From positions 1,050-65,049 of the forward strand of contig JBLHJX010000004.1 of assembly GCA_047619225.1 (NCBI GenBank): 64,000 bases of DNA, in the 5' to 3' direction. Source of the DNA: Candidatus Latescibacterota bacterium (GTDB lineage: Bacteria > Latescibacterota > UBA2968). A model generated the notes under the pieces. It saw nothing but the letters and a program-made list of their open reading frames with translations. It was not told where the DNA came from and searched no databases. Positions 1 through 64,000 of this stretch are shown here, piece after piece; position 1 is the first letter of the stretch, and each line of letters opens with the position of its first letter. The position numbers were made by a program, and so were the translations under genes.

Positions 1-140
1 GTGAAATGTAACAAACGGGGATCCTTTATTGAGAATTTAACGCGGGTATTATATTTGCGTTTTCGATGGGTGAGTGAAATGGATTTTTCAAGCGGTGGCA
101 AATGGATTTGCCACCGCTTGTCTTGGTTAGGGGTGCAGGG

Positions 141-1139
141 ATGAAGCGTGTACGCAAGATTGTGTTTTGGGCCATTGGGTTGGTGCTGTTGGGGGGGGTG
201 ATTCATAATGTGGGCATTGTATCGGTCTGGGCACAAGTGCGTTTTATTGGGTGGGGTTATGTTCCGATTTTGTTGCTTGCGTTGTGCTGGCATGTGAGTA
301 ATACGTGGGCTTGGGCCGTTTGTTTTGACCCGAATCAACCTCGGCCCACCATTTGGTCATTGTTCAGTACCAAAATGTCTGGAGAGGCCGTTGGCAATGT
401 GACCCCAGCGTCTCATGTTGGTGGTGAAGTGGCCAAAGCGTATATGTTGCGAGATCAAATGTCTGTTGCTCAAGGCGTGCCCTCATTGGTGGTGAACAAG
501 ACAATCGAATTGGTCAGCGGGTTGGCATATTCTCTGGTTGGTGCAGGGGTGGCTGTTTGGCAATTTTCTTTGCCGACTGAAGTGCAAATTGGGTTGGGAG
601 CTGCTCTGTTATTTGGCTCGGTCGGCATTATTGCTGCGTTCATATCTCAACGCCAGAATACATTCCTTTGGTTGGTGGACCTGTCGGGACGGTTGCGTTT
701 CACTTTTTTGGAATCTCGTCGCGAACAATTTGTCGAAATGGATCGTTCAATTGCTGCATTTTATCGTCAGAATCGCAAAGGTTTTGGTTGGTGCTTAGGG
801 TTGCATATATTCAGTTGGGTTTTGGGAACCTTGGAGGTCTACGCAATCCTTCACCTTTTGGGACAACCGCAACCCTTTTTATCTGCGTTTTTGCTGATGT
901 CTTTGTCGCTCATTATCAACACGGCCTTTTTCTTTATTCCATCTGGTGTGGGGGTGTTTGAAAGTGGGCACGTTTTTTTGTTTCAACTGTTGGGCCTTAC
1001 GGCAGAGTTGGGATTGGGTGTGGCGTTAATTCGGCGCATTCGCAAGATTTTTTGGGTTACTTTTGGTTTTGTTTTAATGGCATTGAGACGGCGGAAAACG
1101 GCTGAATCCAGAAAAACACGAGACGATCCAGACTGTTAG
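141..1139 (+). CDS. Lysylphosphatidylglycerol-synthase TM-domain / flippase-like membrane protein (HpnL-like)
   Basis: Multi-TM protein with GEAVGNVTPASHVGGEVAKAY and FIPSGVGVFESG motifs; ATG 141 preferred over 102. Confidence 0.75.
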   Translation: MKRVRKIVFWAIGLVLLGGVIHNVGIVSVWAQVRFIGWGYVPILLLALCWHVSNTWAWAVCFDPNQPRPTIWSLFSTKMSGEAVGNVTPASHVGGEVAKAYMLRDQMSVAQGVPSLVVNKTIELVSGLAYSLVGAGVAVWQFSLPTEVQIGLGAALLFGSVGIIAAFISQRQNTFLWLVDLSGRLRFTFLESRREQFVEMDRSIAAFYRQNRKGFGWCLGLHIFSWVLGTLEVYAILHLLGQPQPFLSAFLLMSLSLIINTAFFFIPSGVGVFESGHVFLFQLLGLTAELGLGVALIRRIRKIFWVTFGFVLMALRRRKTAESRKTRDDPDC

Positions 1140-1242
1140 TCTAAGGACAAGACCCAGAGCATGACATAAATAGCAGGGCAGAACCCAGGGTTAGGCTTGT
1201 TATTTTGATGTATTTTAAGTGATTTTGGATAGTTGGCCAATC

Positions 1243-1258
1243 TGGCATAGGTTTCGCT
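1243..1258 (+). promoter_or_regulatory. Putative sigma54 -24/-12 promoter for the TolC-to-MMPL operon
   Basis: TGGCATAGGTTTCGCT has correct GG-N10-GC spacing; AT-rich IHF-like tract (TAAGTGATT) upstream. Confidence 0.5.
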
Positions 1259-1419
1259 TAGATGATGGGATAATTGCGTCCAGATTGTAAGTGTCTTTTA
1301 TATATACACGCAAAATAAAGCAGTACATGCTAATATTTTTGATGTTTTTGTTCATGCTGCCTTCCAGTTATGAGGGTATAGTGTTGTTTAAATACTACAG
1401 GTGTGGCCTTTTTTCACAC

Positions 1420-2760
1420 ATGTTCTTACGACAAGCCCTCACGATGATGGTGGGGTTGCTTTGTGTATCGAATTTACAGGCTCAGACCTATGATCTTAAG
1501 ACGAGTATTGGGCGGGCTTTAGAAATCCACCCAGGTGTACTGGCAGCCCAGATAGATATTGGCATTGCAGAAGCTCAATTGGATCAGGCAAAAGCGGCTC
1601 GTTTTTTACCCAAGCTTGAAGTGCGATCTGTATTGGGGCCCTCGCCAGAGGCTCGGGGCGATGCGTTGATTGGCGATTCAAATATAAGTTTGAGTGATTT
1701 GCGTATCTTTTCGCAAACCGAAGCATCGTTTGTGCAACCGCTTTACACATTTGGGAAATTGGGTGGCGTGCGTGATGCTGCATCAGCAGGTGTGGTGGCC
1801 TATGAAGCGGGGTTTCTCAAAACGAAAGCAGACTTGGAATTGCAAGTTTTTGAAGTTTTCTATGGCGTGCTTTTGGCCAACGCACTTTGGGATTTGGCAC
1901 AAGAAGCGCAGGGTGACTTTCAAAAAGCCCGTGAATATGTGGCCGAAAAGCTTGAAGAGGATGAGGGCGATTTCACGTATACCGATTTGGGACGGATTGA
2001 TCGGTTTGCGTTTGATGTCACCGAGAAAGTTAATGCGGCTAAAAAAGCCAAAGCGCTGTCAGAATCGGCGATGCGGTTGTTGTTAGGGCTTAATGGAGTA
2101 GATTCCTTATCCTTGGATGGTGAATTGGCCTCGCTTGATGCTGAGATTTTGCCTCTGGACTTCTATTTGGGGCAGGGGGATACCCGTGCGGAAATGCAGC
2201 AATTAAAGGCCGGTATCCAGGTGCGTGAATCATTGCTTCGGGTGGCAAAGAGTGATCAATATCCGCAACTGTTTTTGGCAGGGCAATTTAAGTATGCTTA
2301 TGCTCCCAACAGAGACGATCAGAACAGCCCTTTTGCTTATGATCCTCTGAATTTATTGCAAACGGGTGCTGTGATTGGGTTTCAACAATCGCTGTCTTTT
2401 GGACTAACATCTGCCAAGGTTAAAAAAGCGCGCTTGGAGCACCAAAAGTTGATCTATCAGACAAGCTTGGCTCGCAAGGGTGTTGCGATTGAGATTGAGA
2501 AGATTTATCGCGAACTGAAGGAGGCCGAAAGTAATTTGGCCGCAGCCGAAAAAGCGCGACGTGCGACTCGGCGTTGGTTTATTGCTGTGCGTGATGGTTT
2601 TAATGGTGGATTTGAAAAAGCTTCGGATATGATTGAGGTGGTAAAAGAATATGCTATTATCCGGGCCAAATATTTTGAAGCGGTTTACAATTTTAACAGA
2701 GCATGGGCAAGATTGCAGCGTGCAACAGGAAAGCCCATTGTGCAGTCCTTAGGACATTAA
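1420..2760 (+). CDS. TolC-family outer membrane efflux protein
   Basis: Signal-peptide-like segment from Met at 1420; two OEP helical repeats (ARFLPKL, SDQYPQL); C-terminal ARLQRATG. Confidence 0.8.
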   Translation: MFLRQALTMMVGLLCVSNLQAQTYDLKTSIGRALEIHPGVLAAQIDIGIAEAQLDQAKAARFLPKLEVRSVLGPSPEARGDALIGDSNISLSDLRIFSQTEASFVQPLYTFGKLGGVRDAASAGVVAYEAGFLKTKADLELQVFEVFYGVLLANALWDLAQEAQGDFQKAREYVAEKLEEDEGDFTYTDLGRIDRFAFDVTEKVNAAKKAKALSESAMRLLLGLNGVDSLSLDGELASLDAEILPLDFYLGQGDTRAEMQQLKAGIQVRESLLRVAKSDQYPQLFLAGQFKYAYAPNRDDQNSPFAYDPLNLLQTGAVIGFQQSLSFGLTSAKVKKARLEHQKLIYQTSLARKGVAIEIEKIYRELKEAESNLAAAEKARRATRRWFIAVRDGFNGGFEKASDMIEVVKEYAIIRAKYFEAVYNFNRAWARLQRATGKPIVQSLGH

Positions 2761-2773
2761 GAAAGGTATTGAT

Positions 2774-4240
2774 ATGGTCAAAAAGGCCGTTATTATAGCA
2801 GCAGGAATGGGGAGCCGTCTGCGTGGGTATGGTGCAGACTTGCCCAAGCCTTTGGTACCAGTTGCCGGTGTACCGTTATTAAAACGAACGATTTTGTCGG
2901 CCAAAAGGGCGGGCATTGACGAGTTTGTGGTCATTACAGGCTTTCGGGGTGACGAAATTCAGGCTCATATGGTTGATGACGGCCAATTTGTTGACTTGCA
3001 AATCGATTGGGTACAAAACGCAGACTGGGAGCGAGGCAATGGCATTTCGGTGCTTGCGGCCAAGGATTATGTGGATGAGCCTTTTATTTTGCTCATGTCT
3101 GATCATTTGTTTGACCCTGAAGCGTTGGTCCAGTTGCGGCACTTACCCATTGGGCCAGATGAAGCCGTCTTGGGTGTAGACTCACACCTGGATCGGATCT
3201 TTGATATGGAAGATGCCACAAAGGTGCTCGTTGATGGTGACCGGATTGAGAAAATAGGCAAAGAACTGGCCGTTTTTAATGCTGTTGATACGGGTATGTT
3301 CTTGTGCAGTCCATTTTTATTTACGGCATTAGAGCAATCAATTGCAGCCGGTGAAGGTTCTTTGTCGGGTGGCATTCGGGTGCTGTCTGAACAAGGCACG
3401 ATGCGTACTTTTGATATTGATGGTTTGTTTTGGCTGGATGTAGATACCCCTGAGGCACATGTGCATGCAGAAGAGTCTTTGTTTCGCATGCTGGGCAAAC
3501 CCACAGATGGGTTTGTTTCCAGAAACTTTAATCGAAAGATTTCGACACGTATTACCCGCTTGTTGGTGCATACCCCTTTTACGCCTAACCAGTTGTCAAT
3601 TGCGACCATGTTGATCAGTTTTGTTTCGGCTTGGCTGGTCTCTCAAGGGGGCGAAAGTTATTGGCACTTGGCATTGGGTGGCCTTTTGTTCCAATTTGCA
3701 TCGATCTTTGATGGGTGTGATGGTGAGATTGCCAAATTGAAGTTCATGGGGTCGCGAATGGGGGAATGGGTTGATACGCTTGCTGATAATGTGTCTTACC
3801 TGGTCTTTCTCATTGCGGTCATTGCGGGTATGTATGCGCAAACTGGGGACTCGTTTTACTCGATGTTGGGTGGCACCATGTTGTCACTTGATGTGTTGGG
3901 TGTGTTGCTGATTTTTCTTTATTTGAAGGTGGTTGGGTCTGGCAGTATTGTTAGTTTTAATAAGTCGTTTTCAAGCGATGTGCCCGAAGATGAACGCGGG
4001 TGGGTATTCCGGGTTTGCAACTCTCTTTTGTTTATGAGTCGGCGTGATTTTTTTGCAGCGCTATTTTGTGTGCTTGCACTATTGAATAGCATTGCTGGCA
4101 TGTATTGGTATTTGACAATTGGGTCCGTGTTTGTGTGTGCTGCGATTTTTGGTTTTGTCGGACAGATGATGCGCACCCGTGGTGGGTGGGCTACAGCGAC
4201 CGTTTCGGGTGTCGATAAGATGGTAGAAAAAGCAGACTAA
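2774..4240 (+). CDS. Bifunctional NTP-transferase / CDP-alcohol phosphatidyltransferase (IPCT/DIPPS-like)
   Basis: AAGMGSRL...PKPL nucleotidyltransferase motif; DGCDGEIAK...GEWVDTLAD CDP-alcohol phosphotransferase motif with TM helices. Confidence 0.85.
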   Translation: MVKKAVIIAAGMGSRLRGYGADLPKPLVPVAGVPLLKRTILSAKRAGIDEFVVITGFRGDEIQAHMVDDGQFVDLQIDWVQNADWERGNGISVLAAKDYVDEPFILLMSDHLFDPEALVQLRHLPIGPDEAVLGVDSHLDRIFDMEDATKVLVDGDRIEKIGKELAVFNAVDTGMFLCSPFLFTALEQSIAAGEGSLSGGIRVLSEQGTMRTFDIDGLFWLDVDTPEAHVHAEESLFRMLGKPTDGFVSRNFNRKISTRITRLLVHTPFTPNQLSIATMLISFVSAWLVSQGGESYWHLALGGLLFQFASIFDGCDGEIAKLKFMGSRMGEWVDTLADNVSYLVFLIAVIAGMYAQTGDSFYSMLGGTMLSLDVLGVLLIFLYLKVVGSGSIVSFNKSFSSDVPEDERGWVFRVCNSLLFMSRRDFFAALFCVLALLNSIAGMYWYLTIGSVFVCAAIFGFVGQMMRTRGGWATATVSGVDKMVEKAD

Positions 4241-4337
4241 AGACACTGGGAACTTGGGCGCGATTAATGCGTTCATTGAATGCGTGCAGAAAGTTGTTGC
4301 CTGAATATGGTTTGTGGTCTTAATGTAAGAGGTATTT

Positions 4338-4961
4338 ATGACTGGTTTCATGCGTTTATTGATATTGACCTTTGTGGCTGTGGGTGTTTCATTTGCTGCT
4401 GAGTTGGATCAAAGCCAAGCGTTACTTGATATGGTCAAATCGCGCGATCAAGCTATTCAAGACATTGTACGCTCACAGACCAAAGGTGAAACTCCTGAAG
4501 AACGTGAACAATTAAAAGCTATTGTGGGTGATTTGTTCGATTTTGAAGCGTTAAGTGAATTGTCTTTGGGGCGATCTTGGGCCGAGCGGACGGGTGAAGA
4601 ACGCAAAGAGTTTGTTGACCTGAATCGACGTCTAATCGAAAAAAATTACGCGGATCCCAAGTTGTATACAAAAGCCGAAAAGATCGTGTATACCGGTGTA
4701 GAGATAGAAGGCAACGAGGCATTGGTCAAAACGGTCGTTCATTATAAAACAGAAAAAAGTGGCATCGATTACCAGATGCATTTGATTGAAGGTAAGTGGT
4801 TGATCTACGACATGATTGTGGATGACTTGAGTATTGGCAAAAGCAATCGGTCGCAATTTCGGAAACAAATCAAAAAAACGTCATTTGAAGGTTTAATGGA
4901 AAAACTGCGAAAAAAATTAGATACTGATGCTTCAGGGGAGAAGGGAGCTTCTTCAAATTGA
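4338..4961 (+). CDS. MlaC/Ttg2D/HpnM-family periplasmic lipid-binding protein
   Basis: Signal peptide; FDFEALSELSLGRSW and WLIYDMIVDDLSI...RSQF motifs. Confidence 0.85.
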   Translation: MTGFMRLLILTFVAVGVSFAAELDQSQALLDMVKSRDQAIQDIVRSQTKGETPEEREQLKAIVGDLFDFEALSELSLGRSWAERTGEERKEFVDLNRRLIEKNYADPKLYTKAEKIVYTGVEIEGNEALVKTVVHYKTEKSGIDYQMHLIEGKWLIYDMIVDDLSIGKSNRSQFRKQIKKTSFEGLMEKLRKKLDTDASGEKGASSN

Positions 4962-7408
4962 TCGAACGCTGGTTTCGAATCTTAGCAGACCTGACTTATC
5001 GACACTACAAAAGCATTATTGTGGTGTCGATTTTGTTGACGGTCTTTTGTAGCTTTTTTGTGTTCAAGTTGGTTCGCCGTTTGGAAACCGATATTGCGGC
5101 ACTGATTCCCGATAATTACCAGAGCGTCAAGACCATTGATGAAATTAAGAAACGCGTGGGTGGTGTTGGCAGTCTGGTTGTCTTGGTGCAGAGCCCCGAT
5201 TTTGAAGCCAACAAACGGTTTGCTGAAGACTTTGTGCAAGAGTTACAAAAGAAAGAATACAAACAGTATGTAAACTTTATTGATTATAAACGAGATGTCG
5301 ATTTTTTCAAAAAGAATGCCATGTTGTTTATGGACAAGGATGACTTGGACGAGATCCTTGTTCGTATTGAAGATCGTATTGCCCAAGAAAAGCTTAAGCT
5401 GTCGCCTCTTTATATTCAGCTTGATGATGGGGACGATGATGAGGAGTTAGACTTTTCGGACATCGAAGCCAAGTACCGAGGTGCCGAAGAAGGTGATGAG
5501 ACCTATTATACCAATCGGGATCGTACCATTTTGGCCGTAGAGGCGATGGCAGCTGGTACCGTGAGCAATATTGGGTTTGCCAAGGAGATGCACAACAAGC
5601 TCAAAGAGGCTGCAAATAAGCTGGTGCCGCTTTCTTATCACCCCCAAATGGTCATTGAATATGGTGGGCCATTTAAGAATAAAATTGATGAATTTGATAC
5701 CATTTTGTCTGATATCAAATCGACTTTGATTTTTGGTCTCATTGGTGTTGTCATAATTTTGACCATTTATTTCCGTCAACCTTTGGCGGCCTTTTTTGTG
5801 GCTTTGCCACTCTTGATGGGGCTTATCTGGGCGTTTGCCATTACGTATTGGGTGATTGGCAATTTAAATACGATGACGGGTTTCTTGTTTGTGATCTTGT
5901 TTGGTTTGGGAATTGATTTTGGTATTCATCTGTTTGCCCGATACCTTGAAGATCGTATGGCTAATATGGATGTGCGACTCTCGATTGAAACCATGTTGAG
6001 CCAAACGGGGCAGGCGATTTTAACCGCCGCATTGACCACTTCAATTGCCTTCTTTTCTTTGACGTTGACGGACTTTAAAGGGTTTTCAGAATTTGGCTTT
6101 ATTGTGGGCACTGGCATTATTATGTCATTGATTACCATGACGACTGTTTTGCCTGCGGTATTGGTTTTGGCAGATCGAAAGCTTAAACTGGTTCGTATGC
6201 GGCATGTTTGGGGGCACAATTGGGGAGGCAGCCGTGGGCATTTTAAGGGTGCTAAAACGGTTTTGGCGCTGGCTGCTGTTGTCACAGTCTATTTGGGTGT
6301 GAACTTGCACAAGATTGAGTTTGAGTATGACTTTACAAATTTGCGCTCAAATTTGACTGCCTCCGTTGCGGTCAAACAAAAGATGGCGACCATTTCTAAA
6401 TATGGTAATGAATCGCAGTCTTATAGCATTGTTTTGGCAGATAGCAAAGCTGAATTGGATGAAATTGTTGCGGCTTTGGAGAAAAAAATAGCAGCAGATG
6501 ACCCCACGCCTACTATTGATAAGGTAAAAACGTTGTGGTCGGAGTTGCGTGGGCAGGATGAGAAGTTGGAGATTATTGGGGAAATTCGAAAATTGGCCAA
6601 TAGCGAGTCTACCAAACTGCTTAAGGGTAAACAAAAAGCAAAACTCGACTCCTTGCGTGGTTTGCTCGACGTGTCTCGGATTGCGGTTGAAGATTTGCCT
6701 GAAAATATCTTGCGTAAATTCCGCACGATAGATGGCAGCCAAGCTTATTTTGCCCAAATCTTGCCAAGTGTTCAATTGAGAGATGGAAAAAATGCGATTG
6801 CCTTTGCCGAAGACAGCCATGTCATTCACACCGAGTCGGGCAAAATATTCTATTCGTCGAGTTCCAATATTATCTTTGCCGACATGCTACAATTGATGTT
6901 GCGCGATAGCCCGCAGGCCGTCATCTTAACGGTGATTGTGGTATTTCTCATTGTCGTCAGCGATTTTAAAAGTTTGAGATCGGCTCTCTTGGTGATGTTT
7001 CCACTTGTTTGTGGCACCATTTGGATGTGTGGAACGCTTTATTTACAAAGCGTAAAACTTAACTTTTATAATATTGTAGCTTTACCTACCATTATTGGGA
7101 TGGGGATCGATAACGGCGTACATTTGTACCATCGTTATCGAGAAGAGGGTCCGGGTTCCATGCGTTTGGTTTTAAAGAGTACGGGCGGGGCGATGTTTGT
7201 TTCTATGTTGACGACCATGGTTGGGTTTTTTGGTTTGATGACGGCACAACACCCGGGCCTGAATTCGATTGGAAGTTTGGCTTTGATTGGGTTGTTGACC
7301 TGTTTTATTGCGGCTGTTTTTGTGCTGCCAGCTTTGTTAGAAGTATTGGATGGTAACCAGGCTTCTAACGAGGACTCTAAAGATGGAACAGAGACGACAA
7401 ATGAATGA
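4958..7408 (+). CDS. MMPL/RND-family lipid transporter (HpnN-like)
   Basis: Two MMPL repeats with GLGIDFGIH and GMGIDNGVH; about 12 TM helices. Confidence 0.85.
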   Translation: MIERWFRILADLTYRHYKSIIVVSILLTVFCSFFVFKLVRRLETDIAALIPDNYQSVKTIDEIKKRVGGVGSLVVLVQSPDFEANKRFAEDFVQELQKKEYKQYVNFIDYKRDVDFFKKNAMLFMDKDDLDEILVRIEDRIAQEKLKLSPLYIQLDDGDDDEELDFSDIEAKYRGAEEGDETYYTNRDRTILAVEAMAAGTVSNIGFAKEMHNKLKEAANKLVPLSYHPQMVIEYGGPFKNKIDEFDTILSDIKSTLIFGLIGVVIILTIYFRQPLAAFFVALPLLMGLIWAFAITYWVIGNLNTMTGFLFVILFGLGIDFGIHLFARYLEDRMANMDVRLSIETMLSQTGQAILTAALTTSIAFFSLTLTDFKGFSEFGFIVGTGIIMSLITMTTVLPAVLVLADRKLKLVRMRHVWGHNWGGSRGHFKGAKTVLALAAVVTVYLGVNLHKIEFEYDFTNLRSNLTASVAVKQKMATISKYGNESQSYSIVLADSKAELDEIVAALEKKIAADDPTPTIDKVKTLWSELRGQDEKLEIIGEIRKLANSESTKLLKGKQKAKLDSLRGLLDVSRIAVEDLPENILRKFRTIDGSQAYFAQILPSVQLRDGKNAIAFAEDSHVIHTESGKIFYSSSSNIIFADMLQLMLRDSPQAVILTVIVVFLIVVSDFKSLRSALLVMFPLVCGTIWMCGTLYLQSVKLNFYNIVALPTIIGMGIDNGVHLYHRYREEGPGSMRLVLKSTGGAMFVSMLTTMVGFFGLMTAQHPGLNSIGSLALIGLLTCFIAAVFVLPALLEVLDGNQASNEDSKDGTETTNE

Positions 7409-7429
7409 CCTATAGAAAATAGCATGCCT

Positions 7430-7463
7430 AACGCAGTGCGCAATTTGTGCACTGCGTTTTTTT
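7430..7463 (+). terminator. Intrinsic terminator
   Basis: AACGCAGTGCGCAA / TTGTGCACTGCGTT stem followed by a T run. Confidence 0.75.
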
Positions 7464-7542
7464 GTACGGTTGACGTGTGTGAGATGAAGGATTATTATTG
7501 CTTAGTTATTATAGTGATTTGTCTAAAGGGAGTGGGAGGATT

Positions 7543-8334
7543 ATGACTGTTTATTTGGGTTTCTTGGTAAGTTTAATTTCTGGTTTGTATACGTCATTTT
7601 GGGGGGCATTTAAGGATTCTCCTTTTGAAGACTTTAAAGCGCATACTTTTCCACGTAGTGTTTATTTTCACGCTGTGATCTTTGCAGCTTTGTATTTCAT
7701 CCCGTTGTTCCAGGATTCTTTTTCTGCTCTGAAATTATTTCAAGTGTTTTTCCTGACTATGGGGTTGGAACGGTTTTTGGCGGAGTTGTATAAGGGCTTT
7801 TTTCGTACAGAAGACCAGAGCAAGTATTTTGTGCCCTCCCGCATTACCTTTTTTGGTAAACATGTTCAAAGTGATGCTTTGCGCTACTTTGTAGGCACGG
7901 TTCTGGTCCTTGTGGTTTTTACAGTGGTCACGGTTCCTTTTTTGATTACTTCTTTTTGGGTCTTTTTGATTGTTGCTTATGCTACTGGATTACTGGTTTC
8001 TCTTGGGGGGGCATATAAAGACGCGCCATTTGAGGGATTTCAACCCCTTAAATTTCAACGATCGGGTGTGGTCTTGGCTGTTTGCTCGCCATTTTTCTAT
8101 TTTATTAACGACCCATTGCAGCCCATATCATTGGGTTTCTTGATCTATATGAATGGTGGGCTGGAACGTTTTGTTGTGGAATATTATAAAACCTATATTC
8201 AACGTACGATGTCTGGGAAATTTCAACCTGACCTTGAACGCATCCAGCATCGTGTAGACTCACGAGAAAAATTCTATTATGGCGCCTGGCTTATCATTCT
8301 TGGCTTGGTCGTGTTGTATATCTTTGAACTGTAA
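7543..8334 (+). CDS. Hypothetical membrane protein with internal duplication
   Basis: GGAGG RBS; repeats GAFKDSPFEDF...GLERF and GAYKDAPFEGF...GLERF. Confidence 0.7.
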   Translation: MTVYLGFLVSLISGLYTSFWGAFKDSPFEDFKAHTFPRSVYFHAVIFAALYFIPLFQDSFSALKLFQVFFLTMGLERFLAELYKGFFRTEDQSKYFVPSRITFFGKHVQSDALRYFVGTVLVLVVFTVVTVPFLITSFWVFLIVAYATGLLVSLGGAYKDAPFEGFQPLKFQRSGVVLAVCSPFFYFINDPLQPISLGFLIYMNGGLERFVVEYYKTYIQRTMSGKFQPDLERIQHRVDSREKFYYGAWLIILGLVVLYIFEL

Positions 8335-8336
8335 TT

Positions 8337-9866
8337 ATGGCAAAGCGCACTGATCACTTCGATTTTTCTGGATACGATGCCGTGATTGTTGGGACGGGGT
8401 TTGGGGGGAGTGCTTGTGCCTATTCGCTGGCGAGATCGGGCATGAAAGTCTTAATGCTTGAGCGGGGTGATTGGGCACGTCGAGACAGGGGAGACTGGGA
8501 TTCGCGGGCGATCCTCTTAGAGAAGTCGTACAAGGGCCCATCGGCATTGTTTGTTCAACAGTATGAAGATGCTCAGCACAAAAAGGTGCTTGAGAATGAA
8601 GTTGTGGGTGGCATGTCTGTATTTTACGGTGGTGCCTCGCTTCGGTTACGGGAAACAGACTTTGCGCGTTGGCCCATATCATATGATGAGTTGGAGCCGT
8701 TTTATACAGAGATAGAACATGCGATTGAAGTACATGGGGTTTCTGGCGTAGATCCAAGTGAACCAAAACGATCGAAAGATTATTTGCATGCACCCATAGC
8801 GTTGACACCACCGGCGAAACGTATCTTGAAGGCAGGACAAGCGTTAGGTTTGTCGCCGTTTCAAATGCCTATGGCAATCAACTTTTCTAATCCGTTGCGA
8901 ACGCTTTGTATTCGGTGTTTAACTTGTGATGGGTTTCCGTGTCAAATTGAGGCAAAAAATGATCTTACGATGACGTTGCTAAAGCAGGCACAGGATGTAG
9001 GAACAGACATTGTTGTGGGCATGCAGGTGATACGTGTGGTTGAGTCGGGGGGGAAGGCTCGTGCGGTTCTGTGTGTTGATCGGGCATCGGGAAAAGAATT
9101 TGAGATTGTGGCGCCTATTGTCATTGTGGCAGGAGGGGCCTTGCAAAGCCCCGGCATATTGTTGCGGTCGGGGCTTGATAGGTTTCCTCAGAGCGACTTG
9201 ATTGGACGTTTTTTGATGCGCCATTGCAATGCGGTGATTGCAGGTGTTTTCCCCTTTCGTACAAATATTCAACGAGATTTTCATAAGCAAGTTTGCTTTA
9301 CCGATTTTTACGAAGACTTTAGAGTGCGCGACAAGGTGGCGACTGGGGTGGTACAAGATATTAGCTCTCCTGATTCTGTGGTGCTCAAACACTTTGCACC
9401 CAAAGGGTTTAAAAATGCCGCTTACTTTTCTTCTAAATTTTTGCAAAATTTGTTGTGTGTGGCAGAAGACGAACCCCAATTTGAAAATACAGTGACACTG
9501 TCTTCATTGACAGACGCGTTTGGTGTTGCGCAAATGCAAGTTACGCATCATTATTCACTGCGTGATTGTGAACGGCGTGATTATTTGGTGAGGCATGCCA
9601 AGCAGATTTTGCGCAAGGCTGGCGCATTTTTTTTTCACACCTATCAAATAGATTCCTTCTCACATGGGGTGGGGTCTGTTCGGATGGGGTCTGATGCGGC
9701 AGACAGTGTGTTGGATCGGCATTGTCGTTTTCGTGGCATTGATAACTTGTTTGTGGTAGATGGCAGTGTGTTTCCCACATCTGGTGGTGTGAACCCGAGT
9801 CTGACCATTGCTGCCAATGCACTTCGTGTGGGTGAATACATTGCCCAGACTTTTCGGAATATATGA
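8337..9866 (+). CDS. GMC-family FAD oxidoreductase
   Basis: GTGFGG FAD motif, Cys cluster CIRCLTCDGFPC, C-terminal VDGSVFPTSGGVNPSLTIAANA. Confidence 0.9.
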   Translation: MAKRTDHFDFSGYDAVIVGTGFGGSACAYSLARSGMKVLMLERGDWARRDRGDWDSRAILLEKSYKGPSALFVQQYEDAQHKKVLENEVVGGMSVFYGGASLRLRETDFARWPISYDELEPFYTEIEHAIEVHGVSGVDPSEPKRSKDYLHAPIALTPPAKRILKAGQALGLSPFQMPMAINFSNPLRTLCIRCLTCDGFPCQIEAKNDLTMTLLKQAQDVGTDIVVGMQVIRVVESGGKARAVLCVDRASGKEFEIVAPIVIVAGGALQSPGILLRSGLDRFPQSDLIGRFLMRHCNAVIAGVFPFRTNIQRDFHKQVCFTDFYEDFRVRDKVATGVVQDISSPDSVVLKHFAPKGFKNAAYFSSKFLQNLLCVAEDEPQFENTVTLSSLTDAFGVAQMQVTHHYSLRDCERRDYLVRHAKQILRKAGAFFFHTYQIDSFSHGVGSVRMGSDAADSVLDRHCRFRGIDNLFVVDGSVFPTSGGVNPSLTIAANALRVGEYIAQTFRNI

Positions 9867-9869
9867 CCC

Positions 9870-10814
9870 GTGAACCAAGATAAACTCAAAATCTGTTTGT
9901 TAGGGTGTGGCCAAATAGGGGCTCTGCATGCGCGTAATCTGGCGGGCAAAACGGATCTGTTTTTTTGCAGCCGATCTTGGCAGAGTGCGCGTCTTTTTCA
10001 AAAGAAATTCTTGGGGCGTGGTACGTTTGCCGATTTTGATGCGGTTTTGGAAAGTGATATTGATGCGGTTATCATCGCCTCACCTCCAGAATACCATGCC
10101 GAACAAGTGATTGCTGCATTGCAAGCCAACAAAGCAGTTTTGGTTGAAAAACCGCTTTGCATCTCACCAGAAGAAGTGAACCGAATAGAGACCGTATTGG
10201 CGCAGATTGAAAATCCCCTATTGATGGTGGCAGAGAATTATTATTATAAACCATCCCTTGTTTATATGAAACAGATGCTTCTGTCTGGTATGCTTGGCGA
10301 TTTGCAATCGGCGTCTGTTAAAAAGCTCACAAGACAGAATGCAACTGGATGGAAAAGTGCACATGGTGCTTTGTTGGAAGGGGGGATTCATTTTGTTGCT
10401 TTGATTGCCGATTTGTTTGGTGTGGCCCCTCTTGATATTGAAGCGGTATTCCCTGGGTATCGTGAGGGTGAGGCCGAACGGCATTCGGTAACTCGGCTGA
10501 CATTTGCCAATCAGGCCATTGCCGAACTGCATTATTCATGGGAGACGCCGAGCTTAACAAAGGGTGTGTTTCAGCACTCTAAGATTGTGGGTTCAAAAGG
10601 ATCGATTATTTTTGAGAGCAATGGCATTTATCTTTGGTATTCGGGTTCTGCATTGCCAGTTTTTCCTGGTGTGAGAGATTTGATGGGCTATGGCGCGATG
10701 ACGCAAGATTTTTTATCGTGCTTGCAAGATCGTTCTGAGCAGCCCTACTCCAACTTTGAACGGGCAAAGCGAGATTTGAATATTGTCTTTCGGGCATATA
10801 ACGATTTGGGTTAG
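9870..10814 (+). CDS. Gfo/Idh/MocA-family oxidoreductase
   Basis: GCGQIG Rossmann motif and VEKP motif. Confidence 0.85.
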   Translation: MNQDKLKICLLGCGQIGALHARNLAGKTDLFFCSRSWQSARLFQKKFLGRGTFADFDAVLESDIDAVIIASPPEYHAEQVIAALQANKAVLVEKPLCISPEEVNRIETVLAQIENPLLMVAENYYYKPSLVYMKQMLLSGMLGDLQSASVKKLTRQNATGWKSAHGALLEGGIHFVALIADLFGVAPLDIEAVFPGYREGEAERHSVTRLTFANQAIAELHYSWETPSLTKGVFQHSKIVGSKGSIIFESNGIYLWYSGSALPVFPGVRDLMGYGAMTQDFLSCLQDRSEQPYSNFERAKRDLNIVFRAYNDLG

Positions 10815-10822
10815 GGCATGCT

Positions 10823-11191
10823 ATGAGTCGTTTGTTTTTTGGTTTGGGTGCTGGGTTCGCGTTTTTAGGTGTGATGCTGGGTGCTTTTGGTGCGCACGCA
10901 CTTCGAAATAAATTGGAACCGCGTATGTTGGAGGTATTTGAAACAGGCGTGCGCTATCAGATGTATCATGCCTTTGCTTTAATTGTAACGGCTTGGGCCG
11001 TTTCACAATGGCCTGGTGGTGTAACACAAATTGCAGGCTGGTTTTTTGTTGCTGGTATCGTGGTTTTTTCCGGCAGTCTGTATGGTTTGACTTTGACGGG
11101 GATGCGTGGTTTGGGGGCCATCACGCCTTTGGGAGGCTTGATGTTTTTAGCTGGTTGGTTGTGTTTGGTGTGGGCTGCGATTAAATCATGA
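10823..11191 (+). CDS. DUF423 (YgdD/TMEM256) membrane protein
   Basis: GAFGAHAL, YQMYHA, FSGSLY, GAITPLGG. Confidence 0.9.
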   Translation: MSRLFFGLGAGFAFLGVMLGAFGAHALRNKLEPRMLEVFETGVRYQMYHAFALIVTAWAVSQWPGGVTQIAGWFFVAGIVVFSGSLYGLTLTGMRGLGAITPLGGLMFLAGWLCLVWAAIKS

Positions 11192-11215
11192 ATGGTGATA
11201 TTGGGGGACTGTTTT

Positions 11216-12340
11216 ATGTCTGTTTTAGAACGATTGAATGTAGGCATTGTGGGTGCCGCAGGGCGAGGGGCAAGTTTTCGCACAGCATTTGAAGCGCAAG
11301 ATGTGGCAAAAATTCATGCGGTGTGCGATGTGCGGGCGGACGAATTAGAAGGTGCTGCTGAACGGCTGGGCGCTCAGGAAAAGTACACGGACTATGAAAC
11401 CATGTTGTGCCATTCTGAGTTGGATGCGGTTGTGATTGGTACGCCGATGCCTTTTCATGCGCCTCAGGCCATTGCTGCTTTGTCACAGAATATTCATGTT
11501 TTGAGTGAGGTCACTGCTGCCGTTTCTATTGAGGAATGTCAAGATCTGGTGCAGGCCGCTACCTCATCATCTGCGATTTACATGATGGCAGAAAATTACA
11601 CCTACACGAAACCCAATGTGTTGGTCAAAGAATTGGTACGCCAGGGTTTGTTTGGCGAGGTATATTATGGTGATGGGGAATATGTTCACGAACTCAAAGA
11701 GTTGAATGAGATTACCAAATGGCGTCGGAAGTGGCAGACGGGCATTGATGGGGTCACTTATTGCACGCACAGTTTAGGGCCCATCTTGCAGTGGATGCCA
11801 CAAGATCGGGTTGTACGCGTCTGTTGTGAGGGCAGTGGGCATCACTACGAAGACCCACGGGGCGATAAGTATGAGAATCAAGATTCGTGTGTGATGTTGT
11901 GCAAGATGGCCAGCGGTGGACTTGTGAAAATTAGGGTTGATATGTTGTCAGAACGACCGCATTCGATGACAAATTATCAGCTTCAGGGCACCAAAGGGTG
12001 TTATGAGTCTGCACGCAGTCGGGGAGAGACGCATCGCATTTGGTTAGCGGATCTTTGTGAAGATCGAAATACATGGATGGATTTGATGGATTTGGAAGCC
12101 GACTATATGCCTGACCTATGGCGCAACCCGCCTGAAGCAGCGTTAAATGCTGGGCATGGTGGGGGTGACTTTTTTGAAGTTTTGGATTTTGTGAAAAGTG
12201 TTACGGGCGAGCAGGCTTGTCCTATTGGTATTCATGAAGCTATGGATATGACATTGCCTGGGCTTGTGAGCCAACAATCGGTTTTACAAAATGGGAACTG
12301 GTTGGACGTTCCCGATTCTCGAAGTTGGATTAAGGGTTGA
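11216..12340 (+). CDS. Gfo/Idh/MocA-family oxidoreductase
   Basis: VGAAGRG, SEV, MMAENY, YCTHSLGP, GHGGGD. Confidence 0.85.
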   Translation: MSVLERLNVGIVGAAGRGASFRTAFEAQDVAKIHAVCDVRADELEGAAERLGAQEKYTDYETMLCHSELDAVVIGTPMPFHAPQAIAALSQNIHVLSEVTAAVSIEECQDLVQAATSSSAIYMMAENYTYTKPNVLVKELVRQGLFGEVYYGDGEYVHELKELNEITKWRRKWQTGIDGVTYCTHSLGPILQWMPQDRVVRVCCEGSGHHYEDPRGDKYENQDSCVMLCKMASGGLVKIRVDMLSERPHSMTNYQLQGTKGCYESARSRGETHRIWLADLCEDRNTWMDLMDLEADYMPDLWRNPPEAALNAGHGGGDFFEVLDFVKSVTGEQACPIGIHEAMDMTLPGLVSQQSVLQNGNWLDVPDSRSWIKG

Positions 12341-13827
12341 TGGTTATGGGACTATTAGATGCGGTTGATCTGTCGCAGAAGTTATCAAAAGAAGATTATG
12401 ATGCCTCAATGGAAGCGTTGGAGATTAATATGGGGCAACTTCAGCGCCAAGCACATGAGATGAATGTGCCCATTACCCTTATTTTTGAAGGGTGGGGTGC
12501 TGCAGGAAAAGGTCGGTTGATCAATGAGCTTTTGCTGACACTTGACCCGCGTGGGGTAAAGGTGCATTCAACTTTGGCACCTAATCCGGAAGAATTTTAC
12601 CGACCCTTTTTGTGGCGCTTTTGGACAAAAATTCCTAAAAAAGGTCGCATGGCCATTTATGACCGAAGTTGGTATAGTCGATTCATTGTTGAAAAAATGG
12701 ATCCTATGATGGAGAGATTGCCTGTTAAGAAGGCATATGATGAAGTGAATTGTTTCGAGCGACAGTTGACAGACGATGGTCATATCATTATTAAATTCTT
12801 TTTGCATATCTCTCGTGGGGAGCAGAAGATAAGATTTAAGAAACTGCAGAAAAACCCAATGACGGCTTGGCGGGTTACAGATTATGATTGGAAGAAGCAC
12901 GCGCAATATGATACATATCAAGAAACCATAGAAGAAATGCTTGCCCGCACCGACAGTGAACATGCACCTTGGCATGTTGTGCCATCTCAGAATTGGCGAT
13001 TTGCTGGGATGACAGTTTTTGAGACGATTATTGATGAAATGGGCAGACAGCTTAGGAAGCGAGAAGAAGCTAAGCAGGCTCCTGCGATTCAATTAAAGCC
13101 TAGGTCGAAGTCTTTGTTGGATTCGGCTGACTTATCTAAGGCACTCACGCGGGCGCAATATGACCGTCAACGCAAGATCTATCAACAGCGGCTTTGGGAG
13201 CTTGAGCATGAAGTCTATTTGCGACGTTTGTCTGTGGTGATGATCTATGAAGGGTGGGATGCGGCAGGCAAGGGGGGCAATATCAAACGGTTGGTGCGTC
13301 GCATGGATCCGCGTGGGTATGAAGTGATTCCGATTGCAGCGCCCAATGATGTTGAATTGGCACATCATTATTTATGGCGGTTTTGGATGAAGATGCCTAA
13401 GGCTGGGCATTTTGCAATATTTGACCGGTCGTGGTATGGACGTGTTTTGGTGGAACGGGTTGAGGGCTTTGCAGAAGAGAACGAGTGGAAACGAGCCTAC
13501 CAAGAGATTAATGAGATGGAGGAGATGCTGGCCAACCATGGTGCTTTGATCTTTAAGTTTTGGGTTGATGTTGACTCGGATGAGCAATTGAAACGTTTTA
13601 AAGATCGCGAAAAAACACCCGCTAAGTTGTGGAAAATCACGGATGACGATTGGCGTAATCGAGAAAAATGGGGGCAATATCGGGAAGCTGTTGATGATAT
13701 GTTATTTCACACACATACTTCCTACGCGCCCTGGACAATTGTAGAATCCAATAACAAAATGTATGCGCGAATTAAGGCGATGAAGACGGTTGTAAAGGCA
13801 TTGGAAAAACACCTCATTACACGGTGA
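12340..13827 (+). CDS. ppk2: Two-domain polyphosphate kinase 2 (polyphosphate:AMP phosphotransferase type)
   Basis: Duplicated EGWxAAGKG Walker A and DRSWY motifs. Confidence 0.9.
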   Translation: MVMGLLDAVDLSQKLSKEDYDASMEALEINMGQLQRQAHEMNVPITLIFEGWGAAGKGRLINELLLTLDPRGVKVHSTLAPNPEEFYRPFLWRFWTKIPKKGRMAIYDRSWYSRFIVEKMDPMMERLPVKKAYDEVNCFERQLTDDGHIIIKFFLHISRGEQKIRFKKLQKNPMTAWRVTDYDWKKHAQYDTYQETIEEMLARTDSEHAPWHVVPSQNWRFAGMTVFETIIDEMGRQLRKREEAKQAPAIQLKPRSKSLLDSADLSKALTRAQYDRQRKIYQQRLWELEHEVYLRRLSVVMIYEGWDAAGKGGNIKRLVRRMDPRGYEVIPIAAPNDVELAHHYLWRFWMKMPKAGHFAIFDRSWYGRVLVERVEGFAEENEWKRAYQEINEMEEMLANHGALIFKFWVDVDSDEQLKRFKDREKTPAKLWKITDDDWRNREKWGQYREAVDDMLFHTHTSYAPWTIVESNNKMYARIKAMKTVVKALEKHLITR

Positions 13828-13834
13828 TAGATAT

Positions 13835-14953
13835 ATGATAGAAATTGTAACGCAACCCGAAAAGATCGGCATTTCTGAAGAAAAGTTTTCAGAGGCGATG
13901 GCATTGTTAAACAATACGGTGGCAGATGGGCAGTTGATGGGGGCCGTGATGCAGGTGGCTCGCAATGGCAAGGCTTTGCCGGTTGTTGCGGTTGGTCAGA
14001 GAGAGCTGAGGGAAGGAGGTGAGCCCGTTGAACAGGATACCCTTTTCCTGATAGCATCGATTACCAAGCCCGTTGTTTGTGCCGCGGTGATGAAGCTGAT
14101 TGAGCAAGGGCGATTGTGTTTGGATGATCGGGCATCGGATTATTTGCCTCAGTTTGGAAACCGAGGCAAAGATGCGATTTTGTTGCGGCATTTGTTGACT
14201 CATACGTCAGGATTGCCCGATATGTTGCCCGATAACCAATCCCTTCGGCAAACACATCAGCCCCTTTCTATTTTTGTAGATAAAATGTGTGATTTGGATT
14301 TGCTGTTTGAGCCAGGCACGAACATTTCTTATCAAAGTTGTGGCATTGCGATTTTAAGTGCTGTTGTTGAGAAATTAGAAGGGCGCCCGATGCCTGAGAT
14401 ATTGAAGTCTCAGTTTTTCGATCCTTTGGGTTTGGCTGATTCTTCCTTGGGTAAACAGATGGGTCGCACAGATCGTATTTCCGAAATTAAGATCCCTAAG
14501 GGTGGCGATGGTGGTGGCGGTGGAACGGATTGGGATTGGAATTCGGACTACTGGCATGGCTTTGGGGCACCGTGGGGAGGGATGTTTACGACCGCAACCG
14601 ATTTGACCACGCTGTGTCAGATGTTTTTGAATGGGGGAAGTTGGAAGGGCGTGCGTGTATTGGGTGAAGCGACTGTAAGGGCTATGACTCAGGATCAAAC
14701 ACGTGAGATGCCTGATCTACCTGCAAGTGGAAAATTGCGTTATCGGTGGGGACTGGGATGGCGGTTGCGAGATGCTGGTTTGTATGGCGACTTGGTATCA
14801 CCACGAACATTTGGGCATGGTGGGGCAACTGGAACGGTTGCTTGGATGGACCCTGAATCGGGTGTGAGCTTTGTGTTACTGACGAATCAGGCGGATGCAG
14901 CGAAAATTTTACGACCCAGGTTGTCGAATGTCATTGCGAGTGCGGTTTTGTAA
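13835..14953 (+). CDS. Serine hydrolase, beta-lactamase/esterase family
   Basis: SITK, LLTHTSGL, YQS and GHGG motifs. Confidence 0.85.
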   Translation: MIEIVTQPEKIGISEEKFSEAMALLNNTVADGQLMGAVMQVARNGKALPVVAVGQRELREGGEPVEQDTLFLIASITKPVVCAAVMKLIEQGRLCLDDRASDYLPQFGNRGKDAILLRHLLTHTSGLPDMLPDNQSLRQTHQPLSIFVDKMCDLDLLFEPGTNISYQSCGIAILSAVVEKLEGRPMPEILKSQFFDPLGLADSSLGKQMGRTDRISEIKIPKGGDGGGGGTDWDWNSDYWHGFGAPWGGMFTTATDLTTLCQMFLNGGSWKGVRVLGEATVRAMTQDQTREMPDLPASGKLRYRWGLGWRLRDAGLYGDLVSPRTFGHGGATGTVAWMDPESGVSFVLLTNQADAAKILRPRLSNVIASAVL

Positions 14954-15058
14954 AAGTAGGTCACTTCTGACATCTATGATAGGTTTGATCCTTGATGTAT
15001 TGATTTTGAATGTTGAGAACGGTCTTGTTGGATGCGATTTCGGTAGAGATTTTTAGAG

Positions 15059-15095
15059 AAAAGGGGCAGATGCTAAAGCATCTGCCCCTTTTTTT
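15059..15095. terminator. Bidirectional terminator between convergent genes
   Basis: AAAAGGGGCAGATGC-TAAA-GCATCTGCCCCTTTT. Confidence 0.85.
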
Positions 15096-15105
15096 GGCTG
15101 TTCGA

Positions 15106-16080
15106 TTATCCTTCTACTTTCGCGTTGGCGAAGAGATTGCTTACCGATTCGTCATTATTGATGCGGCGGATCGATTCGGCGAGGATGGGGGCAATAGAAA
15201 GGGCCTTGATTTTGCCATTTAGAGCATGTTTGGGCAGTGGAATGGAATTGGCAACAATCAGCTCTGAGATCACAGAATTTTCGATGCGGTCAATGGCTGG
15301 GCCTGCCAAAACAGGGTGAACGATGACGGCATTAATTTCAAGTGCGCCTTTGTCTCGGAGGACCGATGCGGCTTCGGTGAGTGAGCCGCCCGTTGAAATG
15401 AGGTCGTCGATAATCACGACGTTTTTGCCTTTGACATCGCCAATGACGTTTAGAATTTCTGTCTTCTGGCCACTCCATCGACGTTTGTCTACAATGGCCA
15501 ATGGCGCACCGAGAAGCTCTGCGTATGCCCGGGCCATTTTGATGCCCCCTTCATCGGGGGATACCACGACGAGATTTTCCATCTTTTTTTTAAGGAGATA
15601 TTCAACAAAAATGTTGATGGAGTAGAGATGGTCGACAGGGATATCAAAAAAACCTTGAATCTGGTTGGAGTGCAAGTCTAGGCTGAGTACTCGGCGTGCC
15701 CCTGCTGTGTAAATCATATTGGCAACGAGTTTGGCGGTAATGGGTACTCTTGGGCGGTCTTTGCGGTCTTGCCGGGCATACCCATAATAGGGCAGCACTG
15801 CGGTGATGCGTCGGGCAGAGGCTCGACGGGCTGCATCGGTAAGTATCAGAAGTTCCATCAATGCGTCGTTGGGGTTGACACCTTCTTCTTCGTTTGTACA
15901 AATGGGCTGCACGATGAAGATGTCGCATCCACGTACGTTTTCATCAATTTGTACTTGTGTTTCCCCACCCGGAAATCGGCCCACAACTGCTTGCCCTAAC
16001 TCCATGTCGAGAATGTTGCAAATTTCTTGGGCGAGTGGCCGATTGGTATTGCCTGTAAAAACTTTGAGATCATAACCCAC
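15106..16080 (-). CDS. prs: Ribose-phosphate pyrophosphokinase
   Basis: PYYGYARQDRK, VSPDEGG, IIDDLISTGGS; GTG start at 16080 after AGGAA. Confidence 0.95.
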   Translation of the reverse strand: MGYDLKVFTGNTNRPLAQEICNILDMELGQAVVGRFPGGETQVQIDENVRGCDIFIVQPICTNEEEGVNPNDALMELLILTDAARRASARRITAVLPYYGYARQDRKDRPRVPITAKLVANMIYTAGARRVLSLDLHSNQIQGFFDIPVDHLYSINIFVEYLLKKKMENLVVVSPDEGGIKMARAYAELLGAPLAIVDKRRWSGQKTEILNVIGDVKGKNVVIIDDLISTGGSLTEAASVLRDKGALEINAVIVHPVLAGPAIDRIENSVISELIVANSIPLPKHALNGKIKALSIAPILAESIRRINNDESVSNLFANAKVEG

Positions 16081-16185
16081 GTGTGATTCCTTCCTCTGAT
16101 CAGATACCATCTGTCTTTCCCCGATTTGCGGGTTCAATATATAACGAGGTACCCGTTCGATCAACTGAGAATTTTGGGGAGAAAG

Positions 16186-16518
16186 TTATAGCACAACGGC
16201 ATTGAGGCTCATAACGACAATATCGGTTGCGCCAAGGGTTCGGAGTTGGATCAATAGTTCGGCTGTGCGCGATTTGGGTATGACGGTTTCGATTGCGAAT
16301 GCCTGGTCTGAAAGTAGACTGACCGTTGGCGAGCGCATGGCAGGTAACATTTTTATCACCCGTTCTTTCAACTGTGGATCTATGTTGCGTTTGATCATCT
16401 GGTGTCTATCTGCTTCGAGCCCCCCGTTAAGAAGATCACCAAAGGCGATCAGTTCGGGAATGGTTTCACGGGCAATGAGCATTGTGGGTGTGATGAGTAA
16501 CTCATCGACAATTTTCAA
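16186..16518 (-). pseudogene. hisG: HisG (ATP phosphoribosyltransferase) C-terminal part only; remnant or stand-alone regulatory domain
   Basis: LPAMRSPTVSLL...AIETVIPK...LRTLGATDI matches the HisG C-terminal domain; catalytic N-terminal part absent; possible TTG start overlapping the hisI end. Confidence 0.7.
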
Positions 16519-16942
16519 ATATTGTTTTGGGATCTGTAAATGTGAGGGTGCTGTTTTGAATGCTGCGATAATAACACCCATATCGGCTTTGATCATTTTC
16601 CTTGGTGTGACACGATCCGCCACCCTTGAGGCGCACGATGTATAACAACGAATTTTGTTCACAATTGACGCGCACATCTATGAGTTCGAGCACATCGCCC
16701 GATGTGGCACCTTTGATCCACAATTCGTTGCGTGACGTGCTCCAAAATGTGGCCACGCGATTTTCAAGTGTGTATTGCAATGCCAATTCATTCACATAGC
16801 CTATGAGTAAGACGGCTTTGCTGTCAACATCTTGTACGGCAACAGGAATAACGGGATGATCGGTCTGGGCGACTTTTGTTAGCTTTTTAAAATCGAGATG
16901 CAGTTCTTGGCCTTCTTCGAGTTGGTGATGATCAATTGCCAC
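16502..16942 (-). CDS. hisI: Phosphoribosyl-AMP cyclohydrolase
   Basis: FWSTSRNELWIKGATSG, NCEQNSLL, CHT...GCYYR; GGAG RBS. Confidence 0.9.
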   Translation of the reverse strand: MAIDHHQLEEGQELHLDFKKLTKVAQTDHPVIPVAVQDVDSKAVLLIGYVNELALQYTLENRVATFWSTSRNELWIKGATSGDVLELIDVRVNCEQNSLLYIVRLKGGGSCHTKENDQSRYGCYYRSIQNSTLTFTDPKTIFENCR

Positions 16943-16989
16943 GATGGGCTCCTTTGTAAGGTGTGAGACGTAAGAAGAAAGATTTGTGG

Positions 16990-17121
16990 TCAGGTACAGA
17001 GTTCACCTTTGAAAATGGTGACTGCTTGACCGCTGATGTAAATTCTGTCGCCGGCAAGGCGTAAAAAAAGCTCGCCTTTGCGCTTGGATATTTGATGGGC
17101 AATAAGTTCGGTTTTAACCAT
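16990..17121 (-). pseudogene. PhzF/YddE-family C-terminal remnant (43 aa)
   Basis: Manual translation: MVKTELIAHQISKRKGELFLRLAGDRIYISGQAVTIFKGELCT. Confidence 0.6.
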
Positions 17122-17129
17122 TTGAAAAC

Positions 17130-17165
17130 AAAAAAAGCCCGCTGTCGGTATGCGACAGCGGGCTT
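17130..17165 (-). terminator. Attenuator terminator of the his leader
   Basis: Minus strand AAGCCCGCTGTCG-CATAC-CGACAGCGGGC followed by a T run. Confidence 0.85.
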
Positions 17166-17185
17166 AAAACATAAGGGTCATTAAA

Positions 17186-17329
17186 TCAGATCTTCACCGC
17201 CGAGCGCATAAGAAAAAACATCATATGATGATGCATATGATGGGCGGTATGCGCAGACGTATTTGCAGACAGGACGCATTTTGCGTTCTGAACATTTACA
17301 TTGCCCATGTCTTTTTGGAATACGGTCAT
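17186..17329 (-). CDS. hisL: Histidine operon leader peptide (47 aa)
   Basis: MTVFQKDMGNVNVQNAKCVLSANTSAHTAHHMHHHMMFFLMRSAVKI; AGGA RBS; 6 His in 9 codons; terminator and hisI downstream. Confidence 0.8.
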   Translation of the reverse strand: MTVFQKDMGNVNVQNAKCVLSANTSAHTAHHMHHHMMFFLMRSAVKI

Positions 17330-17432
17330 TGTTAAATCCTAAGTTATTTGCGTTGGTGAAGAAAATAGACAGGTTGGGTGCTGGCGTCAAGGGGTTTTTT
17401 AAAAAGCATGCAAATGGTCAATGAAATTTGGC

Positions 17433-18695
17433 TTAGGAAGAAAGGATGCTGTCTATTTTCTGTCTTATCTCTTCCTTCTTTTCGAGCAGATCCTGCATAG
17501 GCATGGGCAGGCGTATTTTTGCTGCAAATGGATCTGTGATTTCTGCCGGTGCGAAGTTGCCGCTCTCCCCAATTTCCATCTTTCTCGCGATAACATCAGC
17601 TGTGTAAACCAAACCCGTGAGTAGTTTGTGGCGAGATGCCAAACCTGGGTGATGATGGTTGGCAATGCTTTCGGAGATTTCGTTGGGCAAGTTCCACAAT
17701 GTGGCAATTTCTTGACCAATTTCTGCGTGGTTAATGCCAATAATATCTTTTTCTACTTGTTCTCGTGGTTGGCCTGTCTTCCTTGCTTGTTGATCTATGG
17801 CTTTTGCAAAGGGTGGGAAACTAAAGTCGAGAATGAGTTTGCCCACATCATGTAGAAGCCCGGCCATGAAATGTTTGGATGCCATGTTGTCACGGGAGAT
17901 GAGTTGCATAATCATCGCACAAGCCATCGAATGTTCCCAGAAGGCACGAAAGTCTAAAGCGCCTGCGTAGGTTTCATCTTGCTGGAATACATCTAAGATG
18001 GCGGCACTTTGAACAATTTGGCGAATGATTTTCATACCCAAAAATGTTACAGCGGTGGGCAGAAGGTTGCCTTGAAACCCATATCCTGCAGATCGGGCGA
18101 TGCGCAATGTGCGCATTGAGAGACCTTGGTCTGATTGGATGGCCTCAATGAGTCCATCGACATCCACCTTGTCATCATCAACGGAGAGAATGTTGATTAA
18201 TTTTTGTTGTGCAGGCGAGAGGGTTGGCAAGTCGGTGAGTGTGCGAATCTGTTTGCGAATGTGAAAACTGAGTTCATCTTTTGTGAGGGGTGGTTTTTGT
18301 GATTTGGCACTTTTGTCTAACTGTTCATGGATTTTTTCAATGATGCGCAATGGGTTATAGGGGCGTGCGATGACCCAGGAAACCCCTCCCTCCATTGCCG
18401 ATTTTAGAATTTTACGGGTATGTTCTGGTGCACCGGGTTTAAGGCCAAGCAAAATGGGCATTTTCATGTTTTCGGGTTTGATACGAAGAATTTGGGCTGT
18501 TTTGATACCTGTGAGTGATACGTCCTGGTCTATGATGGTCAGATCGGGCATGTCATGATTTAAGAGTTTGGCTGCGTCGACTCCGTTGAGAACTGAAGCA
18601 GCTTGAAACCCGTGTTGGGAGAGGTGATTACTGAGGGCTTTTCCCATCTGTGGGTCGCTGTCGATTACCAAAATTTTTGCCATTGGGTTTCCCAA
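17433..18695 (-). CDS. Receiver + HDOD domain signalling protein
   Basis: N-terminal receiver; LPTLS, FWEHS, GLLHDVGK, HAEIG...WNLP. Confidence 0.85.
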   Translation of the reverse strand: MGNPMAKILVIDSDPQMGKALSNHLSQHGFQAASVLNGVDAAKLLNHDMPDLTIIDQDVSLTGIKTAQILRIKPENMKMPILLGLKPGAPEHTRKILKSAMEGGVSWVIARPYNPLRIIEKIHEQLDKSAKSQKPPLTKDELSFHIRKQIRTLTDLPTLSPAQQKLINILSVDDDKVDVDGLIEAIQSDQGLSMRTLRIARSAGYGFQGNLLPTAVTFLGMKIIRQIVQSAAILDVFQQDETYAGALDFRAFWEHSMACAMIMQLISRDNMASKHFMAGLLHDVGKLILDFSFPPFAKAIDQQARKTGQPREQVEKDIIGINHAEIGQEIATLWNLPNEISESIANHHHPGLASRHKLLTGLVYTADVIARKMEIGESGNFAPAEITDPFAAKIRLPMPMQDLLEKKEEIRQKIDSILSS

Positions 18696-18832
18696 AAAGT
18701 GAATTGTTGGGTAATATATTCCAAAGAAATGAGAGAGCTGAGGTTTGGCTTTTCTTTACCGATTCAATGGGACCCCCAACGGATTTAGATCGGCTCCATC
18801 GTGGTCGCTGGCTGGTTTGATTATATGTTAAG

Positions 18833-18848
18833 GCAATAGGTGTGCCAA
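18833..18848 (-). promoter_or_regulatory. sigma54 -24/-12 promoter of the HDOD gene
   Basis: Minus strand TTGGCAC-ACCTA-TTGC, consensus match; AT-rich IHF-like tract upstream. Confidence 0.75.
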
Positions 18849-19047
18849 GTAGCAGTTAAAGTGTTAAGTTATTGTTTATTAATCTGTTATTCAGTGTGGA
18901 GTGCAAGGGTGGGCTTGGTGGTTGTCGTGAAATCGCGGAAGTATCTGTCAAATTAGGTGATTTGACGTGGTTCGTACTTGCCCTTTTTAATGGATGGTCA
19001 TACATTGAAGACGCAATTCAAAATCATTCGAAAATGGGAGCGTACAC

Positions 19048-20094
19048 GTGTTTTTGTGGTTGGGTGAACAACTTTTTGGGGTTTATGGGCCGTTTCGGCT
19101 TTTTACATCCTATCTCTTTCTGGCAGGATTGGGCACCGCACTATCCGCTTTGCTCACTTGGTGGTTGCTACCCCGCCTTTGGCATTTGTTGCCCAAAGAC
19201 CAAGGACGCGCTTTTGCTGTTGGTTCGGCACAAAGTGAGGGCAAGCCTGTTGGTGCTGGCGTTATCTTTATACCAATTTTCATTTTAGCTGGTGTGTTGT
19301 TTATGCCCTTGCATCTGCGTTATTTGGAGATGTTGGGATGTTTGTCTTTGGCAATGTGGGTTGGGTTTTTGGATGATCGCAGTGGCGGCTGGAGTGAGTA
19401 TCGCATGGCCGCATTTGATTTGGTGATTTCGGCTTTGGCGGCTTTGGTAATATGTCAGGGTGAACCTGTTCAGATGTGGTTGCCCTTGCTAAAATCAACG
19501 CTAACTGTATCTCCGTGGCTTTTTGTACCTCTTGCTTCTGTGTTGTTATGGTTGGCTATTAATGCAACCAATTGCACCGATGGCGTTGATGGATTGTCTA
19601 GTAGCCTTTGTGGTTTGGCTTTTATTTATTTGGGTGGGACATTGTATGGTATTGTTGGGCACCGATTTATTGCACAATATCTATTGGTACCGCATTACCC
19701 CGATGGTGCCGGTTGGGCCATCTTGGCATTTGTAATGACGGGCTGTTTGGCAGGGTATTTGTGGCACAATGCCAATCCGAGTTCGGTGCTTATGGGTGAT
19801 GCTGGCTCACGGCCTTTGGGATTGTTTTTGGGGATGTTGGTATTGGCCTGTGGCAACCCATTTTTGATTGTTGTTGTTGCTGGCGTAGTCTTGGTGAATG
19901 GTGCAACGGGGTTGTTAAAAGTAGCATTGTTACGTTTTTTAAAAATCGGTATTTTTAAAAAAGTCCGGTATCCCTTGCACGACCATGTGCGCCATAATTG
20001 GGGATGGTCTAATACACAAGTATTGGTAAGGTTTATTTTGCTGCAAGCAGTGGTCACTCCAATTTTGTTGGTTTTGTTGTTGAAAATAAGGTAA
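19048..20094 (+). CDS. mraY: Phospho-N-acetylmuramoyl-pentapeptide transferase (divergent, stand-alone)
   Basis: GFLDD, NATNCTDGVDG, MGDAGS, PLHDH; about 10 TM helices. Confidence 0.8.
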   Translation: MFLWLGEQLFGVYGPFRLFTSYLFLAGLGTALSALLTWWLLPRLWHLLPKDQGRAFAVGSAQSEGKPVGAGVIFIPIFILAGVLFMPLHLRYLEMLGCLSLAMWVGFLDDRSGGWSEYRMAAFDLVISALAALVICQGEPVQMWLPLLKSTLTVSPWLFVPLASVLLWLAINATNCTDGVDGLSSSLCGLAFIYLGGTLYGIVGHRFIAQYLLVPHYPDGAGWAILAFVMTGCLAGYLWHNANPSSVLMGDAGSRPLGLFLGMLVLACGNPFLIVVVAGVVLVNGATGLLKVALLRFLKIGIFKKVRYPLHDHVRHNWGWSNTQVLVRFILLQAVVTPILLVLLLKIR

Positions 20095-20174
20095 AAAATA
20101 GAAGAGAAAAGAGAGAAGAAAGAAGATGCCAGGAATTTTATTCTTTCTTTTCTCTTTTCTCTTTTCTCTATTTT
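20095..20174. repeat. Purine-tract / pyrimidine-tract imperfect inverted repeat
   Basis: AAAATAGAAGAGAAAAGAGAGAAGAAAGAA ... TTCTTTCTTTTCTCTTTTCTCTTTTCTCTATTTT. Confidence 0.6.
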
Positions 20175-20185
20175 GGGAGGTCTTT

Positions 20186-21520
20186 ATGACCAGCAAGGAA
20201 GATATAAAGAAGCGCATATGTGAAGCGATAGACCGGCGGCGGGATCAAATTTGTCGAATTGGTGATCACATTATGGTGAATCCAGAATTGGGTTTCAAAG
20301 AATTTGAAACGGCAAAATTGGTCACAAAGACGATGGACGAATTTGGCATTCCCAACGAGACGGAGCTGGCTATTACGGGTGTGAAAGGGGTGTTGAGGGG
20401 CAAAAAACCTGGGCCTACGGTGGCCCTTATTGGCGAATTAGATTCGTTATTGGTATCTGATCATCCGCAAGCCAACCCCGAGACAGGTGCAGCACATGCC
20501 TGTGGACACAATGCGCAAATTGCGGGTTTAATGGGTGCGATGATGGGCATTGTAGATAGCAAAGTTGTAGATGATTTGGCTGGCACCATTGTATTTTTTG
20601 CTGTACCTGCTGAGGAATATGTGGAAGTTGGATATCGGGTAGGGTTGGTTAAAGAGGGCAAACTAAGCTTTTTGGGGGGCAAACCCGAATTGATCAAATT
20701 GGGGCATTTTGACGATATTGATATGGCAATTATGATTCATACGCACAGCGAATCAGGCATGAGCCCCACAGCTGTTTCGGCATCGTCTAATGGATTTGTA
20801 GCCAAAACGATTCGCTTTTTGGGAAAAGCAGCACATGCCGGTGGGGCGCCCCACAAAGGCATCAATGCTTTAAGCGCGGCACAAATTGCTTTGAATGCGA
20901 TTCATGCGCAAAGAGAAACCTTTCAGGATGAAGATGCGATCCGCGTTCATCCAGTGATCACCAAGGGTGGTGATCTGGTGAATGTTGTGCCCGCAGAAGT
21001 ATGTATGGAGACCTACGTGCGTGGGCGTACGACAGAGGCCATTTTGGATGCCAATGCCAAAGTTGACCGTGCACTTCGAGCGGGTGCTTTGGCCATGGGC
21101 GCGCAGGTTGAGATTGAGACGTTGCCGGGATATATGCCTTTAAAAAATAATGCTGCATTAACGCGTTTGTTTAAATCTAATGCGCAAGATTTGTTTGGTG
21201 CAGATGCGTTCAGCGAGATTGGCCATAGAACGGGGTCTACGGATATGGGTGATCTGTCTCATGTGATGCCTGCGTTGCATCCGTATATGTCGGGCGCCTA
21301 TGGGCCTGGACACAGTGTTGACTGGCATATTTCAGACAAAGAGATGGGATATATTGGCCCTGCAAAATCTTTGGCATTGATGGCTGTGGACTTGTTATAT
21401 GGTGATGCTACCGAGGCCAGACGGGTGATGGATGGTTATGAACCCGACATGACAAAAGAAGCTTTTTTGAAATTTCAAAATGGGTTATACAAAACGGAAG
21501 TTTTTGAAGGCCATGAATAA
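20186..21520 (+). CDS. M20-family amidohydrolase
   Basis: PELGFKE, HACGHN, PAEE, GKAAHAG, GSTDMGD; GGAGG RBS. Confidence 0.9.
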   Translation: MTSKEDIKKRICEAIDRRRDQICRIGDHIMVNPELGFKEFETAKLVTKTMDEFGIPNETELAITGVKGVLRGKKPGPTVALIGELDSLLVSDHPQANPETGAAHACGHNAQIAGLMGAMMGIVDSKVVDDLAGTIVFFAVPAEEYVEVGYRVGLVKEGKLSFLGGKPELIKLGHFDDIDMAIMIHTHSESGMSPTAVSASSNGFVAKTIRFLGKAAHAGGAPHKGINALSAAQIALNAIHAQRETFQDEDAIRVHPVITKGGDLVNVVPAEVCMETYVRGRTTEAILDANAKVDRALRAGALAMGAQVEIETLPGYMPLKNNAALTRLFKSNAQDLFGADAFSEIGHRTGSTDMGDLSHVMPALHPYMSGAYGPGHSVDWHISDKEMGYIGPAKSLALMAVDLLYGDATEARRVMDGYEPDMTKEAFLKFQNGLYKTEVFEGHE

Positions 21521-21629
21521 TAGACGATGAGTGTCAAAAGGAAAGTTGGTTTTTGTAATTCATTGGTCTTTTGGTCGTTCGGGTAGTGGTGGGTAAGGCG
21601 GGTCGGTTGTTTTCGGAAGGGCATTTTTT

Positions 21630-23264
21630 ATGTGTTTCTTGTTATGTATATGTGGGCTGATCTGGAACACTGGCTTTGCATTTGGGGCTGTGATTACTGT
21701 GCCTGATACGGTTTATGTGGGTCAAAACAGCCGGGCGAATATTGATGTATTAACAAACGATATGTTTGAGGGATCGACGCCCATTTTGACTGTATCTTCG
21801 GGCGAATTTAGTGAACGTGTTGTTCTCAATAGTGATGGCAGCGTGCATTACCGTCCCCAACCCGATTTTGTGGGTGAGGACGGTTTTTTGTATACGATTG
21901 ATGTGGATGGTGAACGGGGGGATGGGCACGTTGTCATTTATGTTCGGCTTTTTGAAGAGATGCTTACTGCAATGCCCGATACGGTCATACTGGGTATTGG
22001 GCAGGGTAAGGTTTTGGATGTTTTGGCGAACGATTTATATTTGGGAACGCGACCTATATCTGTTTCGGGTATCACCGAACAGCGATTTGATGCCCATGCT
22101 TTTCCGTTATTAGATGGGCGCATCTATTATCGATCTGCACCTGGGTTTGTGGGGTCGGATCGTTTTTTTTATACATGGGCAGATGATTTGGACCATCGGG
22201 TGCGTGTTGAGGTGACGGCCGTGGCTGATAAGGGTTTGACGGTTGGAATTGCCGTAGATGATGAGGCCCAGGTCGTTGAGAACACAGTTTTGAAACGCAG
22301 CGTGCTCAACAATGATCGGTTACTCCGTTCTGTTATGGAGGTTGCGGTTTCGCCGGCGTGGCATGGGACGGCCCATTGGGATGTTTCTACCCATCAAATT
22401 GTGTATATGCCCTTGGATGGTTTTGTAGGGAATGACCAGATTGTGTATATCGTAACGGATGATTTAAACAACCAAACTGCTGCCGTGCTGCGTGTGACAG
22501 TGGTTGCTTTTAATGCTGCCCCTGAGGCGGTGGTTGATTCGATTGTTGCGTTTTCTGGGCGTGGCGCGGTGGTTTCCGTCTTGTTGAATGATCGTGATGC
22601 CGAGGGCGATTCTTTGCTTTTGACATCTGTTGGTAAGGGTTTGATGGGTGGGCAGGTTTTACAAAATGCGGACGGTTCGGTGTTTTATCGCTCGCCAAGT
22701 AACTTTGTAGGGGAAGATCAGTTTACGTATGTGATGCAGGATACAAATGGCCATTCGGACCAATCGATCGTTTATGTTTCTGTGATTGATGATGTGACAG
22801 CGCCTCAAGCATTGGATGATGAAGCGTTTGTGGCGGTTGGTGATCGGGTAAATCTATCGGTCTTAGACAATGACACGTTTCAGGGAGATACGATTTCGGT
22901 GGTGGCTGTGACACCGGGGCGATATAGCGAATTGGTGATTGTGAACAGTGATCAAAAGGTGCATTATCGGGTGGGGGAAGGCTTTAGCGGATCAGATTTT
23001 TTCACTTATACCATTCGTGATCAGGAGGGCAAAACAGCTTCGGCAGTGGTGCGTTTGCGGGCAGTTGGTGGTATCTCTGGTGATTTTGATGGGGATGATC
23101 AGGTGGGCTTTGGTGATTTTTTGATGTTTGCAGTGCGGTTTGGATTGCGTGATTCAGATTTAGATTTTGACGGGCGCATGGACTTTGATGGGGATGGTCA
23201 AATCGCTTTCGGTGATTTTTTGCGGTTTATTGGGTTTTTTGGAAATTTGGTGAGTGGTGGATAG
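21630..23264 (+). CDS. Secreted cadherin/Ig-like (Big_9) repeat protein with C-terminal dockerin-like EF-hand pair
   Basis: Five VLxND...Y...FVGxDxFxY repeats; C-terminal GDFDGDDQVGFGDF and DFDGDGQIAFGDF. Confidence 0.8.
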   Translation: MCFLLCICGLIWNTGFAFGAVITVPDTVYVGQNSRANIDVLTNDMFEGSTPILTVSSGEFSERVVLNSDGSVHYRPQPDFVGEDGFLYTIDVDGERGDGHVVIYVRLFEEMLTAMPDTVILGIGQGKVLDVLANDLYLGTRPISVSGITEQRFDAHAFPLLDGRIYYRSAPGFVGSDRFFYTWADDLDHRVRVEVTAVADKGLTVGIAVDDEAQVVENTVLKRSVLNNDRLLRSVMEVAVSPAWHGTAHWDVSTHQIVYMPLDGFVGNDQIVYIVTDDLNNQTAAVLRVTVVAFNAAPEAVVDSIVAFSGRGAVVSVLLNDRDAEGDSLLLTSVGKGLMGGQVLQNADGSVFYRSPSNFVGEDQFTYVMQDTNGHSDQSIVYVSVIDDVTAPQALDDEAFVAVGDRVNLSVLDNDTFQGDTISVVAVTPGRYSELVIVNSDQKVHYRVGEGFSGSDFFTYTIRDQEGKTASAVVRLRAVGGISGDFDGDDQVGFGDFLMFAVRFGLRDSDLDFDGRMDFDGDGQIAFGDFLRFIGFFGNLVSGG

Positions 23265-23349
23265 AAATAGAGCTCAGAATCACCGGATACTATTGTAGGA
23301 CCCGGCAGCGTTTTGGCGGAGGATGGATGAGGTGTAGCTGGATAAATAG

Positions 23350-23383
23350 AAAACGGCTACCAGATTTGGTAGCCGTTTTTTTT
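23350..23383. terminator. Bidirectional terminator
   Basis: AAAACGGCTACC-AGATTT-GGTAGCCGTTTTTTTT. Confidence 0.8.
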
Positions 23384-23449
23384 AATACATGATGAGGTCA
23401 TTTGAGCGATGAGAGTCTTCGTTGTGCGCTGGATGTCAGAAAAAACTGC

Positions 23450-24499
23450 TTACCCGATTTCGAGCATGCGTTCCACAGAGCGGAGGGCACGAATGCGAAT
23501 GTCTTCGGGCACTTCGATGATTTGCTCGTTGTTTTGGAGGGCATTGAGTGTGTCTTCGAGTGTGATCTCATTCATGTGTGGGCAGCGGATGCTACACAGG
23601 CCGACCATTTCCTTTTCAGGGTTTTCTGCGGCGATGTTGTCAGCCATGCTGCACTCGGTCAGGAGCAGGTAGCGGTCGGCGTTCATGTTGCGCACATAAT
23701 CTACCATACGAGACGTGCTGCTTGAAAAGTCAGAGGCTTGAACGACTTCGGGACTGCATTCGGGGTGGGCCAAAACGAGCACGCCGGGAAACTGTTCGCG
23801 CACATTGATAATGTCTTGCACTGTGAATTGGTCGTGTACTTCGCAACGTCCATGCCAGCCAACCATTTGATAATCGAGGCCTGGCTTGGGGTTTGCTGGC
23901 ATGTCTTTGGTGGGAAAGATGATGGTCTTGCCTGTTTCTCTGGCCACATTGGCGGCCAAGTATTCGTCGGGCAAAAAGATAACGGTGTCTGAATCGAGAG
24001 ATTCTACCACTTTGTGGGCATTGCCAGAGGTGCAGCAGATGTCTGTTTCGGCTTTGACATCGGCATACGTATTGATGTAGGTGACAACGGGAACACCTGG
24101 AAACTGTTTGCGCAAGTTGCGAACATCTTCGGCTGTGATGCTTTCAGCAAGTGAACATCCAGCAACTTTGGCAGGTAAAAGCACGGTTTTGGTGGGGTTG
24201 AGAATTTTGGCCGTTTCGGCCATAAAGCGCACGCCACAAAAAACGATGGGATCGGCATCTGTCTCTGCCGCTTTGCGAGACAGTTCGAGTGAATCCCCTA
24301 CCACATCGGGCACAGAGCAAAAGAGTGCCGGCTCCATGTAGTTGTGCCCGAGGATGATAGCGCCGCGTTCTTTCTTTAATTTGTTGATTTCGTAGGCCAA
24401 TTCTGCTTTGTATTTGAGCTCAATTTCGGGTACAATGCCTTTGAGCTTCTCGGCCATCTGTTGATACGTCTCTTCTAAAGTTGTGGCGGTCAGTGCCAT
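23450..24499 (-). CDS. nadA: Quinolinate synthase
   Basis: GHNY, GDSL, FCGVRFMAETAK, AGCSLA, CEVH, HPEC, CPHM. Confidence 0.95.
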   Translation of the reverse strand: MALTATTLEETYQQMAEKLKGIVPEIELKYKAELAYEINKLKKERGAIILGHNYMEPALFCSVPDVVGDSLELSRKAAETDADPIVFCGVRFMAETAKILNPTKTVLLPAKVAGCSLAESITAEDVRNLRKQFPGVPVVTYINTYADVKAETDICCTSGNAHKVVESLDSDTVIFLPDEYLAANVARETGKTIIFPTKDMPANPKPGLDYQMVGWHGRCEVHDQFTVQDIINVREQFPGVLVLAHPECSPEVVQASDFSSSTSRMVDYVRNMNADRYLLLTECSMADNIAAENPEKEMVGLCSIRCPHMNEITLEDTLNALQNNEQIIEVPEDIRIRALRSVERMLEIG

Positions 24500-24592
24500 T
24501 GTTTAAGCTCCTATTTGGACTTGCTTTGTGCGAATTGAGGGTAAAGATATCAAAATAATAGGCATACGGCAAGGGATTCAAAGGCAATTGAC

Positions 24593-24625
<33 letters not shown>

Positions 24626-24795
24626 GCGATGAACTATGAAGCGGGGATGTGATTTCTGGTAGGAATTGTTTTTCGTTGTTTTTTGAGTGATTGGAGGTTA
24701 AACTAAGGCAGGGGTGGGGATTTGGAGATCATTTTGGGGATATTTTCGAAAATACAGTTGGTCGGCGGTGTTTTCATTGAACTTTGAGGGTGATT

Positions 24796-25875
24796 ATGAA
24801 GGTTGTGATTCGGGCAGGTGGCATTGGCACACGTTTGTGGCCATTTAGTCGTAAGACGCAACCCAAGCAGTTTCATGCTTTGGTGGGTGGGCAGACCATG
24901 ATTCAAGAGGCTGTGTCTCGGATACGGCCAGTTGCAGACCTCGAAGATATTTATGTATCGACAGGTACTGATTTGGTAGGTGTGGTGGGTGAGCAGTTGC
25001 CTGACATCCCCTTAACCCAGGTGATTGTTGAGCCTGCTTTGCGCAATACGGGCCCTGCTGTGGGTTTGGAATGTATTCTTTTAGAAACGCGTTACCCAGG
25101 ATGCACCATCGCGAGCTTGGGGTCTGATCATCATATTGGCAAACCCGAGGAATTTTGTCGGTTGCTTCAAGTTGCTGCTGATGCATTGCATGATATGCCG
25201 GATACTTTATTTACCATTGGGGTGAAACCGACGCGCGTGGATACGGGCTTTGGGTATATTCAAAAAGGCGATGTTGCTGCCACAGTGAACGATGAGCCAG
25301 TTTATGCGGTTGGCGGTTTTAAAGAGAAGCCCGATACAGAACGGGCAAAAACCTATGTTGAGAGCGGGCAATATTTGTGGAACAGCAATATGTTTGTATG
25401 GAAAGCGCGCGCAGTTTTGGATCTGTTTGCCGAGTATGAACCCGAGATTTATGCGTCCTTACAAGAAATTGGGGCTGCGGTTGGCACAGATCAAGAAGCG
25501 GCAGTGATTCAGGCAGTTTACCCCCAAATGAAAGAAATTGCGGTTGATAATGCCATTATTGAACGCGCACCGAAGGTTGCTACATTGGAAGCCGATATTG
25601 ATTGGAGTGATATTGGCAGTTGGGGCGCGTTGACCGATGTTTTGCCAGTGGACGAAAATGGTAATTTGTTGAACGGAAATGTGGTTTCTTTGAATGCCAA
25701 AAATGTGACCGTTTATGGTGGGCAAGATAAATTGATTGCGTTGGTGGATGTGGACAATTTAATTGTGGTGGACACGGGAGATGCATTGCTTATTTTACCA
25801 CGCGATGGGTCGCAACGTGTGAGAGATGTGGTCGCAGCCTTGGGAGATCGTGATGGTGGGGATCGATATTGCTAA
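24796..25875 (+). CDS. manC: Mannose-1-phosphate guanylyltransferase
   Basis: AGGIGTRLWPFSR..PKQF, EPALRNT, FKEKPD, WSDIGSW. Confidence 0.9.
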   Translation: MKVVIRAGGIGTRLWPFSRKTQPKQFHALVGGQTMIQEAVSRIRPVADLEDIYVSTGTDLVGVVGEQLPDIPLTQVIVEPALRNTGPAVGLECILLETRYPGCTIASLGSDHHIGKPEEFCRLLQVAADALHDMPDTLFTIGVKPTRVDTGFGYIQKGDVAATVNDEPVYAVGGFKEKPDTERAKTYVESGQYLWNSNMFVWKARAVLDLFAEYEPEIYASLQEIGAAVGTDQEAAVIQAVYPQMKEIAVDNAIIERAPKVATLEADIDWSDIGSWGALTDVLPVDENGNLLNGNVVSLNAKNVTVYGGQDKLIALVDVDNLIVVDTGDALLILPRDGSQRVRDVVAALGDRDGGDRYC

Positions 25876-25914
25876 GGTGATCGATCCGTTTGAAATTGAT
25901 AGGGATATATTCTG

Positions 25915-26271
25915 GTGAAAATTCTACTGGCAGACGATGAAAAAGATATTTTGCTTATCTACTCAGAAATGTTGGCTGGCAATGGGCATAAAGTCTCGGC
26001 TGTTAGCAACGGTGCAGAAGTCATCCGGCTTTTAGCGGATACCGATTTTGATATGTTGATTCTCGATTTGTTTATGCCCGAGATGGATGGTTTTGAAGCC
26101 ATTCAAACGTTGCGTGATAAGGGGTATACTGTTCCCGTGATTGTGATGACGGGGCATTTTCCTGATGATGAAGTGGCAGGACGCTTAGATGGGTTGGGCG
26201 TTTTTACGACCTTGCGGAAACCTGTGATGATTTCGACGTTGTTGAATGCCGTGAATGAGGCCACGAAGTAA
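25915..26271 (+). CDS. Single-domain response regulator
   Basis: ADDE, LDLFMPEMDG, MTG, KP. Confidence 0.9.
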   Translation: MKILLADDEKDILLIYSEMLAGNGHKVSAVSNGAEVIRLLADTDFDMLILDLFMPEMDGFEAIQTLRDKGYTVPVIVMTGHFPDDEVAGRLDGLGVFTTLRKPVMISTLLNAVNEATK

Positions 26272-26315
26272 GCGCGTGTAAAGGGCGTTGATTTTTCCCT
26301 TATAAAGAACCTATT

Positions 26316-26353
26316 AAAAAAGCCCCAGTGTTTTAACACACTGGGGCTTTTTT
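26316..26353. terminator. Bidirectional terminator
   Basis: AAAAAAGCCCCAGTG / CACTGGGGCTTTTTT. Confidence 0.85.
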
Positions 26354-26377
26354 ATATCAAGTAGTCGCTATGCTTTA

Positions 26378-27043
26378 TCATCTCTGGTCAAATTTGTAAC
26401 CCACACCGCGCACGGTAGCGATTGCATTGCCAATATCGCCCAATTTTGAGCGCAAGCGGCGAATGTGTACATCAACGGTTCGCATGCCGCCATAATAGTC
26501 GTATCCCCAAATGCTGTCAAGGAGATCGGATCGGGTAAACACACGTCCTTGATGGCTAACAAGATGTTTGATGAGTTCGTATTCTTTAAGCGTAAGTTCG
26601 ATAAGGGCGCCTTTGACACGCACTTCATACCGAATGGTATTGATGGTTAGTTCTTCGATTTTGATGGTGTGTTCGTCGATGGGGCGGTCGTCGTTCCACA
26701 ACGAAAGGCGCAAACGTGCTTCAAGCTCGCGCAGACTATATGGGGTAATGATGAAATCGTTAATGCCCAAAGAAAAGTCGAGATTTAGGGCGGTCATTTC
26801 GTCAGTGATAACCAAAAGGGGCAGATCTTGGTGCTGGACTCGGTTTAAAATTTGGGCAAGGCGTTCGGGAGAGGTGTCGGGGACAACGATGAGAAGCTCT
26901 ACCGTATCGACAGGTATGAGCGTTGTATTGGTTGCCAAATGATCACGCAGAGGTACATGGTCTACTTGATGGCCAATATATCCCAAATCGGATTTTAAAC
27001 GTGCGCCGTGTGCTTCGTCGGCCAACAAAAGAATTTGTGCCAT
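26378..27043 (-). CDS. OmpR-family regulator with atypical receiver (GlnR-like)
   Basis: Winged-helix LTLKEYEL...RTVDVHIRRLRSKL...TVRGVGY; receiver lacks the canonical Asp and Lys. Confidence 0.8.
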   Translation of the reverse strand: MAQILLLADEAHGARLKSDLGYIGHQVDHVPLRDHLATNTTLIPVDTVELLIVVPDTSPERLAQILNRVQHQDLPLLVITDEMTALNLDFSLGINDFIITPYSLRELEARLRLSLWNDDRPIDEHTIKIEELTINTIRYEVRVKGALIELTLKEYELIKHLVSHQGRVFTRSDLLDSIWGYDYYGGMRTVDVHIRRLRSKLGDIGNAIATVRGVGYKFDQR

Positions 27044-27324
27044 AATACGCCAAAGGTTAGATACATTGTTGGTGAGGGATGAAGATATAACTTTTACGAA
27101 ACAATGTGGTGTTCGTCCTGCGTTTTCAACAGGTTGAAAAATAGAGACCTAAGAATACTTTGTCAAGGTGTATCTGGTATCGAATACAGGTGAAAGGTTT
27201 GGGTTATGTACATAAAAAAAACCGGAAATGAGTTACTCTGCTCTTTCCCAGCCACGGTAATGATATAACAAAAAAGGGTTGTTTTGTCAAGTTTGTAAAC
27301 TATTTATTAACAATAATTTATGTA

Positions 27325-27353
27325 TTGACTTAGGATTTGTAAATGATTAAATT
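27325..27353 (+). promoter_or_regulatory. Putative sigma70 promoter for the 27414 operon
   Basis: TTGACT-N17-TAAATT in an AT-rich divergent region. Confidence 0.45.
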
Positions 27354-27413
27354 TACTTTGTTCTGTCTCCAGAATTTTCTGGAGGGATCGGCGACTCTTT
27401 TAGGAGGGCCTGT

Positions 27414-28379
27414 ATGAACCAGCAGCCTTTCGGGGGTGAGGGGGAAGTCACTTGTTCTGTTTGTGAGATAGTCATTTCGATGGCACGTCTTCAAGTCATT
27501 CCTGACGCGAAATTATGCGTGCCGTGTCAGGAAAAAGTTGAAAGGGGATTGCTCGACCTTAACGCACACTTGTTTGATAGCTCCGGGATTCAAGCAGAAC
27601 CTGAACCACAACCATTGGAGGTACAAGAAGACCGTTTGGTGGTAGGGGCTTGGTCGAGTGGGTTTATGGAAGTGGCGGAACAGAGTGGGCAAATGCGGGC
27701 CTTGCTGCGCGAAGGAAAGCGGGAAGAAGCCCAAGCCTTGGTGCAGGCATTGCCGATTGAAGCACAAGCCGCACTGGTTGTTGTGGATGAAGATCCGGAA
27801 GAAGCCCTTTCCATTACGGGTATGGATGGGAAAGGCAATCCGGGGTATCACACACAAGTGGTGAGTCTGTTGCCTACAGAGTTGCTAACAGGTTTGATTG
27901 CTTATGATGGGGAGGAAAAGCGATTTAATACCCGATTAATTCAGGCGATGACGCCTGGTGCATTTAGCCGAACCGTGGCTGAAACCCTTGACCCAGTGGA
28001 CAATGCCGAGGCGCGTGCGGCAGTAACCTGGGAATGGTTGGAGGCTTTGGCGGAGCTTCGGGATGCCAATAAACGCGCAGAATTGTTGCGCAGTGTGGAA
28101 CCTGAGTTGTTGGAAGAAGCACTGACCACACGCATCCATCATTTCAATTTGAACAAGACCATAACGTCCGTTGAAATCGATGGTGTGAACTGGGGCGTAG
28201 ATATGTTTCGTGTCTTTTCTGAAGACAGTGCTGTGGGTCCCTTGCCGAGCAAATTTATTGAAGATGAGAAGGTCGGTGAAGTTATGGATTCACTTTATGA
28301 GGCAGCTCCAGATGTGATGAGCGCAATGGTGCGTGGTGCCTGGGAACGGCAGTTTGATGGATGGGAGGATTTAGAATGA
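27414..28379 (+). CDS. Protein with N-terminal DksA/TraR C4 zinc finger and unknown acidic domain
   Basis: CSVCEIVISMARLQVIPDAKLCVPCQEK; AGGAGG RBS. Confidence 0.75.
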   Translation: MNQQPFGGEGEVTCSVCEIVISMARLQVIPDAKLCVPCQEKVERGLLDLNAHLFDSSGIQAEPEPQPLEVQEDRLVVGAWSSGFMEVAEQSGQMRALLREGKREEAQALVQALPIEAQAALVVVDEDPEEALSITGMDGKGNPGYHTQVVSLLPTELLTGLIAYDGEEKRFNTRLIQAMTPGAFSRTVAETLDPVDNAEARAAVTWEWLEALAELRDANKRAELLRSVEPELLEEALTTRIHHFNLNKTITSVEIDGVNWGVDMFRVFSEDSAVGPLPSKFIEDEKVGEVMDSLYEAAPDVMSAMVRGAWERQFDGWEDLE

Positions 28380-29359
28380 ATCCACTCGCGAGATTAGATC
28401 TGAGCCGTTTTCAGATTGATGACGAAAGTTTTGTGGGGCAGGCCATTGCATTGGGGGTGCGTTTTAATAAGCTTCCGCCTCAAACAACGGATGCCTTGTT
28501 GGGTTTTTTGCGTGCCAAGGGTTTGTATTATGGCCAGCGCAACAGATCGGGTATTGCAATTGCCCGTTCTGGGTTGGAGCGTGGGGTCCGTCAGGCCCTG
28601 ATTTGTTTGGATATGGGATTGTGGAATTTGTCTCAAGGCGATCTCAATCGGGCCGTTGAATGCTTGGGTAAAGGCGATTTTGAAGCGACCCGAAAGGAAG
28701 GGTATCAAATTGCCTTTTTTCAACTGGAGGAAATTCGAAAAGGAAGTTTGGGGTTGTTGACACGGCCTACTGCCGCCTTTTTGCAAGAGGAACATCGCAA
28801 CTTGAAGCGTTGGGCAACATTGGTTCCTGAAACTTGGACACGACTGCCTGATGATTTGGAGGAAGAAGCGCAGTTGGTGGATGCCCGCATTGATTACGGG
28901 ATATTCTTGCAAACCCAAGCTCGAATGGATTTTCTGAATTCCATTCCAAATGAAGCCCTTGAGCAGTTGCAGCAGATGGTTTCAGAAGGGCGGTCTTTTG
29001 AGGGCTTGCTGCGCAACTTGATATTGGCTTTGGCTTTGGATTTGGAGACGTTGATACCGTCGTCAGAAGAAATGTCTCAGTTTGAGTCGACGTGTTTTAA
29101 GGACGGTATTATGCGTTCTGAGATTCGAGAAAAAGTTTTGCATTTAATGGATCGCCAGCTTGAAGCAAGTGTTTTGGATGGGCCTTATCGATCTGAGATT
29201 CGAGTTGTTGTAGAAGAGGAAATTGCATTCTTTGAACAGGTCTCAGGTGAAGATTTGGCTGGTTTCTTTTTGTTGGCAGGCAAGAAAGCTGCCACGGCGG
29301 ATGATTTGCTGGATGATGTGGTTGCGGATGATTTGTTGGACGAAGTGATTATGGAATAG
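28376..29359 (+). CDS. Hypothetical helical protein, translationally coupled to the upstream gene
   Basis: Start abuts or overlaps the upstream stop (start position uncertain); acidic tail with duplicated ADDLLD. Confidence 0.65.
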   Translation: MNPLARLDLSRFQIDDESFVGQAIALGVRFNKLPPQTTDALLGFLRAKGLYYGQRNRSGIAIARSGLERGVRQALICLDMGLWNLSQGDLNRAVECLGKGDFEATRKEGYQIAFFQLEEIRKGSLGLLTRPTAAFLQEEHRNLKRWATLVPETWTRLPDDLEEEAQLVDARIDYGIFLQTQARMDFLNSIPNEALEQLQQMVSEGRSFEGLLRNLILALALDLETLIPSSEEMSQFESTCFKDGIMRSEIREKVLHLMDRQLEASVLDGPYRSEIRVVVEEEIAFFEQVSGEDLAGFFLLAGKKAATADDLLDDVVADDLLDEVIME

Positions 29360-29471
29360 GTGCAGGAAGAAGAAATGTGAAAGATGAAAGATGAAAGGAT
29401 GAGAAGGCCACTTGTTGAACCGGTTATTTGGGTTCTTGGATAGGTGGTAGGGTAAAATTTCTTTGGTTGAT

Positions 29472-29507
29472 GAGGGGCGTGCTCGTGAGGGTGCGCCCCT
29501 CTTTTTT
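29472..29507 (+). terminator. Intrinsic terminator
   Basis: GAGGGGCGTGC / GTGCGCCCCTC followed by a T run. Confidence 0.7.
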
Positions 29508-29597
29508 GTAATAGAAAAAAAGTTTGAAACTTGCTTGGTACATTGATGGACGAATAAGAGCGCACTTTGGATAAATGCGCTCTTTTTATTTTTTATG

Positions 29598-29625
29598 TGA
29601 ACCGAGAGAATAGGTGTGGTGTCAT
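29598..29625 (+). promoter_or_regulatory. Putative ECF-type autoregulatory promoter
   Basis: TGAACC-N17-GTCAT ending 17 nt before the sigma ATG. Confidence 0.45.
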
Positions 29626-29642
29626 TGTAGCAGGGGATATCT

Positions 29643-30230
29643 ATGAATCTGTCGGATGCCGAGTTGATACAACGTATTATGAAGCGCGATTCTGAAGCAT
29701 TTGCGGTGTTATTTGATCGGTATATTGGCCAGGTTACCGATCATTTGACGCGGATGCTTCGGGATGCTGGGGCTGCCGATGATGTCGCGCAGGAAGTGTT
29801 TTTGCGTGTGTGGAATCGGGCAGACCAGTGGTCTGGTGCAGGTGCGTTTCAGGGATGGTTGTTTCGGATCGCGACGAATTTGGCGTTGAATCACTTGCGA
29901 GGAAAAAAGCGCAGGCGTGAACAGCCACTGGAAATGCCATCGATGTATGATGAAGATGAGGATGAAAACTTGGTTCCGGGTTGGATGATCGATCATGTGT
30001 CTTTGGGGCCCGATGCACACGTAGAGCAGTCTGAGCAACGGCAAATGTTGGGGCGGATGATTGCAGATTTGCCAGAGGAAAAACGGGAAGTGTTTGAGAT
30101 GGTTCACGATGAGGAATTGGGGCTTGGGGAAGTGGCCAAGCGCTTGGGCATTCCTGAAGGCACGGTGAAGTCGCGGTTGTTTCATGCACGGAAGAAGTTG
30201 GCAGATGAATGGAAACGGGTAGATAAGTAA
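29643..30230 (+). CDS. ECF RNA polymerase sigma factor
   Basis: Region 2 ADDVAQEVFLRVW...WLFRIATN; region 4 EVAKRLGIPEGTVKSRLFHARKKL. Confidence 0.92.
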   Translation: MNLSDAELIQRIMKRDSEAFAVLFDRYIGQVTDHLTRMLRDAGAADDVAQEVFLRVWNRADQWSGAGAFQGWLFRIATNLALNHLRGKKRRREQPLEMPSMYDEDEDENLVPGWMIDHVSLGPDAHVEQSEQRQMLGRMIADLPEEKREVFEMVHDEELGLGEVAKRLGIPEGTVKSRLFHARKKLADEWKRVDK

Positions 30231-30307
30231 AAAGTAAAAAGTGAAAGGCACCTACACTCGGCCTTTTCCGGTAAGGATTAGGTTTTATCACAACTTTTGA
30301 GATTGTT

Positions 30308-30490
30308 TGCCTTCGGCACGACTTACTTTTGTTCAACAGCAAACAAAAGTAAGCAAAAAATGCCGTCCCTCAGGTGCCGGGAAGACTGATTTTCCGCAAA
30401 TATCCTCAGTGAATGCACTGGATTATATAGCCTACGAACGCCTAGGTTTTTATGAATTGTGTTGCACCACGGAATCTGCGCGGAAAATCG
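30308..30490 (+). repeat. REP/REPIN-like structured intergenic element
   Basis: TGCCTTCGGC...CTTACTTTTGTT / AACAAAAGTAAG hairpin related to 36238-36288; GATTTTCCGC / GCGGAAAATC inverted repeat. Confidence 0.55.
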
Positions 30491-30583
30491 GTGATTGCTT
30501 AAGCTGATGGGTTTGATGTTATCGGATGAAGCTATTTTGTTTAGATAAGTTTAAGTGGGAAGACTTTTATAGGAGGTTATTTC

Positions 30584-33500
30584 ATGGCGATTGATGCGCG
30601 GGCACCTTGGCATAAGATTTCTTGGGATGGGTTTTTGCGGGAAGGGTTACCAAATTTGTTGGCAGATGCTGTGTCTTTGGAGGGGTATCGTGTTGAGGCG
30701 GTTGATACCTATCGTTGTCGGTTGTATTTATCTGTTAAGGGAAGTCTGGGCGTGATTGATGTGGTTTATGATGATATACCACAATGTGATGCATTGGGTC
30801 GGTTTCGTATTGATGGGCATACGCGGGTTGTTGTGGCAAGACCCACAGAGGTGGATTTGGAGAAGGCCGATATTTTGTGTGTGGGAGAACAAATATTGGC
30901 AGTTTTGGCTTCGCAGATTGGAGATGTGCCCGAAGGTTTGGATGGTGTGGATGCTGTTTTGGCGTGTTTACCCGTGTCTGAGTGGATACATGACTTTTTT
31001 CTGACGGAGCCCACGTCTCAATATTTACAGATGACAAATGCTGTGGATATGCATACCCATTTGCGACGCATTACGCTTTTCATGCTCTTGGGGGAAGCCG
31101 TTGATGACAGATATGTGGTGCACCCTTCGCAAGAAGGGCGTGTGGATTTGTTTTCGACACCTGAAGGGCCAAATATTGCGCGCATTTTTGAAGTGGCATT
31201 GGGCGCGACTATTCGGGGTGGTAAGTTGATTATTGTGGACAATTCGCCTGCGATGCGGTTGGGGTCAAATGCGTCTACGGTTCCATTTTTGGAACACAAC
31301 GATACCAATCGGTCGCTTATGGGGATGAACATGGTACGGCAATGGGTAGGTGTGCCGAACCCTGAGTGGCCACGTGATGAAGCGGGTGCTTGGCGCGATT
31401 ATTTTTCGCGATATGATGGGATGGAACCTGAGACGGAACCTGCATTGGTACAAACGGGTTGCGAAGAGGACAATCCTTATTTTTGGAAAGGGTATAACCT
31501 GCTGACGGCATTTATGGCGTGGGATGGCGATACGTATGAAGATGGGATTGTGATTGGTGAATCGGCGTCGAAGAAAATGATGCAGCCGCAACAGGTGGCT
31601 GTGGGTGATAAAGTGAGCAATCGGCACGGTAATAAAGGTGTGGTCACCCGTATTTTACCCGATGATGCAATGCCACAGCTGCCTGACGGTACCTCTGTGG
31701 AATTGATTGTGAGTGTGTGCGCTTTGCCTTCTCGTTTGAACATCGGACAATTGAGAGAAGCTGTGTTGGGGCGTGTGGCTAAGACGGAGGGCAAACCTGT
31801 GATTGTGCCGCCTTTGGGAGCGCCATCAATTGATGAGATACAAACGCGTTTAAAGGCCAATGGTTTGCCCGAAGATGGGATGGAACAGCTTACCTTAAAA
31901 GGGAAAGCTTTACCCCGACGGACAACTGTGGGGTGGGTTTATTGGGGTCGTTTGAGCCATAGGGTGTGTGATAAGATTCACTTTGGTGTGCGCCCAGACG
32001 AGCGACCACAACGATTGGGTGAGATGGAGTTTCTAGCTTTGCAAGAATCAGGCGCTGTGGCATTGATCAATGAATTTTTCAATACGTGTTCTACGATACA
32101 TCCAGACGCGGACTCATTGGCCGACCGTGTGGCAAAGGGACCGGTATCACCTGCAGGTGCACCTTCTGCGGGTTATCTTGCATTGGTCAATCGATTGGGA
32201 CATGATGGGGTTGTTGCTTCGCTTGGGGATGAGGGTGTGGCTTTTAAGGCAAAACGATCTGGTGATCTCAAGTTGGCACGTGCGGTAGCTCACCCCTGGT
32301 TGTCCTCGGGGATGTTGTCACATGTTGGGGTGGCGGACTCGGCTGAAGGAGAGGCTGTGCAAGAAGCCAATGTCCGATTGGAGCAGATGATTGCAAATGG
32401 TGCGCCCCAAGTGTTGGTTGAACGGGCAACAGATACGTTGTCTGAGCGGGTGCAGGAATTTTACGCCGCATTGATTACACGGGAACATCTGCGGTTTGAG
32501 TCTCGTGTGTTGTTCAGTGGTCGCTCGGTTATGACGCCGAATAAGCATTTTAAACATGATCAGATTGGTGTACCTGAAGAAATGGCTTGGGCGTTGTTTG
32601 GGCCGTTTGCCGCTCGGGAATTGGGCAGCGACATTGAAGTTAAAAAACGGTCAAAAAAAGCAGCACAAGTTTTGGATGGGTTGATGGCCAGAATGTGGGT
32701 TGTTGGGACGCGTGCACCGGCCCTGTCTCCTACTTCTCTTATGGCATTCCACCCCGTGCGTGTCGCTGGTGATGCGATTCAAGTTCCTATCTTGTGCTCC
32801 AAGTTAATGGATGGTGACTTTGATGGGGATCAATTGGCCTTGATTCTGCCTGTGACAGAAGAAGGTCAAAAATCTGCGCAAGATCATTTGTCTATTGTTG
32901 CACATTTGACACGTGACCCCAGTTTGATCGGGCGAGAAAAAGTGCATCCGATGCACGACGCGATGTTTGGGTTGGCGCATTTGAGTATGACGGACGCGGG
33001 GCTAAAAGAGTTGGAGAAAGTTGCGGGAGAATCCCTCACACGCAGGGGCAAGTTCTTGGATAAAAAGCATTTTATTGCCTTTCTGGAACGGGTGCGGGCA
33101 AATCATGGTGCCGAAGCGGCACTGGACCTTTCTGAACGTTTGCAAAGGAAAGGGTTTGAGGCGGCGCAACAAACGGGTGCTTCGATGGGGGCGTTTTTGG
33201 GCGGAAGCCTGGATCTGCCAGAACCACCTGAGGGAGACGGGGTTGATGAATGGCGGTCTTACGTGGATGAAATGGCCGCGGAAGTGAGCCAGTTTAATCA
33301 CTTTGAAGATGATGAATTTGGGGTGATTGCGATGTTGGCCGAATGTGGTGCGCGTGGGAATTGGGAACAGTTGCGGCAGTATGTGGCACCCCATGGGTTG
33401 GTATACAATGCTGCACGAGAGCTGACGCCTATTCGTCATGGATGGCGAGACGGATTGCCAGTCGATGAACTTTTGACCCGAACCGTTGGCGCGCGCATGG

Positions 33501-33700
33501 GCTTGGCCAGTGCTTTGGCAGAAATGATTGAAGTGAGTCGTGATGTGGCAAAACAAAGTGCTCCGAGCGGGTATGGCGTTTTGTCACGGGCGCGGCGTTC
33601 GGATAACCCGGGTGTTGTGTTTGCACGTGCGGCCATGAAAGGGGAAGTTGATTTGTTGGCCGATGCATACAGTCGGTTGTTTGTGGGGATTGTGGATTAG
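30584..33700 (+). CDS. Miniaturised single-chain RNA polymerase beta / beta-prime fusion protein
   Basis: Beta motifs in order (TPEGPNI, PFLEHNDTNRSLMG, YED, GDKVSNRHGNKG, PSRLNIGQ, QRLGEME), then beta-prime motifs in order (SGRSV, RAPAL, DGDFDGDQ, GARG, GARMGLA); AGGAGG RBS. Confidence 0.9.
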   Translation: MAIDARAPWHKISWDGFLREGLPNLLADAVSLEGYRVEAVDTYRCRLYLSVKGSLGVIDVVYDDIPQCDALGRFRIDGHTRVVVARPTEVDLEKADILCVGEQILAVLASQIGDVPEGLDGVDAVLACLPVSEWIHDFFLTEPTSQYLQMTNAVDMHTHLRRITLFMLLGEAVDDRYVVHPSQEGRVDLFSTPEGPNIARIFEVALGATIRGGKLIIVDNSPAMRLGSNASTVPFLEHNDTNRSLMGMNMVRQWVGVPNPEWPRDEAGAWRDYFSRYDGMEPETEPALVQTGCEEDNPYFWKGYNLLTAFMAWDGDTYEDGIVIGESASKKMMQPQQVAVGDKVSNRHGNKGVVTRILPDDAMPQLPDGTSVELIVSVCALPSRLNIGQLREAVLGRVAKTEGKPVIVPPLGAPSIDEIQTRLKANGLPEDGMEQLTLKGKALPRRTTVGWVYWGRLSHRVCDKIHFGVRPDERPQRLGEMEFLALQESGAVALINEFFNTCSTIHPDADSLADRVAKGPVSPAGAPSAGYLALVNRLGHDGVVASLGDEGVAFKAKRSGDLKLARAVAHPWLSSGMLSHVGVADSAEGEAVQEANVRLEQMIANGAPQVLVERATDTLSERVQEFYAALITREHLRFESRVLFSGRSVMTPNKHFKHDQIGVPEEMAWALFGPFAARELGSDIEVKKRSKKAAQVLDGLMARMWVVGTRAPALSPTSLMAFHPVRVAGDAIQVPILCSKLMDGDFDGDQLALILPVTEEGQKSAQDHLSIVAHLTRDPSLIGREKVHPMHDAMFGLAHLSMTDAGLKELEKVAGESLTRRGKFLDKKHFIAFLERVRANHGAEAALDLSERLQRKGFEAAQQTGASMGAFLGGSLDLPEPPEGDGVDEWRSYVDEMAAEVSQFNHFEDDEFGVIAMLAECGARGNWEQLRQYVAPHGLVYNAARELTPIRHGWRDGLPVDELLTRTVGARMGLASALAEMIEVSRDVAKQSAPSGYGVLSRARRSDNPGVVFARAAMKGEVDLLADAYSRLFVGIVD

Positions 33701-33706
33701 AGGCAA

Positions 33707-33747
33707 TCCCCTGTGGTCCCCTTTAAAAAGGGGACGGTTTATGGGGT
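33707..33747. repeat. REP-like hairpin / terminator after the RNAP-like gene
   Basis: GTCCCCTTT / AAAGGGGAC core with flanking CCCC / GGGG. Confidence 0.5.
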
Positions 33748-33879
33748 GACTGAGGGGCAATTGAGTGGTTGTTTGACGGGTTACTGGATTGTTCTGTCCG
33801 AGGGAAGAATTGCGGGGAATTAGTGTGTTATAGGAAGTGCCACTTAGGATTTGTTATGGTGGGCATTTCTTATGATATG

Positions 33880-34005
33880 GGGTTTGCCATTTATTTGCTT
33901 GTGTTGGACGGTGTGTTGATTCTGGTAATTGCGTTGGAAACTGTGAGTTATCAAGCGATTACGGCTGCTACTGCACATCCGGTAGATGCGCTTAGAAGTG
34001 AGTGA
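33880..34005 (+). pseudogene. MacB/FtsX-type ABC permease C-terminal remnant
   Basis: LILVIALETVSYQAITAATAHPVDALRSE resembles the typical TVSYQAIKAAxANPVxALRxE terminus; 5-prime boundary approximate. Confidence 0.6.
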
Positions 34006-34121
34006 GTGTTCAAATTGGAATTCGAAACGAAGGAAAAATACCGTACGAATGAAACAATTCTGTGCGTGTGTCGAACCAATCAGTGTTTGTTTCTCAATCA
34101 GAATTTTTATAGGAGGATCAA

Positions 34122-34967
34122 GTGGGCAAAGATGATTTGGGTTCGGTATTTTGTTGTCCAGTGTCTAAGGGCACGCTTGTATTGGAAGATGGCACACTCT
34201 GTTGTAAGACCTCGGAGCGACGTTATGCAATTCATGAAGGCATTCCCGATTTTTTTATTGAGGAGGACGAGGCGCATAGTATTTTTCCAGAAGATCTGAA
34301 TCGAAAGTGGTTGCTTGAGGATGTTGCTGTTGGACGGGACATTGTTTATGGTGAGTATACGCGTCGGTTGAAGGGGATGCAGTTTGTGATGGATATGTTG
34401 GGGAAGTGGTCTCATCCAGGCTTTCGGATTTTAGAAGTGGGGTGTGGGACAGGGCACTTTACCAAGTGGATGACCGAGGTGTGTGATTCGGATTCAGAGA
34501 TTTTTGCGTTTGATTTTTCGCAATATATGTTGGCATCTACTCAGTTAAAAATTGGGCAACCTTCTAATGTGAAATTGTTTAAGGCAAATGCGCGTGGGCC
34601 GATGCCGTTTCCCGAAGGGCATTTTGATTTCATTCTTCAGCGTTTGGCACCTTTTGGACCGCGTGCGTTTGGGTCTGAGAATTGGGCGATGAAATATCTC
34701 AAGCCGGGTGGGCATTACATCTTTGCGGGATGGGATCATGAATTTATCGATTTTGAGCGATTGGCTACTGCCGGATATGTGGATACGGAATTGCACCGAT
34801 GGAAATATAAAGATGTGCAATCGATAGAAGAATACATTGGCGGGTTGATGGAGGGTGGTGGGCATACTCGGGAAGAAGCTGAGAAAAAGGCGAAGTCGGT
34901 TTATTCTCAACCGGATGAGGTGCGGGTTCGGAAGGAGCACGTGATCGTGGGTAAAAAAGAGGGTTGA
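34122..34967 (+). CDS. Class I SAM methyltransferase with Trm112-like N-terminus
   Basis: CCPVSKGTL...YAIHEGIPDF; LEVGCGTG; AGGAGG RBS. Confidence 0.8.
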   Translation: MGKDDLGSVFCCPVSKGTLVLEDGTLCCKTSERRYAIHEGIPDFFIEEDEAHSIFPEDLNRKWLLEDVAVGRDIVYGEYTRRLKGMQFVMDMLGKWSHPGFRILEVGCGTGHFTKWMTEVCDSDSEIFAFDFSQYMLASTQLKIGQPSNVKLFKANARGPMPFPEGHFDFILQRLAPFGPRAFGSENWAMKYLKPGGHYIFAGWDHEFIDFERLATAGYVDTELHRWKYKDVQSIEEYIGGLMEGGGHTREEAEKKAKSVYSQPDEVRVRKEHVIVGKKEG

Positions 34968-35244
34968 AAGGAACGCTGATTTCTGGTTTTGAAGATGAAT
35001 TGGACGAATCTTGTTCGCAACGCAATGATGAGTGACTTTGGGACTTTGGGATTGATATATTCGAATTTGTTTGACGAGATATCGGTTTCGTAACCGTGGA
35101 GAAATTTGGTAGATTTAAAGGCGTGTCTGTGCATTTTGCGGGCAGGTCTTTTCTGTAAAACAAAAAAAGAGAAATACCTTACAAACAGTACAGAGACTCT
35201 CAATGGCGCGAAATGTAAGGTTGGGCTTTCACGAAAGGGTAGAA

Positions 35245-35768
35245 ATGGAGCGGTTGTTTCATGTGAGCGATCAGGCTGAGATCAAGCGGTTTGAACCCAG
35301 GGTGTCACCTTCGGAGAATCCTTTTGCGGGAGATGACAAAGTGGTTTGGGCGATTGGAGAGCGTTTGTTGCACAACTATTTGTTTCCGCGTGATTGTCCA
35401 CGGGTGACCTTTTACGCGGGGCACAGACTACAGAATCCGACGTCGCGCGTTTTTGGCAGGTAAGCACGGCAAAATATATCGTGGCAATTGAGTCGTCTTG
35501 GGTACCTCAAATGTTGGCTGAGAGGTTGTACTGTTACGAGTTTGCAAGTGAGACATTTGAGAAGGCTGGGGAGGTCGCACGGTATTACCTTTCTCGTGAA
35601 GCTGTCGAGCCAATTGCGGTAACTGTTTACAGTGATTTGTTCTTGGAATTGGCTCGGCGAGGCGTTGAAGTTCGTATTCTTCCGTCTCTTTGGCCACTGC
35701 GAGATGCCGTGGTAGATTCAAGCGTGCATTTTTCCATTATTCGAATGCGAAACGCACAGCCGAGATAG
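35245..35768 (+). pseudogene. Frameshifted conserved hypothetical gene (DUF6886-like)
   Basis: LFHVSD...FEPR...VWAI...NYLFPRDCPRVTFYAG continues in the -1 frame as AQTTESD...FSIIRMRNA; shift at G4 run 35418-35421. Confidence 0.65.
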
Positions 35769-35956
35769 ATTTTGGGAGTCTACAGGGTTTGGTTTTCTGC
35801 GGATTACTTCAATATTTTCGGTGTGATCCCATTCGCTATTTAGGTTCTAAGTGAATTTTTTTCAATATATGTTCTCAGGAAACATTTTTAATAAAATTAT
35901 TAAATATATTAAAAAAAGATACTTATATAATAATATTATTATATGAACCTGTGTTT

Positions 35957-36288
35957 ACACTTTCTTTAAAAGTGTGCTGTCTCGCCAAAAGATCGGGTCC
36001 GTGAATGTGCAGGATCACGAAGGGCCCGAAAATACCGCGAAAAACACGAAGCCCTTCCCCAAAACCCAACTTCGCCCACCGGTGGCAGGGGCCGTTGTGC
36101 AGTTGGTGGTGTGTGAGGTGTGGGTGAGGGGCGTGTGGAACACGAGGTGGTGTGTGGGAACTGCGCGGGCTGGTGAGGGTGGTTTGCGCTCGTAAAAACA
36201 CCAAAGCCCATAAAAGCCCTGCGGCATTTGAGCAGAGACTTTTTTGCCTACTTTTTGTGTCTCTTAAAAAGTAGGTCGCCGAAGGCAT
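35957..36288. repeat. Non-coding structured element with a REP-like end
   Basis: Terminal CCTACTTTTT / AAAAAGTAGG...GCCGAAGGCA related to 30308; internal direct repeats AAAAACACGAAGCCC and AAAAACACCAAAGCCC. Confidence 0.45.
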
Positions 36289-36373
36289 GATTGTTTACTT
36301 GACAACTACCCCGTTGACGTTCATACATGCGTATGAACGTTTTTTTGTCCAAACAATTCACCAAGGGAGCAAC

Positions 36374-37384
36374 ATGGCCAAAAGGATATCAAAGAAACCA
36401 GCAAAGAAGTCACCCAGCCGCAAAACGGTAAAGGTTGCCATCATTGGAGCGGGTGGTCGCGCGCTGAGTGCACACTACCCCTCCTTGCACGATATGAAAG
36501 ATGTAAAGATTGTGGGCGTGTCTGAATTGAATGAAGCCCGTTTGCAATCGGTGGGCGAAAAATTTGGGGTGAAGGGGTTGTATACCAATTATGTCCAGAT
36601 GATTGAAAAAGAAAAACCCGACGTCGTTTACGCCATCATGCCGCCCCATCATATGTATGATGTGTGTGCCAATGTAATCCAAATGGGTTGCCATTTGATG
36701 ATCGAGAAGCCACCCTTTGTAACCACCGAACAAACCCGCCAAATGGCCATCTTAGCCCGCAACAACAAGGTGTTAACTGGCGTGACCTTCCAGCGCCGTT
36801 TTGCTCCAGTGATTCGTACGGGCAAAGAAATCTGCGAAAAGAGAGGCCCTGTTCACAGCGCAGTGGCCACATTTTACAAATGCGCGGTCGGTGGTGCGCC
36901 TTATTATAATGGGGCGATAGATATTTTGGCGTGTGATGCGATTCATGCCGTGGATACCTTGCGGTATCTGTGTGGTGGAGATGTCGTTAGTGTGGCAAGT
37001 GATGTAAGGCGATTGGATTCTGGCCATTGCAACATCCATCAAGCCTTAATCACTTTCTCATCCGGTGCAACGGGTGTGTTGTTGACCAACTGGATGACGG
37101 GGCGACGGTTGTTTTCAGTTGAGATTCACAGCCCAGGCATTTCTATGTTCGGCGATCCAGAAGAAGGGGGTAAAGTATTTGCCGATGGCAAAGTGGATCC
37201 CGTGCAAGAACTCGACCCATTTGCCATGACAAAAAGCAAAGCCGAACATGTTGCCTATGGTCCTTTTGCCGTAAACCGGCATTTGATCGACTGCGTGAAA
37301 CAAGGCAAACAACCCGAGACAAATTTTGACGATGCCGTTAAATCAATGGAACTGGTCGACGCCATTTATCAATCTCAAATTTGA
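36374..37384 (+). CDS. Gfo/Idh/MocA-family oxidoreductase
   Basis: IIGAGG, IEKP, FQRRF, DAIHAVD. Confidence 0.85.
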   Translation: MAKRISKKPAKKSPSRKTVKVAIIGAGGRALSAHYPSLHDMKDVKIVGVSELNEARLQSVGEKFGVKGLYTNYVQMIEKEKPDVVYAIMPPHHMYDVCANVIQMGCHLMIEKPPFVTTEQTRQMAILARNNKVLTGVTFQRRFAPVIRTGKEICEKRGPVHSAVATFYKCAVGGAPYYNGAIDILACDAIHAVDTLRYLCGGDVVSVASDVRRLDSGHCNIHQALITFSSGATGVLLTNWMTGRRLFSVEIHSPGISMFGDPEEGGKVFADGKVDPVQELDPFAMTKSKAEHVAYGPFAVNRHLIDCVKQGKQPETNFDDAVKSMELVDAIYQSQI

Positions 37385-37400
37385 CATGTGAGGAAATATC

Positions 37401-38219
37401 ATGCATTACATTATGTTCACGAAACATTTAGAGGGGTATGATGTGCCCCAAATTATCGCGGCATTACAAAGTGCGGGTGTGAAAGGTGCAGATTTGTGTC
37501 TGCGTCCAGGGTACCCCGTGCATCCCGAGAATGTCGCAACCGCATTGCCCGCAGCTGCCAAACAATTTGCCGAAGCAGGGTTGGATATCCCGTTGGTGAC
37601 CACGCCGGGAGATTTTGTTACACCCGCTGTGGATTATGCCGAAACGTTGTATGCTGCCTGTGCCGAAGCGGGGGTGCGGCATATCAAATTGGGCTATTGG
37701 CACTTTAAGGCGGGTATGGACTATTGGACCGAGTTAGATGTGGTACGGGGGCATTTGGATGGGTTCCAGAAGTTGTCCGAAAAGCACGGGGTGCAAACAG
37801 TCGTGCACAATCACTCCGGGTTGTCTATGGGGCTCAATTCGTGTGCGGCCATGAATGTGGTCAAAGGCTTTGATCCCAAGCACGTGGGTATTTTTACCGA
37901 TCCGGGCCATTTATCTTTGTGTGGAGAACCGATTGAGATGGCCCTGAGCATCGTGAAAGAATATGTATCGGTATTGGCCTTCAAAGATTTGATCAAAGAA
38001 CAACGCGAGCGCAATGGCAAAACGAGCTGGGCAACCAAGGTGGTGCCATTGGGAACCGGGTTTGGTGATTTCCCTGTGCTTTTGAAAACCCTTCAAGCGA
38101 TGAATTACCAAGGGCCCATCAGTTTTCACAGCGAGTATAGCGGTGAATCACCCGAGCGGGTGGTAGAACTGGCCCGCGGTGACGTGACATTCATTGATGG
38201 ATTGTTGGCCGAAATGTAA
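37401..38219 (+). CDS. Sugar phosphate isomerase/epimerase (TIM barrel)
   Basis: HNHSG, DPGH, FKD, PLGTG, HSEY. Confidence 0.85.
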   Translation: MHYIMFTKHLEGYDVPQIIAALQSAGVKGADLCLRPGYPVHPENVATALPAAAKQFAEAGLDIPLVTTPGDFVTPAVDYAETLYAACAEAGVRHIKLGYWHFKAGMDYWTELDVVRGHLDGFQKLSEKHGVQTVVHNHSGLSMGLNSCAAMNVVKGFDPKHVGIFTDPGHLSLCGEPIEMALSIVKEYVSVLAFKDLIKEQRERNGKTSWATKVVPLGTGFGDFPVLLKTLQAMNYQGPISFHSEYSGESPERVVELARGDVTFIDGLLAEM

Positions 38220-38225
38220 TTTTGC

Positions 38226-38298
38226 GTAGGGATTCATCCCAAAGCGGTAGGGCTGTTGGGGCCTGTTGCCGTTCGTAGCGGCGGGTTTTAACCCGCCG
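38226..38298 (+). repeat. GTAG-type REP-like hairpins
   Basis: GTAGGGATTCATCCC and GTAGCGGCGGGTTTTAACCCGCCG. Confidence 0.45.
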
Positions 38299-38333
38299 TG
38301 ATTTGGTCGTGATTTGAACGTGACTTTAAATAT

Positions 38334-38369
38334 AAGAAGGCGGTGAAATTTAAATTTCACCGCCTTCTT
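38334..38369. terminator. Perfect 36-bp palindrome between convergent genes
   Basis: AAGAAGGCGGTGAAATTT|AAATTTCACCGCCTTCTT. Confidence 0.7.
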
Positions 38370-38413
38370 TATGCAATAAATAGAGTCGTTGTGACGTTAA
38401 GTAAGATAAGCCA

Positions 38414-39022
38414 TCAAGCCAAATGGCCATTTCCTCGGGTGCGTCGTTTGATTTCTTTGAGGCCCGTAAGGGCAGATTCCAAAATCTCAGTGACAATTTG
38501 TAAACGACTGTTGACAGAGGTATTTTCCAAGAGGTTTTGTTGCTGTTCTAAAGGCAGGCTGAGGTTTGCCGCTACCATATAGGAGATGAGACTGAGGTCT
38601 TCTGTAGGAGGGGGTGGTTTTGTCCATCCAATGGATAATTGGATGGCTTCTGCATAGCGTTTTTTGAGATGGTTGCCCAATTCTATGTCATAAGCTTCCG
38701 TATCATCTTCGACATTTTCAACGAATCCTGAGATGTAAGGGTGGATGTCTTGTCGGTCAAGCACCCTAAAGCGTCGTGTGCCTTCAATCATGATATTCAT
38801 TCGGCCATCGGGAAATTCTGTGATCAACTGCGTTACCCGTGCCGCACATCCAATGTCGCAAAACTGATCGTCGGTTCCCCAGATCAGACCAAATTCAGTA
38901 TCTTGCTCAAGGCATTCCCTCATCATCTGATTGTAACGTTCCTCAAAGATATGCAGAGGTACCTTGCGCGATGGCAAGAGTACCATGTCCAGTGGAAACA
39001 GAGGCAGTTCGTTATCGGCCAT
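38414..39022 (-). CDS. LON peptidase substrate-binding domain protein
   Basis: LPLFPL...LHIFEERY, DGRMNI..GTRRF, QNLLE. Confidence 0.85.
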   Translation of the reverse strand: MADNELPLFPLDMVLLPSRKVPLHIFEERYNQMMRECLEQDTEFGLIWGTDDQFCDIGCAARVTQLITEFPDGRMNIMIEGTRRFRVLDRQDIHPYISGFVENVEDDTEAYDIELGNHLKKRYAEAIQLSIGWTKPPPPTEDLSLISYMVAANLSLPLEQQQNLLENTSVNSRLQIVTEILESALTGLKEIKRRTRGNGHLA

Positions 39023-39024
39023 AA

Positions 39025-41232
39025 TTAATGAGGGGTATGAAGGTGTAAAATCCCAAAGCGGTCGGGATTGTCTGGCATGCCATAGGTTGGCGTCCAACTC
39101 CACCGATTTGTGTCTGAAACGAGTGAGGCGTTAAATCGAAGATAGGGGATGGATGCCGTTGGGTCAAGTCCAAGGTCGTTGAGACCTATGCCACCTTCCA
39201 CGATCCACGCTGTGTCCGTGATACTCTGTATGACTTGCAATGTGGGATCCAACGGTGTTTCGGTCGTGGTTGGGTAGTGGATCGCAAAAACAAAGGGTAT
39301 TTGGGGTGCGAGCGTTGTCGCAAGCGAAAATTCCAAATGCTGGGGTGGGTGGGTGCTGTTTTTGGGCATTTGGATGGCAAAAAGGAGATGGGTTTCATTT
39401 CGCGTGACGTAGATTTCTATCCCCTGATAGATTTGGCCCATATGCGCATCGTCTACAAAGTGGTCCATATGCGCGCTGCCTTTCCATTCTTCTTTTGAGA
39501 AGAGCCCATCTAGGAGCGGCAATGCACCTTCGTCGTGTACTTCTGGGCGGTTGGGATAATGGTCTTGTTGCGGGAAAAAAGTTTGAAGCACACGAAATGC
39601 TGCGTTCTTGAGCGGGCTGGGTGCTGCATTGTTGTAAATCTTTTCAATATCATTTAAGACACGCTCATCGCCTATGGCGCCCAATATCTCCAAGCTGGTG
39701 ATGTGACCTGTATATGCCGAATCTCGCAAGGATTTGATCACTTTAAAATTTCGGGTGCCCATTTCTACCAATTTTGCTGTGGCTGCCGATGCGATTCCAA
39801 ATTTGGGTGTGCGTGTTGCGTGAATCAGGCTCTGATAGAGGGTTTGGTCTGTATGGGCTGGATCTAACGCTTGTATGAGATAGGTACGTGCGTGGGCATC
39901 TACAAGGTCGATCCGGTCTTTCAACTGCGTCGCACTTTGAAACGGTGTGTATTGAAGCAACATGCGAGCGGCATAGGTTTGGATGGCTGGATCTGGATCG
40001 GATAAGAGTTGAAGCAAGTGGCCAGATAATGTGGATTCGTTTTGCATCACACGCAAAAAAGCAGCCCCCAAACGCACCTGTGGAAAGGGTGATTCTGAGA
40101 GGGCTTCGATGAGGGGGTTCGATAAGATATCGGTACGGCTTTCAAGTGCCATGGTCATTGCAAAGCGGGTTTGCTCGTGGCTGATATATTCTGCCAAGAT
40201 CCGGGCTTGTGATTCAATGGGCAAAGAGGTAAGGGATTCAACAACACTGTTCCACGTAAGATGCAAGGGCAGGTGTTCAAAAGAAAGGTCCATAGGCTCT
40301 GGATCGAATTCTGGTGCAAAGAAGATCGGTGATGTTCGTGTGTGGTGGGATTCCGTTTGGAATTCTGCCCTTAAATAGCGTTTGTCGGTTAGCGCTATTT
40401 GTAAGCGGGTTGAAAAGGTGTTTGTGTTTGGTGTGGTAGACCAAATCACTTGGCCATTTGCTATGAGTCGTATCGATTGGATGGGTTCGCGTGCGGTTGC
40501 CAAAAGGCGGATGCTCACTTGGGCTCCGGGCAAAACGACAGAACCTGGAATATGCTCGTCTACTCGAAAGTCTGCCACAATGCCATTTGCTTCTGCTACG
40601 ACGGTGGCCATATTGTTAAAGCCAGCAAAAAGATGGTGGGGTTGTGTGGTTTCTGCCCAGACATAGGTGTGAGATATGGACGAGCCCACAATCCCAATGC
40701 GATGCCCAAGGGTGAGCAACCTATCCCATTTGCCGCCCATTTCGCAATCAGAGTGCCAACCTTTTGTGTCAAGCGCTTGAAATAAGGTGGTGTGGTTAGG
40801 CAACATGTGTGGGTGCTGTAAGAGATCCGGCAAAGCGGTGACAATTGCAATTCCGCCTTGTGATGTTGCCCATTGGTTTAGTTCTTCTGGTGTGGTTTTG
40901 GGAATGGGGCTGCGTGGATCAACACCTATGCAGACGACTGTATGCGTGGGATCAAGCATAACTGCTGTACCCAAAATAGGGGTGCACGCAGTGGGGGCGT
41001 TAAATTCTTCTTCACGTAGAAAGTCTGCCAATCCTACAAAGTGACCTTCGGCAGGGGGGGCATAAAAAATGCGGTAGTCTAACTGTGTGTCTGAGGCTGC
41101 TTGGAAGTGATGGGCAAGTTGATCTGGAGGGTAGAGGGTGTATGAAACAAGGTCTCCTGCATACCAATTCCACGAGGCAGAACAGGGGTGTGCCAAAAGA
41201 ACAAGAAAAGCAATGAGAGTGTACTGTTTCAT
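39025..41232 (-). CDS. Secreted multidomain protein: degenerate PHP, HEAT repeats, CBM9-like domain
   Basis: Signal peptide; WYAGDL, WDRLL..G.RI; HEAT-like LLSDPDPAIQTYAA; LDG...EEW. Confidence 0.55.
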   Translation of the reverse strand: MKQYTLIAFLVLLAHPCSASWNWYAGDLVSYTLYPPDQLAHHFQAASDTQLDYRIFYAPPAEGHFVGLADFLREEEFNAPTACTPILGTAVMLDPTHTVVCIGVDPRSPIPKTTPEELNQWATSQGGIAIVTALPDLLQHPHMLPNHTTLFQALDTKGWHSDCEMGGKWDRLLTLGHRIGIVGSSISHTYVWAETTQPHHLFAGFNNMATVVAEANGIVADFRVDEHIPGSVVLPGAQVSIRLLATAREPIQSIRLIANGQVIWSTTPNTNTFSTRLQIALTDKRYLRAEFQTESHHTRTSPIFFAPEFDPEPMDLSFEHLPLHLTWNSVVESLTSLPIESQARILAEYISHEQTRFAMTMALESRTDILSNPLIEALSESPFPQVRLGAAFLRVMQNESTLSGHLLQLLSDPDPAIQTYAARMLLQYTPFQSATQLKDRIDLVDAHARTYLIQALDPAHTDQTLYQSLIHATRTPKFGIASAATAKLVEMGTRNFKVIKSLRDSAYTGHITSLEILGAIGDERVLNDIEKIYNNAAPSPLKNAAFRVLQTFFPQQDHYPNRPEVHDEGALPLLDGLFSKEEWKGSAHMDHFVDDAHMGQIYQGIEIYVTRNETHLLFAIQMPKNSTHPPQHLEFSLATTLAPQIPFVFAIHYPTTTETPLDPTLQVIQSITDTAWIVEGGIGLNDLGLDPTASIPYLRFNASLVSDTNRWSWTPTYGMPDNPDRFGILHLHTPH

Positions 41233-41338
41233 GACATTTTTGGTAGGGTTACATCAATCGTGATATAAGAAAAAAGAATCCAGAAGTTAATGGGCAAGCT
41301 TCTGGATTCTATATTTTTTAGGAGAATACTTTGGTCGC

Positions 41339-42247
41339 TTACTTTGTTGGTATAAAAGGTTCTTTTCCGGCACCGTCAAGCAACACATCAAGCAGCTTCT
41401 GCGTTGCAACAGATAAACTGCGTCCTTTGCGATACAAGATACCCAATGGACGCACAAAACCTTTGTCTTCAAGGGGCGAATAACTGAGGGTATCGCGCTC
41501 GAGTTCTTCCTCTATTGAGTTGAGCGGTACAATAGAAATCCCAATGTCCACTTCAACAGCATGTTTCATGGTCGCAATGTGATCCAGCTCCATGACGACA
41601 TTGGGGCGCACATTGTGCTTGCGGAAGAAGCGATCAATGGCTTTGCGTGTGGGGGTTTCTTGGGTGAATAGAATGAGGGGATATTCGGCCAAGTCTTTGG
41701 CCTCAACACGGCCTTTTTGTGCCAACGCATGGTCTGGCGGCGTGATAACAACCATTTCGTTTTCTGTAAATTCGATCACGTCTACGTTTCGTTGGGCACG
41801 TGGGTAAGGTACAATGCCCAAATCAATTTCACTGCTGCTGACGTCGTCATAAATCTTTTGAGCTTGGTCATATTGCAATCGGAAGTTGACTCGGGGAAAG
41901 GCTTTAAGATAAGACTTGAGGTAAGGGGCCAATTCGAGCATCCCGACGCTATAGATAGATGCCAATCGCACCGTGCCGGATACCACACCGCCCAAGGCTT
42001 GGATGCGGTGTTCCATTTCTTCATATCGGCGCACAATTTCACGCGCATACCGATAAAAGATTTCACCTTCTGCTGTGAGGGTCAATCGGCGTTTTTCGCG
42101 CTCGATAAGTTGTTTCCCTTGCCGTTTCTCGATGCTCTTGAGCTGTTGGCTCACTGCCGATTGGGTAACGGAATTGAGTACTGCCGTTTTGGAAAAGCTC
42201 TGTGTTTCCACTAAGTCGCAAAAGACTTTCAAACTTGCAATAAGCAC
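41339..42247 (-). CDS. LysR-family regulator
   Basis: SFSKTA...TQSAVSQQLKSIE HTH plus substrate-binding domain. Confidence 0.92.
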   Translation of the reverse strand: MLIASLKVFCDLVETQSFSKTAVLNSVTQSAVSQQLKSIEKRQGKQLIEREKRRLTLTAEGEIFYRYAREIVRRYEEMEHRIQALGGVVSGTVRLASIYSVGMLELAPYLKSYLKAFPRVNFRLQYDQAQKIYDDVSSSEIDLGIVPYPRAQRNVDVIEFTENEMVVITPPDHALAQKGRVEAKDLAEYPLILFTQETPTRKAIDRFFRKHNVRPNVVMELDHIATMKHAVEVDIGISIVPLNSIEEELERDTLSYSPLEDKGFVRPLGILYRKGRSLSVATQKLLDVLLDGAGKEPFIPTK

Positions 42248-42250
42248 GGG

Positions 42251-43060
42251 TTAATCTCCGATTTGAGGAGGGTGATCAATAGGGCCAACATGCCTGTGAT
42301 GTTTGCGTATGCGAACCAGGTCTATTGTATTTCGCACAATGCTTTCGATAATCTTGGTGCGGGTATCGTGATCACTGGACCATCTGACAGGAATTTCTTT
42401 TACCTGAAAACCCAAACGATGTGCCAGAAAGAGTATTTCGGCATCAAACATAAACCGCTCAATAATCTGGCGTGAGAAAATTTCGTGTGCTGCCTTGTGC
42501 GTGAAAAATTTAAATCCGCATTGCGTGTCTTTGTACTGTCTCAATATTGGAAGCAAGGTGTGAATGTATTTATTGAAAATCAAAGAACCAAGTCGCCGAT
42601 AGAGTTTGGGTTGTTGCGCAATCTCGGTTCCCGACATCTTTCGAGAGCCGATGACAATTTGTTTGTCTGCGTCTAAGTGTGCAAGGGCGTCAGATGCACA
42701 GGTAATGTCTGTTTTGTAGTCGGCATCCATAAATCCGATATAATGTCCAACTGCCTGTAAGACACCCACTTTGAGTGCATGCCCCTTACCTTGATTGGGA
42801 GACACGCGAACAATACGGATGCAGGGATGTTGTTTTGCAAATGTCTCTGCAGTGTCTGCTGTGTGATCGGTGCTGCCATCATCAACGACTATGAGTTCCC
42901 ACGTATAAGATTGGGACTCGAGGTAAGTGACTGTTTTTTCGAGGGTAAATTCGATTCGTTGCGCTTCATTGTAGGCCGGAACGACTAGGGATAGGTGGGG
43001 TGGTGATTGTTCTTGAGAAGGCATCTTTGGTGTTTGTCCTTGGGCCTCCTCTTGTTCCAT
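42251..43060 (-). CDS. GT2 polyprenol-phosphate glycosyltransferase
   Basis: VVPAYNE, VDDGSTD, NQGKG, MDAD, DTQCGFK. Confidence 0.88.
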   Translation of the reverse strand: MEQEEAQGQTPKMPSQEQSPPHLSLVVPAYNEAQRIEFTLEKTVTYLESQSYTWELIVVDDGSTDHTADTAETFAKQHPCIRIVRVSPNQGKGHALKVGVLQAVGHYIGFMDADYKTDITCASDALAHLDADKQIVIGSRKMSGTEIAQQPKLYRRLGSLIFNKYIHTLLPILRQYKDTQCGFKFFTHKAAHEIFSRQIIERFMFDAEILFLAHRLGFQVKEIPVRWSSDHDTRTKIIESIVRNTIDLVRIRKHHRHVGPIDHPPQIGD

Positions 43061-43316
43061 ATCGTTCTTCTTTCCCGAGGAAAAATTATAAGAACAAATA
43101 AACTTCAAGCGTAAAAATATAAGATTTACGAAACTGTGTCAATAGAAAAAGGGGTCACGGAAAAGGGTCAAAATGGGTTAAAAAAAGTCAATTGAAACCG
43201 TGAATTTTAACAAAACAGCAGGGGGTGGTTTCTGGTTAAATAGTGGAAAACCCTTGTTAGAACAAAGGGAAAATCTTATCTTATTTAGATATTAACGTTT
43301 TAAGAAAGGCAATGTT

Positions 43317-44210
43317 ATGAACTGGTTTAACAAGCTTAAATCAGGCATCCAAACGCTCGTGCGGCGAAAGATGCCTGATAATCTCTGGGTCCAATGCGAG
43401 CGCTGCCATCAAACTGTTTACCGCAAGCAGTTGGAACAAAATTCGGGAATTTGCAACCATTGTGGCCATCACTTTAGAATTCCCTGCCACGACTATCTCA
43501 ACGTGATCTTAGATGAAGGGTCCTTTGAAGAGATCGCATCTGAAGTTGTTGGGGCCGATGCATTGGGGTTTGTCGATCGCGTGCCTTACAAAGATCGGCT
43601 AAAGGACTTTCGCAAGCGTACGGGATTGGGTGCGGCAGTTTTGACTGGCATTGGACGTATAAATAATATGTCGGTTGGTGTCGGCATTCACGAAATGGCG
43701 TTTATCGGTGGGTCCTTGGGGTCTGCTGAGGGTGAGCGTATTTGTCGGCTCATCGATCGGTGTATGACAGATCGGTTGCCCCTTATCTTGGTGTGTCGGT
43801 CGGGTGGGGCCCGAATGCAAGAGAGCATTTTGTCATTGATGCAAATGGCCAAAGTGAACACAAAGCTTTCACAATTTTCAGATGCAGGGTTGCTTTACAT
43901 TGCGGTTTTGATCGACCCGACCACAGCAGGGGTGTCTGCAAGTTATGCGTCTGTCGGTGATATTCACATTGCAGAACCCAATGCCCTCATTGGCTTTACT
44001 GGCGAACGCATCACAGGCAGTTCTGTGGGGGCCGACGAAATGGAATTGTTACGGCAAGCCCAGCGTGCCGAAAAGGTGTTGGAACATGGTTTTGTCGATA
44101 TGATTGTGCCGCGCACAGAAATGAAAGAGACTCTGAGTCAGGTGCTCAATATGCTGAGTGGTCAGCCAAAGTTGCTCACTGAGGGAGATCATTCGGAGGT
44201 GCAAGTATGA
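43317..44210 (+). CDS. accD: Acetyl-CoA carboxylase carboxyltransferase beta
   Basis: Zn finger, FIGGSLG, SGGARMQE, PTTAGVSASY. Confidence 0.95.
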   Translation: MNWFNKLKSGIQTLVRRKMPDNLWVQCERCHQTVYRKQLEQNSGICNHCGHHFRIPCHDYLNVILDEGSFEEIASEVVGADALGFVDRVPYKDRLKDFRKRTGLGAAVLTGIGRINNMSVGVGIHEMAFIGGSLGSAEGERICRLIDRCMTDRLPLILVCRSGGARMQESILSLMQMAKVNTKLSQFSDAGLLYIAVLIDPTTAGVSASYASVGDIHIAEPNALIGFTGERITGSSVGADEMELLRQAQRAEKVLEHGFVDMIVPRTEMKETLSQVLNMLSGQPKLLTEGDHSEVQV

Positions 44211-44641
44211 AAATTCTCGTATTACAAGGCCCCAATATCAATATGCTTGGGCGGCGTAAGACTGAGCACTATGGTACGGTCACAATGGACGAGATTCACA
44301 ATTTAATGGCTGACAAAGCCAACGTATTGGATTGTGAACTCGACTTTTTTCAGTCTAATCACGAGGGTGCACTGGTTGATAAAGTGCAAGAAACAAGAGA
44401 TGCAATTGATGGCATCATTATGAACCCCGCAGGTTTAACCACTTCGAGTGTTTCACTTCGCGATGCCATTGAAGACAGCCATTTGCCTTTGGTGGAAGTC
44501 CATCTGTCAAATATTCATGCGCGCGAAGAATGGCGGCGCCATTCTATGTTTTCCGAAATTGCTGTGGGGATCGTTGCTGGGTTTCGGTGGCGTGGATATG
44601 TGGCGGCTTTGGAGATGTTGGTGGGGGTTTTAAGGGATTAG
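44207..44641 (+). CDS. aroQ: Type II 3-dehydroquinate dehydratase
   Basis: GPNINMLGRR, QSNHEG, EVHLSNIHARE. Confidence 0.95.
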   Translation: MKILVLQGPNINMLGRRKTEHYGTVTMDEIHNLMADKANVLDCELDFFQSNHEGALVDKVQETRDAIDGIIMNPAGLTTSSVSLRDAIEDSHLPLVEVHLSNIHAREEWRRHSMFSEIAVGIVAGFRWRGYVAALEMLVGVLRD

Positions 44642-44676
44642 GTTGGATTTGTTTGTCATGGGTAACTTGGATGTGT

Positions 44677-44708
44677 AGAAACGCCGACTTCTTTGAGTCG
44701 GCGTTTCT
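44677..44708. terminator. Terminator hairpin between convergent genes
   Basis: AGAAACGCCGACT / AGTCGGCGTTTCT. Confidence 0.7.
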
Positions 44709-44756
44709 TATTATGGGAATTCAAGTTGGGGGCATAACACAAAGGGTTTTAGCAGG

Positions 44757-45485
44757 TTACTCTGTGTAGAGGTGCAGGGCACGAATGCTTTCTATGATTG
44801 CTTTGGGCACAAGGTGTTCGATCGATTCATTGGATTTGATATTGCTTCTGACCTTTGTCGAAGAGATGTCGGTCACAGCTTGAGGCAACAAAATAGGGTG
44901 TATTCTATTTGCAAAAGGCTGAACGTCTTCTTTTTGCAAAAAAACATCTAAGGTGTGCCGATCATTTTCTCCACGGTTGGCTGCAATGAAATGACAGGTT
45001 TCAAACAATGTTTGTAGGTCTGATTGCATGTCTTCATAATACTTTGGATCAAAGAGTCGGATGAGGGTATCATATCCCACAATAAAGAAGAATTGGGTAT
45101 TGGCGGGGTAGCAGGGTTTGAGGGCAATGATTTTGTCGACAAATCGGGCATGGCTACAGATGGCCACAGATAGGTTGTTGTGTTGTTGGGCATAATGGAC
45201 AAGCATCGCCAATCGTTGGCCTAAGTCAGCGCCAGAAGGGTTCTTGTCAACATTCGTAGCCGATAACATAAGAAGCATTTCATCTAAAATGCATGCGTCC
45301 TTGGCTGTTTTTATGAGTGCTTGATGGGCCAAGGTCATGGGGTTGAAGGATGCATCAAGAATGCCAATTTGCGTGCTGTGGGAATCTCGATCACGGTGGA
45401 TGAGTTGGGCAGTTGGCGGGCCATCGGGATTGAGTTGGTGGATGAGGTTTTGGAAGTGAGTGCATGTTTGCTTATCTAGAGGCAT
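44757..45485 (-). CDS. Nicotinamide/nicotinate-nucleotide adenylyltransferase (Pof1-like)
   Basis: ASFNPMTLAH, VGYDTLIRLFDPKYY, ISSTKVR. Confidence 0.8.
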   Translation of the reverse strand: MPLDKQTCTHFQNLIHQLNPDGPPTAQLIHRDRDSHSTQIGILDASFNPMTLAHQALIKTAKDACILDEMLLMLSATNVDKNPSGADLGQRLAMLVHYAQQHNNLSVAICSHARFVDKIIALKPCYPANTQFFFIVGYDTLIRLFDPKYYEDMQSDLQTLFETCHFIAANRGENDRHTLDVFLQKEDVQPFANRIHPILLPQAVTDISSTKVRSNIKSNESIEHLVPKAIIESIRALHLYTE

Positions 45486-45684
45486 TTGTATTATTTCCTG
45501 CGGTTAGATGGGCTTGTAATTTATCTTGACTTAGATGGGTGTGGTACTTTCATTGTGGCATGATAACAAAAAAACCCATTCAATACTTCAAGGTTTTTTT
45601 CACCTACACGTGAAGGCTTTTGAATACCACGTGTCATTTTCTTTACACAGGGCTTCCTGTGTGATTTTTTGAGGAGGAAGGGTT

Positions 45685-46548
45685 ATGCATGTAGGGATGC
45701 GGATTCCGCCCATGGGGCGGGACATGGGGTTGGCTGGCACGATTCAGTGGGCCGCTGACAATGGTTTGGGATCGATTGATTTGCCAGATGTGGATCGTGA
45801 AACGCGCAAATTATGTGACACTGCAGGCATTGGCATTGGTACAGTCGATTGGGGGGCCGGTGGTGGTTTGCTGAGCAAAAATGGTACGGTGCGACGCAAA
45901 GCCATTTCGATTATGAAAAAACGGATTCAGGCGACCGCCAAATATGGCTCAGGGGTTGTGTTTTTATGTTTAAATCCCGATGATCGACTGCAAACGCGTG
46001 CTGAAACGTTTGAAATCTTCAAAAAGGTATATCCCGACATTATTAAGGTGGCCGAAAAAGAAGGTGTGCATTTGGCCATAGAACCCTATCCCGGTCCAGC
46101 ACCTGGTTATCCCAATTTGGGATGTACACCAGAGACATTGCGCGCCGTGTTTGAGGTGGTGCCTTCGCCTCATATGGGCATCTGTTATGACCCGTCTCAC
46201 TTTGCACGTATTGGGGTCGATTATCAACGTTTGTTAATGGAATTTGGCGACCGCGTGCGACATGTCCATGCAAAAGATACGGAACTGTTAAGCGATGGTT
46301 TGTACGATTATGGTCGGTTGGGTCAGAGTTTTGGGCGTCGGCATTCACACGGTGAAGGCTGGTGGCGATATTGTATTCCGGGTTGGGGCATGGTCGATTG
46401 GAAATGGGTGGTAGCTCGTCTTGAAGACTTGGGGTATGATGGTCCCTTGGCCATTGAGTTAGAAGATCATCGCTACAATGGCAGCAACGAAAAGAATGCT
46501 GAAGGGGTTTTGGCCGCGAAGGCTTACTTGGAAGGCATTATTCGGTAG
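45685..46548 (+). CDS. Sugar phosphate isomerase/epimerase
   Basis: YDPSH, HVHAKD, PGWG, IELED. Confidence 0.88.
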   Translation: MHVGMRIPPMGRDMGLAGTIQWAADNGLGSIDLPDVDRETRKLCDTAGIGIGTVDWGAGGGLLSKNGTVRRKAISIMKKRIQATAKYGSGVVFLCLNPDDRLQTRAETFEIFKKVYPDIIKVAEKEGVHLAIEPYPGPAPGYPNLGCTPETLRAVFEVVPSPHMGICYDPSHFARIGVDYQRLLMEFGDRVRHVHAKDTELLSDGLYDYGRLGQSFGRRHSHGEGWWRYCIPGWGMVDWKWVVARLEDLGYDGPLAIELEDHRYNGSNEKNAEGVLAAKAYLEGIIR

Positions 46549-46646
46549 TGTTTATTAGGTAGGTTTTATGTTTGACTGATGTTACAATGGGCGAGCGTGG
46601 TTAATCTGCGCTCGTCTTTTTTGTTTTTAGTTCTCCCATCCTGTTC

Positions 46647-47828
46647 TTAAACCATTGCGACGGCAGGCAAGGTCTCTGGTGCTTTGTTTTCGGTTCTTAT
46701 TGCCTGAAATGTGAGCGTGAAACACGTACCTTTGCCAGGTTGGCTGTCAACTTTAATGGTCCCCGCATGAGTGTGAACAATCCGCGAGACAATTCCCAAT
46801 CCCAATCCATTGCCGTTTTCACCTTTGGTCGTAAAAAAGGGCTCAAAGATGTGGTTCTGTACGCTTTCTGCCATGCCAATACCTGTGTCAATAACCTGCA
46901 GCTGAATGGTGTCTTCGTCGTGGGTAGTGACCAAACTTAGGCGTCCACCTTGTGGCATTGCATCAATGCCGTTGAGTATGAGATTGGTGAGTGCTTCCCT
47001 AATTTCTCCAGGATTACCCTTAATGAGGGGAAGGGTACTCAGTTGGGTATCTATTTCGATGGGATGCGCTGTTGAGATCTGGCTTCTTCCCCAAACGGGC
47101 TCCGTCATTTCAAGGGTTTCTTTTACAAGGTCATTGAGGTTGAATACCTGAGTGGGGTTTTTGCTTGTACGAACGAAATTTTGAATACTTCTCGTGAGTC
47201 GGGCACCATCTTCGCCTGCTTTTAAGATGGTGAGTGCGCGGTGTTGTAATTTGGGGTCATCCAATTCATTGAGGAGGAGTTCCACATGTCCGTTCATGAT
47301 GGTCAGCACATTGTTAAATTGGTGAATGACACCATTGGCGATTTCTCCCAGTGTATAGAGGCGTTCTAATTTCTGTGTTTTCTCTACTGAAAGTGTGGGC
47401 GTTAAATGGGTGACGAGTGGTTGTGCAATGGGTTGGGTGGGTGGAGACGATGCATTGTATAATGTGTCCCGTAACATTTTGATGACCATTCTGGGGTCCA
47501 TAAGGGGTTTGCGAAAGATGAGGGAGACCTGGGCTTGGTTGAGGGCAGACACAATCTGATCCATATCTGCACTGGCATTGAGAATGAGCGCGCGTTTGCC
47601 GGTATGCAAACAGTCGATATCTTTGAGGAGCGCGATGGCAGATTGTTCTGAGATATCTTGGTCAATCACAACAAGTGAAACCTGCTGGGTTTGAAGATAG
47701 GCCATTGCTTCTGTCGCTGTGTGAAGGTGTTTGACCCGACACTGCAATACGGTGGCTGTGGCTTCAAAAATGGCTGCGATTGTGGGTGATGGTGTTAACA
47801 AAAGGATGGTCTGAAAAGTCATGGCCAC
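46647..47828 (-). CDS. Receiver + histidine kinase hybrid
   Basis: HQFNN, NGIDAM, DTGIGM, FEPFFTTK, GLGLG. Confidence 0.9.
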   Translation of the reverse strand: MAMTFQTILLLTPSPTIAAIFEATATVLQCRVKHLHTATEAMAYLQTQQVSLVVIDQDISEQSAIALLKDIDCLHTGKRALILNASADMDQIVSALNQAQVSLIFRKPLMDPRMVIKMLRDTLYNASSPPTQPIAQPLVTHLTPTLSVEKTQKLERLYTLGEIANGVIHQFNNVLTIMNGHVELLLNELDDPKLQHRALTILKAGEDGARLTRSIQNFVRTSKNPTQVFNLNDLVKETLEMTEPVWGRSQISTAHPIEIDTQLSTLPLIKGNPGEIREALTNLILNGIDAMPQGGRLSLVTTHDEDTIQLQVIDTGIGMAESVQNHIFEPFFTTKGENGNGLGLGIVSRIVHTHAGTIKVDSQPGKGTCFTLTFQAIRTENKAPETLPAVAMV

Positions 47829-47854
47829 CTCGGGGAGAGAGTGTTGGGGAGAAT

Positions 47855-48994
47855 TTACAAGGCACTTAAGAGTTCATTGGTTACAAGAACGTCATGCCGT
47901 GCACCTAAAGTTTCAAACTGATCGCGCGCGGCTTCTAAAGTGACTCGCGCAAGGTCGGTTTCGTTTTGAGCCATGTGTAATTTGCCTATTTCGCGTTGTA
48001 CTTCGGCTATACCAAGGGGTTTTTCATATTGCTGACACAAGCGCAAGGATTCAGCCAAGAGACCTTGTGCGGTTGTCCAGTCTTCTTTTTGTGTATAAAG
48101 CCGTCCGAGCACCTTATAAGTTTCGGCAATGCCAAGGGGATAATCAACTTCCTTAAAGGTGTCTAAGGCACGGGCACAATAAGAGGCCACTAGGGTGCGG
48201 TCGTTGAATTCGAGATAAACTGCAGCTTTGTGAACATAGTTAAGGGCTGTGAGAATGAGGTCGCCTTTTTCTTGGGCAATTTCAAGGGATTTTTCAAATG
48301 CGTCTATTGCATTCGGGTAATTTTGATTGGCCATCAAACACATGCCCATATTGTGAAATGCGAAGGCTATTTGCGTTGGTTTGTCCACTTGTTCATAAAC
48401 GCTCAGGCAGCTATTAAAAAGGAGAATAGCACGATCAAAATCACCTTGTATGGTATGGCTGATGCCCATGTTCATTGCGGTAGCCGCTACAATCCGATCA
48501 TCTTGTAGCTTTTCACCTATTTCCAGACCATAGTTGAATGCTTCTGTTGCCTCGTCATAGTGACCTTGGCTCGATTTAATGAGACCTTCATTTATCCAGC
48601 ACCAAGCAAGCCCAGGAGATTCAGCTTCATTGTGGTGCTTGCTTTCTTCCAAGTAAGAAAGCGCTTCTTTCCACCGGTTTCGTTTTCTAAAAACGCGCCC
48701 AATTTTCCACAGAATGTCAGCTTCGCGTGCTCTGTCATTTTGCGAACGTGCCATTGCCAATGCTTCAAGGTAGACCTCAGTGGCTTTTTCTAAGCTGCTT
48801 AAGACTTCATAAGATTCAGCAATATTAACCAATACGACCAAAGTATATTGCGCATCTTGAGTACTCAACCCGATCTTTCGAAATGTTGTGAGAACCTGAT
48901 CGACATAGCGGATGGCTTTTGCCGCAGGGATATCTTCCTGACGCACACTTGCCAGCAATTGATCTATGAGGTTTTCTGGGAGAGGGGCATTCAC
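47855..48994 (-). CDS. Tetratricopeptide repeat protein
   Basis: Several tandem TPR-like units; GTG start after AAGGA. Confidence 0.8.
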   Translation of the reverse strand: MNAPLPENLIDQLLASVRQEDIPAAKAIRYVDQVLTTFRKIGLSTQDAQYTLVVLVNIAESYEVLSSLEKATEVYLEALAMARSQNDRAREADILWKIGRVFRKRNRWKEALSYLEESKHHNEAESPGLAWCWINEGLIKSSQGHYDEATEAFNYGLEIGEKLQDDRIVAATAMNMGISHTIQGDFDRAILLFNSCLSVYEQVDKPTQIAFAFHNMGMCLMANQNYPNAIDAFEKSLEIAQEKGDLILTALNYVHKAAVYLEFNDRTLVASYCARALDTFKEVDYPLGIAETYKVLGRLYTQKEDWTTAQGLLAESLRLCQQYEKPLGIAEVQREIGKLHMAQNETDLARVTLEAARDQFETLGARHDVLVTNELLSAL

Positions 48995-49106
48995 CGGCGA
49001 GTTATCCTTATAAGTTGCGGCCAGCTTTGAGTGGGCAGTAATGTAACAAAAGGCTGCCCCGACCAAACACCTGCAGCCCTTTGTTACCTTTTAAAGCCTT
49101 ACGAAT

Positions 49107-49301
49107 TTAGTTAAAAACGACGTCGTCTTCAAAAAAATGAAGATCGTTCGAATACGTCTCTTGGTGCTGTGCTTGCCCAATTTCTTTAAATGCCGATAAC
49201 AAACGTGTGACACACGCAACGGCCTGATCCGATGTCAAATTAGATTGTAGAGTAGCAGAAATTGCTGCGTCGATTCTTGCTTCAAGGGTTGCTGTTTTCA
49301 T
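49107..49301 (-). CDS. Small protein (64 aa) resembling the TPR protein N-terminus
   Basis: AGGAG RBS; AVACVTRLLSAFKEIG versus AIRYVDQVLTTFRKIG. Confidence 0.6.
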   Translation of the reverse strand: MKTATLEARIDAAISATLQSNLTSDQAVACVTRLLSAFKEIGQAQHQETYSNDLHFFEDDVVFN

Positions 49302-49349
49302 TGTTTAGGCTCCTAAGTGATATGAGAAGTTATTAAAGGATAAAATGGA

Positions 49350-49991
49350 TTATGGCACATCTGGAAGATCTTCATCAATCTCATCCCACCATTCGTCACC
49401 CGATTCTTCTCCACCATCTCCGGAATATTCGGAGAAATGAGCCACTTGTATCAAGAGGGTGATACGATTGTTTTTGACTCTGATGCGGTATGGAACGGGT
49501 GTGTGTGTGCCATCTTCTTCTATTAGATAACCGCCGAGGCTTTCTGGGTCAATGCCTTCAGAAGAAAAGGTGAGGGCGAGCCGTGCGGGTTTGTTAAAGT
49601 GCAGGCCATCGGGGCCAAATTCAACAATTGCGGAGGCTCCTGAACCCTTTATTTGCATGCTGATTTCTACTCTTTCGTCCAATGCATCTTTTGGAACACG
49701 GAATTTGGCCTGTGTTTTTTCATGGGTGATGGTAATCTGGCCGCCATTTGCTCCTATGCGCTCGGTTTTGATTTCGGATGAGGTTTGTTCGCCAGCAGAT
49801 TTACGCAAAGCAAATGGCATCAAAGCGATGCGAAGCGATGGTGTATTTGAGTTGGATAGAATCTCTGAACTGTCAGGGGATAAGTCCGGCGCGTTGGGCA
49901 TTTGTCCAGAATGACAACCAATCAGACCGAGAAGGCCAATGACAAGGAGCCCGTTTCGAATCGGGTTAAATTTTTTAAGTTGTGCGTGCAT
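49350..49991 (-). CDS. Lipoprotein with ZU5-like beta domain
   Basis: Lipobox LIGC; GG.I....VPKDAL...FGPDGLHFNKP...HFSEY; GGAGG RBS. Confidence 0.7.
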   Translation of the reverse strand: MHAQLKKFNPIRNGLLVIGLLGLIGCHSGQMPNAPDLSPDSSEILSNSNTPSLRIALMPFALRKSAGEQTSSEIKTERIGANGGQITITHEKTQAKFRVPKDALDERVEISMQIKGSGASAIVEFGPDGLHFNKPARLALTFSSEGIDPESLGGYLIEEDGTHTPVPYRIRVKNNRITLLIQVAHFSEYSGDGGEESGDEWWDEIDEDLPDVP

Positions 49992-50058
49992 GTTTCTACC
50001 TCCGCGACAGGTTGAAAAATATTTCGATAGTATTCTAAATCAAGATATCCTCGTGTAT

Positions 50059-50075
50059 CGCAAGAGGCGTGCCAG
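50059..50075 (-). promoter_or_regulatory. sigma54 -24/-12 promoter
   Basis: Minus strand CTGGCAC-GCCTC-TTGCG. Confidence 0.85.
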
Positions 50076-50162
50076 ATTGTTTCTGAAAAAAATGAATTGT
50101 TAAGTGGTTTAAAAGTATTAAGTTATGGATTTGTTTTAGGCGAAAAGTGATCGAAATATTTA

Positions 50163-50226
50163 TGGGGCAAATCACCCTAATGGGTGATTTGCCCCGTATT
50201 GTATTTACTTTGGGGGATATACCCCA
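50163..50226. promoter_or_regulatory. Three related palindromic enhancer (UAS) sites
   Basis: TGGGGCAAATCACCC, TGGGTGATTTGCCCC and TGGGGGATATACCCCA, about 90-150 bp upstream of the sigma54 site. Confidence 0.65.
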
Positions 50227-50227
50227 A

Positions 50228-51247
50228 TTATTCAGAGAGATCTTCAAGCTTATATTTTTTGATTCTGTATCGGAGGGTATCTCGTGAGAGGTGCAAGAGC
50301 TGGGCAGCAGAGGATACCTTGCCTTTTGTTTGTTGCAAAGCGGCCTTAATGAGGCGACGCTCCACGTCTTCCATCGCTATACCCCAAGGGGGGAGGTTGA
50401 TGCGGATGTCTCCCAAATCATCAATGACGAGCGTCGGTGGTTGGTCAGGCACGCGAAAGTCATTTTCTTCTTTGCCCACTGTCAGATCAGCCAGTTGGAT
50501 GAGGTTGTCGTTGGATAGAAGTGTTGCGCGTTCGATAAGGTTGCGCAACTCTCTTACATTGCCTGGCCAGGCATAATTCTTGAGCCAATGTTCAGCACCA
50601 TTTGAGAGCTTGAGGTTGGTTTTTTGGTATCTCGAACTATAGATGTTGAGAAAGTGGTGGGCGATGAGTAGGATGTCTTCGTTGCGTTGGCGCAAAGGGG
50701 GCAATGAGAGAGGTACCACGTTGAGGCGGTAATAGAGGTCTTGGCGAAATCGGCCTTCACGAACCGCATCGGAAAGGTTTTCGTTGGTGGCAGCTACGAT
50801 GCGCAAATCTGAATGGATATCTTGTGTGCCACCTAAGTGACGAAATGTGTGGGATTCGATGACTGTAAGGAGTTTGGCCTGAATATCAAGCGGCATCAGG
50901 CCAATTTCGTCAAGGAATATGGTGCCCTTATCTGCAATTTCGAAGAGGCCTTTTTTGTTGATCTTGGCATCCGTAAACGCGCCCTTTTCATATCCAAACA
51001 ATTCAGCTTCGAGCAAGTTAGACGGGATAGCAGCACAATTAACAGAAACAAAGGCATGGTTGAACCTTTGACTGCGCTGATGGAGTTCCCGAGCAATTAA
51101 TTCTTTGCCCGTGCCACTTTCACCCGTTACGAGCACAGTGGCTGGGGTATTTGCAATGCGATCAATGAGGTTAAAGACTTGCTGCATAACCTCACTTGCC
51201 CCGACGATATGTTCAGATACAGGCTGTTGTTGATTGGACGCGTTCAC
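50228..51247 (-). CDS. sigma54 enhancer-binding protein lacking a sensory domain
   Basis: [28 protein letters not shown], Fis HTH; only about 12 aa before the AAA+ domain. Confidence 0.9.
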
Positions 51248-51375
51248 CCAATTCCCTGTCTGTATAAGATAGCAGCACTTATTCGGTGCGTTTGCTATCT
51301 AAATGAAAGCCCTAATCATTCTTCCCCCCGAAAAAATGTTTAAGATAATCCCGACTGTGCTCTACATTTGGTATT

Positions 51376-52260
51376 CTATGCCATAACTTGCTTCATGGTG
51401 TTGCCCATATCAGCAGGGCTGGTACACACGTGAATGCCAGCTGCTTCCAGGGCAGTCATTTTATCGGCTGCTGAACCTTGTCCCCCAGAAATGATTGCAC
51501 CCGCATGTCCCATTCGACGACCTGGGGGTGCTGTTTGTCCGGCAATAAAACTCACAACAGGTTTGCCAAAGTGTGCTTTGATATATGCTGCTGCTTCTTC
51601 TTCTGCTGTGCCGCCAATTTCACCAATCATAATGACCGCATCGGTCTCTGAATCGTCCTTAAATACCTTAAGACAGTCTGTAAATGTTGTACCAATAACG
51701 GGGTCGCCACCAATGCCGACGCAGGTCGATTGACCAAAACCCGCCTCTGTGAGTTGAGACACTGCTTCATAGGTGAGTGTACCGCTTCGAGAAATAACGC
51801 CAATTCGGCCAGGATGATGGATAGAACCGGGCATAATCCCAATCTTACATTTACCTGGTGAAATGAGCCCCGGGCAGTTTGGGCCGATGAGTCGTGTATT
51901 TGTGCCTTCAAGGAAGTGCTTGGCCTTGACCATATCCAGTACGGGAATATGTTCGCTAATACATATGACAAGAGGTAAACCCGCGGCGGCGGCTTCCATA
52001 ATTGAATCCGCTGCAAATGGCGCGGGTACAAAGTTTGCCGATGCAGTTGCGCCCGTGTTTTCAATGGCTTCTGAGACGGTATCAAAAACAGGGACTCCTT
52101 CAACAGATTCGCCCCCTTTGCCAGAATTGACAACGCCAACAACTTGGGTGCCATATTCAATCATTTGTTGCATATGAAAAGCTGCTTCGGCCCCCATGGC
52201 TTTGCTGCCAGAAAAGCTTTGAATAATGACGCGTGTTTTTTCATCAATGTAGATACTCAT
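51376..52260 (-). CDS. sucD: Succinyl-CoA synthetase alpha
   Basis: [28 protein letters not shown]. Confidence 0.96.
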
Positions 52261-52368
52261 ATTACCTCCTGGAAATTTAGAAATCAGAGATCCGGAATCA
52301 GAAAACGGTGGTAGATTTAAAGGCTTGCGGGTCTAGAATTAAAGATTAAATTGTGTAGTGGCCATTGT

Positions 52369-53043
52369 TTACAATGTTTTTTCTTCAATCGTCCCGTCAG
52401 GGTGACCAATGATTATGCGACAGGCAAGGCCTATAAATAAACCGCATTCTACCACACCACATATTTTATTGATTTCTTGTTCGAGCGTTGACGGATCAAC
52501 AATCTCTTGAAAGTCACACTTGAGGATATAATTCCCATTGTCTGTGACATAGGGACCTTGGGAAGCCAAACGCAAAAGGGGCGTACACCCCAGTTTGGCC
52601 AGGTGTTGTCTTGTTGCTTGCCAACCAAATGGTACAACCTCAACGGGTAGGGCAGATGCGCCCAGATGTTTAACCCACTTGGTTGGGTCACCCACAATGA
52701 TTTCGCTGGCGCTGTTTTTTGCTACAATTTTTTCTCGCAGGAGTGCGCCTCCTGCCCCTTTGGTCAAATTAAATGCGGGGTCAATTTCGTCTGCACCATC
52801 AATCGTGAGGTCTATATGTGTGACTTGGTCAAAGTCTATGAGGGGGATGTGTTCTGCCAACGCTTGTTGTTTTGATTGTTCAGATGTGGGTATCCCCAAG
52901 ATTTTGAGGCCTTCTGCGACGCGTTGACCAAGTTTTCGAATGGTGAAATATGCTGTGGATCCTGTACCTAATCCTACGATCATATCATCTTTTACATACT
53001 CGGCAGCGCGTTCACCAGCCAATTGTTTGGGGTTGTATATCAT
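52369..53043 (-). CDS. rpiA: Ribose-5-phosphate isomerase A
   Basis: GLGTGST, DGADE, KGAGGALLREK, TDNGN. Confidence 0.95.
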   Translation of the reverse strand: MIYNPKQLAGERAAEYVKDDMIVGLGTGSTAYFTIRKLGQRVAEGLKILGIPTSEQSKQQALAEHIPLIDFDQVTHIDLTIDGADEIDPAFNLTKGAGGALLREKIVAKNSASEIIVGDPTKWVKHLGASALPVEVVPFGWQATRQHLAKLGCTPLLRLASQGPYVTDNGNYILKCDFQEIVDPSTLEQEINKICGVVECGLFIGLACRIIIGHPDGTIEEKTL

Positions 53044-53231
53044 AAATAATAATTGTCCTGTTTGCCGGGTAATGGGGTTGAGAAGATAAGGACAATTATG
53101 GGCTTTGGCAATGGTTTTGAGTATAGAAGCCAATGTGCTAAGGCAGTTTCAGTGCTTGAGTTTTGTCTTTTTTTTAATATCATGGGGCATCGATACATCA
53201 TCTTATTTTTCGTTCTAAAGGAGCAAGCGAC

Positions 53232-54068
53232 ATGACATACACAACGTTGGAAGATTTTTTGGGTGATATTGTTGGGAAGGCGCGACGGGGACAGGGAATG
53301 GATGCCTCACAAATCTCACAAAACACAGGCCTAAGTTCGGCGCAAATCGATCAAATAGAGTCTTATGCATTAACGCCCGATGATGGGGTGATGCGATCAT
53401 TGGCAACGGCCTTGAACCTTCATGGGGAAAAATTAATCGCCATTGCCAAGGGATGGGTGCCAGAAGCGCCCAATGACTCTTTTGAGAATGATCAAATGCG
53501 GGTTGAACGATTGATCTTAGATGCTGGCATGACTGTTAATTGTTATGTCATGGTGTGCAAAAACACAGGTAAGGGTGCTGTGATTGACCCCGGTGGTCAG
53601 GCAAATATCATTCTGGGGCTTATCCAAGATATAGAGATCACACATATCTTATTGACGCATGGGCACGGTGATCATGTGGGTGCATTGGAAGAAATTGCAA
53701 AATCAACGGACGCAGTCGTGTGTGGTTGTGAGCGAGATTTTGGATTGATGGGAGGTAAGAGTCGGTTGGTGACGGAACGTGTTGATGAGGGGTGGCAGAC
53801 ACGGGTGGGCGATGTAGAGGTTCATACGTTTGGTTTGGCGGGGCACACCCCCGGTGGGATTGGGTATTATGCACCGCCCGTCTTTTTCTCCGGGGATGCT
53901 TTGTTTGCAGGATCGCTTGGAGGTGCACGCGGGGAGGCTTATAGCGGACAGATTCGGGCAGTTGAATCGAAAGTTCTTTCTTTACCCGACGAAACGCACA
54001 TTCTTCCAGGTCATGGTCCTGTTACGACCGTTGGGCAAGAAAAGATGCATAACCCCTATTTTATTTAG
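53232..54068 (+). CDS. MBL-fold hydrolase with N-terminal XRE-like helical domain
   Basis: THGHGDH, GHTPG, GDALF, PGHG. Confidence 0.85.
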   Translation: MTYTTLEDFLGDIVGKARRGQGMDASQISQNTGLSSAQIDQIESYALTPDDGVMRSLATALNLHGEKLIAIAKGWVPEAPNDSFENDQMRVERLILDAGMTVNCYVMVCKNTGKGAVIDPGGQANIILGLIQDIEITHILLTHGHGDHVGALEEIAKSTDAVVCGCERDFGLMGGKSRLVTERVDEGWQTRVGDVEVHTFGLAGHTPGGIGYYAPPVFFSGDALFAGSLGGARGEAYSGQIRAVESKVLSLPDETHILPGHGPVTTVGQEKMHNPYFI

Positions 54069-54364
54069 GCCTCGTGTGGCAAACGGGTCGGGTAGGCAAT
54101 GAGCGAGACTTCTTCTTCTGTTAGACCAACAGTACCGGAAAAAGAAAAAGCATCTTGTTCGTCTGATGCTCGCTGTTCTATGTCTCTTGCATCAACCCAC
54201 TGTCCAATAGCATGACAAATAGATTCAACGGCGGCTTTTTGACGTTCAAGCCGGTCCAAATCCACTCTCAAATGTTCTATCTGTCCGTTGAGTGTGTGAA
54301 GTTCATTCTGTGCCGTTGAAAGCGTTTGTTGGTATAGTGATTCATTGTGTTCCGGGTTTACCAT
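54065..54364 (-). CDS. Small coiled-coil hypothetical protein (99 aa)
   Basis: AAAGGA RBS before ATG 54364; heptad pattern. Confidence 0.55.
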   Translation of the reverse strand: MVNPEHNESLYQQTLSTAQNELHTLNGQIEHLRVDLDRLERQKAAVESICHAIGQWVDARDIEQRASDEQDAFSFSGTVGLTEEEVSLIAYPTRLPHEA

Positions 54365-54556
54365 TGTATTTCCTTTGTGGAGATAGGGAACGATTTCTGC
54401 CCGTTTCAGATCAAATAAACATACGTTGAACCCTTGGTCTTCGTCAAGTTTAAAAACACATTGGCAAGTGCTTAAACGTTTATATTGATCATGACGTCTA
54501 AGGTTCAATCGCAGTTTGCAACTTTCAAAGCGTTCGTGCATTTAAAGAAATACCCA

Positions 54557-54590
54557 AGCAGAAGTATCATGTATGCATGATACTTCTGCT
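54557..54590. repeat. 15-bp perfect inverted repeat in a divergent intergenic region
   Basis: AGCAGAAGTATCATG-TATG-CATGATACTTCTGCT. Confidence 0.7.
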
Positions 54591-54768
54591 AAGACGACAC
54601 CGTCAATTTTCGAGACAATACTTGGTTTAATGGCCTGTTTTTCGTGCTCGTCTTGGCGGGTTTGCGTTGGGGCACGCGTATTGCTTTTTATAGTTGAAAA
54701 GATTCTGATTTGCGTCTTTTAATGGTGGGGTTTCACCCCGCGCTGTTTATTTCACAAAGGAGTTCGTT

Positions 54769-57700
54769 ATGGTTCATCGGCACCTCTTTTGGCTTATAGC
54801 CTTGTTCTTATTGTGTACATCACCCGGGTTTGCACAAGAATACTTTGGCAAGAACAAGGTCAACTATAGCCAGTATGAGTGGCACTATATCGATAGTGAG
54901 CACTTTATCATCTATTTTGATAAACCTTCCCTTGAGTTGGCCGAATTTGTGGCCAAAGAAGCAGAACGGTCTTTGGTCAATATTGAAAAGACTTTGAAAT
55001 ACACAATGAAGAACCGTTATCCTATTGTGATTTATAACTCGCACAACGGGTTTTCCGTGACGAATATTTCCGCTGGAGAACAATCGGAATTTACCGGAGG
55101 GTTCACCGAATTTGCCCAAGGTCGCGTGGTGATTCCTTATACGGGTTCGTATGATGATTTGCGCCATGTGATTCATCATGAGCTTGTTCATGCGGTCACC
55201 ATAGAATTGTGGACTGGGGGGGGGTGGCTAGGGTCTTTGGTATCCCAAACAGCGACATTGCCTCCTTTGTGGATTGCTGAAGGCATTGCAGAATATGTCT
55301 CGCGTTATGGGTGGCATAAAGAACACGACAATTTTATGCGCGATGCAACCATTACTGGATACGTTCCTCCTATCGAGATTATGTCTTACAGTTATTTTGC
55401 CTATCCAGGTGGCGCTTCTGTTTTTTATATGATCGAGCAAGAATATGGTAAAGACAAAGTTGCCGAATTTATCTCTGCATTTCGCACAGCCAAAACACCC
55501 GATAAAGCCCTAAAAGCTTCTTTGGGATTTGGTATGAAGGAATTGAATGAAAAATATCAGCTGTGGATGAAGCGACAATATTGGAATGAGATCAATCTCC
55601 ACAGCACCCCCACTGAGGTCGCCAAAAACTTGACAGATCGAGAGGAAGGGCGTTCAGGCTACAATTTAGCCGCAGCTTTATCCCCACAAGGTGATAAGGT
55701 TGCCTATCTGACGGATCGCAATGGCACGTTTGACATTTATTTGATGTCTGCTATTGACGGTAAAGATTTGGGGCGTTTGGTTGAAGGACAAAAGTCTTCT
55801 CGCTTTGAGTCCATGTTTGTATTACGGCCTGGTTTAACTTGGTCGCCCGATGGTAAGAGCATTGCTTTTGCTGCAAAATCGAATAACAAGAACACGCTTT
55901 ACATCCTTGATGTTAAGAAGAAGAAAGTGCGCAAACGGTTCAAATTTGAATTAGATGGTCTTTTTGAACCTACTTGGTCACCTGATGGTCAAAAGATCGC
56001 AGTTGCTGGGATTAAAGATGGATGGTCAGATATTTATGTGGTTGATATCCAAGACGAATCTTTGACACGCATCACCAATGACCCTTATGATGAGCGTCAT
56101 TTAGATTGGTCTCCCGATGGTGAGTGGATCGCCATGAGTTCAGATCGTCCAGACACCAGTTTAATATTTACGGCCGGAAAAGATTTTCCTTTTGGGCAAT
56201 ATGATATTTTTGTAATGAAAGCCGATGGGTCTTTTCTGCGACGCATTGTAGAAGATGGTGAAGCCGAAGAGGGATATCCCGTGTGGGGGCCTGATAGCAA
56301 ACAATTGGCCTTTGTTTCTGACCGCACTGGCATGGGTAATATTTACATCGCCAATCTTGACAGTGCTGGCATTTATCCCATTACAAATTTGTTGTCGGGT
56401 GCGCAATATCTCGATTGGTCTACAGATGGGCGTAAGATTGTATTTAATGCTTTTCACAAAGGTGCATTAGATGTCTTTGTGCTAAAAGACCCTTTGGACA
56501 AACGCAAAGAAATGGCAGATTTGCCCCGTACGCTGTTTGTAAAGCGGTTGGACGGTGTTGATACCAAAACTTTCGTGGAACGCCAGCGCGAAAAATATGG
56601 AGAAAAAAGTAGTTCTGAGAAAGATTCTGAAATTGAAGTGACCGTGACAGATTCAACTACAGAAAATGACGTTGCGGTTTGGATTTCTGACCAAGCTGAG
56701 TTGGCTGCTGCAGAAGCAGACACCCAGGCAGCTACCACCGACAGTATCTCTGTTGCAACTTCTTACCCTGTTGAGGGGGGACCAGAAGAGGCTGGTGCAG
56801 ATGATGACGGATTTCGAGACTGGGGTGAAAAGGAATTTCAGGTTAAAAAATACAAACTCATATTCAAACCCGAGTTGTTTGGCGCACAAGCTGGTTTTGA
56901 CACGTTTTATGGGGTGAGTAGTTTTATCACCTTGTCTGTCAGTGATGTGATGGGCGATCATCGCGCAACGCTGTTAACAAGTTTGGGATTTTCCTTGAAA
57001 GACAGCGACTTTTTCTTGAGCTATGCGTTTTTGAAACGCCGCAACAATTACTTTAGCCAGTTGTTCCACACACGCATCTTCTTTTTTAATAACAATATCT
57101 TACATGCAGACCGGTATTATGGTCTTGCAGGAGGTCTTGAGCGGCCTTTCAACCGGTTTTCCCGGTTGGAGTTAAATGTGCGTGCTGTGTCTATTGATCG
57201 TGAGCGGCTTGAAACCACGTCGTCGGGCAATACTGTGAATGGCGGGTTCCAAGGACTTGGAAATGGTCTAAATGGGGTGCTTCTCGATCGGCGACGTTCG
57301 GTGATTGCAGAGGCTGCGTTGGTGGGTGACGGTGCGCTTTATAGCCTTTTTGGCCCGGTTGATGGTAAGCGCTACCGCTTTAATTTAGAAGGAACAGCTT
57401 TGGGTATGGAGTTTGTGACCATGAGCATGGACTACCGAAAATATGTACGTATGTCTGACCAATATACGTTTGGGATTCGTTTGTCGGGTGGCACAAGTTA
57501 TGGTCAAAATAGCACTGTGTTTTTCTTGGGGGGGGTGAACAATCCCATAAACCCAACGTTTTCAACCATTGCAAGTGTAGATCAAAATCGCATCTTCTCT
57601 TCCAAATATATTTACCCTTTGCGCGGTGCAGATTTGCTTGAAATGGCAGGTGATTCATATGGGTTGGTCAATGTGGCTTTTCGGTTCCCTCTTATCCATC

Positions 57701-57978
57701 AACTGGCCATGGGGTGGCCTTTGCCTTTCTTCTTTCAGAATATCCAGGGCGAGTTGTTCTTAGATGTGGGTGGGGCTTTCGACCGCGATACCGTCACGCT
57801 TTGGGAAAGTCGAGATGGTGGGTTTGAGTTGCGAGACCTTCAAGCCGGTTACGGTTTTGGGGTTCGAGCAAATATGGGATATTTCTTATTTCGTTATGAT
57901 CTTGCTTGGCCAACGGACTTTGCTCAGACCTTTGCACCCAAGCAGTATTTCTCAATTGATTTTACCGGAATGTTCTAA
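54769..57978 (+). CDS. Peptidase-MA-like + PD40/TolB propeller + BamA/TamA-like barrel protein
   Basis: Signal peptide; FGKNKV, HELVH, WIAEGIAEY; WSPDG repeats; PLRG motif; terminal Phe. Confidence 0.8.
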   Translation: MVHRHLFWLIALFLLCTSPGFAQEYFGKNKVNYSQYEWHYIDSEHFIIYFDKPSLELAEFVAKEAERSLVNIEKTLKYTMKNRYPIVIYNSHNGFSVTNISAGEQSEFTGGFTEFAQGRVVIPYTGSYDDLRHVIHHELVHAVTIELWTGGGWLGSLVSQTATLPPLWIAEGIAEYVSRYGWHKEHDNFMRDATITGYVPPIEIMSYSYFAYPGGASVFYMIEQEYGKDKVAEFISAFRTAKTPDKALKASLGFGMKELNEKYQLWMKRQYWNEINLHSTPTEVAKNLTDREEGRSGYNLAAALSPQGDKVAYLTDRNGTFDIYLMSAIDGKDLGRLVEGQKSSRFESMFVLRPGLTWSPDGKSIAFAAKSNNKNTLYILDVKKKKVRKRFKFELDGLFEPTWSPDGQKIAVAGIKDGWSDIYVVDIQDESLTRITNDPYDERHLDWSPDGEWIAMSSDRPDTSLIFTAGKDFPFGQYDIFVMKADGSFLRRIVEDGEAEEGYPVWGPDSKQLAFVSDRTGMGNIYIANLDSAGIYPITNLLSGAQYLDWSTDGRKIVFNAFHKGALDVFVLKDPLDKRKEMADLPRTLFVKRLDGVDTKTFVERQREKYGEKSSSEKDSEIEVTVTDSTTENDVAVWISDQAELAAAEADTQAATTDSISVATSYPVEGGPEEAGADDDGFRDWGEKEFQVKKYKLIFKPELFGAQAGFDTFYGVSSFITLSVSDVMGDHRATLLTSLGFSLKDSDFFLSYAFLKRRNNYFSQLFHTRIFFFNNNILHADRYYGLAGGLERPFNRFSRLELNVRAVSIDRERLETTSSGNTVNGGFQGLGNGLNGVLLDRRRSVIAEAALVGDGALYSLFGPVDGKRYRFNLEGTALGMEFVTMSMDYRKYVRMSDQYTFGIRLSGGTSYGQNSTVFFLGGVNNPINPTFSTIASVDQNRIFSSKYIYPLRGADLLEMAGDSYGLVNVAFRFPLIHQLAMGWPLPFFFQNIQGELFLDVGGAFDRDTVTLWESRDGGFELRDLQAGYGFGVRANMGYFLFRYDLAWPTDFAQTFAPKQYFSIDFTGMF

Positions 57979-58004
57979 ACCGAAATTTGTGACGCAATTG
58001 AATG

Positions 58005-58044
58005 ACAGGAGGGGTTCCAAACGGAACCTCTCCTGTTTCTTTTT
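58005..58044 (+). terminator. Intrinsic terminator
   Basis: ACAGGAGGGGTTCC / GGAACCTCTCCTGT followed by a T-rich tail. Confidence 0.7.
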
Positions 58045-58048
58045 AGAA

Positions 58049-58261
58049 ATGGCGAAGAGAATGTTGAAGAAATTCAGGCGGTGTCCATACTGTGGGGAAA
58101 AAATTCGGCAGGAAGCGATAAAGTGTCGTTACTGCAGAGAATTTTCGGAAAGGGAAGAGGTTGTTGAGGCCTGTGTTTGGTGTCGTGTGATGATTGGCCT
58201 AAGCTTGGTTCTGTTGCTCATTTGGTTGGTCGTGTTTTTGAGGTTGAGTGCGCTGGGTTGA
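58049..58261 (+). CDS. Zinc-ribbon membrane protein
   Basis: CPYCGEKIRQEAIKCRYC plus a C-terminal TM helix. Confidence 0.6.
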   Translation: MAKRMLKKFRRCPYCGEKIRQEAIKCRYCREFSEREEVVEACVWCRVMIGLSLVLLLIWLVVFLRLSALG

Positions 58262-58329
58262 TGGTTGCGGCTTTTTGTATTATTATTGGATAGATCGAAT
58301 TTGAGTTTCGGACTTTGACAGAAGGGGTG

Positions 58330-58647
58330 ATGATGACAGCAAAAGAAGGCTATATGGCGGGTTTGGGGAAACTTGGTTCGGGAGACTTGGATGGCGCAAT
58401 TGCCAATTTTCAACAGGCTTTGGATGTAGACGCCTCTTTTTTTATGGCAAATTTGGGGTGGGCACAGGCGTTGGATCGGAAGGGCAACGTCGATGAAGCC
58501 ATTGGACAGGTCAAGCAAGCGATTGTGTTGGCGCCGGAAGAAGCGTTGGCACACACAAGCTTGTCGCGGTTATATCAACAAAAAGGAATGATTCCTGAGG
58601 CTGAAGAAGAAATGGCCATTTCCCAGCGGCTTTCGGCTCACGGTTGA
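58330..58647 (+). CDS. Small TPR protein
   Basis: TPR pattern; LAHTSLSRLYQQKGMIPEAEEE. Confidence 0.75.
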   Translation: MMTAKEGYMAGLGKLGSGDLDGAIANFQQALDVDASFFMANLGWAQALDRKGNVDEAIGQVKQAIVLAPEEALAHTSLSRLYQQKGMIPEAEEEMAISQRLSAHG

Positions 58648-58682
58648 TTTTTAAAAAAAGGAATAAAGATGGAAGCGTGGGT

Positions 58683-59681
58683 TTATATCTGCGCTTCTTT
58701 TTTTTGTGTCCATAACAGACGGAACAAAGCAGGACCTCCAAAAATAAAAAAGGACACAAATGCGGCGCCGTGCACAACCGTGGCAAATGCCAGGGCTTGG
58801 ATCTCTGGAATGCCATAAAATAGATACAGCGTTTTGGAGCAAAAGAAATGGTAGGTGCCTGTGCCACCAGGTGTCGGAATAACAACACCAACACTTGCCA
58901 ATACCATAACCACCAAGGCGTCGAACAACGTGAGATTATATTGCTCGATGAAACCAAAGCTATAAAACGGCAAATAAATGGACAGAACGTAACACAGGTT
59001 GGTGAGTAGAGTTGATACAAAGATACCCACATACCCTTCAAGGGATTTTACACCCGCCATACCCTGTAAAAAAGCGTGTAACAGTTTTGATACTTTTGGT
59101 GCAGCGGTAGGAGATATCCGGCTTGTTAGTTGTTCGAGTTTTTTGATGCCATGGTCACCATAAATTGAAAGCACGATAAGCATGGTGAATGCAACGAGCA
59201 GTCCTATCAATGTCAATATCCCAATACTTTCAAGGCCCGGGAATGCGTGGGCTATTTTATCACGGGTATAGACCAGAACGACCGCAAAAAATATGAGTAA
59301 GGTGAGCATGTCGAGTAAGCGTTCTACAATGACCGATGCGACTACTGAGCCGACGGGCATTGGGTGCATGCGCGTGAGAGCGACCACTCGGGCGAATTCT
59401 CCGGCGCGAGGAAAGATATTGTTACCCGCATATGCAATAAGCACGGCTTTGAAAGCGGACGAAATCCGAATTTTTTTTGAAACAGAGGTCAGTAAAATTC
59501 GCCATCGCCAGGCACGCGGTAAGCACGATATGATGGTAAGGGCCGCCCCGCCAATAATACCGGCTGGAGCTGTGTTTTGGAATGTTTGGATCAGAGATTG
59601 CCAGTCTATATCATGGAATGTTATCCACAAAAATACACCTGTTAAGATGAGGCTAAAAGCGGCTTTGAGAGCGGTTTTCAT
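58683..59681 (-). CDS. Lysylphosphatidylglycerol-synthase TM-domain / flippase-like protein
   Basis: RAWRW, NNIFPRAGEFAR, VERLLD, PTPGGTGTYH. Confidence 0.85.
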   Translation of the reverse strand: MKTALKAAFSLILTGVFLWITFHDIDWQSLIQTFQNTAPAGIIGGAALTIISCLPRAWRWRILLTSVSKKIRISSAFKAVLIAYAGNNIFPRAGEFARVVALTRMHPMPVGSVVASVIVERLLDMLTLLIFFAVVLVYTRDKIAHAFPGLESIGILTLIGLLVAFTMLIVLSIYGDHGIKKLEQLTSRISPTAAPKVSKLLHAFLQGMAGVKSLEGYVGIFVSTLLTNLCYVLSIYLPFYSFGFIEQYNLTLFDALVVMVLASVGVVIPTPGGTGTYHFFCSKTLYLFYGIPEIQALAFATVVHGAAFVSFFIFGGPALFRLLWTQKKEAQI

Positions 59682-59776
59682 TAATAAATAGGTGGCCAAT
59701 TTTAAAGTGGTAAATTTTTTTTTTAACACACAGAAATCCTCAAGTGGTTTCTGTGTGTTATGAGTTGATATGCTCT

Positions 59777-60676
59777 TTAGATGTCATATCCAAAGTCGCG
59801 CAGCGCACCATCTTTTTTGCGCCAGTTTTCATACACTTTTACATGCAGGTCTAAGAAGACTGATCGATTTAAGAACACTTCAATTTTTTTGCGGGCGTTC
59901 AGACCAATTGTTTTTAGCGTGCGACCACCTTTGCCAATAACGATGCCCTTTTGTGAATTGCGTTCGACGATGATGTTGGCCTGAATGTAAACTTTGGGGC
60001 GATCTTCGTGGAACACTTCGACAACAACCGCAATTGAATAGGGTAGTTCTTGGTGTAAATGATGGAAGACTTCTTCGCGGATATATTCGGCAACAAAAAA
60101 ACGTTCAGGTTGCTCTGTCAACATATCTGTTGGATAAAATTGAGGGCCATTCGGCAAAGCATTGACGAGCGCATTGTGCAATTCTGGAAGGTTTGTTTTT
60201 GTTGTGGCCGATACATGGATGATTTGGTGTACCTCTATGGATTCTAGAATACGCTGGTGGAATGTATGTAACTGTTCTTTTGTACACAGATCCATTTTGT
60301 TAAGGGCGATGATGCGAGGTTTGTCAAAAGTTGTGAAGGCTTCCTGGACTTCCTGGTCAAAAGTGAGTTCAAATTGAGAGGCATCTACAAGCCCTAAGAG
60401 CACATCGGCACCTTCAAGAGCTTGTCGGATTTGTTTGCTCATAAACGCATGCAGTCGATATTGTTCCTCTAAGAATCCAGGAGTATCTAAGAAGAGCATT
60501 TGTGCATGTTCATCGGTTAGGATGCCCAGTATGTTATTCCGGGTTGTTTGCGGTTTGGGTGAAATGATTGACAATCGTTCACCGAGTAAAGCGTTGAACA
60601 GTGTCGATTTTCCAACGTTTGGCCGACCCGCTATAGCGATGTGTCCAGATTTAAAGCTTAGATTTGGCATGGTCAC
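59777..60676 (-). CDS. era: GTPase Era
   Basis: GRPNVGKS, QTTR, DTPG, NKMD, KH domain VIGKGG. Confidence 0.96.
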   Translation of the reverse strand: MTMPNLSFKSGHIAIAGRPNVGKSTLFNALLGERLSIISPKPQTTRNNILGILTDEHAQMLFLDTPGFLEEQYRLHAFMSKQIRQALEGADVLLGLVDASQFELTFDQEVQEAFTTFDKPRIIALNKMDLCTKEQLHTFHQRILESIEVHQIIHVSATTKTNLPELHNALVNALPNGPQFYPTDMLTEQPERFFVAEYIREEVFHHLHQELPYSIAVVVEVFHEDRPKVYIQANIIVERNSQKGIVIGKGGRTLKTIGLNARKKIEVFLNRSVFLDLHVKVYENWRKKDGALRDFGYDI

Positions 60677-60681
60677 TGACT

Positions 60682-61617
60682 TTAGAAGTAGATTGAGGTA
60701 GAGACACGGTATGTGTTATCAAGTTGATTGTTTTCGAGAAAGGCCAAATCTATGGCAGCTCGAGTCACTTTAATTCCTGCACCAGCAGTGATGCGGCTGC
60801 CTTGGCGTCCAAGGCGTAGCATGAGGCGTTGTTTGAATTGGTATTCTAAGCCCATGTCCAACTTTTGGCTGTTTTCAATGCCAGAGGTATCATTTCCAAG
60901 ATGAACGCTGAGGCTACCCAGTAGACGATTTGTTTCTGAGAAAGTGTGTACATAGCTTGTTCCCATAAGCAAACTGGGTGAGATGGCGTCTGAATTTCCC
61001 GCGTCGAAGTGGATTTTCGTTTGCGTTATGTCCCGAACAATAAGCCCGAATTTTAGAAGGGGCCACGGTTGATATAGAAGCCCTATATCTATTCCAAAAC
61101 CAGAGCCTGTTCCAATATTAAGATTTCTGTGAATGAATTTGATCGTGGTGCCAAGTGTGAGTAAGGGTCGAACTCGGTGTGCGTAGGCCATATACAGTGC
61201 ATTGTCGATTGTGCCTATTGTTTGGGATATGATCGGGCGGTTGTCTGGGCCTAACAGACGGTTTGGGTTTTCAAGTTCTGTCAGAGAGATATTATCGACA
61301 CCTAACCGTATAAGGCCAAGGCCAAGGCCCCCATTGCGCACTGGCAAACCGACGGCAATGACATCATGACTAACACTGCCTCCAAATTGTTCTGTGTGTT
61401 GTACGTGAAGTTCTCGTTTTTTATGCGTTCCAAATCCAGCAGGGTTCCAATAAAATGCCGTAGCATCATCGCTGATGGCAACAAATGAACCGCCTATTCC
61501 CAGGGCACGTGCGCCTGCCCCCAATTGTAAGGGATCGCCAGCATACTGCGTATTCTGTGCCCAAACAACAGAACAAATGGGTGTCAGGCAGATTGCAATG
61601 AAAACAAGATATTTCAC
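60682..61617 (-). CDS. PorV/PorQ-family outer-membrane beta-barrel
   Basis: GARALGIGG...DDATAFYWNPAG; terminal Phe. Confidence 0.8.
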   Translation of the reverse strand: MKYLVFIAICLTPICSVVWAQNTQYAGDPLQLGAGARALGIGGSFVAISDDATAFYWNPAGFGTHKKRELHVQHTEQFGGSVSHDVIAVGLPVRNGGLGLGLIRLGVDNISLTELENPNRLLGPDNRPIISQTIGTIDNALYMAYAHRVRPLLTLGTTIKFIHRNLNIGTGSGFGIDIGLLYQPWPLLKFGLIVRDITQTKIHFDAGNSDAISPSLLMGTSYVHTFSETNRLLGSLSVHLGNDTSGIENSQKLDMGLEYQFKQRLMLRLGRQGSRITAGAGIKVTRAAIDLAFLENNQLDNTYRVSTSIYF

Positions 61618-62154
61618 CTAATGGATCTCGCCATAGGGCACCATCTGAGGGATTAGAATGGCTTTACTTGACGGTACGAGTGCCGACGCAAGCGCTTTTA
61701 TGTCTGGATTGCTCAATCGTATTCCAGGAATATGGTTGGAGGTAGGTAAGTCAGTGGATTGAACTAAGAACGTGGGCGCAAAATATAACCGAGAACGGTG
61801 CTTAGGGCCGGTGGTGAGTCTTCCAGAAAAGTCTAGTGGCAAAGGGCGTCTGCGAGATATTACGCTTGGTTCGGAGGTTTGGGGCGTAATAAGTTTGTTT
61901 AAGATGAGTTCCTGTGTTTGCGTGTGTTTTATGCCAAAGGACCCGAGTATTGTGCAGGTGCGCAGTAAATTGGCATCGGCTTTGAGATGCACTTCTTTGG
62001 CGGTAAAATCGATGATAAGGTAATAGGTTGCTGGTGCTTGTTGTACAAGGTTCAATTCAAGTTGGAGTGCTTCTTTTTTATTTTGTAAAAGGTTGGTTTC
62101 TGCATGAATTGGGCTGAGGAGGAGAAATAAGAAGCAAATAAGCTTGAATGCCAT
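61618..62154 (-). CDS. Secreted degenerate L,D-transpeptidase-like protein
   Basis: YLIID...VHL N-terminal strand and GIRLSNPD; catalytic His/Cys absent. Confidence 0.5.
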   Translation of the reverse strand: MAFKLICFLFLLLSPIHAETNLLQNKKEALQLELNLVQQAPATYYLIIDFTAKEVHLKADANLLRTCTILGSFGIKHTQTQELILNKLITPQTSEPSVISRRRPLPLDFSGRLTTGPKHRSRLYFAPTFLVQSTDLPTSNHIPGIRLSNPDIKALASALVPSSKAILIPQMVPYGEIH

Positions 62155-62161
62155 GTGTCAC

Positions 62162-62734
62162 TCAATAGATGTAAACTCGGTTGCCGGTGTCAATGAGTTG
62201 ATAGGTGCGGGCAAGGTCTTCGTCATTTAGCCGAATGCAGCCATGTGTAATGTTTCTGCCCAAAAGTGTTGGGTAGAGCGTCCCATGAATTTCATACCCA
62301 TCACCCAACTCAAGTGCGTAAGCTCCCAATGTGGTTGGGTCGAGTCTTCGAAACTCCCATGGAAGTATTGGGATTGTATCGTCGTTTTCAACAAATGCCC
62401 ATATCGGTTTTGCCCAAATTGGGTCGGTCACTTTGCGCTTTACACGCCACAACCCGACAGGGGTGGTAAATTGCCATAGGTCTTGTTTTTTTGGGTGCAG
62501 AAGCACTTTACTACTGCCTGTGGCGCAAGTAGCCTGGTGAACGATCCGTCCGTTTTGCCATATTTGCAATCGATTGTGCTGCGTGTCGATAACAACATAG
62601 GCGTTTTGTTCGCTGTGCTGAGTAAGTGCTTTTTCAAGTTGAGCAATATCTGTTTCTATCTGTGCTTGCGGTGTGTTGCCTGCGGCAATGTGTTGCTGCC
62701 CGCAAAAAAGTAAGAACAGATATATTACTATCAT
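62162..62734 (-). CDS. L,D-transpeptidase (YkuD)
   Basis: TPVG, IHGT...THGCIRL. Confidence 0.9.
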   Translation of the reverse strand: MIVIYLFLLFCGQQHIAAGNTPQAQIETDIAQLEKALTQHSEQNAYVVIDTQHNRLQIWQNGRIVHQATCATGSSKVLLHPKKQDLWQFTTPVGLWRVKRKVTDPIWAKPIWAFVENDDTIPILPWEFRRLDPTTLGAYALELGDGYEIHGTLYPTLLGRNITHGCIRLNDEDLARTYQLIDTGNRVYIY

Positions 62735-62754
62735 TGTGAATGGCCTAAAATTGG

Positions 62755-62785
62755 AAAACCGAGAAGAGTGTGTCTTCTCGGTTTT
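62755..62785 (-). terminator. Hairpin / terminator
   Basis: AAAACCGAGAAGA / TCTTCTCGGTTTT. Confidence 0.6.
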
Positions 62786-62814
62786 CTGTTGTTTTATAAA
62801 TGTTCCTGAAATGC

Positions 62815-63420
62815 TTAGAGGCGGTTAAACCAAGGTTTGTTCTGCTCTTTCCAGGCCTCGATTTTTTGATTGGCTGTTTGCACGGAGGCCGGGATTTGAG
62901 ACATTTTGCTTTCAGCACTGCCAGCTTGAGCCAATGCATCTTTGTACTTGCCACCATTCAAGCTGCTGCGGGCAGTACTGAGGTTGGCTTCAGCTTGGCC
63001 CAAATCTGCGTTGAGCTGATCTAAATCTTCATCGGCACCTTTACCTCGAGGTGCCGTGGCCAATGAGGTCTGTGCATCAGAAAGACCTGAAGCGACCCGA
63101 TTGATAATGGCTTGAGCTTCGTCGCGTGTTTGTCGTTTGTTTGTATCTGCTTCAGATTTTGCACGATCTGCAAATTCTTTGGCTTGAACTGCTGATGTCT
63201 TTGCTCCCTCATAGTCCTTTTGCTCGACTTTGGCATTGGCATCGTTCATTGCATTTGTTGCTGAACGATACGTGTCGGGGGCATAAATCTCAGCTTCTGC
63301 TGCTTTGGCAGCTTCCAAGGCTGATTTGGCAGCGTCTAGTTCTTGTGTTGGGGGCTTGGCACAACCTGCAACAACAAGAGTTAATCCTAGAATAAGGCAA
63401 AAGTTCAGGGCTGATCGCAT
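62815..63420 (-). CDS. Ala-rich helical lipoprotein (DUF4398-like)
   Basis: Lipobox VAGC-AKPP; A...YAP motif; AAGGAG RBS. Confidence 0.75.
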   Translation of the reverse strand: MRSALNFCLILGLTLVVAGCAKPPTQELDAAKSALEAAKAAEAEIYAPDTYRSATNAMNDANAKVEQKDYEGAKTSAVQAKEFADRAKSEADTNKRQTRDEAQAIINRVASGLSDAQTSLATAPRGKGADEDLDQLNADLGQAEANLSTARSSLNGGKYKDALAQAGSAESKMSQIPASVQTANQKIEAWKEQNKPWFNRL

Positions 63421-63584
63421 CCTCTGCTCCTTCTGATTGGGCGTCCTAAAAGGTCGCATTGGTTGTTGTTTTTATTTTGTTTACCTAGCGAATGCCAAAA
63501 GATACAACACTGTAATGGCATTGTCAACAGCATTTTTGTGGCAAATACTTGATCTTGCTGTGTGTTAGCTACAAAATAGAAACC

Positions 63585-64000
63585 CTATTCTTCAGCAGAG
63601 ATAAGGCTACCATCGCGTAGGGAAAAGAATTGGGCTTTGGAATCATACCCGACTAGCTTGCCGCTATATACCACAATTTGACCTGTGCGAATATCCGAGA
63701 TTTGGTCACGGTTAACATTTCGAAACCGGACCTGCACGCCCGCTGCGGGTATAGGGGATGGCTGTTGTAGGGTAATGAAAAGTTCGTCTCCTTCACCTTT
63801 ATTTATATAGGTTAGCTTGCCTTTCCACGTAACACGTTTGCCCTGGTATTTGGTGAAAATTTCTGTTTGCAAATTTTCAGGTAAAGGAGTTGCGGGACCA
63901 AATAGCGCGTTGAGTTCTACAAATGAGACGTTGGTTTCCAATCGCGCGGTTTGGGCTGGGGTGCTGTAATTTTTTTTCCAAGTATAGGTATAAAATAAAA
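63585..64000 (-). CDS. OB-fold protein, probably 5-prime truncated by the window edge
   Basis: KYQGKRVTWKG...GQIVVYSGKL; frame appears open to the window end. Confidence 0.55.
   Translation of the reverse strand, partial: LFYTYTWKKNYSTPAQTARLETNVSFVELNALFGPATPLPENLQTEIFTKYQGKRVTWKGKLTYINKGEGDELFITLQQPSPIPAAGVQVRFRNVNRDQISDIRTGQIVVYSGKLVGYDSKAQFFSLRDGSLISAEE

What the first reader, a model, noticed from the sequence alone, without database searches (positions are those of the whole stretch)
30584..33700. A second, miniaturised RNA polymerase: bacterial beta and beta-prime cores fused in one 1038-aa chain
Seen: one uninterrupted ORF with a strong RBS carries RpoB blocks in order (DIP...GRFRIDG..RVVV; FF...SQ...THLRRI; VHPS..GRV...TPEGPNI; PFLEHNDTNRSLMGMNMVRQ; YED; GDKVSNRHGNKG; PSRLNIGQ; LSHRVCDKIH; QRLGEME). 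RpoC blocks follow from about nt 32260 (LARAVAHPW; clamp helices; RVLFSGRSV; RAPAL; DGDFDGDQ at 32810-32833; GARG; GARMGLA; region H AAMKGEVDL...VG). Established: normal RpoB plus RpoC is about 2700 aa, the Helicobacter and Wolbachia fusions are full length, and known small single-chain two-barrel polymerases (YonO, yeast killer-plasmid RNAP) belong to phages or plasmids. By-eye alignment finds equivalents of E. coli beta R678, D814, K1065, K1073, R1106, H1237 and beta-prime R425, D460/462/464, R731. Inference: a chromosomal, selectively pruned paralogue of the bacterial RNAP core, unlinked to ribosomal-protein or phage genes. It may be an undescribed accessory transcription enzyme.
Basis: partly seen in the sequence, partly recalled or inferred. 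Interest (0 to 1): 0.97.

Follow-up and report, generated by a model that had tools for sequence, protein, structure and literature searches.

The report
Fused mini RNA polymerase plus sigma
Beside its normal RNA polymerase, this bacterium carries a conserved one-chain miniature of that enzyme that nearly always travels with its own sigma factor and promoter, which looks like an undescribed second transcription module.

Summary
The ORF at 30584-33700 (+) encodes 1038 aa that join a pruned bacterial RpoB core to a pruned RpoC core. AlphaFold2 gives one compact fold (pLDDT 93, pTM 0.91). It is not an assembly artefact. Full-length relatives are numerous, 65 of 168 genomes of the phylum have one, dN/dS is 0.12-0.20, and 5 of 5 near-complete relatives also carry a normal rpoC elsewhere.

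An ECF sigma gene lies directly upstream on the same strand in 39 of 41 assessable loci, often overlapping or within 17 nt. It is preceded by a conserved promoter, TGAACC-N14-GGTGTC, which is essentially unique in each genome. The two loci without an adjacent sigma have the same motif directly before the polymerase gene.

The flap, lobes, zinc domain, rudder and trigger loop are gone. The sigma-docking clamp helices are kept.

Best reading: an accessory, sigma-coupled single-chain RNA polymerase. Whether the sigma serves it as an initiation factor is inferred, not shown.

No member was found in phage, plasmid or viral collections. Nine literature searches found no description. Activity is untested.

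The parts
29472..29501 (+). Intrinsic terminator (13-bp stem, T-run) that closes the upstream zf321/unk332 unit. It isolates the sigma/mini-RNAP unit.
29598..29623 (+). ECF-type promoter TGAACC-N14-GGTGTC, starting 45 nt before the sigma start codon.
   Evidence: Found in 32 of 36 sigma-upstream regions, 29 of them 43-50 nt before the start codon. In the own genome it is one of only 2 strict matches, against 1-2 at the other four spacings tested.
29643..30230 (+). ECF sigma factor, 195 aa (P0272). It has sigma-2 and sigma-4 only, joined by an acidic linker carrying a conserved PGWMID..LGPD motif.
   Evidence: Pfam Sigma70_r2 E 4e-17 and Sigma70_r4_2 E 1e-15. TIGR02937 scores 109 bits against a cut-off of 42.9. 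A homologue lies directly upstream of the polymerase gene in 39 of 41 assessable loci.
30305..30435 (.). Dispersed repeat of about 100-130 nt inserted between the sigma and polymerase genes in this genome only. It explains the 353-nt gap here; most other loci have 4-17 nt or an overlap.
   Evidence: 47 further blastn hits in the own genome. Depth is 60-428x in four metagenome runs at 30306-30456.
30572..30577 (+). Ribosome-binding site AGGAGG, 6 nt before the ATG.
30584..33700 (+). Mini RNA polymerase, 1038 aa (P0001): a beta core fused to a beta-prime core in one chain.
30584..30958 (+). N-terminal beta-sheet domain, residues 1-125. It has 14 columns conserved at 90% or more and only a weak match to beta 119-147.
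30959..32218 (+). Beta-derived part, residues 126-545. It comprises the fork region (beta 474-579), the NRxLMGxNMxRQ block (beta 650-707, R243), the YED block (E319/D320), the beta barrel with K343/K351/R384/H459, and the beta C-terminus up to residue 1342. The flap (beta 822-1053) is replaced by about 5 residues.
32219..32341 (+). Junction, residues 546-586. It includes the conserved HPW motif and matches beta-prime 77-126 weakly. The segment contains no cysteine, so the zinc site is lost.
32342..32473 (+). Clamp helices (coiled coil), residues 587-630, equivalent to beta-prime 267-309. In normal RNA polymerase this is the docking site of sigma region 2.
   Evidence: The docking role is established knowledge, not tested here.
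32816..32830 (+). Catalytic DFDGD triad: D745, D747, D749.
   Evidence: The triad is intact in 43 of 46 aligned family members.
33458..33568 (+). Long helix, residues 960-991, starting at GARMGLA. It is equivalent to the start of the bridge helix (beta-prime 776-792). Only about 45 residues follow it, so there is no trigger loop.
27414..28379 (+). zf321 (P0270), 321 aa, acidic and soluble, with an N-terminal DksA/TraR-type C4 zinc finger. It is a clade-specific upstream companion, present in 10 of 18 loci of the first set and in none of 14 loci across the phylum.
28361..29359 (+). unk332 (P0271), 332 aa, with no family match. It always accompanies zf321.

Best explanation
This is a two-gene, self-contained accessory transcription module: promoter TGAACC-N14-GGTGTC, then an ECF sigma gene, then a 1038-aa single-chain RNA polymerase gene, then (in several relatives) a terminator.

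The polymerase descends from bacterial beta and beta-prime. The two were fused in that order and cut down to the two catalytic barrels, the fork, switch 2, the funnel, the bridge helix and the clamp helices.

Shown: the anatomy, the intact two-metal active site, purifying selection, the near-obligatory linkage to the sigma gene and its promoter, and coexistence with a normal RNA polymerase.

Inferred, step 1: the sigma, bound to the host core enzyme, fires its own promoter. The element spacing is that of ordinary ECF promoters. This produces sigma and mini polymerase together.

Inferred, step 2: the sigma then docks through its region 2 on the retained clamp helices of the mini polymerase. That gives a roughly 135-kDa two-protein holoenzyme that starts RNA chains at sigma-specified sites. 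Without flap, lid/rudder and trigger loop it would elongate with little pausing, hairpin termination or proofreading.

I put about 0.85 on 'active polymerase in a sigma-controlled module' and about 0.4-0.5 on 'the sigma is its own initiation factor'.
For: Active site and fold:
- All catalytic residues map to E. coli and are conserved. The DFDGD triad is intact in 43 of 46 members, and GDK..NRHG.KG, (Y/F)ED, HLRR and SGR(A/S)V are conserved.
- The AlphaFold2 model has pLDDT 93.1 and pTM 0.91. Its best PDB neighbours are RNAP beta and beta-prime chains.

Selection and spread:
- dN/dS is 0.12-0.20 for pairs with dS 0.2-0.8.
- 117 of the 120 best database hits are 969-1068 aa.
- 65 of the 150 best 50%-identity representatives are 940-1110 aa.
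- 65 of 168 genomes of the phylum have a homologue.
- A normal rpoC coexists in 5 of 5 near-complete carriers.

Linkage to the sigma:
- The sigma gene is adjacent, upstream and on the same strand in 18 of 18, 7 of 9 and 14 of 14 loci. Polymerase identity to the window protein across these loci runs from 34 to 76%.
- Stop-to-start distances are mostly 4-17 nt or overlapping.
- Both paralogous polymerases of genome G003 have their own sigma.
- Sigma and polymerase distance matrices correlate, Mantel r 0.986, with 0 of 999 permutations reaching it.

Promoter:
- The motif occurs in 32 of 36 sigma-upstream regions.
- It also lies directly before the polymerase gene in the two loci that lack an adjacent sigma.
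- It is the only strict match in 3 of 5 complete genomes.

Retained docking site and precedent:
- The clamp helices are kept while the flap, lobes, zinc domain, rudder and trigger loop are deleted.
- The sigma linker carries a conserved motif, with W114 nearly invariant and D117 invariant. ECF linkers are usually variable; that is from memory.
- YonO shows that a roughly 100-kDa single chain with no trigger-loop homology can transcribe efficiently (passages of PMC5467207).
Against: - No biochemical or expression data exist for any member.
- The beta flap, whose tip helix anchors sigma region 4 in normal holoenzymes, is absent. A canonical -35/-10 geometry on the mini enzyme therefore needs another anchor.
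- The promoter motif has no detectable further copies. In the own genome there are 2 strict hits at spacer 14 against 1-2 at other spacings. With one mismatch there are 17, against 13-25 at other spacings. A holoenzyme using the same motif would have no target beyond its own operon.
- Clamp-helix sequence conservation is only average for the protein: 0.44 mean top-residue frequency and 2 columns at 90% or more.
- 3 of 46 members have degenerate catalytic motifs. A non-catalytic role can therefore suffice in some lineages.
- No natural sigma-polymerase fusion was seen. The 14 loci checked have the two genes in different frames, and none of the best 150 representatives is 1111-1947 aa long.
Confidence: 0.55

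Rival explanations
1. The sigma is only the switch, not a subunit. The ECF sigma works solely with the host core enzyme to turn on the operon. The mini polymerase then acts without any sigma, for example on single-stranded, nicked or RNA templates, by primer extension, or by read-through of long stretches of DNA.
For: - The promoter has ordinary ECF geometry.
- The flap that anchors sigma-4 is deleted.
- No other promoter copies occur in the genome.
- In two loci the sigma is not adjacent, yet its promoter still drives the polymerase gene.
- Other genes can sit between sigma and polymerase in the operon: an ABC transporter in L027 and a 391-aa protein with no Pfam match in L023/L033.
- Loss of the lid/rudder and exit-channel parts fits unusual templates. 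That link is inference.
Against: - The clamp helices are retained in a protein stripped of almost every other peripheral module.
- Sigma and polymerase genes are tightly coupled for translation in most loci.
- The sigma linker is conserved.
- None of these points is decisive.
Confidence: 0.3
2. Non-catalytic decoy or anti-sigma-like sink. The gene occupies the position directly after an ECF sigma gene that an anti-sigma factor usually holds. It would bind the sigma through its clamp helices to buffer it, or it would titrate other RNA polymerase ligands.
For: - Its position is directly downstream of, and translationally coupled to, an ECF sigma gene.
- No other anti-sigma candidate is conserved next to the pair.
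- 3 of 46 members have lost catalytic residues.
Against: - Catalytic residues of both barrels, the fork, switch 2 and the funnel are conserved in 43 of 46 members.
- dN/dS is 0.12-0.20 over the whole length.
- The most conserved segments are the catalytic ones, not the clamp helices.
Confidence: 0.08
3. It is a remnant of a phage, plasmid or other mobile element, like YonO in a prophage or Orf6 on killer plasmids, rather than a cellular accessory system.
For: - The distribution is patchy: 65 of 168 genomes and 16 of 49 genera.
- One contig of a related population carries a 2157-nt deletion across sigma and polymerase.
- One genome has two copies.
Against: - No family member was found in IMG/VR contigs.
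- 0 of 50,697 phage records and 0 of 72,556 plasmid records cover 80% or more of the protein.
- There is no PADLOC match, and only canonical-length beta/beta-prime PHROGs match.
- Flanking genes are housekeeping and differ between clades, with no integrase or tRNA.
- Within one genus, 21 of 21 genomes carry it.
Confidence: 0.04
4. It is an assembly chimera or a decaying pseudogene.
For: The genome is a 445-contig, 89%-complete metagenome bin with 5.6% contamination.
Against: - The same architecture occurs in closed chromosomes.
- Contigs with 0-3 differences from three other runs tile the ORF, including the junction.
- Purifying selection acts on it.
- The fold is confident.
Confidence: 0.01

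Closest known systems
YonO of Bacillus subtilis prophage SPbeta (single-chain two-barrel RNA polymerase)
   Same: Both are one polypeptide of about 100 kDa with both barrels. Both lack a trigger loop, flap and lobes. YonO demonstrates that such an enzyme can transcribe (PMC5467207, passages read).
   Different: - YonO has no sequence homology to multisubunit polymerases beyond a few active-site residues and is prophage-borne. This protein matches bacterial beta at E 1e-44 and beta-prime at E 4e-26.
- This protein keeps the fork, switch 2, clamp helices, funnel and bridge helix in bacterial form.
- It is chromosomal and was not found in phage collections.
- It is linked to an ECF sigma. No direct alignment with YonO was made.
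Orf6 of yeast linear killer plasmid pGKl2 (Rpb2::Rpb1 fusion, 982 aa)
   Same: Both have the same order of halves (second-largest then largest subunit), a similar size, and about half of each parent deleted (PMC2919709, passages read).
   Different: Orf6 is cytoplasmic-plasmid-borne and, according to that paper, presumably derives from yeast Rpb1 and Rpb2 or their paralogues. This family is bacterial-type, chromosomal and sigma-linked. No direct alignment was made.
Full-length natural beta/beta-prime fusions (NCBIfam NF007172 and NF011417, about 2840-2890 positions)
   Same: Beta is followed by beta-prime in one chain. These are the best-scoring NCBIfam models (E 6e-55 and 5e-51).
   Different: Those are the cell's only, complete polymerase. 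Here the score is 186 bits against a cut-off of 5372, and about 60% of the length is missing. A normal polymerase coexists.
Non-virion multisubunit RNA polymerases of jumbo phages (phiKZ, AR9/PBS1)
   Same: They are reduced beta/beta-prime relatives lacking alpha and omega. They share weak tblastn similarity with this protein, for example PBS1 at E 2e-6.
   Different: The phage enzymes are split into several subunits, not fused. They are phage-encoded and do not use ECF sigmas (abstracts; passages of PMC7824862).
Autoregulated ECF sigma operons (sigma followed by its anti-sigma)
   Same: The sigma gene is first, the partner gene is directly downstream and translationally coupled, and a GAAC...GTC-type promoter sits in front. 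The typical layout of ECF operons is recalled.
   Different: The downstream partner is a polymerase homologue, not a membrane or zinc anti-sigma. No further regulon was detected.

Membership tests
Two-barrel (multisubunit-type) RNA polymerase catalytic core | Beta-prime barrel with the (N/D)xDFDGD metal-binding triad | tested here: met
   D745/D747/D749 align to beta-prime D460/462/464. The triad is intact in 43 of 46 family members.
Two-barrel (multisubunit-type) RNA polymerase catalytic core | Beta barrel with the two invariant lysines and the E/D pair | tested here: met
   K343 and K351 align to beta K1065 and K1073. E319/D320 align to E813/D814. Pfam Rpb2_6 matches at E 3e-38.
Two-barrel (multisubunit-type) RNA polymerase catalytic core | Switch 2 and funnel motifs shared by DNA-dependent members | tested here: met
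   R641 aligns to beta-prime R346 in the SGRSV block, and R924 aligns to R731 in the GARG block.
Two-barrel (multisubunit-type) RNA polymerase catalytic core | Polymerase activity | not testable with these tools
Canonical bacterial RpoB / RpoC (TIGR02013, TIGR02386) | Score over the curated equivalog cut-off, full domain set | tested here: not met
   168 bits against 801, and 112 bits against 963. The lobes, flap, zinc domain, rudder, trigger loop and jaw have no counterpart.
Canonical bacterial RpoB / RpoC (TIGR02013, TIGR02386) | Trigger loop after the bridge helix | tested here: not met
   The family profile aligns to beta-prime only up to residue 792. About 45 residues follow the bridge-helix-like helix 960-991.
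Full-length beta/beta-prime fusion (NF007172, NF011417) | Beta then beta-prime in one chain | tested here: met
Full-length beta/beta-prime fusion (NF007172, NF011417) | Complete length, sole polymerase of the cell | tested here: not met
   186 bits against a cut-off of 5372. A canonical rpoB is in the own genome, and a canonical rpoC is in 5 of 5 carriers tested.
YonO-like single-chain polymerases | Single chain of about 100 kDa without a trigger loop | tested here: met
   1038 aa with no trigger-loop counterpart.
YonO-like single-chain polymerases | Sequence kinship to YonO; prophage or phage context | tested here: inconclusive
   No YonO sequence was aligned directly. No SPbeta-like record appears among the 45 of 192 phage records listed at E up to 10. 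No family member was found in phage or viral collections. The YonO paper states there is no homology to multisubunit enzymes beyond a few residues, unlike here.
ECF sigma factors (the partner, P0272) | Sigma-2 and sigma-4 domains only; over the TIGR02937 cut-off | tested here: met
   Sigma70_r2 and Sigma70_r4_2 match. TIGR02937 scores 109 bits against 42.9. No specific ECF equivalog reaches its cut-off.
Sigma-dependent holoenzyme (works like) | Physical binding of the sigma to the mini polymerase | not testable with these tools
   Only indirect evidence exists: gene adjacency, retained clamp helices and a conserved sigma linker.

The most novel reading that the evidence does not exclude
Two proteins, about 135 kDa together, make a complete promoter-specific bacterial transcription system: a 1038-aa fused beta/beta-prime core and its private ECF sigma. 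It would be a second, orthogonal RNA polymerase holoenzyme running beside the normal one in free-living bacteria of several phyla. It would need no alpha, omega, flap or trigger loop, and would be blind to hairpin terminators and to factors that act through the missing modules.
Probability: 0.4. Interest if true: 0.95.

Novelty: new variant of a known kind. Interest (0 to 1): 0.86.

Why it matters
All cellular transcription is thought to rest on one five-subunit core of about 400 kDa. The small single-chain relatives known so far belong to phages and plasmids.

A widespread chromosomal family that keeps clear bacterial beta/beta-prime sequence, yet has shed about 60% of it, is a natural deletion experiment. 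It shows which parts of RNA polymerase selection keeps for catalysis, and possibly for sigma use.

If the linked ECF sigma is its initiation factor, this would be the smallest known sigma-dependent polymerase. That would give a tractable model for promoter opening. It would also give a ready-made orthogonal transcription pair, with a promoter that is essentially unique in the genome, for synthetic biology.

If the sigma is not its initiation factor, the module still poses an open question. What does a cell do with a terminator-blind, proofreading-free second polymerase whose only known regulator is a private sigma?

Tried and rejected
- Complex prediction of the sigma (alignment A2) with residues 236-1038 of the polymerase (alignment A1) returned 'no answer'. 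I use it neither for nor against binding.
- Expression: no RNA holder was listed among 24 runs, so nothing can be said about expression.
- Wider regulon: I scanned the own genome and 5 complete relatives for the promoter motif. There was no enrichment over other spacings or over the reversed-pattern control. The regulon idea is not supported with this motif. Relaxed or half-site motifs were not tried.
- Sigma-polymerase fusion as 'Rosetta stone' evidence: long open frames of 1194-1244 aa proved to be upstream read-through. The sigma lies in another frame in 14 of 14 loci.
- Conserved partners other than sigma: clustering of flanking ORFs in 43 loci found none general. zf321 and unk332 occur in 11 loci including the window. 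A BlaI/BlaR1-like pair downstream is limited to one genus clade.
- unk332 has no family match: Pfam and NCBIfam gave none, and Atlas scores were 0.80 or less, which is noise level.
- Defence-system libraries gave nothing.
- Rfam on 26000-36000 gave only sub-threshold hits at a hairpin near 26300.
- Region H equivalence is not significant.
- Recent duplication of the host rpoB is rejected. The own canonical rpoB is only 37-41% identical in the shared blocks, no closer than other bacteria.
- No rooted tree of the family against canonical polymerases was built.
- Literature: 9 searches and passages of PMC2919709, PMC7824862, PMC5467207 and PMC7826278 gave no description of this family or of an ECF sigma linked to a polymerase-like gene.
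The genomic-context tables of the ECF classification (PMC7826278) could mention this pairing.
The organism names of database homologues are therefore limited to those printed (Gemmatimonadota, Latescibacteria, Armatimonadetes; Candidatus Latescibacterota; Chloroflexota, few records).

Full report
THE OBSERVATION

The window holds one uninterrupted ORF at 30584-33700 on the + strand, 1038 aa, with an ATG start. An AGGAGG ribosome-binding site lies 6 nt upstream.

Pfam finds RNA_pol_Rpb2_6 (E 3e-38, residues 332-467) and RNA_pol_Rpb1_2 (E 3e-13, residues 692-766). Weak sub-threshold hits to Rpb2_3, Rpb2_7 and Rpb1_4 follow in the order expected for RpoB followed by RpoC.

The best NCBIfam models are the two full-length beta/beta-prime fusion families. 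The scores are far below cut-off, 186 bits against 5372. Against PDB sequences the N-terminal half matches bacterial beta chains (best E 1e-44) and the C-terminal half matches beta-prime chains (best E 4e-26).

I took the E. coli K-12 rpoB-rpoC region and mapped residues with phmmer.
- beta R678, E813/D814, K1065, K1073, R1106 and H1237 correspond to R243, E319/D320, K343, K351, R384 and H459;
- beta-prime R425, D460/462/464 and R731 correspond to R710, D745/747/749 and R924.

The N-terminal block matches beta 119-147 only marginally. The 'region H' match at the C-terminus is positionally right but not significant, since 187 of 300 shuffles reach its score.

WHAT IS KEPT AND WHAT IS LOST

I built a profile of 46 full-length family members and aligned it to E. 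coli.

Kept from beta: 474-579 (fork region), 650-707, 790-821, 1054-1147 and 1177-1342, that is up to the very C-terminus.

Kept from beta-prime: 267-515 (clamp helices, switch 2, and the barrel with the metal triad, with a gap where the rudder would be), 589-640, and 710-792 (funnel and start of the bridge helix).

A comparison with a 2522-aa full-length fusion gives the same map in Pfam terms. The losses are:
- the beta lobes (Rpb2_1/2) and external domain;
- the flap, replaced by about five residues;
- the beta-prime N-terminal zinc/clamp part (the junction has no cysteine);
- everything after the bridge helix, including the trigger loop, apart from about 45 highly conserved C-terminal residues.

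AlphaFold2 on the family alignment gives one confident compact model, with mean pLDDT 93.1 and pTM 0.91. Two long antiparallel helices at 587-630 sit where the clamp helices align. A 32-residue helix at 960-991 sits where the bridge helix aligns.

Foldseek finds bacterial and plastid beta and beta-prime chains as best PDB neighbours (E down to 5e-25, TM by query 0.3-0.44, as expected when each target covers only half of the query). In the viral library it finds giant-virus polymerase subunits.

IT IS REAL AND UNDER SELECTION

The word-indexed search returned 1134 hits among the 8000 candidates it scored. 117 of the 120 best are 969-1068 aa, at 42-84% identity, and lie on contigs up to 8 Mb.

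The exhaustive search of 50%-identity representatives gave 427 hits at E 1e-30 or better. Of the best 150:
- 65 are 940-1110 aa;
- 80 are shorter pieces;
- 5 are long canonical-type fusions.

In the window's own phylum 65 of 168 genomes have a homologue at E 1e-80 or better. That is 19 of 52 high-quality genomes and 16 of 49 genera, and in one genus 21 of 21. Names attached to database hits mention Gemmatimonadota, Latescibacteria and Armatimonadetes, Candidatus Latescibacterota and Chloroflexota.

Catalytic motifs are intact in 43 of 46 aligned members. The three exceptions have lost the aspartates, and two of those three have also lost a catalytic lysine.

Nei-Gojobori dN/dS is 0.12-0.20 for all pairs with dS between 0.2 and 0.8.

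Short contigs from three other sequencing runs, with 0-3 differences, tile the ORF and cover the beta/beta-prime junction. The same architecture occurs in single-contig chromosomes. This rules out a chimera.

IT IS A SECOND POLYMERASE

The own assembly is 445 contigs and 89% complete. It has a canonical rpoB on another contig, truncated by the contig end. No canonical rpoC was found in it, most simply because of that break.

In 5 of 5 near-complete relatives that carry the mini gene, a full-length rpoC over the curated cut-off lies elsewhere on the chromosome.

The own rpoB is only 37-41% identical to the mini protein in the shared blocks. The mini gene is therefore an old, diverged paralogue and not a recent copy.

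THE SURROUNDINGS AND THE NEW FINDING

The gene directly upstream (29643-30230) is an ECF sigma factor. I fetched homologous loci in three sets:
- 18 loci from relatives and one named genome: sigma adjacent, upstream and on the same strand in 18 of 18;
- 10 distant metagenome loci, of which 9 have upstream sequence: sigma adjacent in 7 of 9;
- 14 loci spread over the phylum: sigma adjacent in 14 of 14.

That is 39 of 41 assessable loci, across polymerases only 34-76% identical to the window's. Many of these genomes are close kin, so the loci are not independent.

The sigma stop and the polymerase start are mostly 4-17 nt apart or overlap. A genome with two paralogous polymerases has a sigma in front of each. 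Sigma and polymerase distances co-vary, Mantel r 0.986.

No other neighbour is general. A DksA/TraR-zinc-finger protein and a 332-aa protein of no family lie upstream in the window and in 10 further loci. They form a separate unit closed by a strong terminator at 29472-29501. Downstream genes differ between clades. Several relatives have a hairpin terminator right after the polymerase gene.

THE PROMOTER

The 160 nt before the sigma genes share one motif, TGAACC-N14-GGTGTC. It occurs in 32 of 36 regions, and in 29 of them it starts 43-50 nt before the start codon. Two of the misses:
- L044 has a one-letter variant by eye;
- L031 has a strict copy about 250 nt upstream.

In the window the motif is at 29598-29623. 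The -35-like GAAC, the -10-like GTC and their spacing are those of ordinary ECF promoters (recalled). This suggests autoregulation.

The two loci without an adjacent sigma carry the same motif directly in front of the polymerase gene.

The motif is almost unique in each genome:
- In the own genome there are 2 strict hits at this spacing, against 1-2 at the four neighbouring spacings tested.
- With one mismatch there are 17 hits, against 13-25 at other spacings.
- In 3 of 5 complete relatives the only strict hit is the operon's own promoter, and the reversed-pattern control gives 1 hit per genome.

The detectable output of this sigma is therefore the operon itself, that is, the mini polymerase.

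HOW IT MOST LIKELY WORKS

Shown by sequence:
- a complete two-metal active site of the multisubunit type in one chain;
- purifying selection;
- a private sigma and promoter;
- coexistence with the normal enzyme.

Inferred, first step. The first transcripts must come from host core plus this sigma, because the promoter has canonical geometry and an upstream terminator isolates the unit.

Inferred, second step. My preferred next step, at about 0.4-0.5, is that the sigma also docks on the mini polymerase. Three observations favour it:
- The clamp helices, the principal sigma-2 docking site of normal core, are one of the very few non-catalytic elements kept.
- The two genes are translationally coupled, as subunit genes often are.
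- The sigma linker carries a conserved PGWMID..LGPD motif. This suggests a specific contact.

Three observations count against it:
- The flap tip that anchors sigma-4 is gone.
- No further promoter copies exist.
- Clamp-helix conservation is only average.

The main rival, at about 0.3, is that the sigma is merely the switch and the polymerase acts without it on unusual templates.

A pure decoy or anti-sigma role (about 0.08) fits the gene order and the three degenerate members. It does not fit the conservation of catalytic residues.

In either polymerase model the missing parts have predictable effects. The YonO paper discusses these roles:
- loss of the flap predicts weak pausing and weak hairpin termination;
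- loss of the lid and rudder, by inference from those roles, predicts weaker RNA-DNA separation and a less stable elongation complex;
- loss of the trigger loop predicts no proofreading and lower fidelity.

COMPARISON WITH WHAT IS KNOWN

The family works like the known single-chain two-barrel polymerases: YonO, and Orf6 of yeast killer plasmids. It is not a member of either.
- It has strong bacterial beta/beta-prime sequence identity.
- It is chromosomal.
- No member was found in IMG/VR contigs.
- None of 50,697 phage records and none of 72,556 plasmid records covers 80% or more of the protein.

It fails the curated cut-offs of rpoB, rpoC and the full-length fusions.

No curated NCBIfam, Pfam, PHROG or PADLOC model describes it as its own family. 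The named database homologues are called 'hypothetical protein' or bear Pfam-domain names given by the source.

Nine literature searches and four papers read in part gave no description of it or of an ECF sigma paired with a polymerase-like gene. The caveats are listed under Tried and rejected.

VERDICT

The finding is stronger than written, because the gene is half of a conserved sigma-polymerase-promoter module.

I rate it a new variant of a known kind: a single-chain two-barrel RNA polymerase of a new lineage, in a new genomic setting, with a new regulatory partner. Interest is 0.86.

What remains open is activity, template, and whether the sigma is a subunit.

Noticed in passing
window 30305-30435: A dispersed repeat of about 100-130 nt sits between the sigma and polymerase genes. 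It has 47 further blastn hits in the own genome and 60-428x depth in four metagenome runs, with many loose ends. It looks like a miniature mobile or REP-like element.
   Followed up: partly
window 29899-32057: One 5225-nt contig of run X6 (about 94% identical) joins 29899 directly to 32057. This removes the sigma C-terminal part and the first 491 codons of the polymerase, out of frame. It may be a deletion allele in a related population. It is a single contig, so an assembly artefact is possible.
   Followed up: no
window 35203-35768: The DUF6886 gene appears split over two frames (ORFs 35203-35463 and 35394-35768). The Pfam match starts at profile position 52. In the same-genus locus L020 the two tblastn pieces (11420-11608 and 11600-11947) are in one frame. 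This suggests a frameshift or sequencing error in the window.
   Followed up: partly
A1 members P0125, P0137, P0190: Three of 46 family members have degenerate metal-binding motifs (DFDGN, GFSAQ, GFGGL). P0137 and P0190 also lack the second catalytic lysine. They may be inactive paralogues. Their gene neighbourhoods could not be fetched.
   Followed up: partly
L030 and L031 (genome G003): One 8.4-Mb genome has two paralogous polymerases (48% and 41% identical to the window's protein, by the genome search). Each has its own ECF sigma directly upstream.
   Followed up: partly
L023 6722-7894, L033, L027 11118-12935: In some loci other genes lie between sigma and polymerase in the same orientation. 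L023 and L033 have a 391-aa protein with no Pfam match, and the two inserts are 94% identical. L027 has a 606-aa ABC transporter.
   Followed up: partly
L044 389-2065 and 5914-6960: One metagenome locus has two more sigma-like genes around the pair. One of them has sigma-2, sigma-4 and a weak, sub-threshold match to a C-terminal receiver domain, a PhyR-like arrangement. This hints at a partner-switching control layer there.
   Followed up: no
proteins P0249, P0252, P0259, P0263, P0266 and Atlas clusters: Other fused beta/beta-prime proteins of intermediate size exist in metagenomes. The representatives are 1948-2522 aa, and Atlas clusters of 1164-1787 aa carry Rpb2_6 plus Rpb1_2. The 1948-aa P0259 seems, by eye, to begin with an alpha-subunit-like N-terminal domain. 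A wider range of shortened or fused polymerases may exist.
   Followed up: no
window 31019-31186 (residues 146-201): The part of beta that forms the rifamycin pocket in E. coli is retained: Q513, H526, R529, P564 and I572 are identical. D516 is Q, S531 is T and L533 is F. The link of such positions to rifamycin resistance is recalled, not tested.
   Followed up: partly
window 1-64000: GC skew is positive in every 2-kb window (0.04-0.31), and most large ORFs listed are on the + strand. No tRNA gene occurs in 64 kb.
   Followed up: no
BFVD hit A0A8S5SD80_1: A 'minor tail protein' of an uncultured siphovirus aligns to the model over 1150 columns (TM by query 0.40, 8% identity). It may be a tail-fused two-barrel polymerase like the one reported for phage P23-45 (abstract seen).
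   Followed up: no
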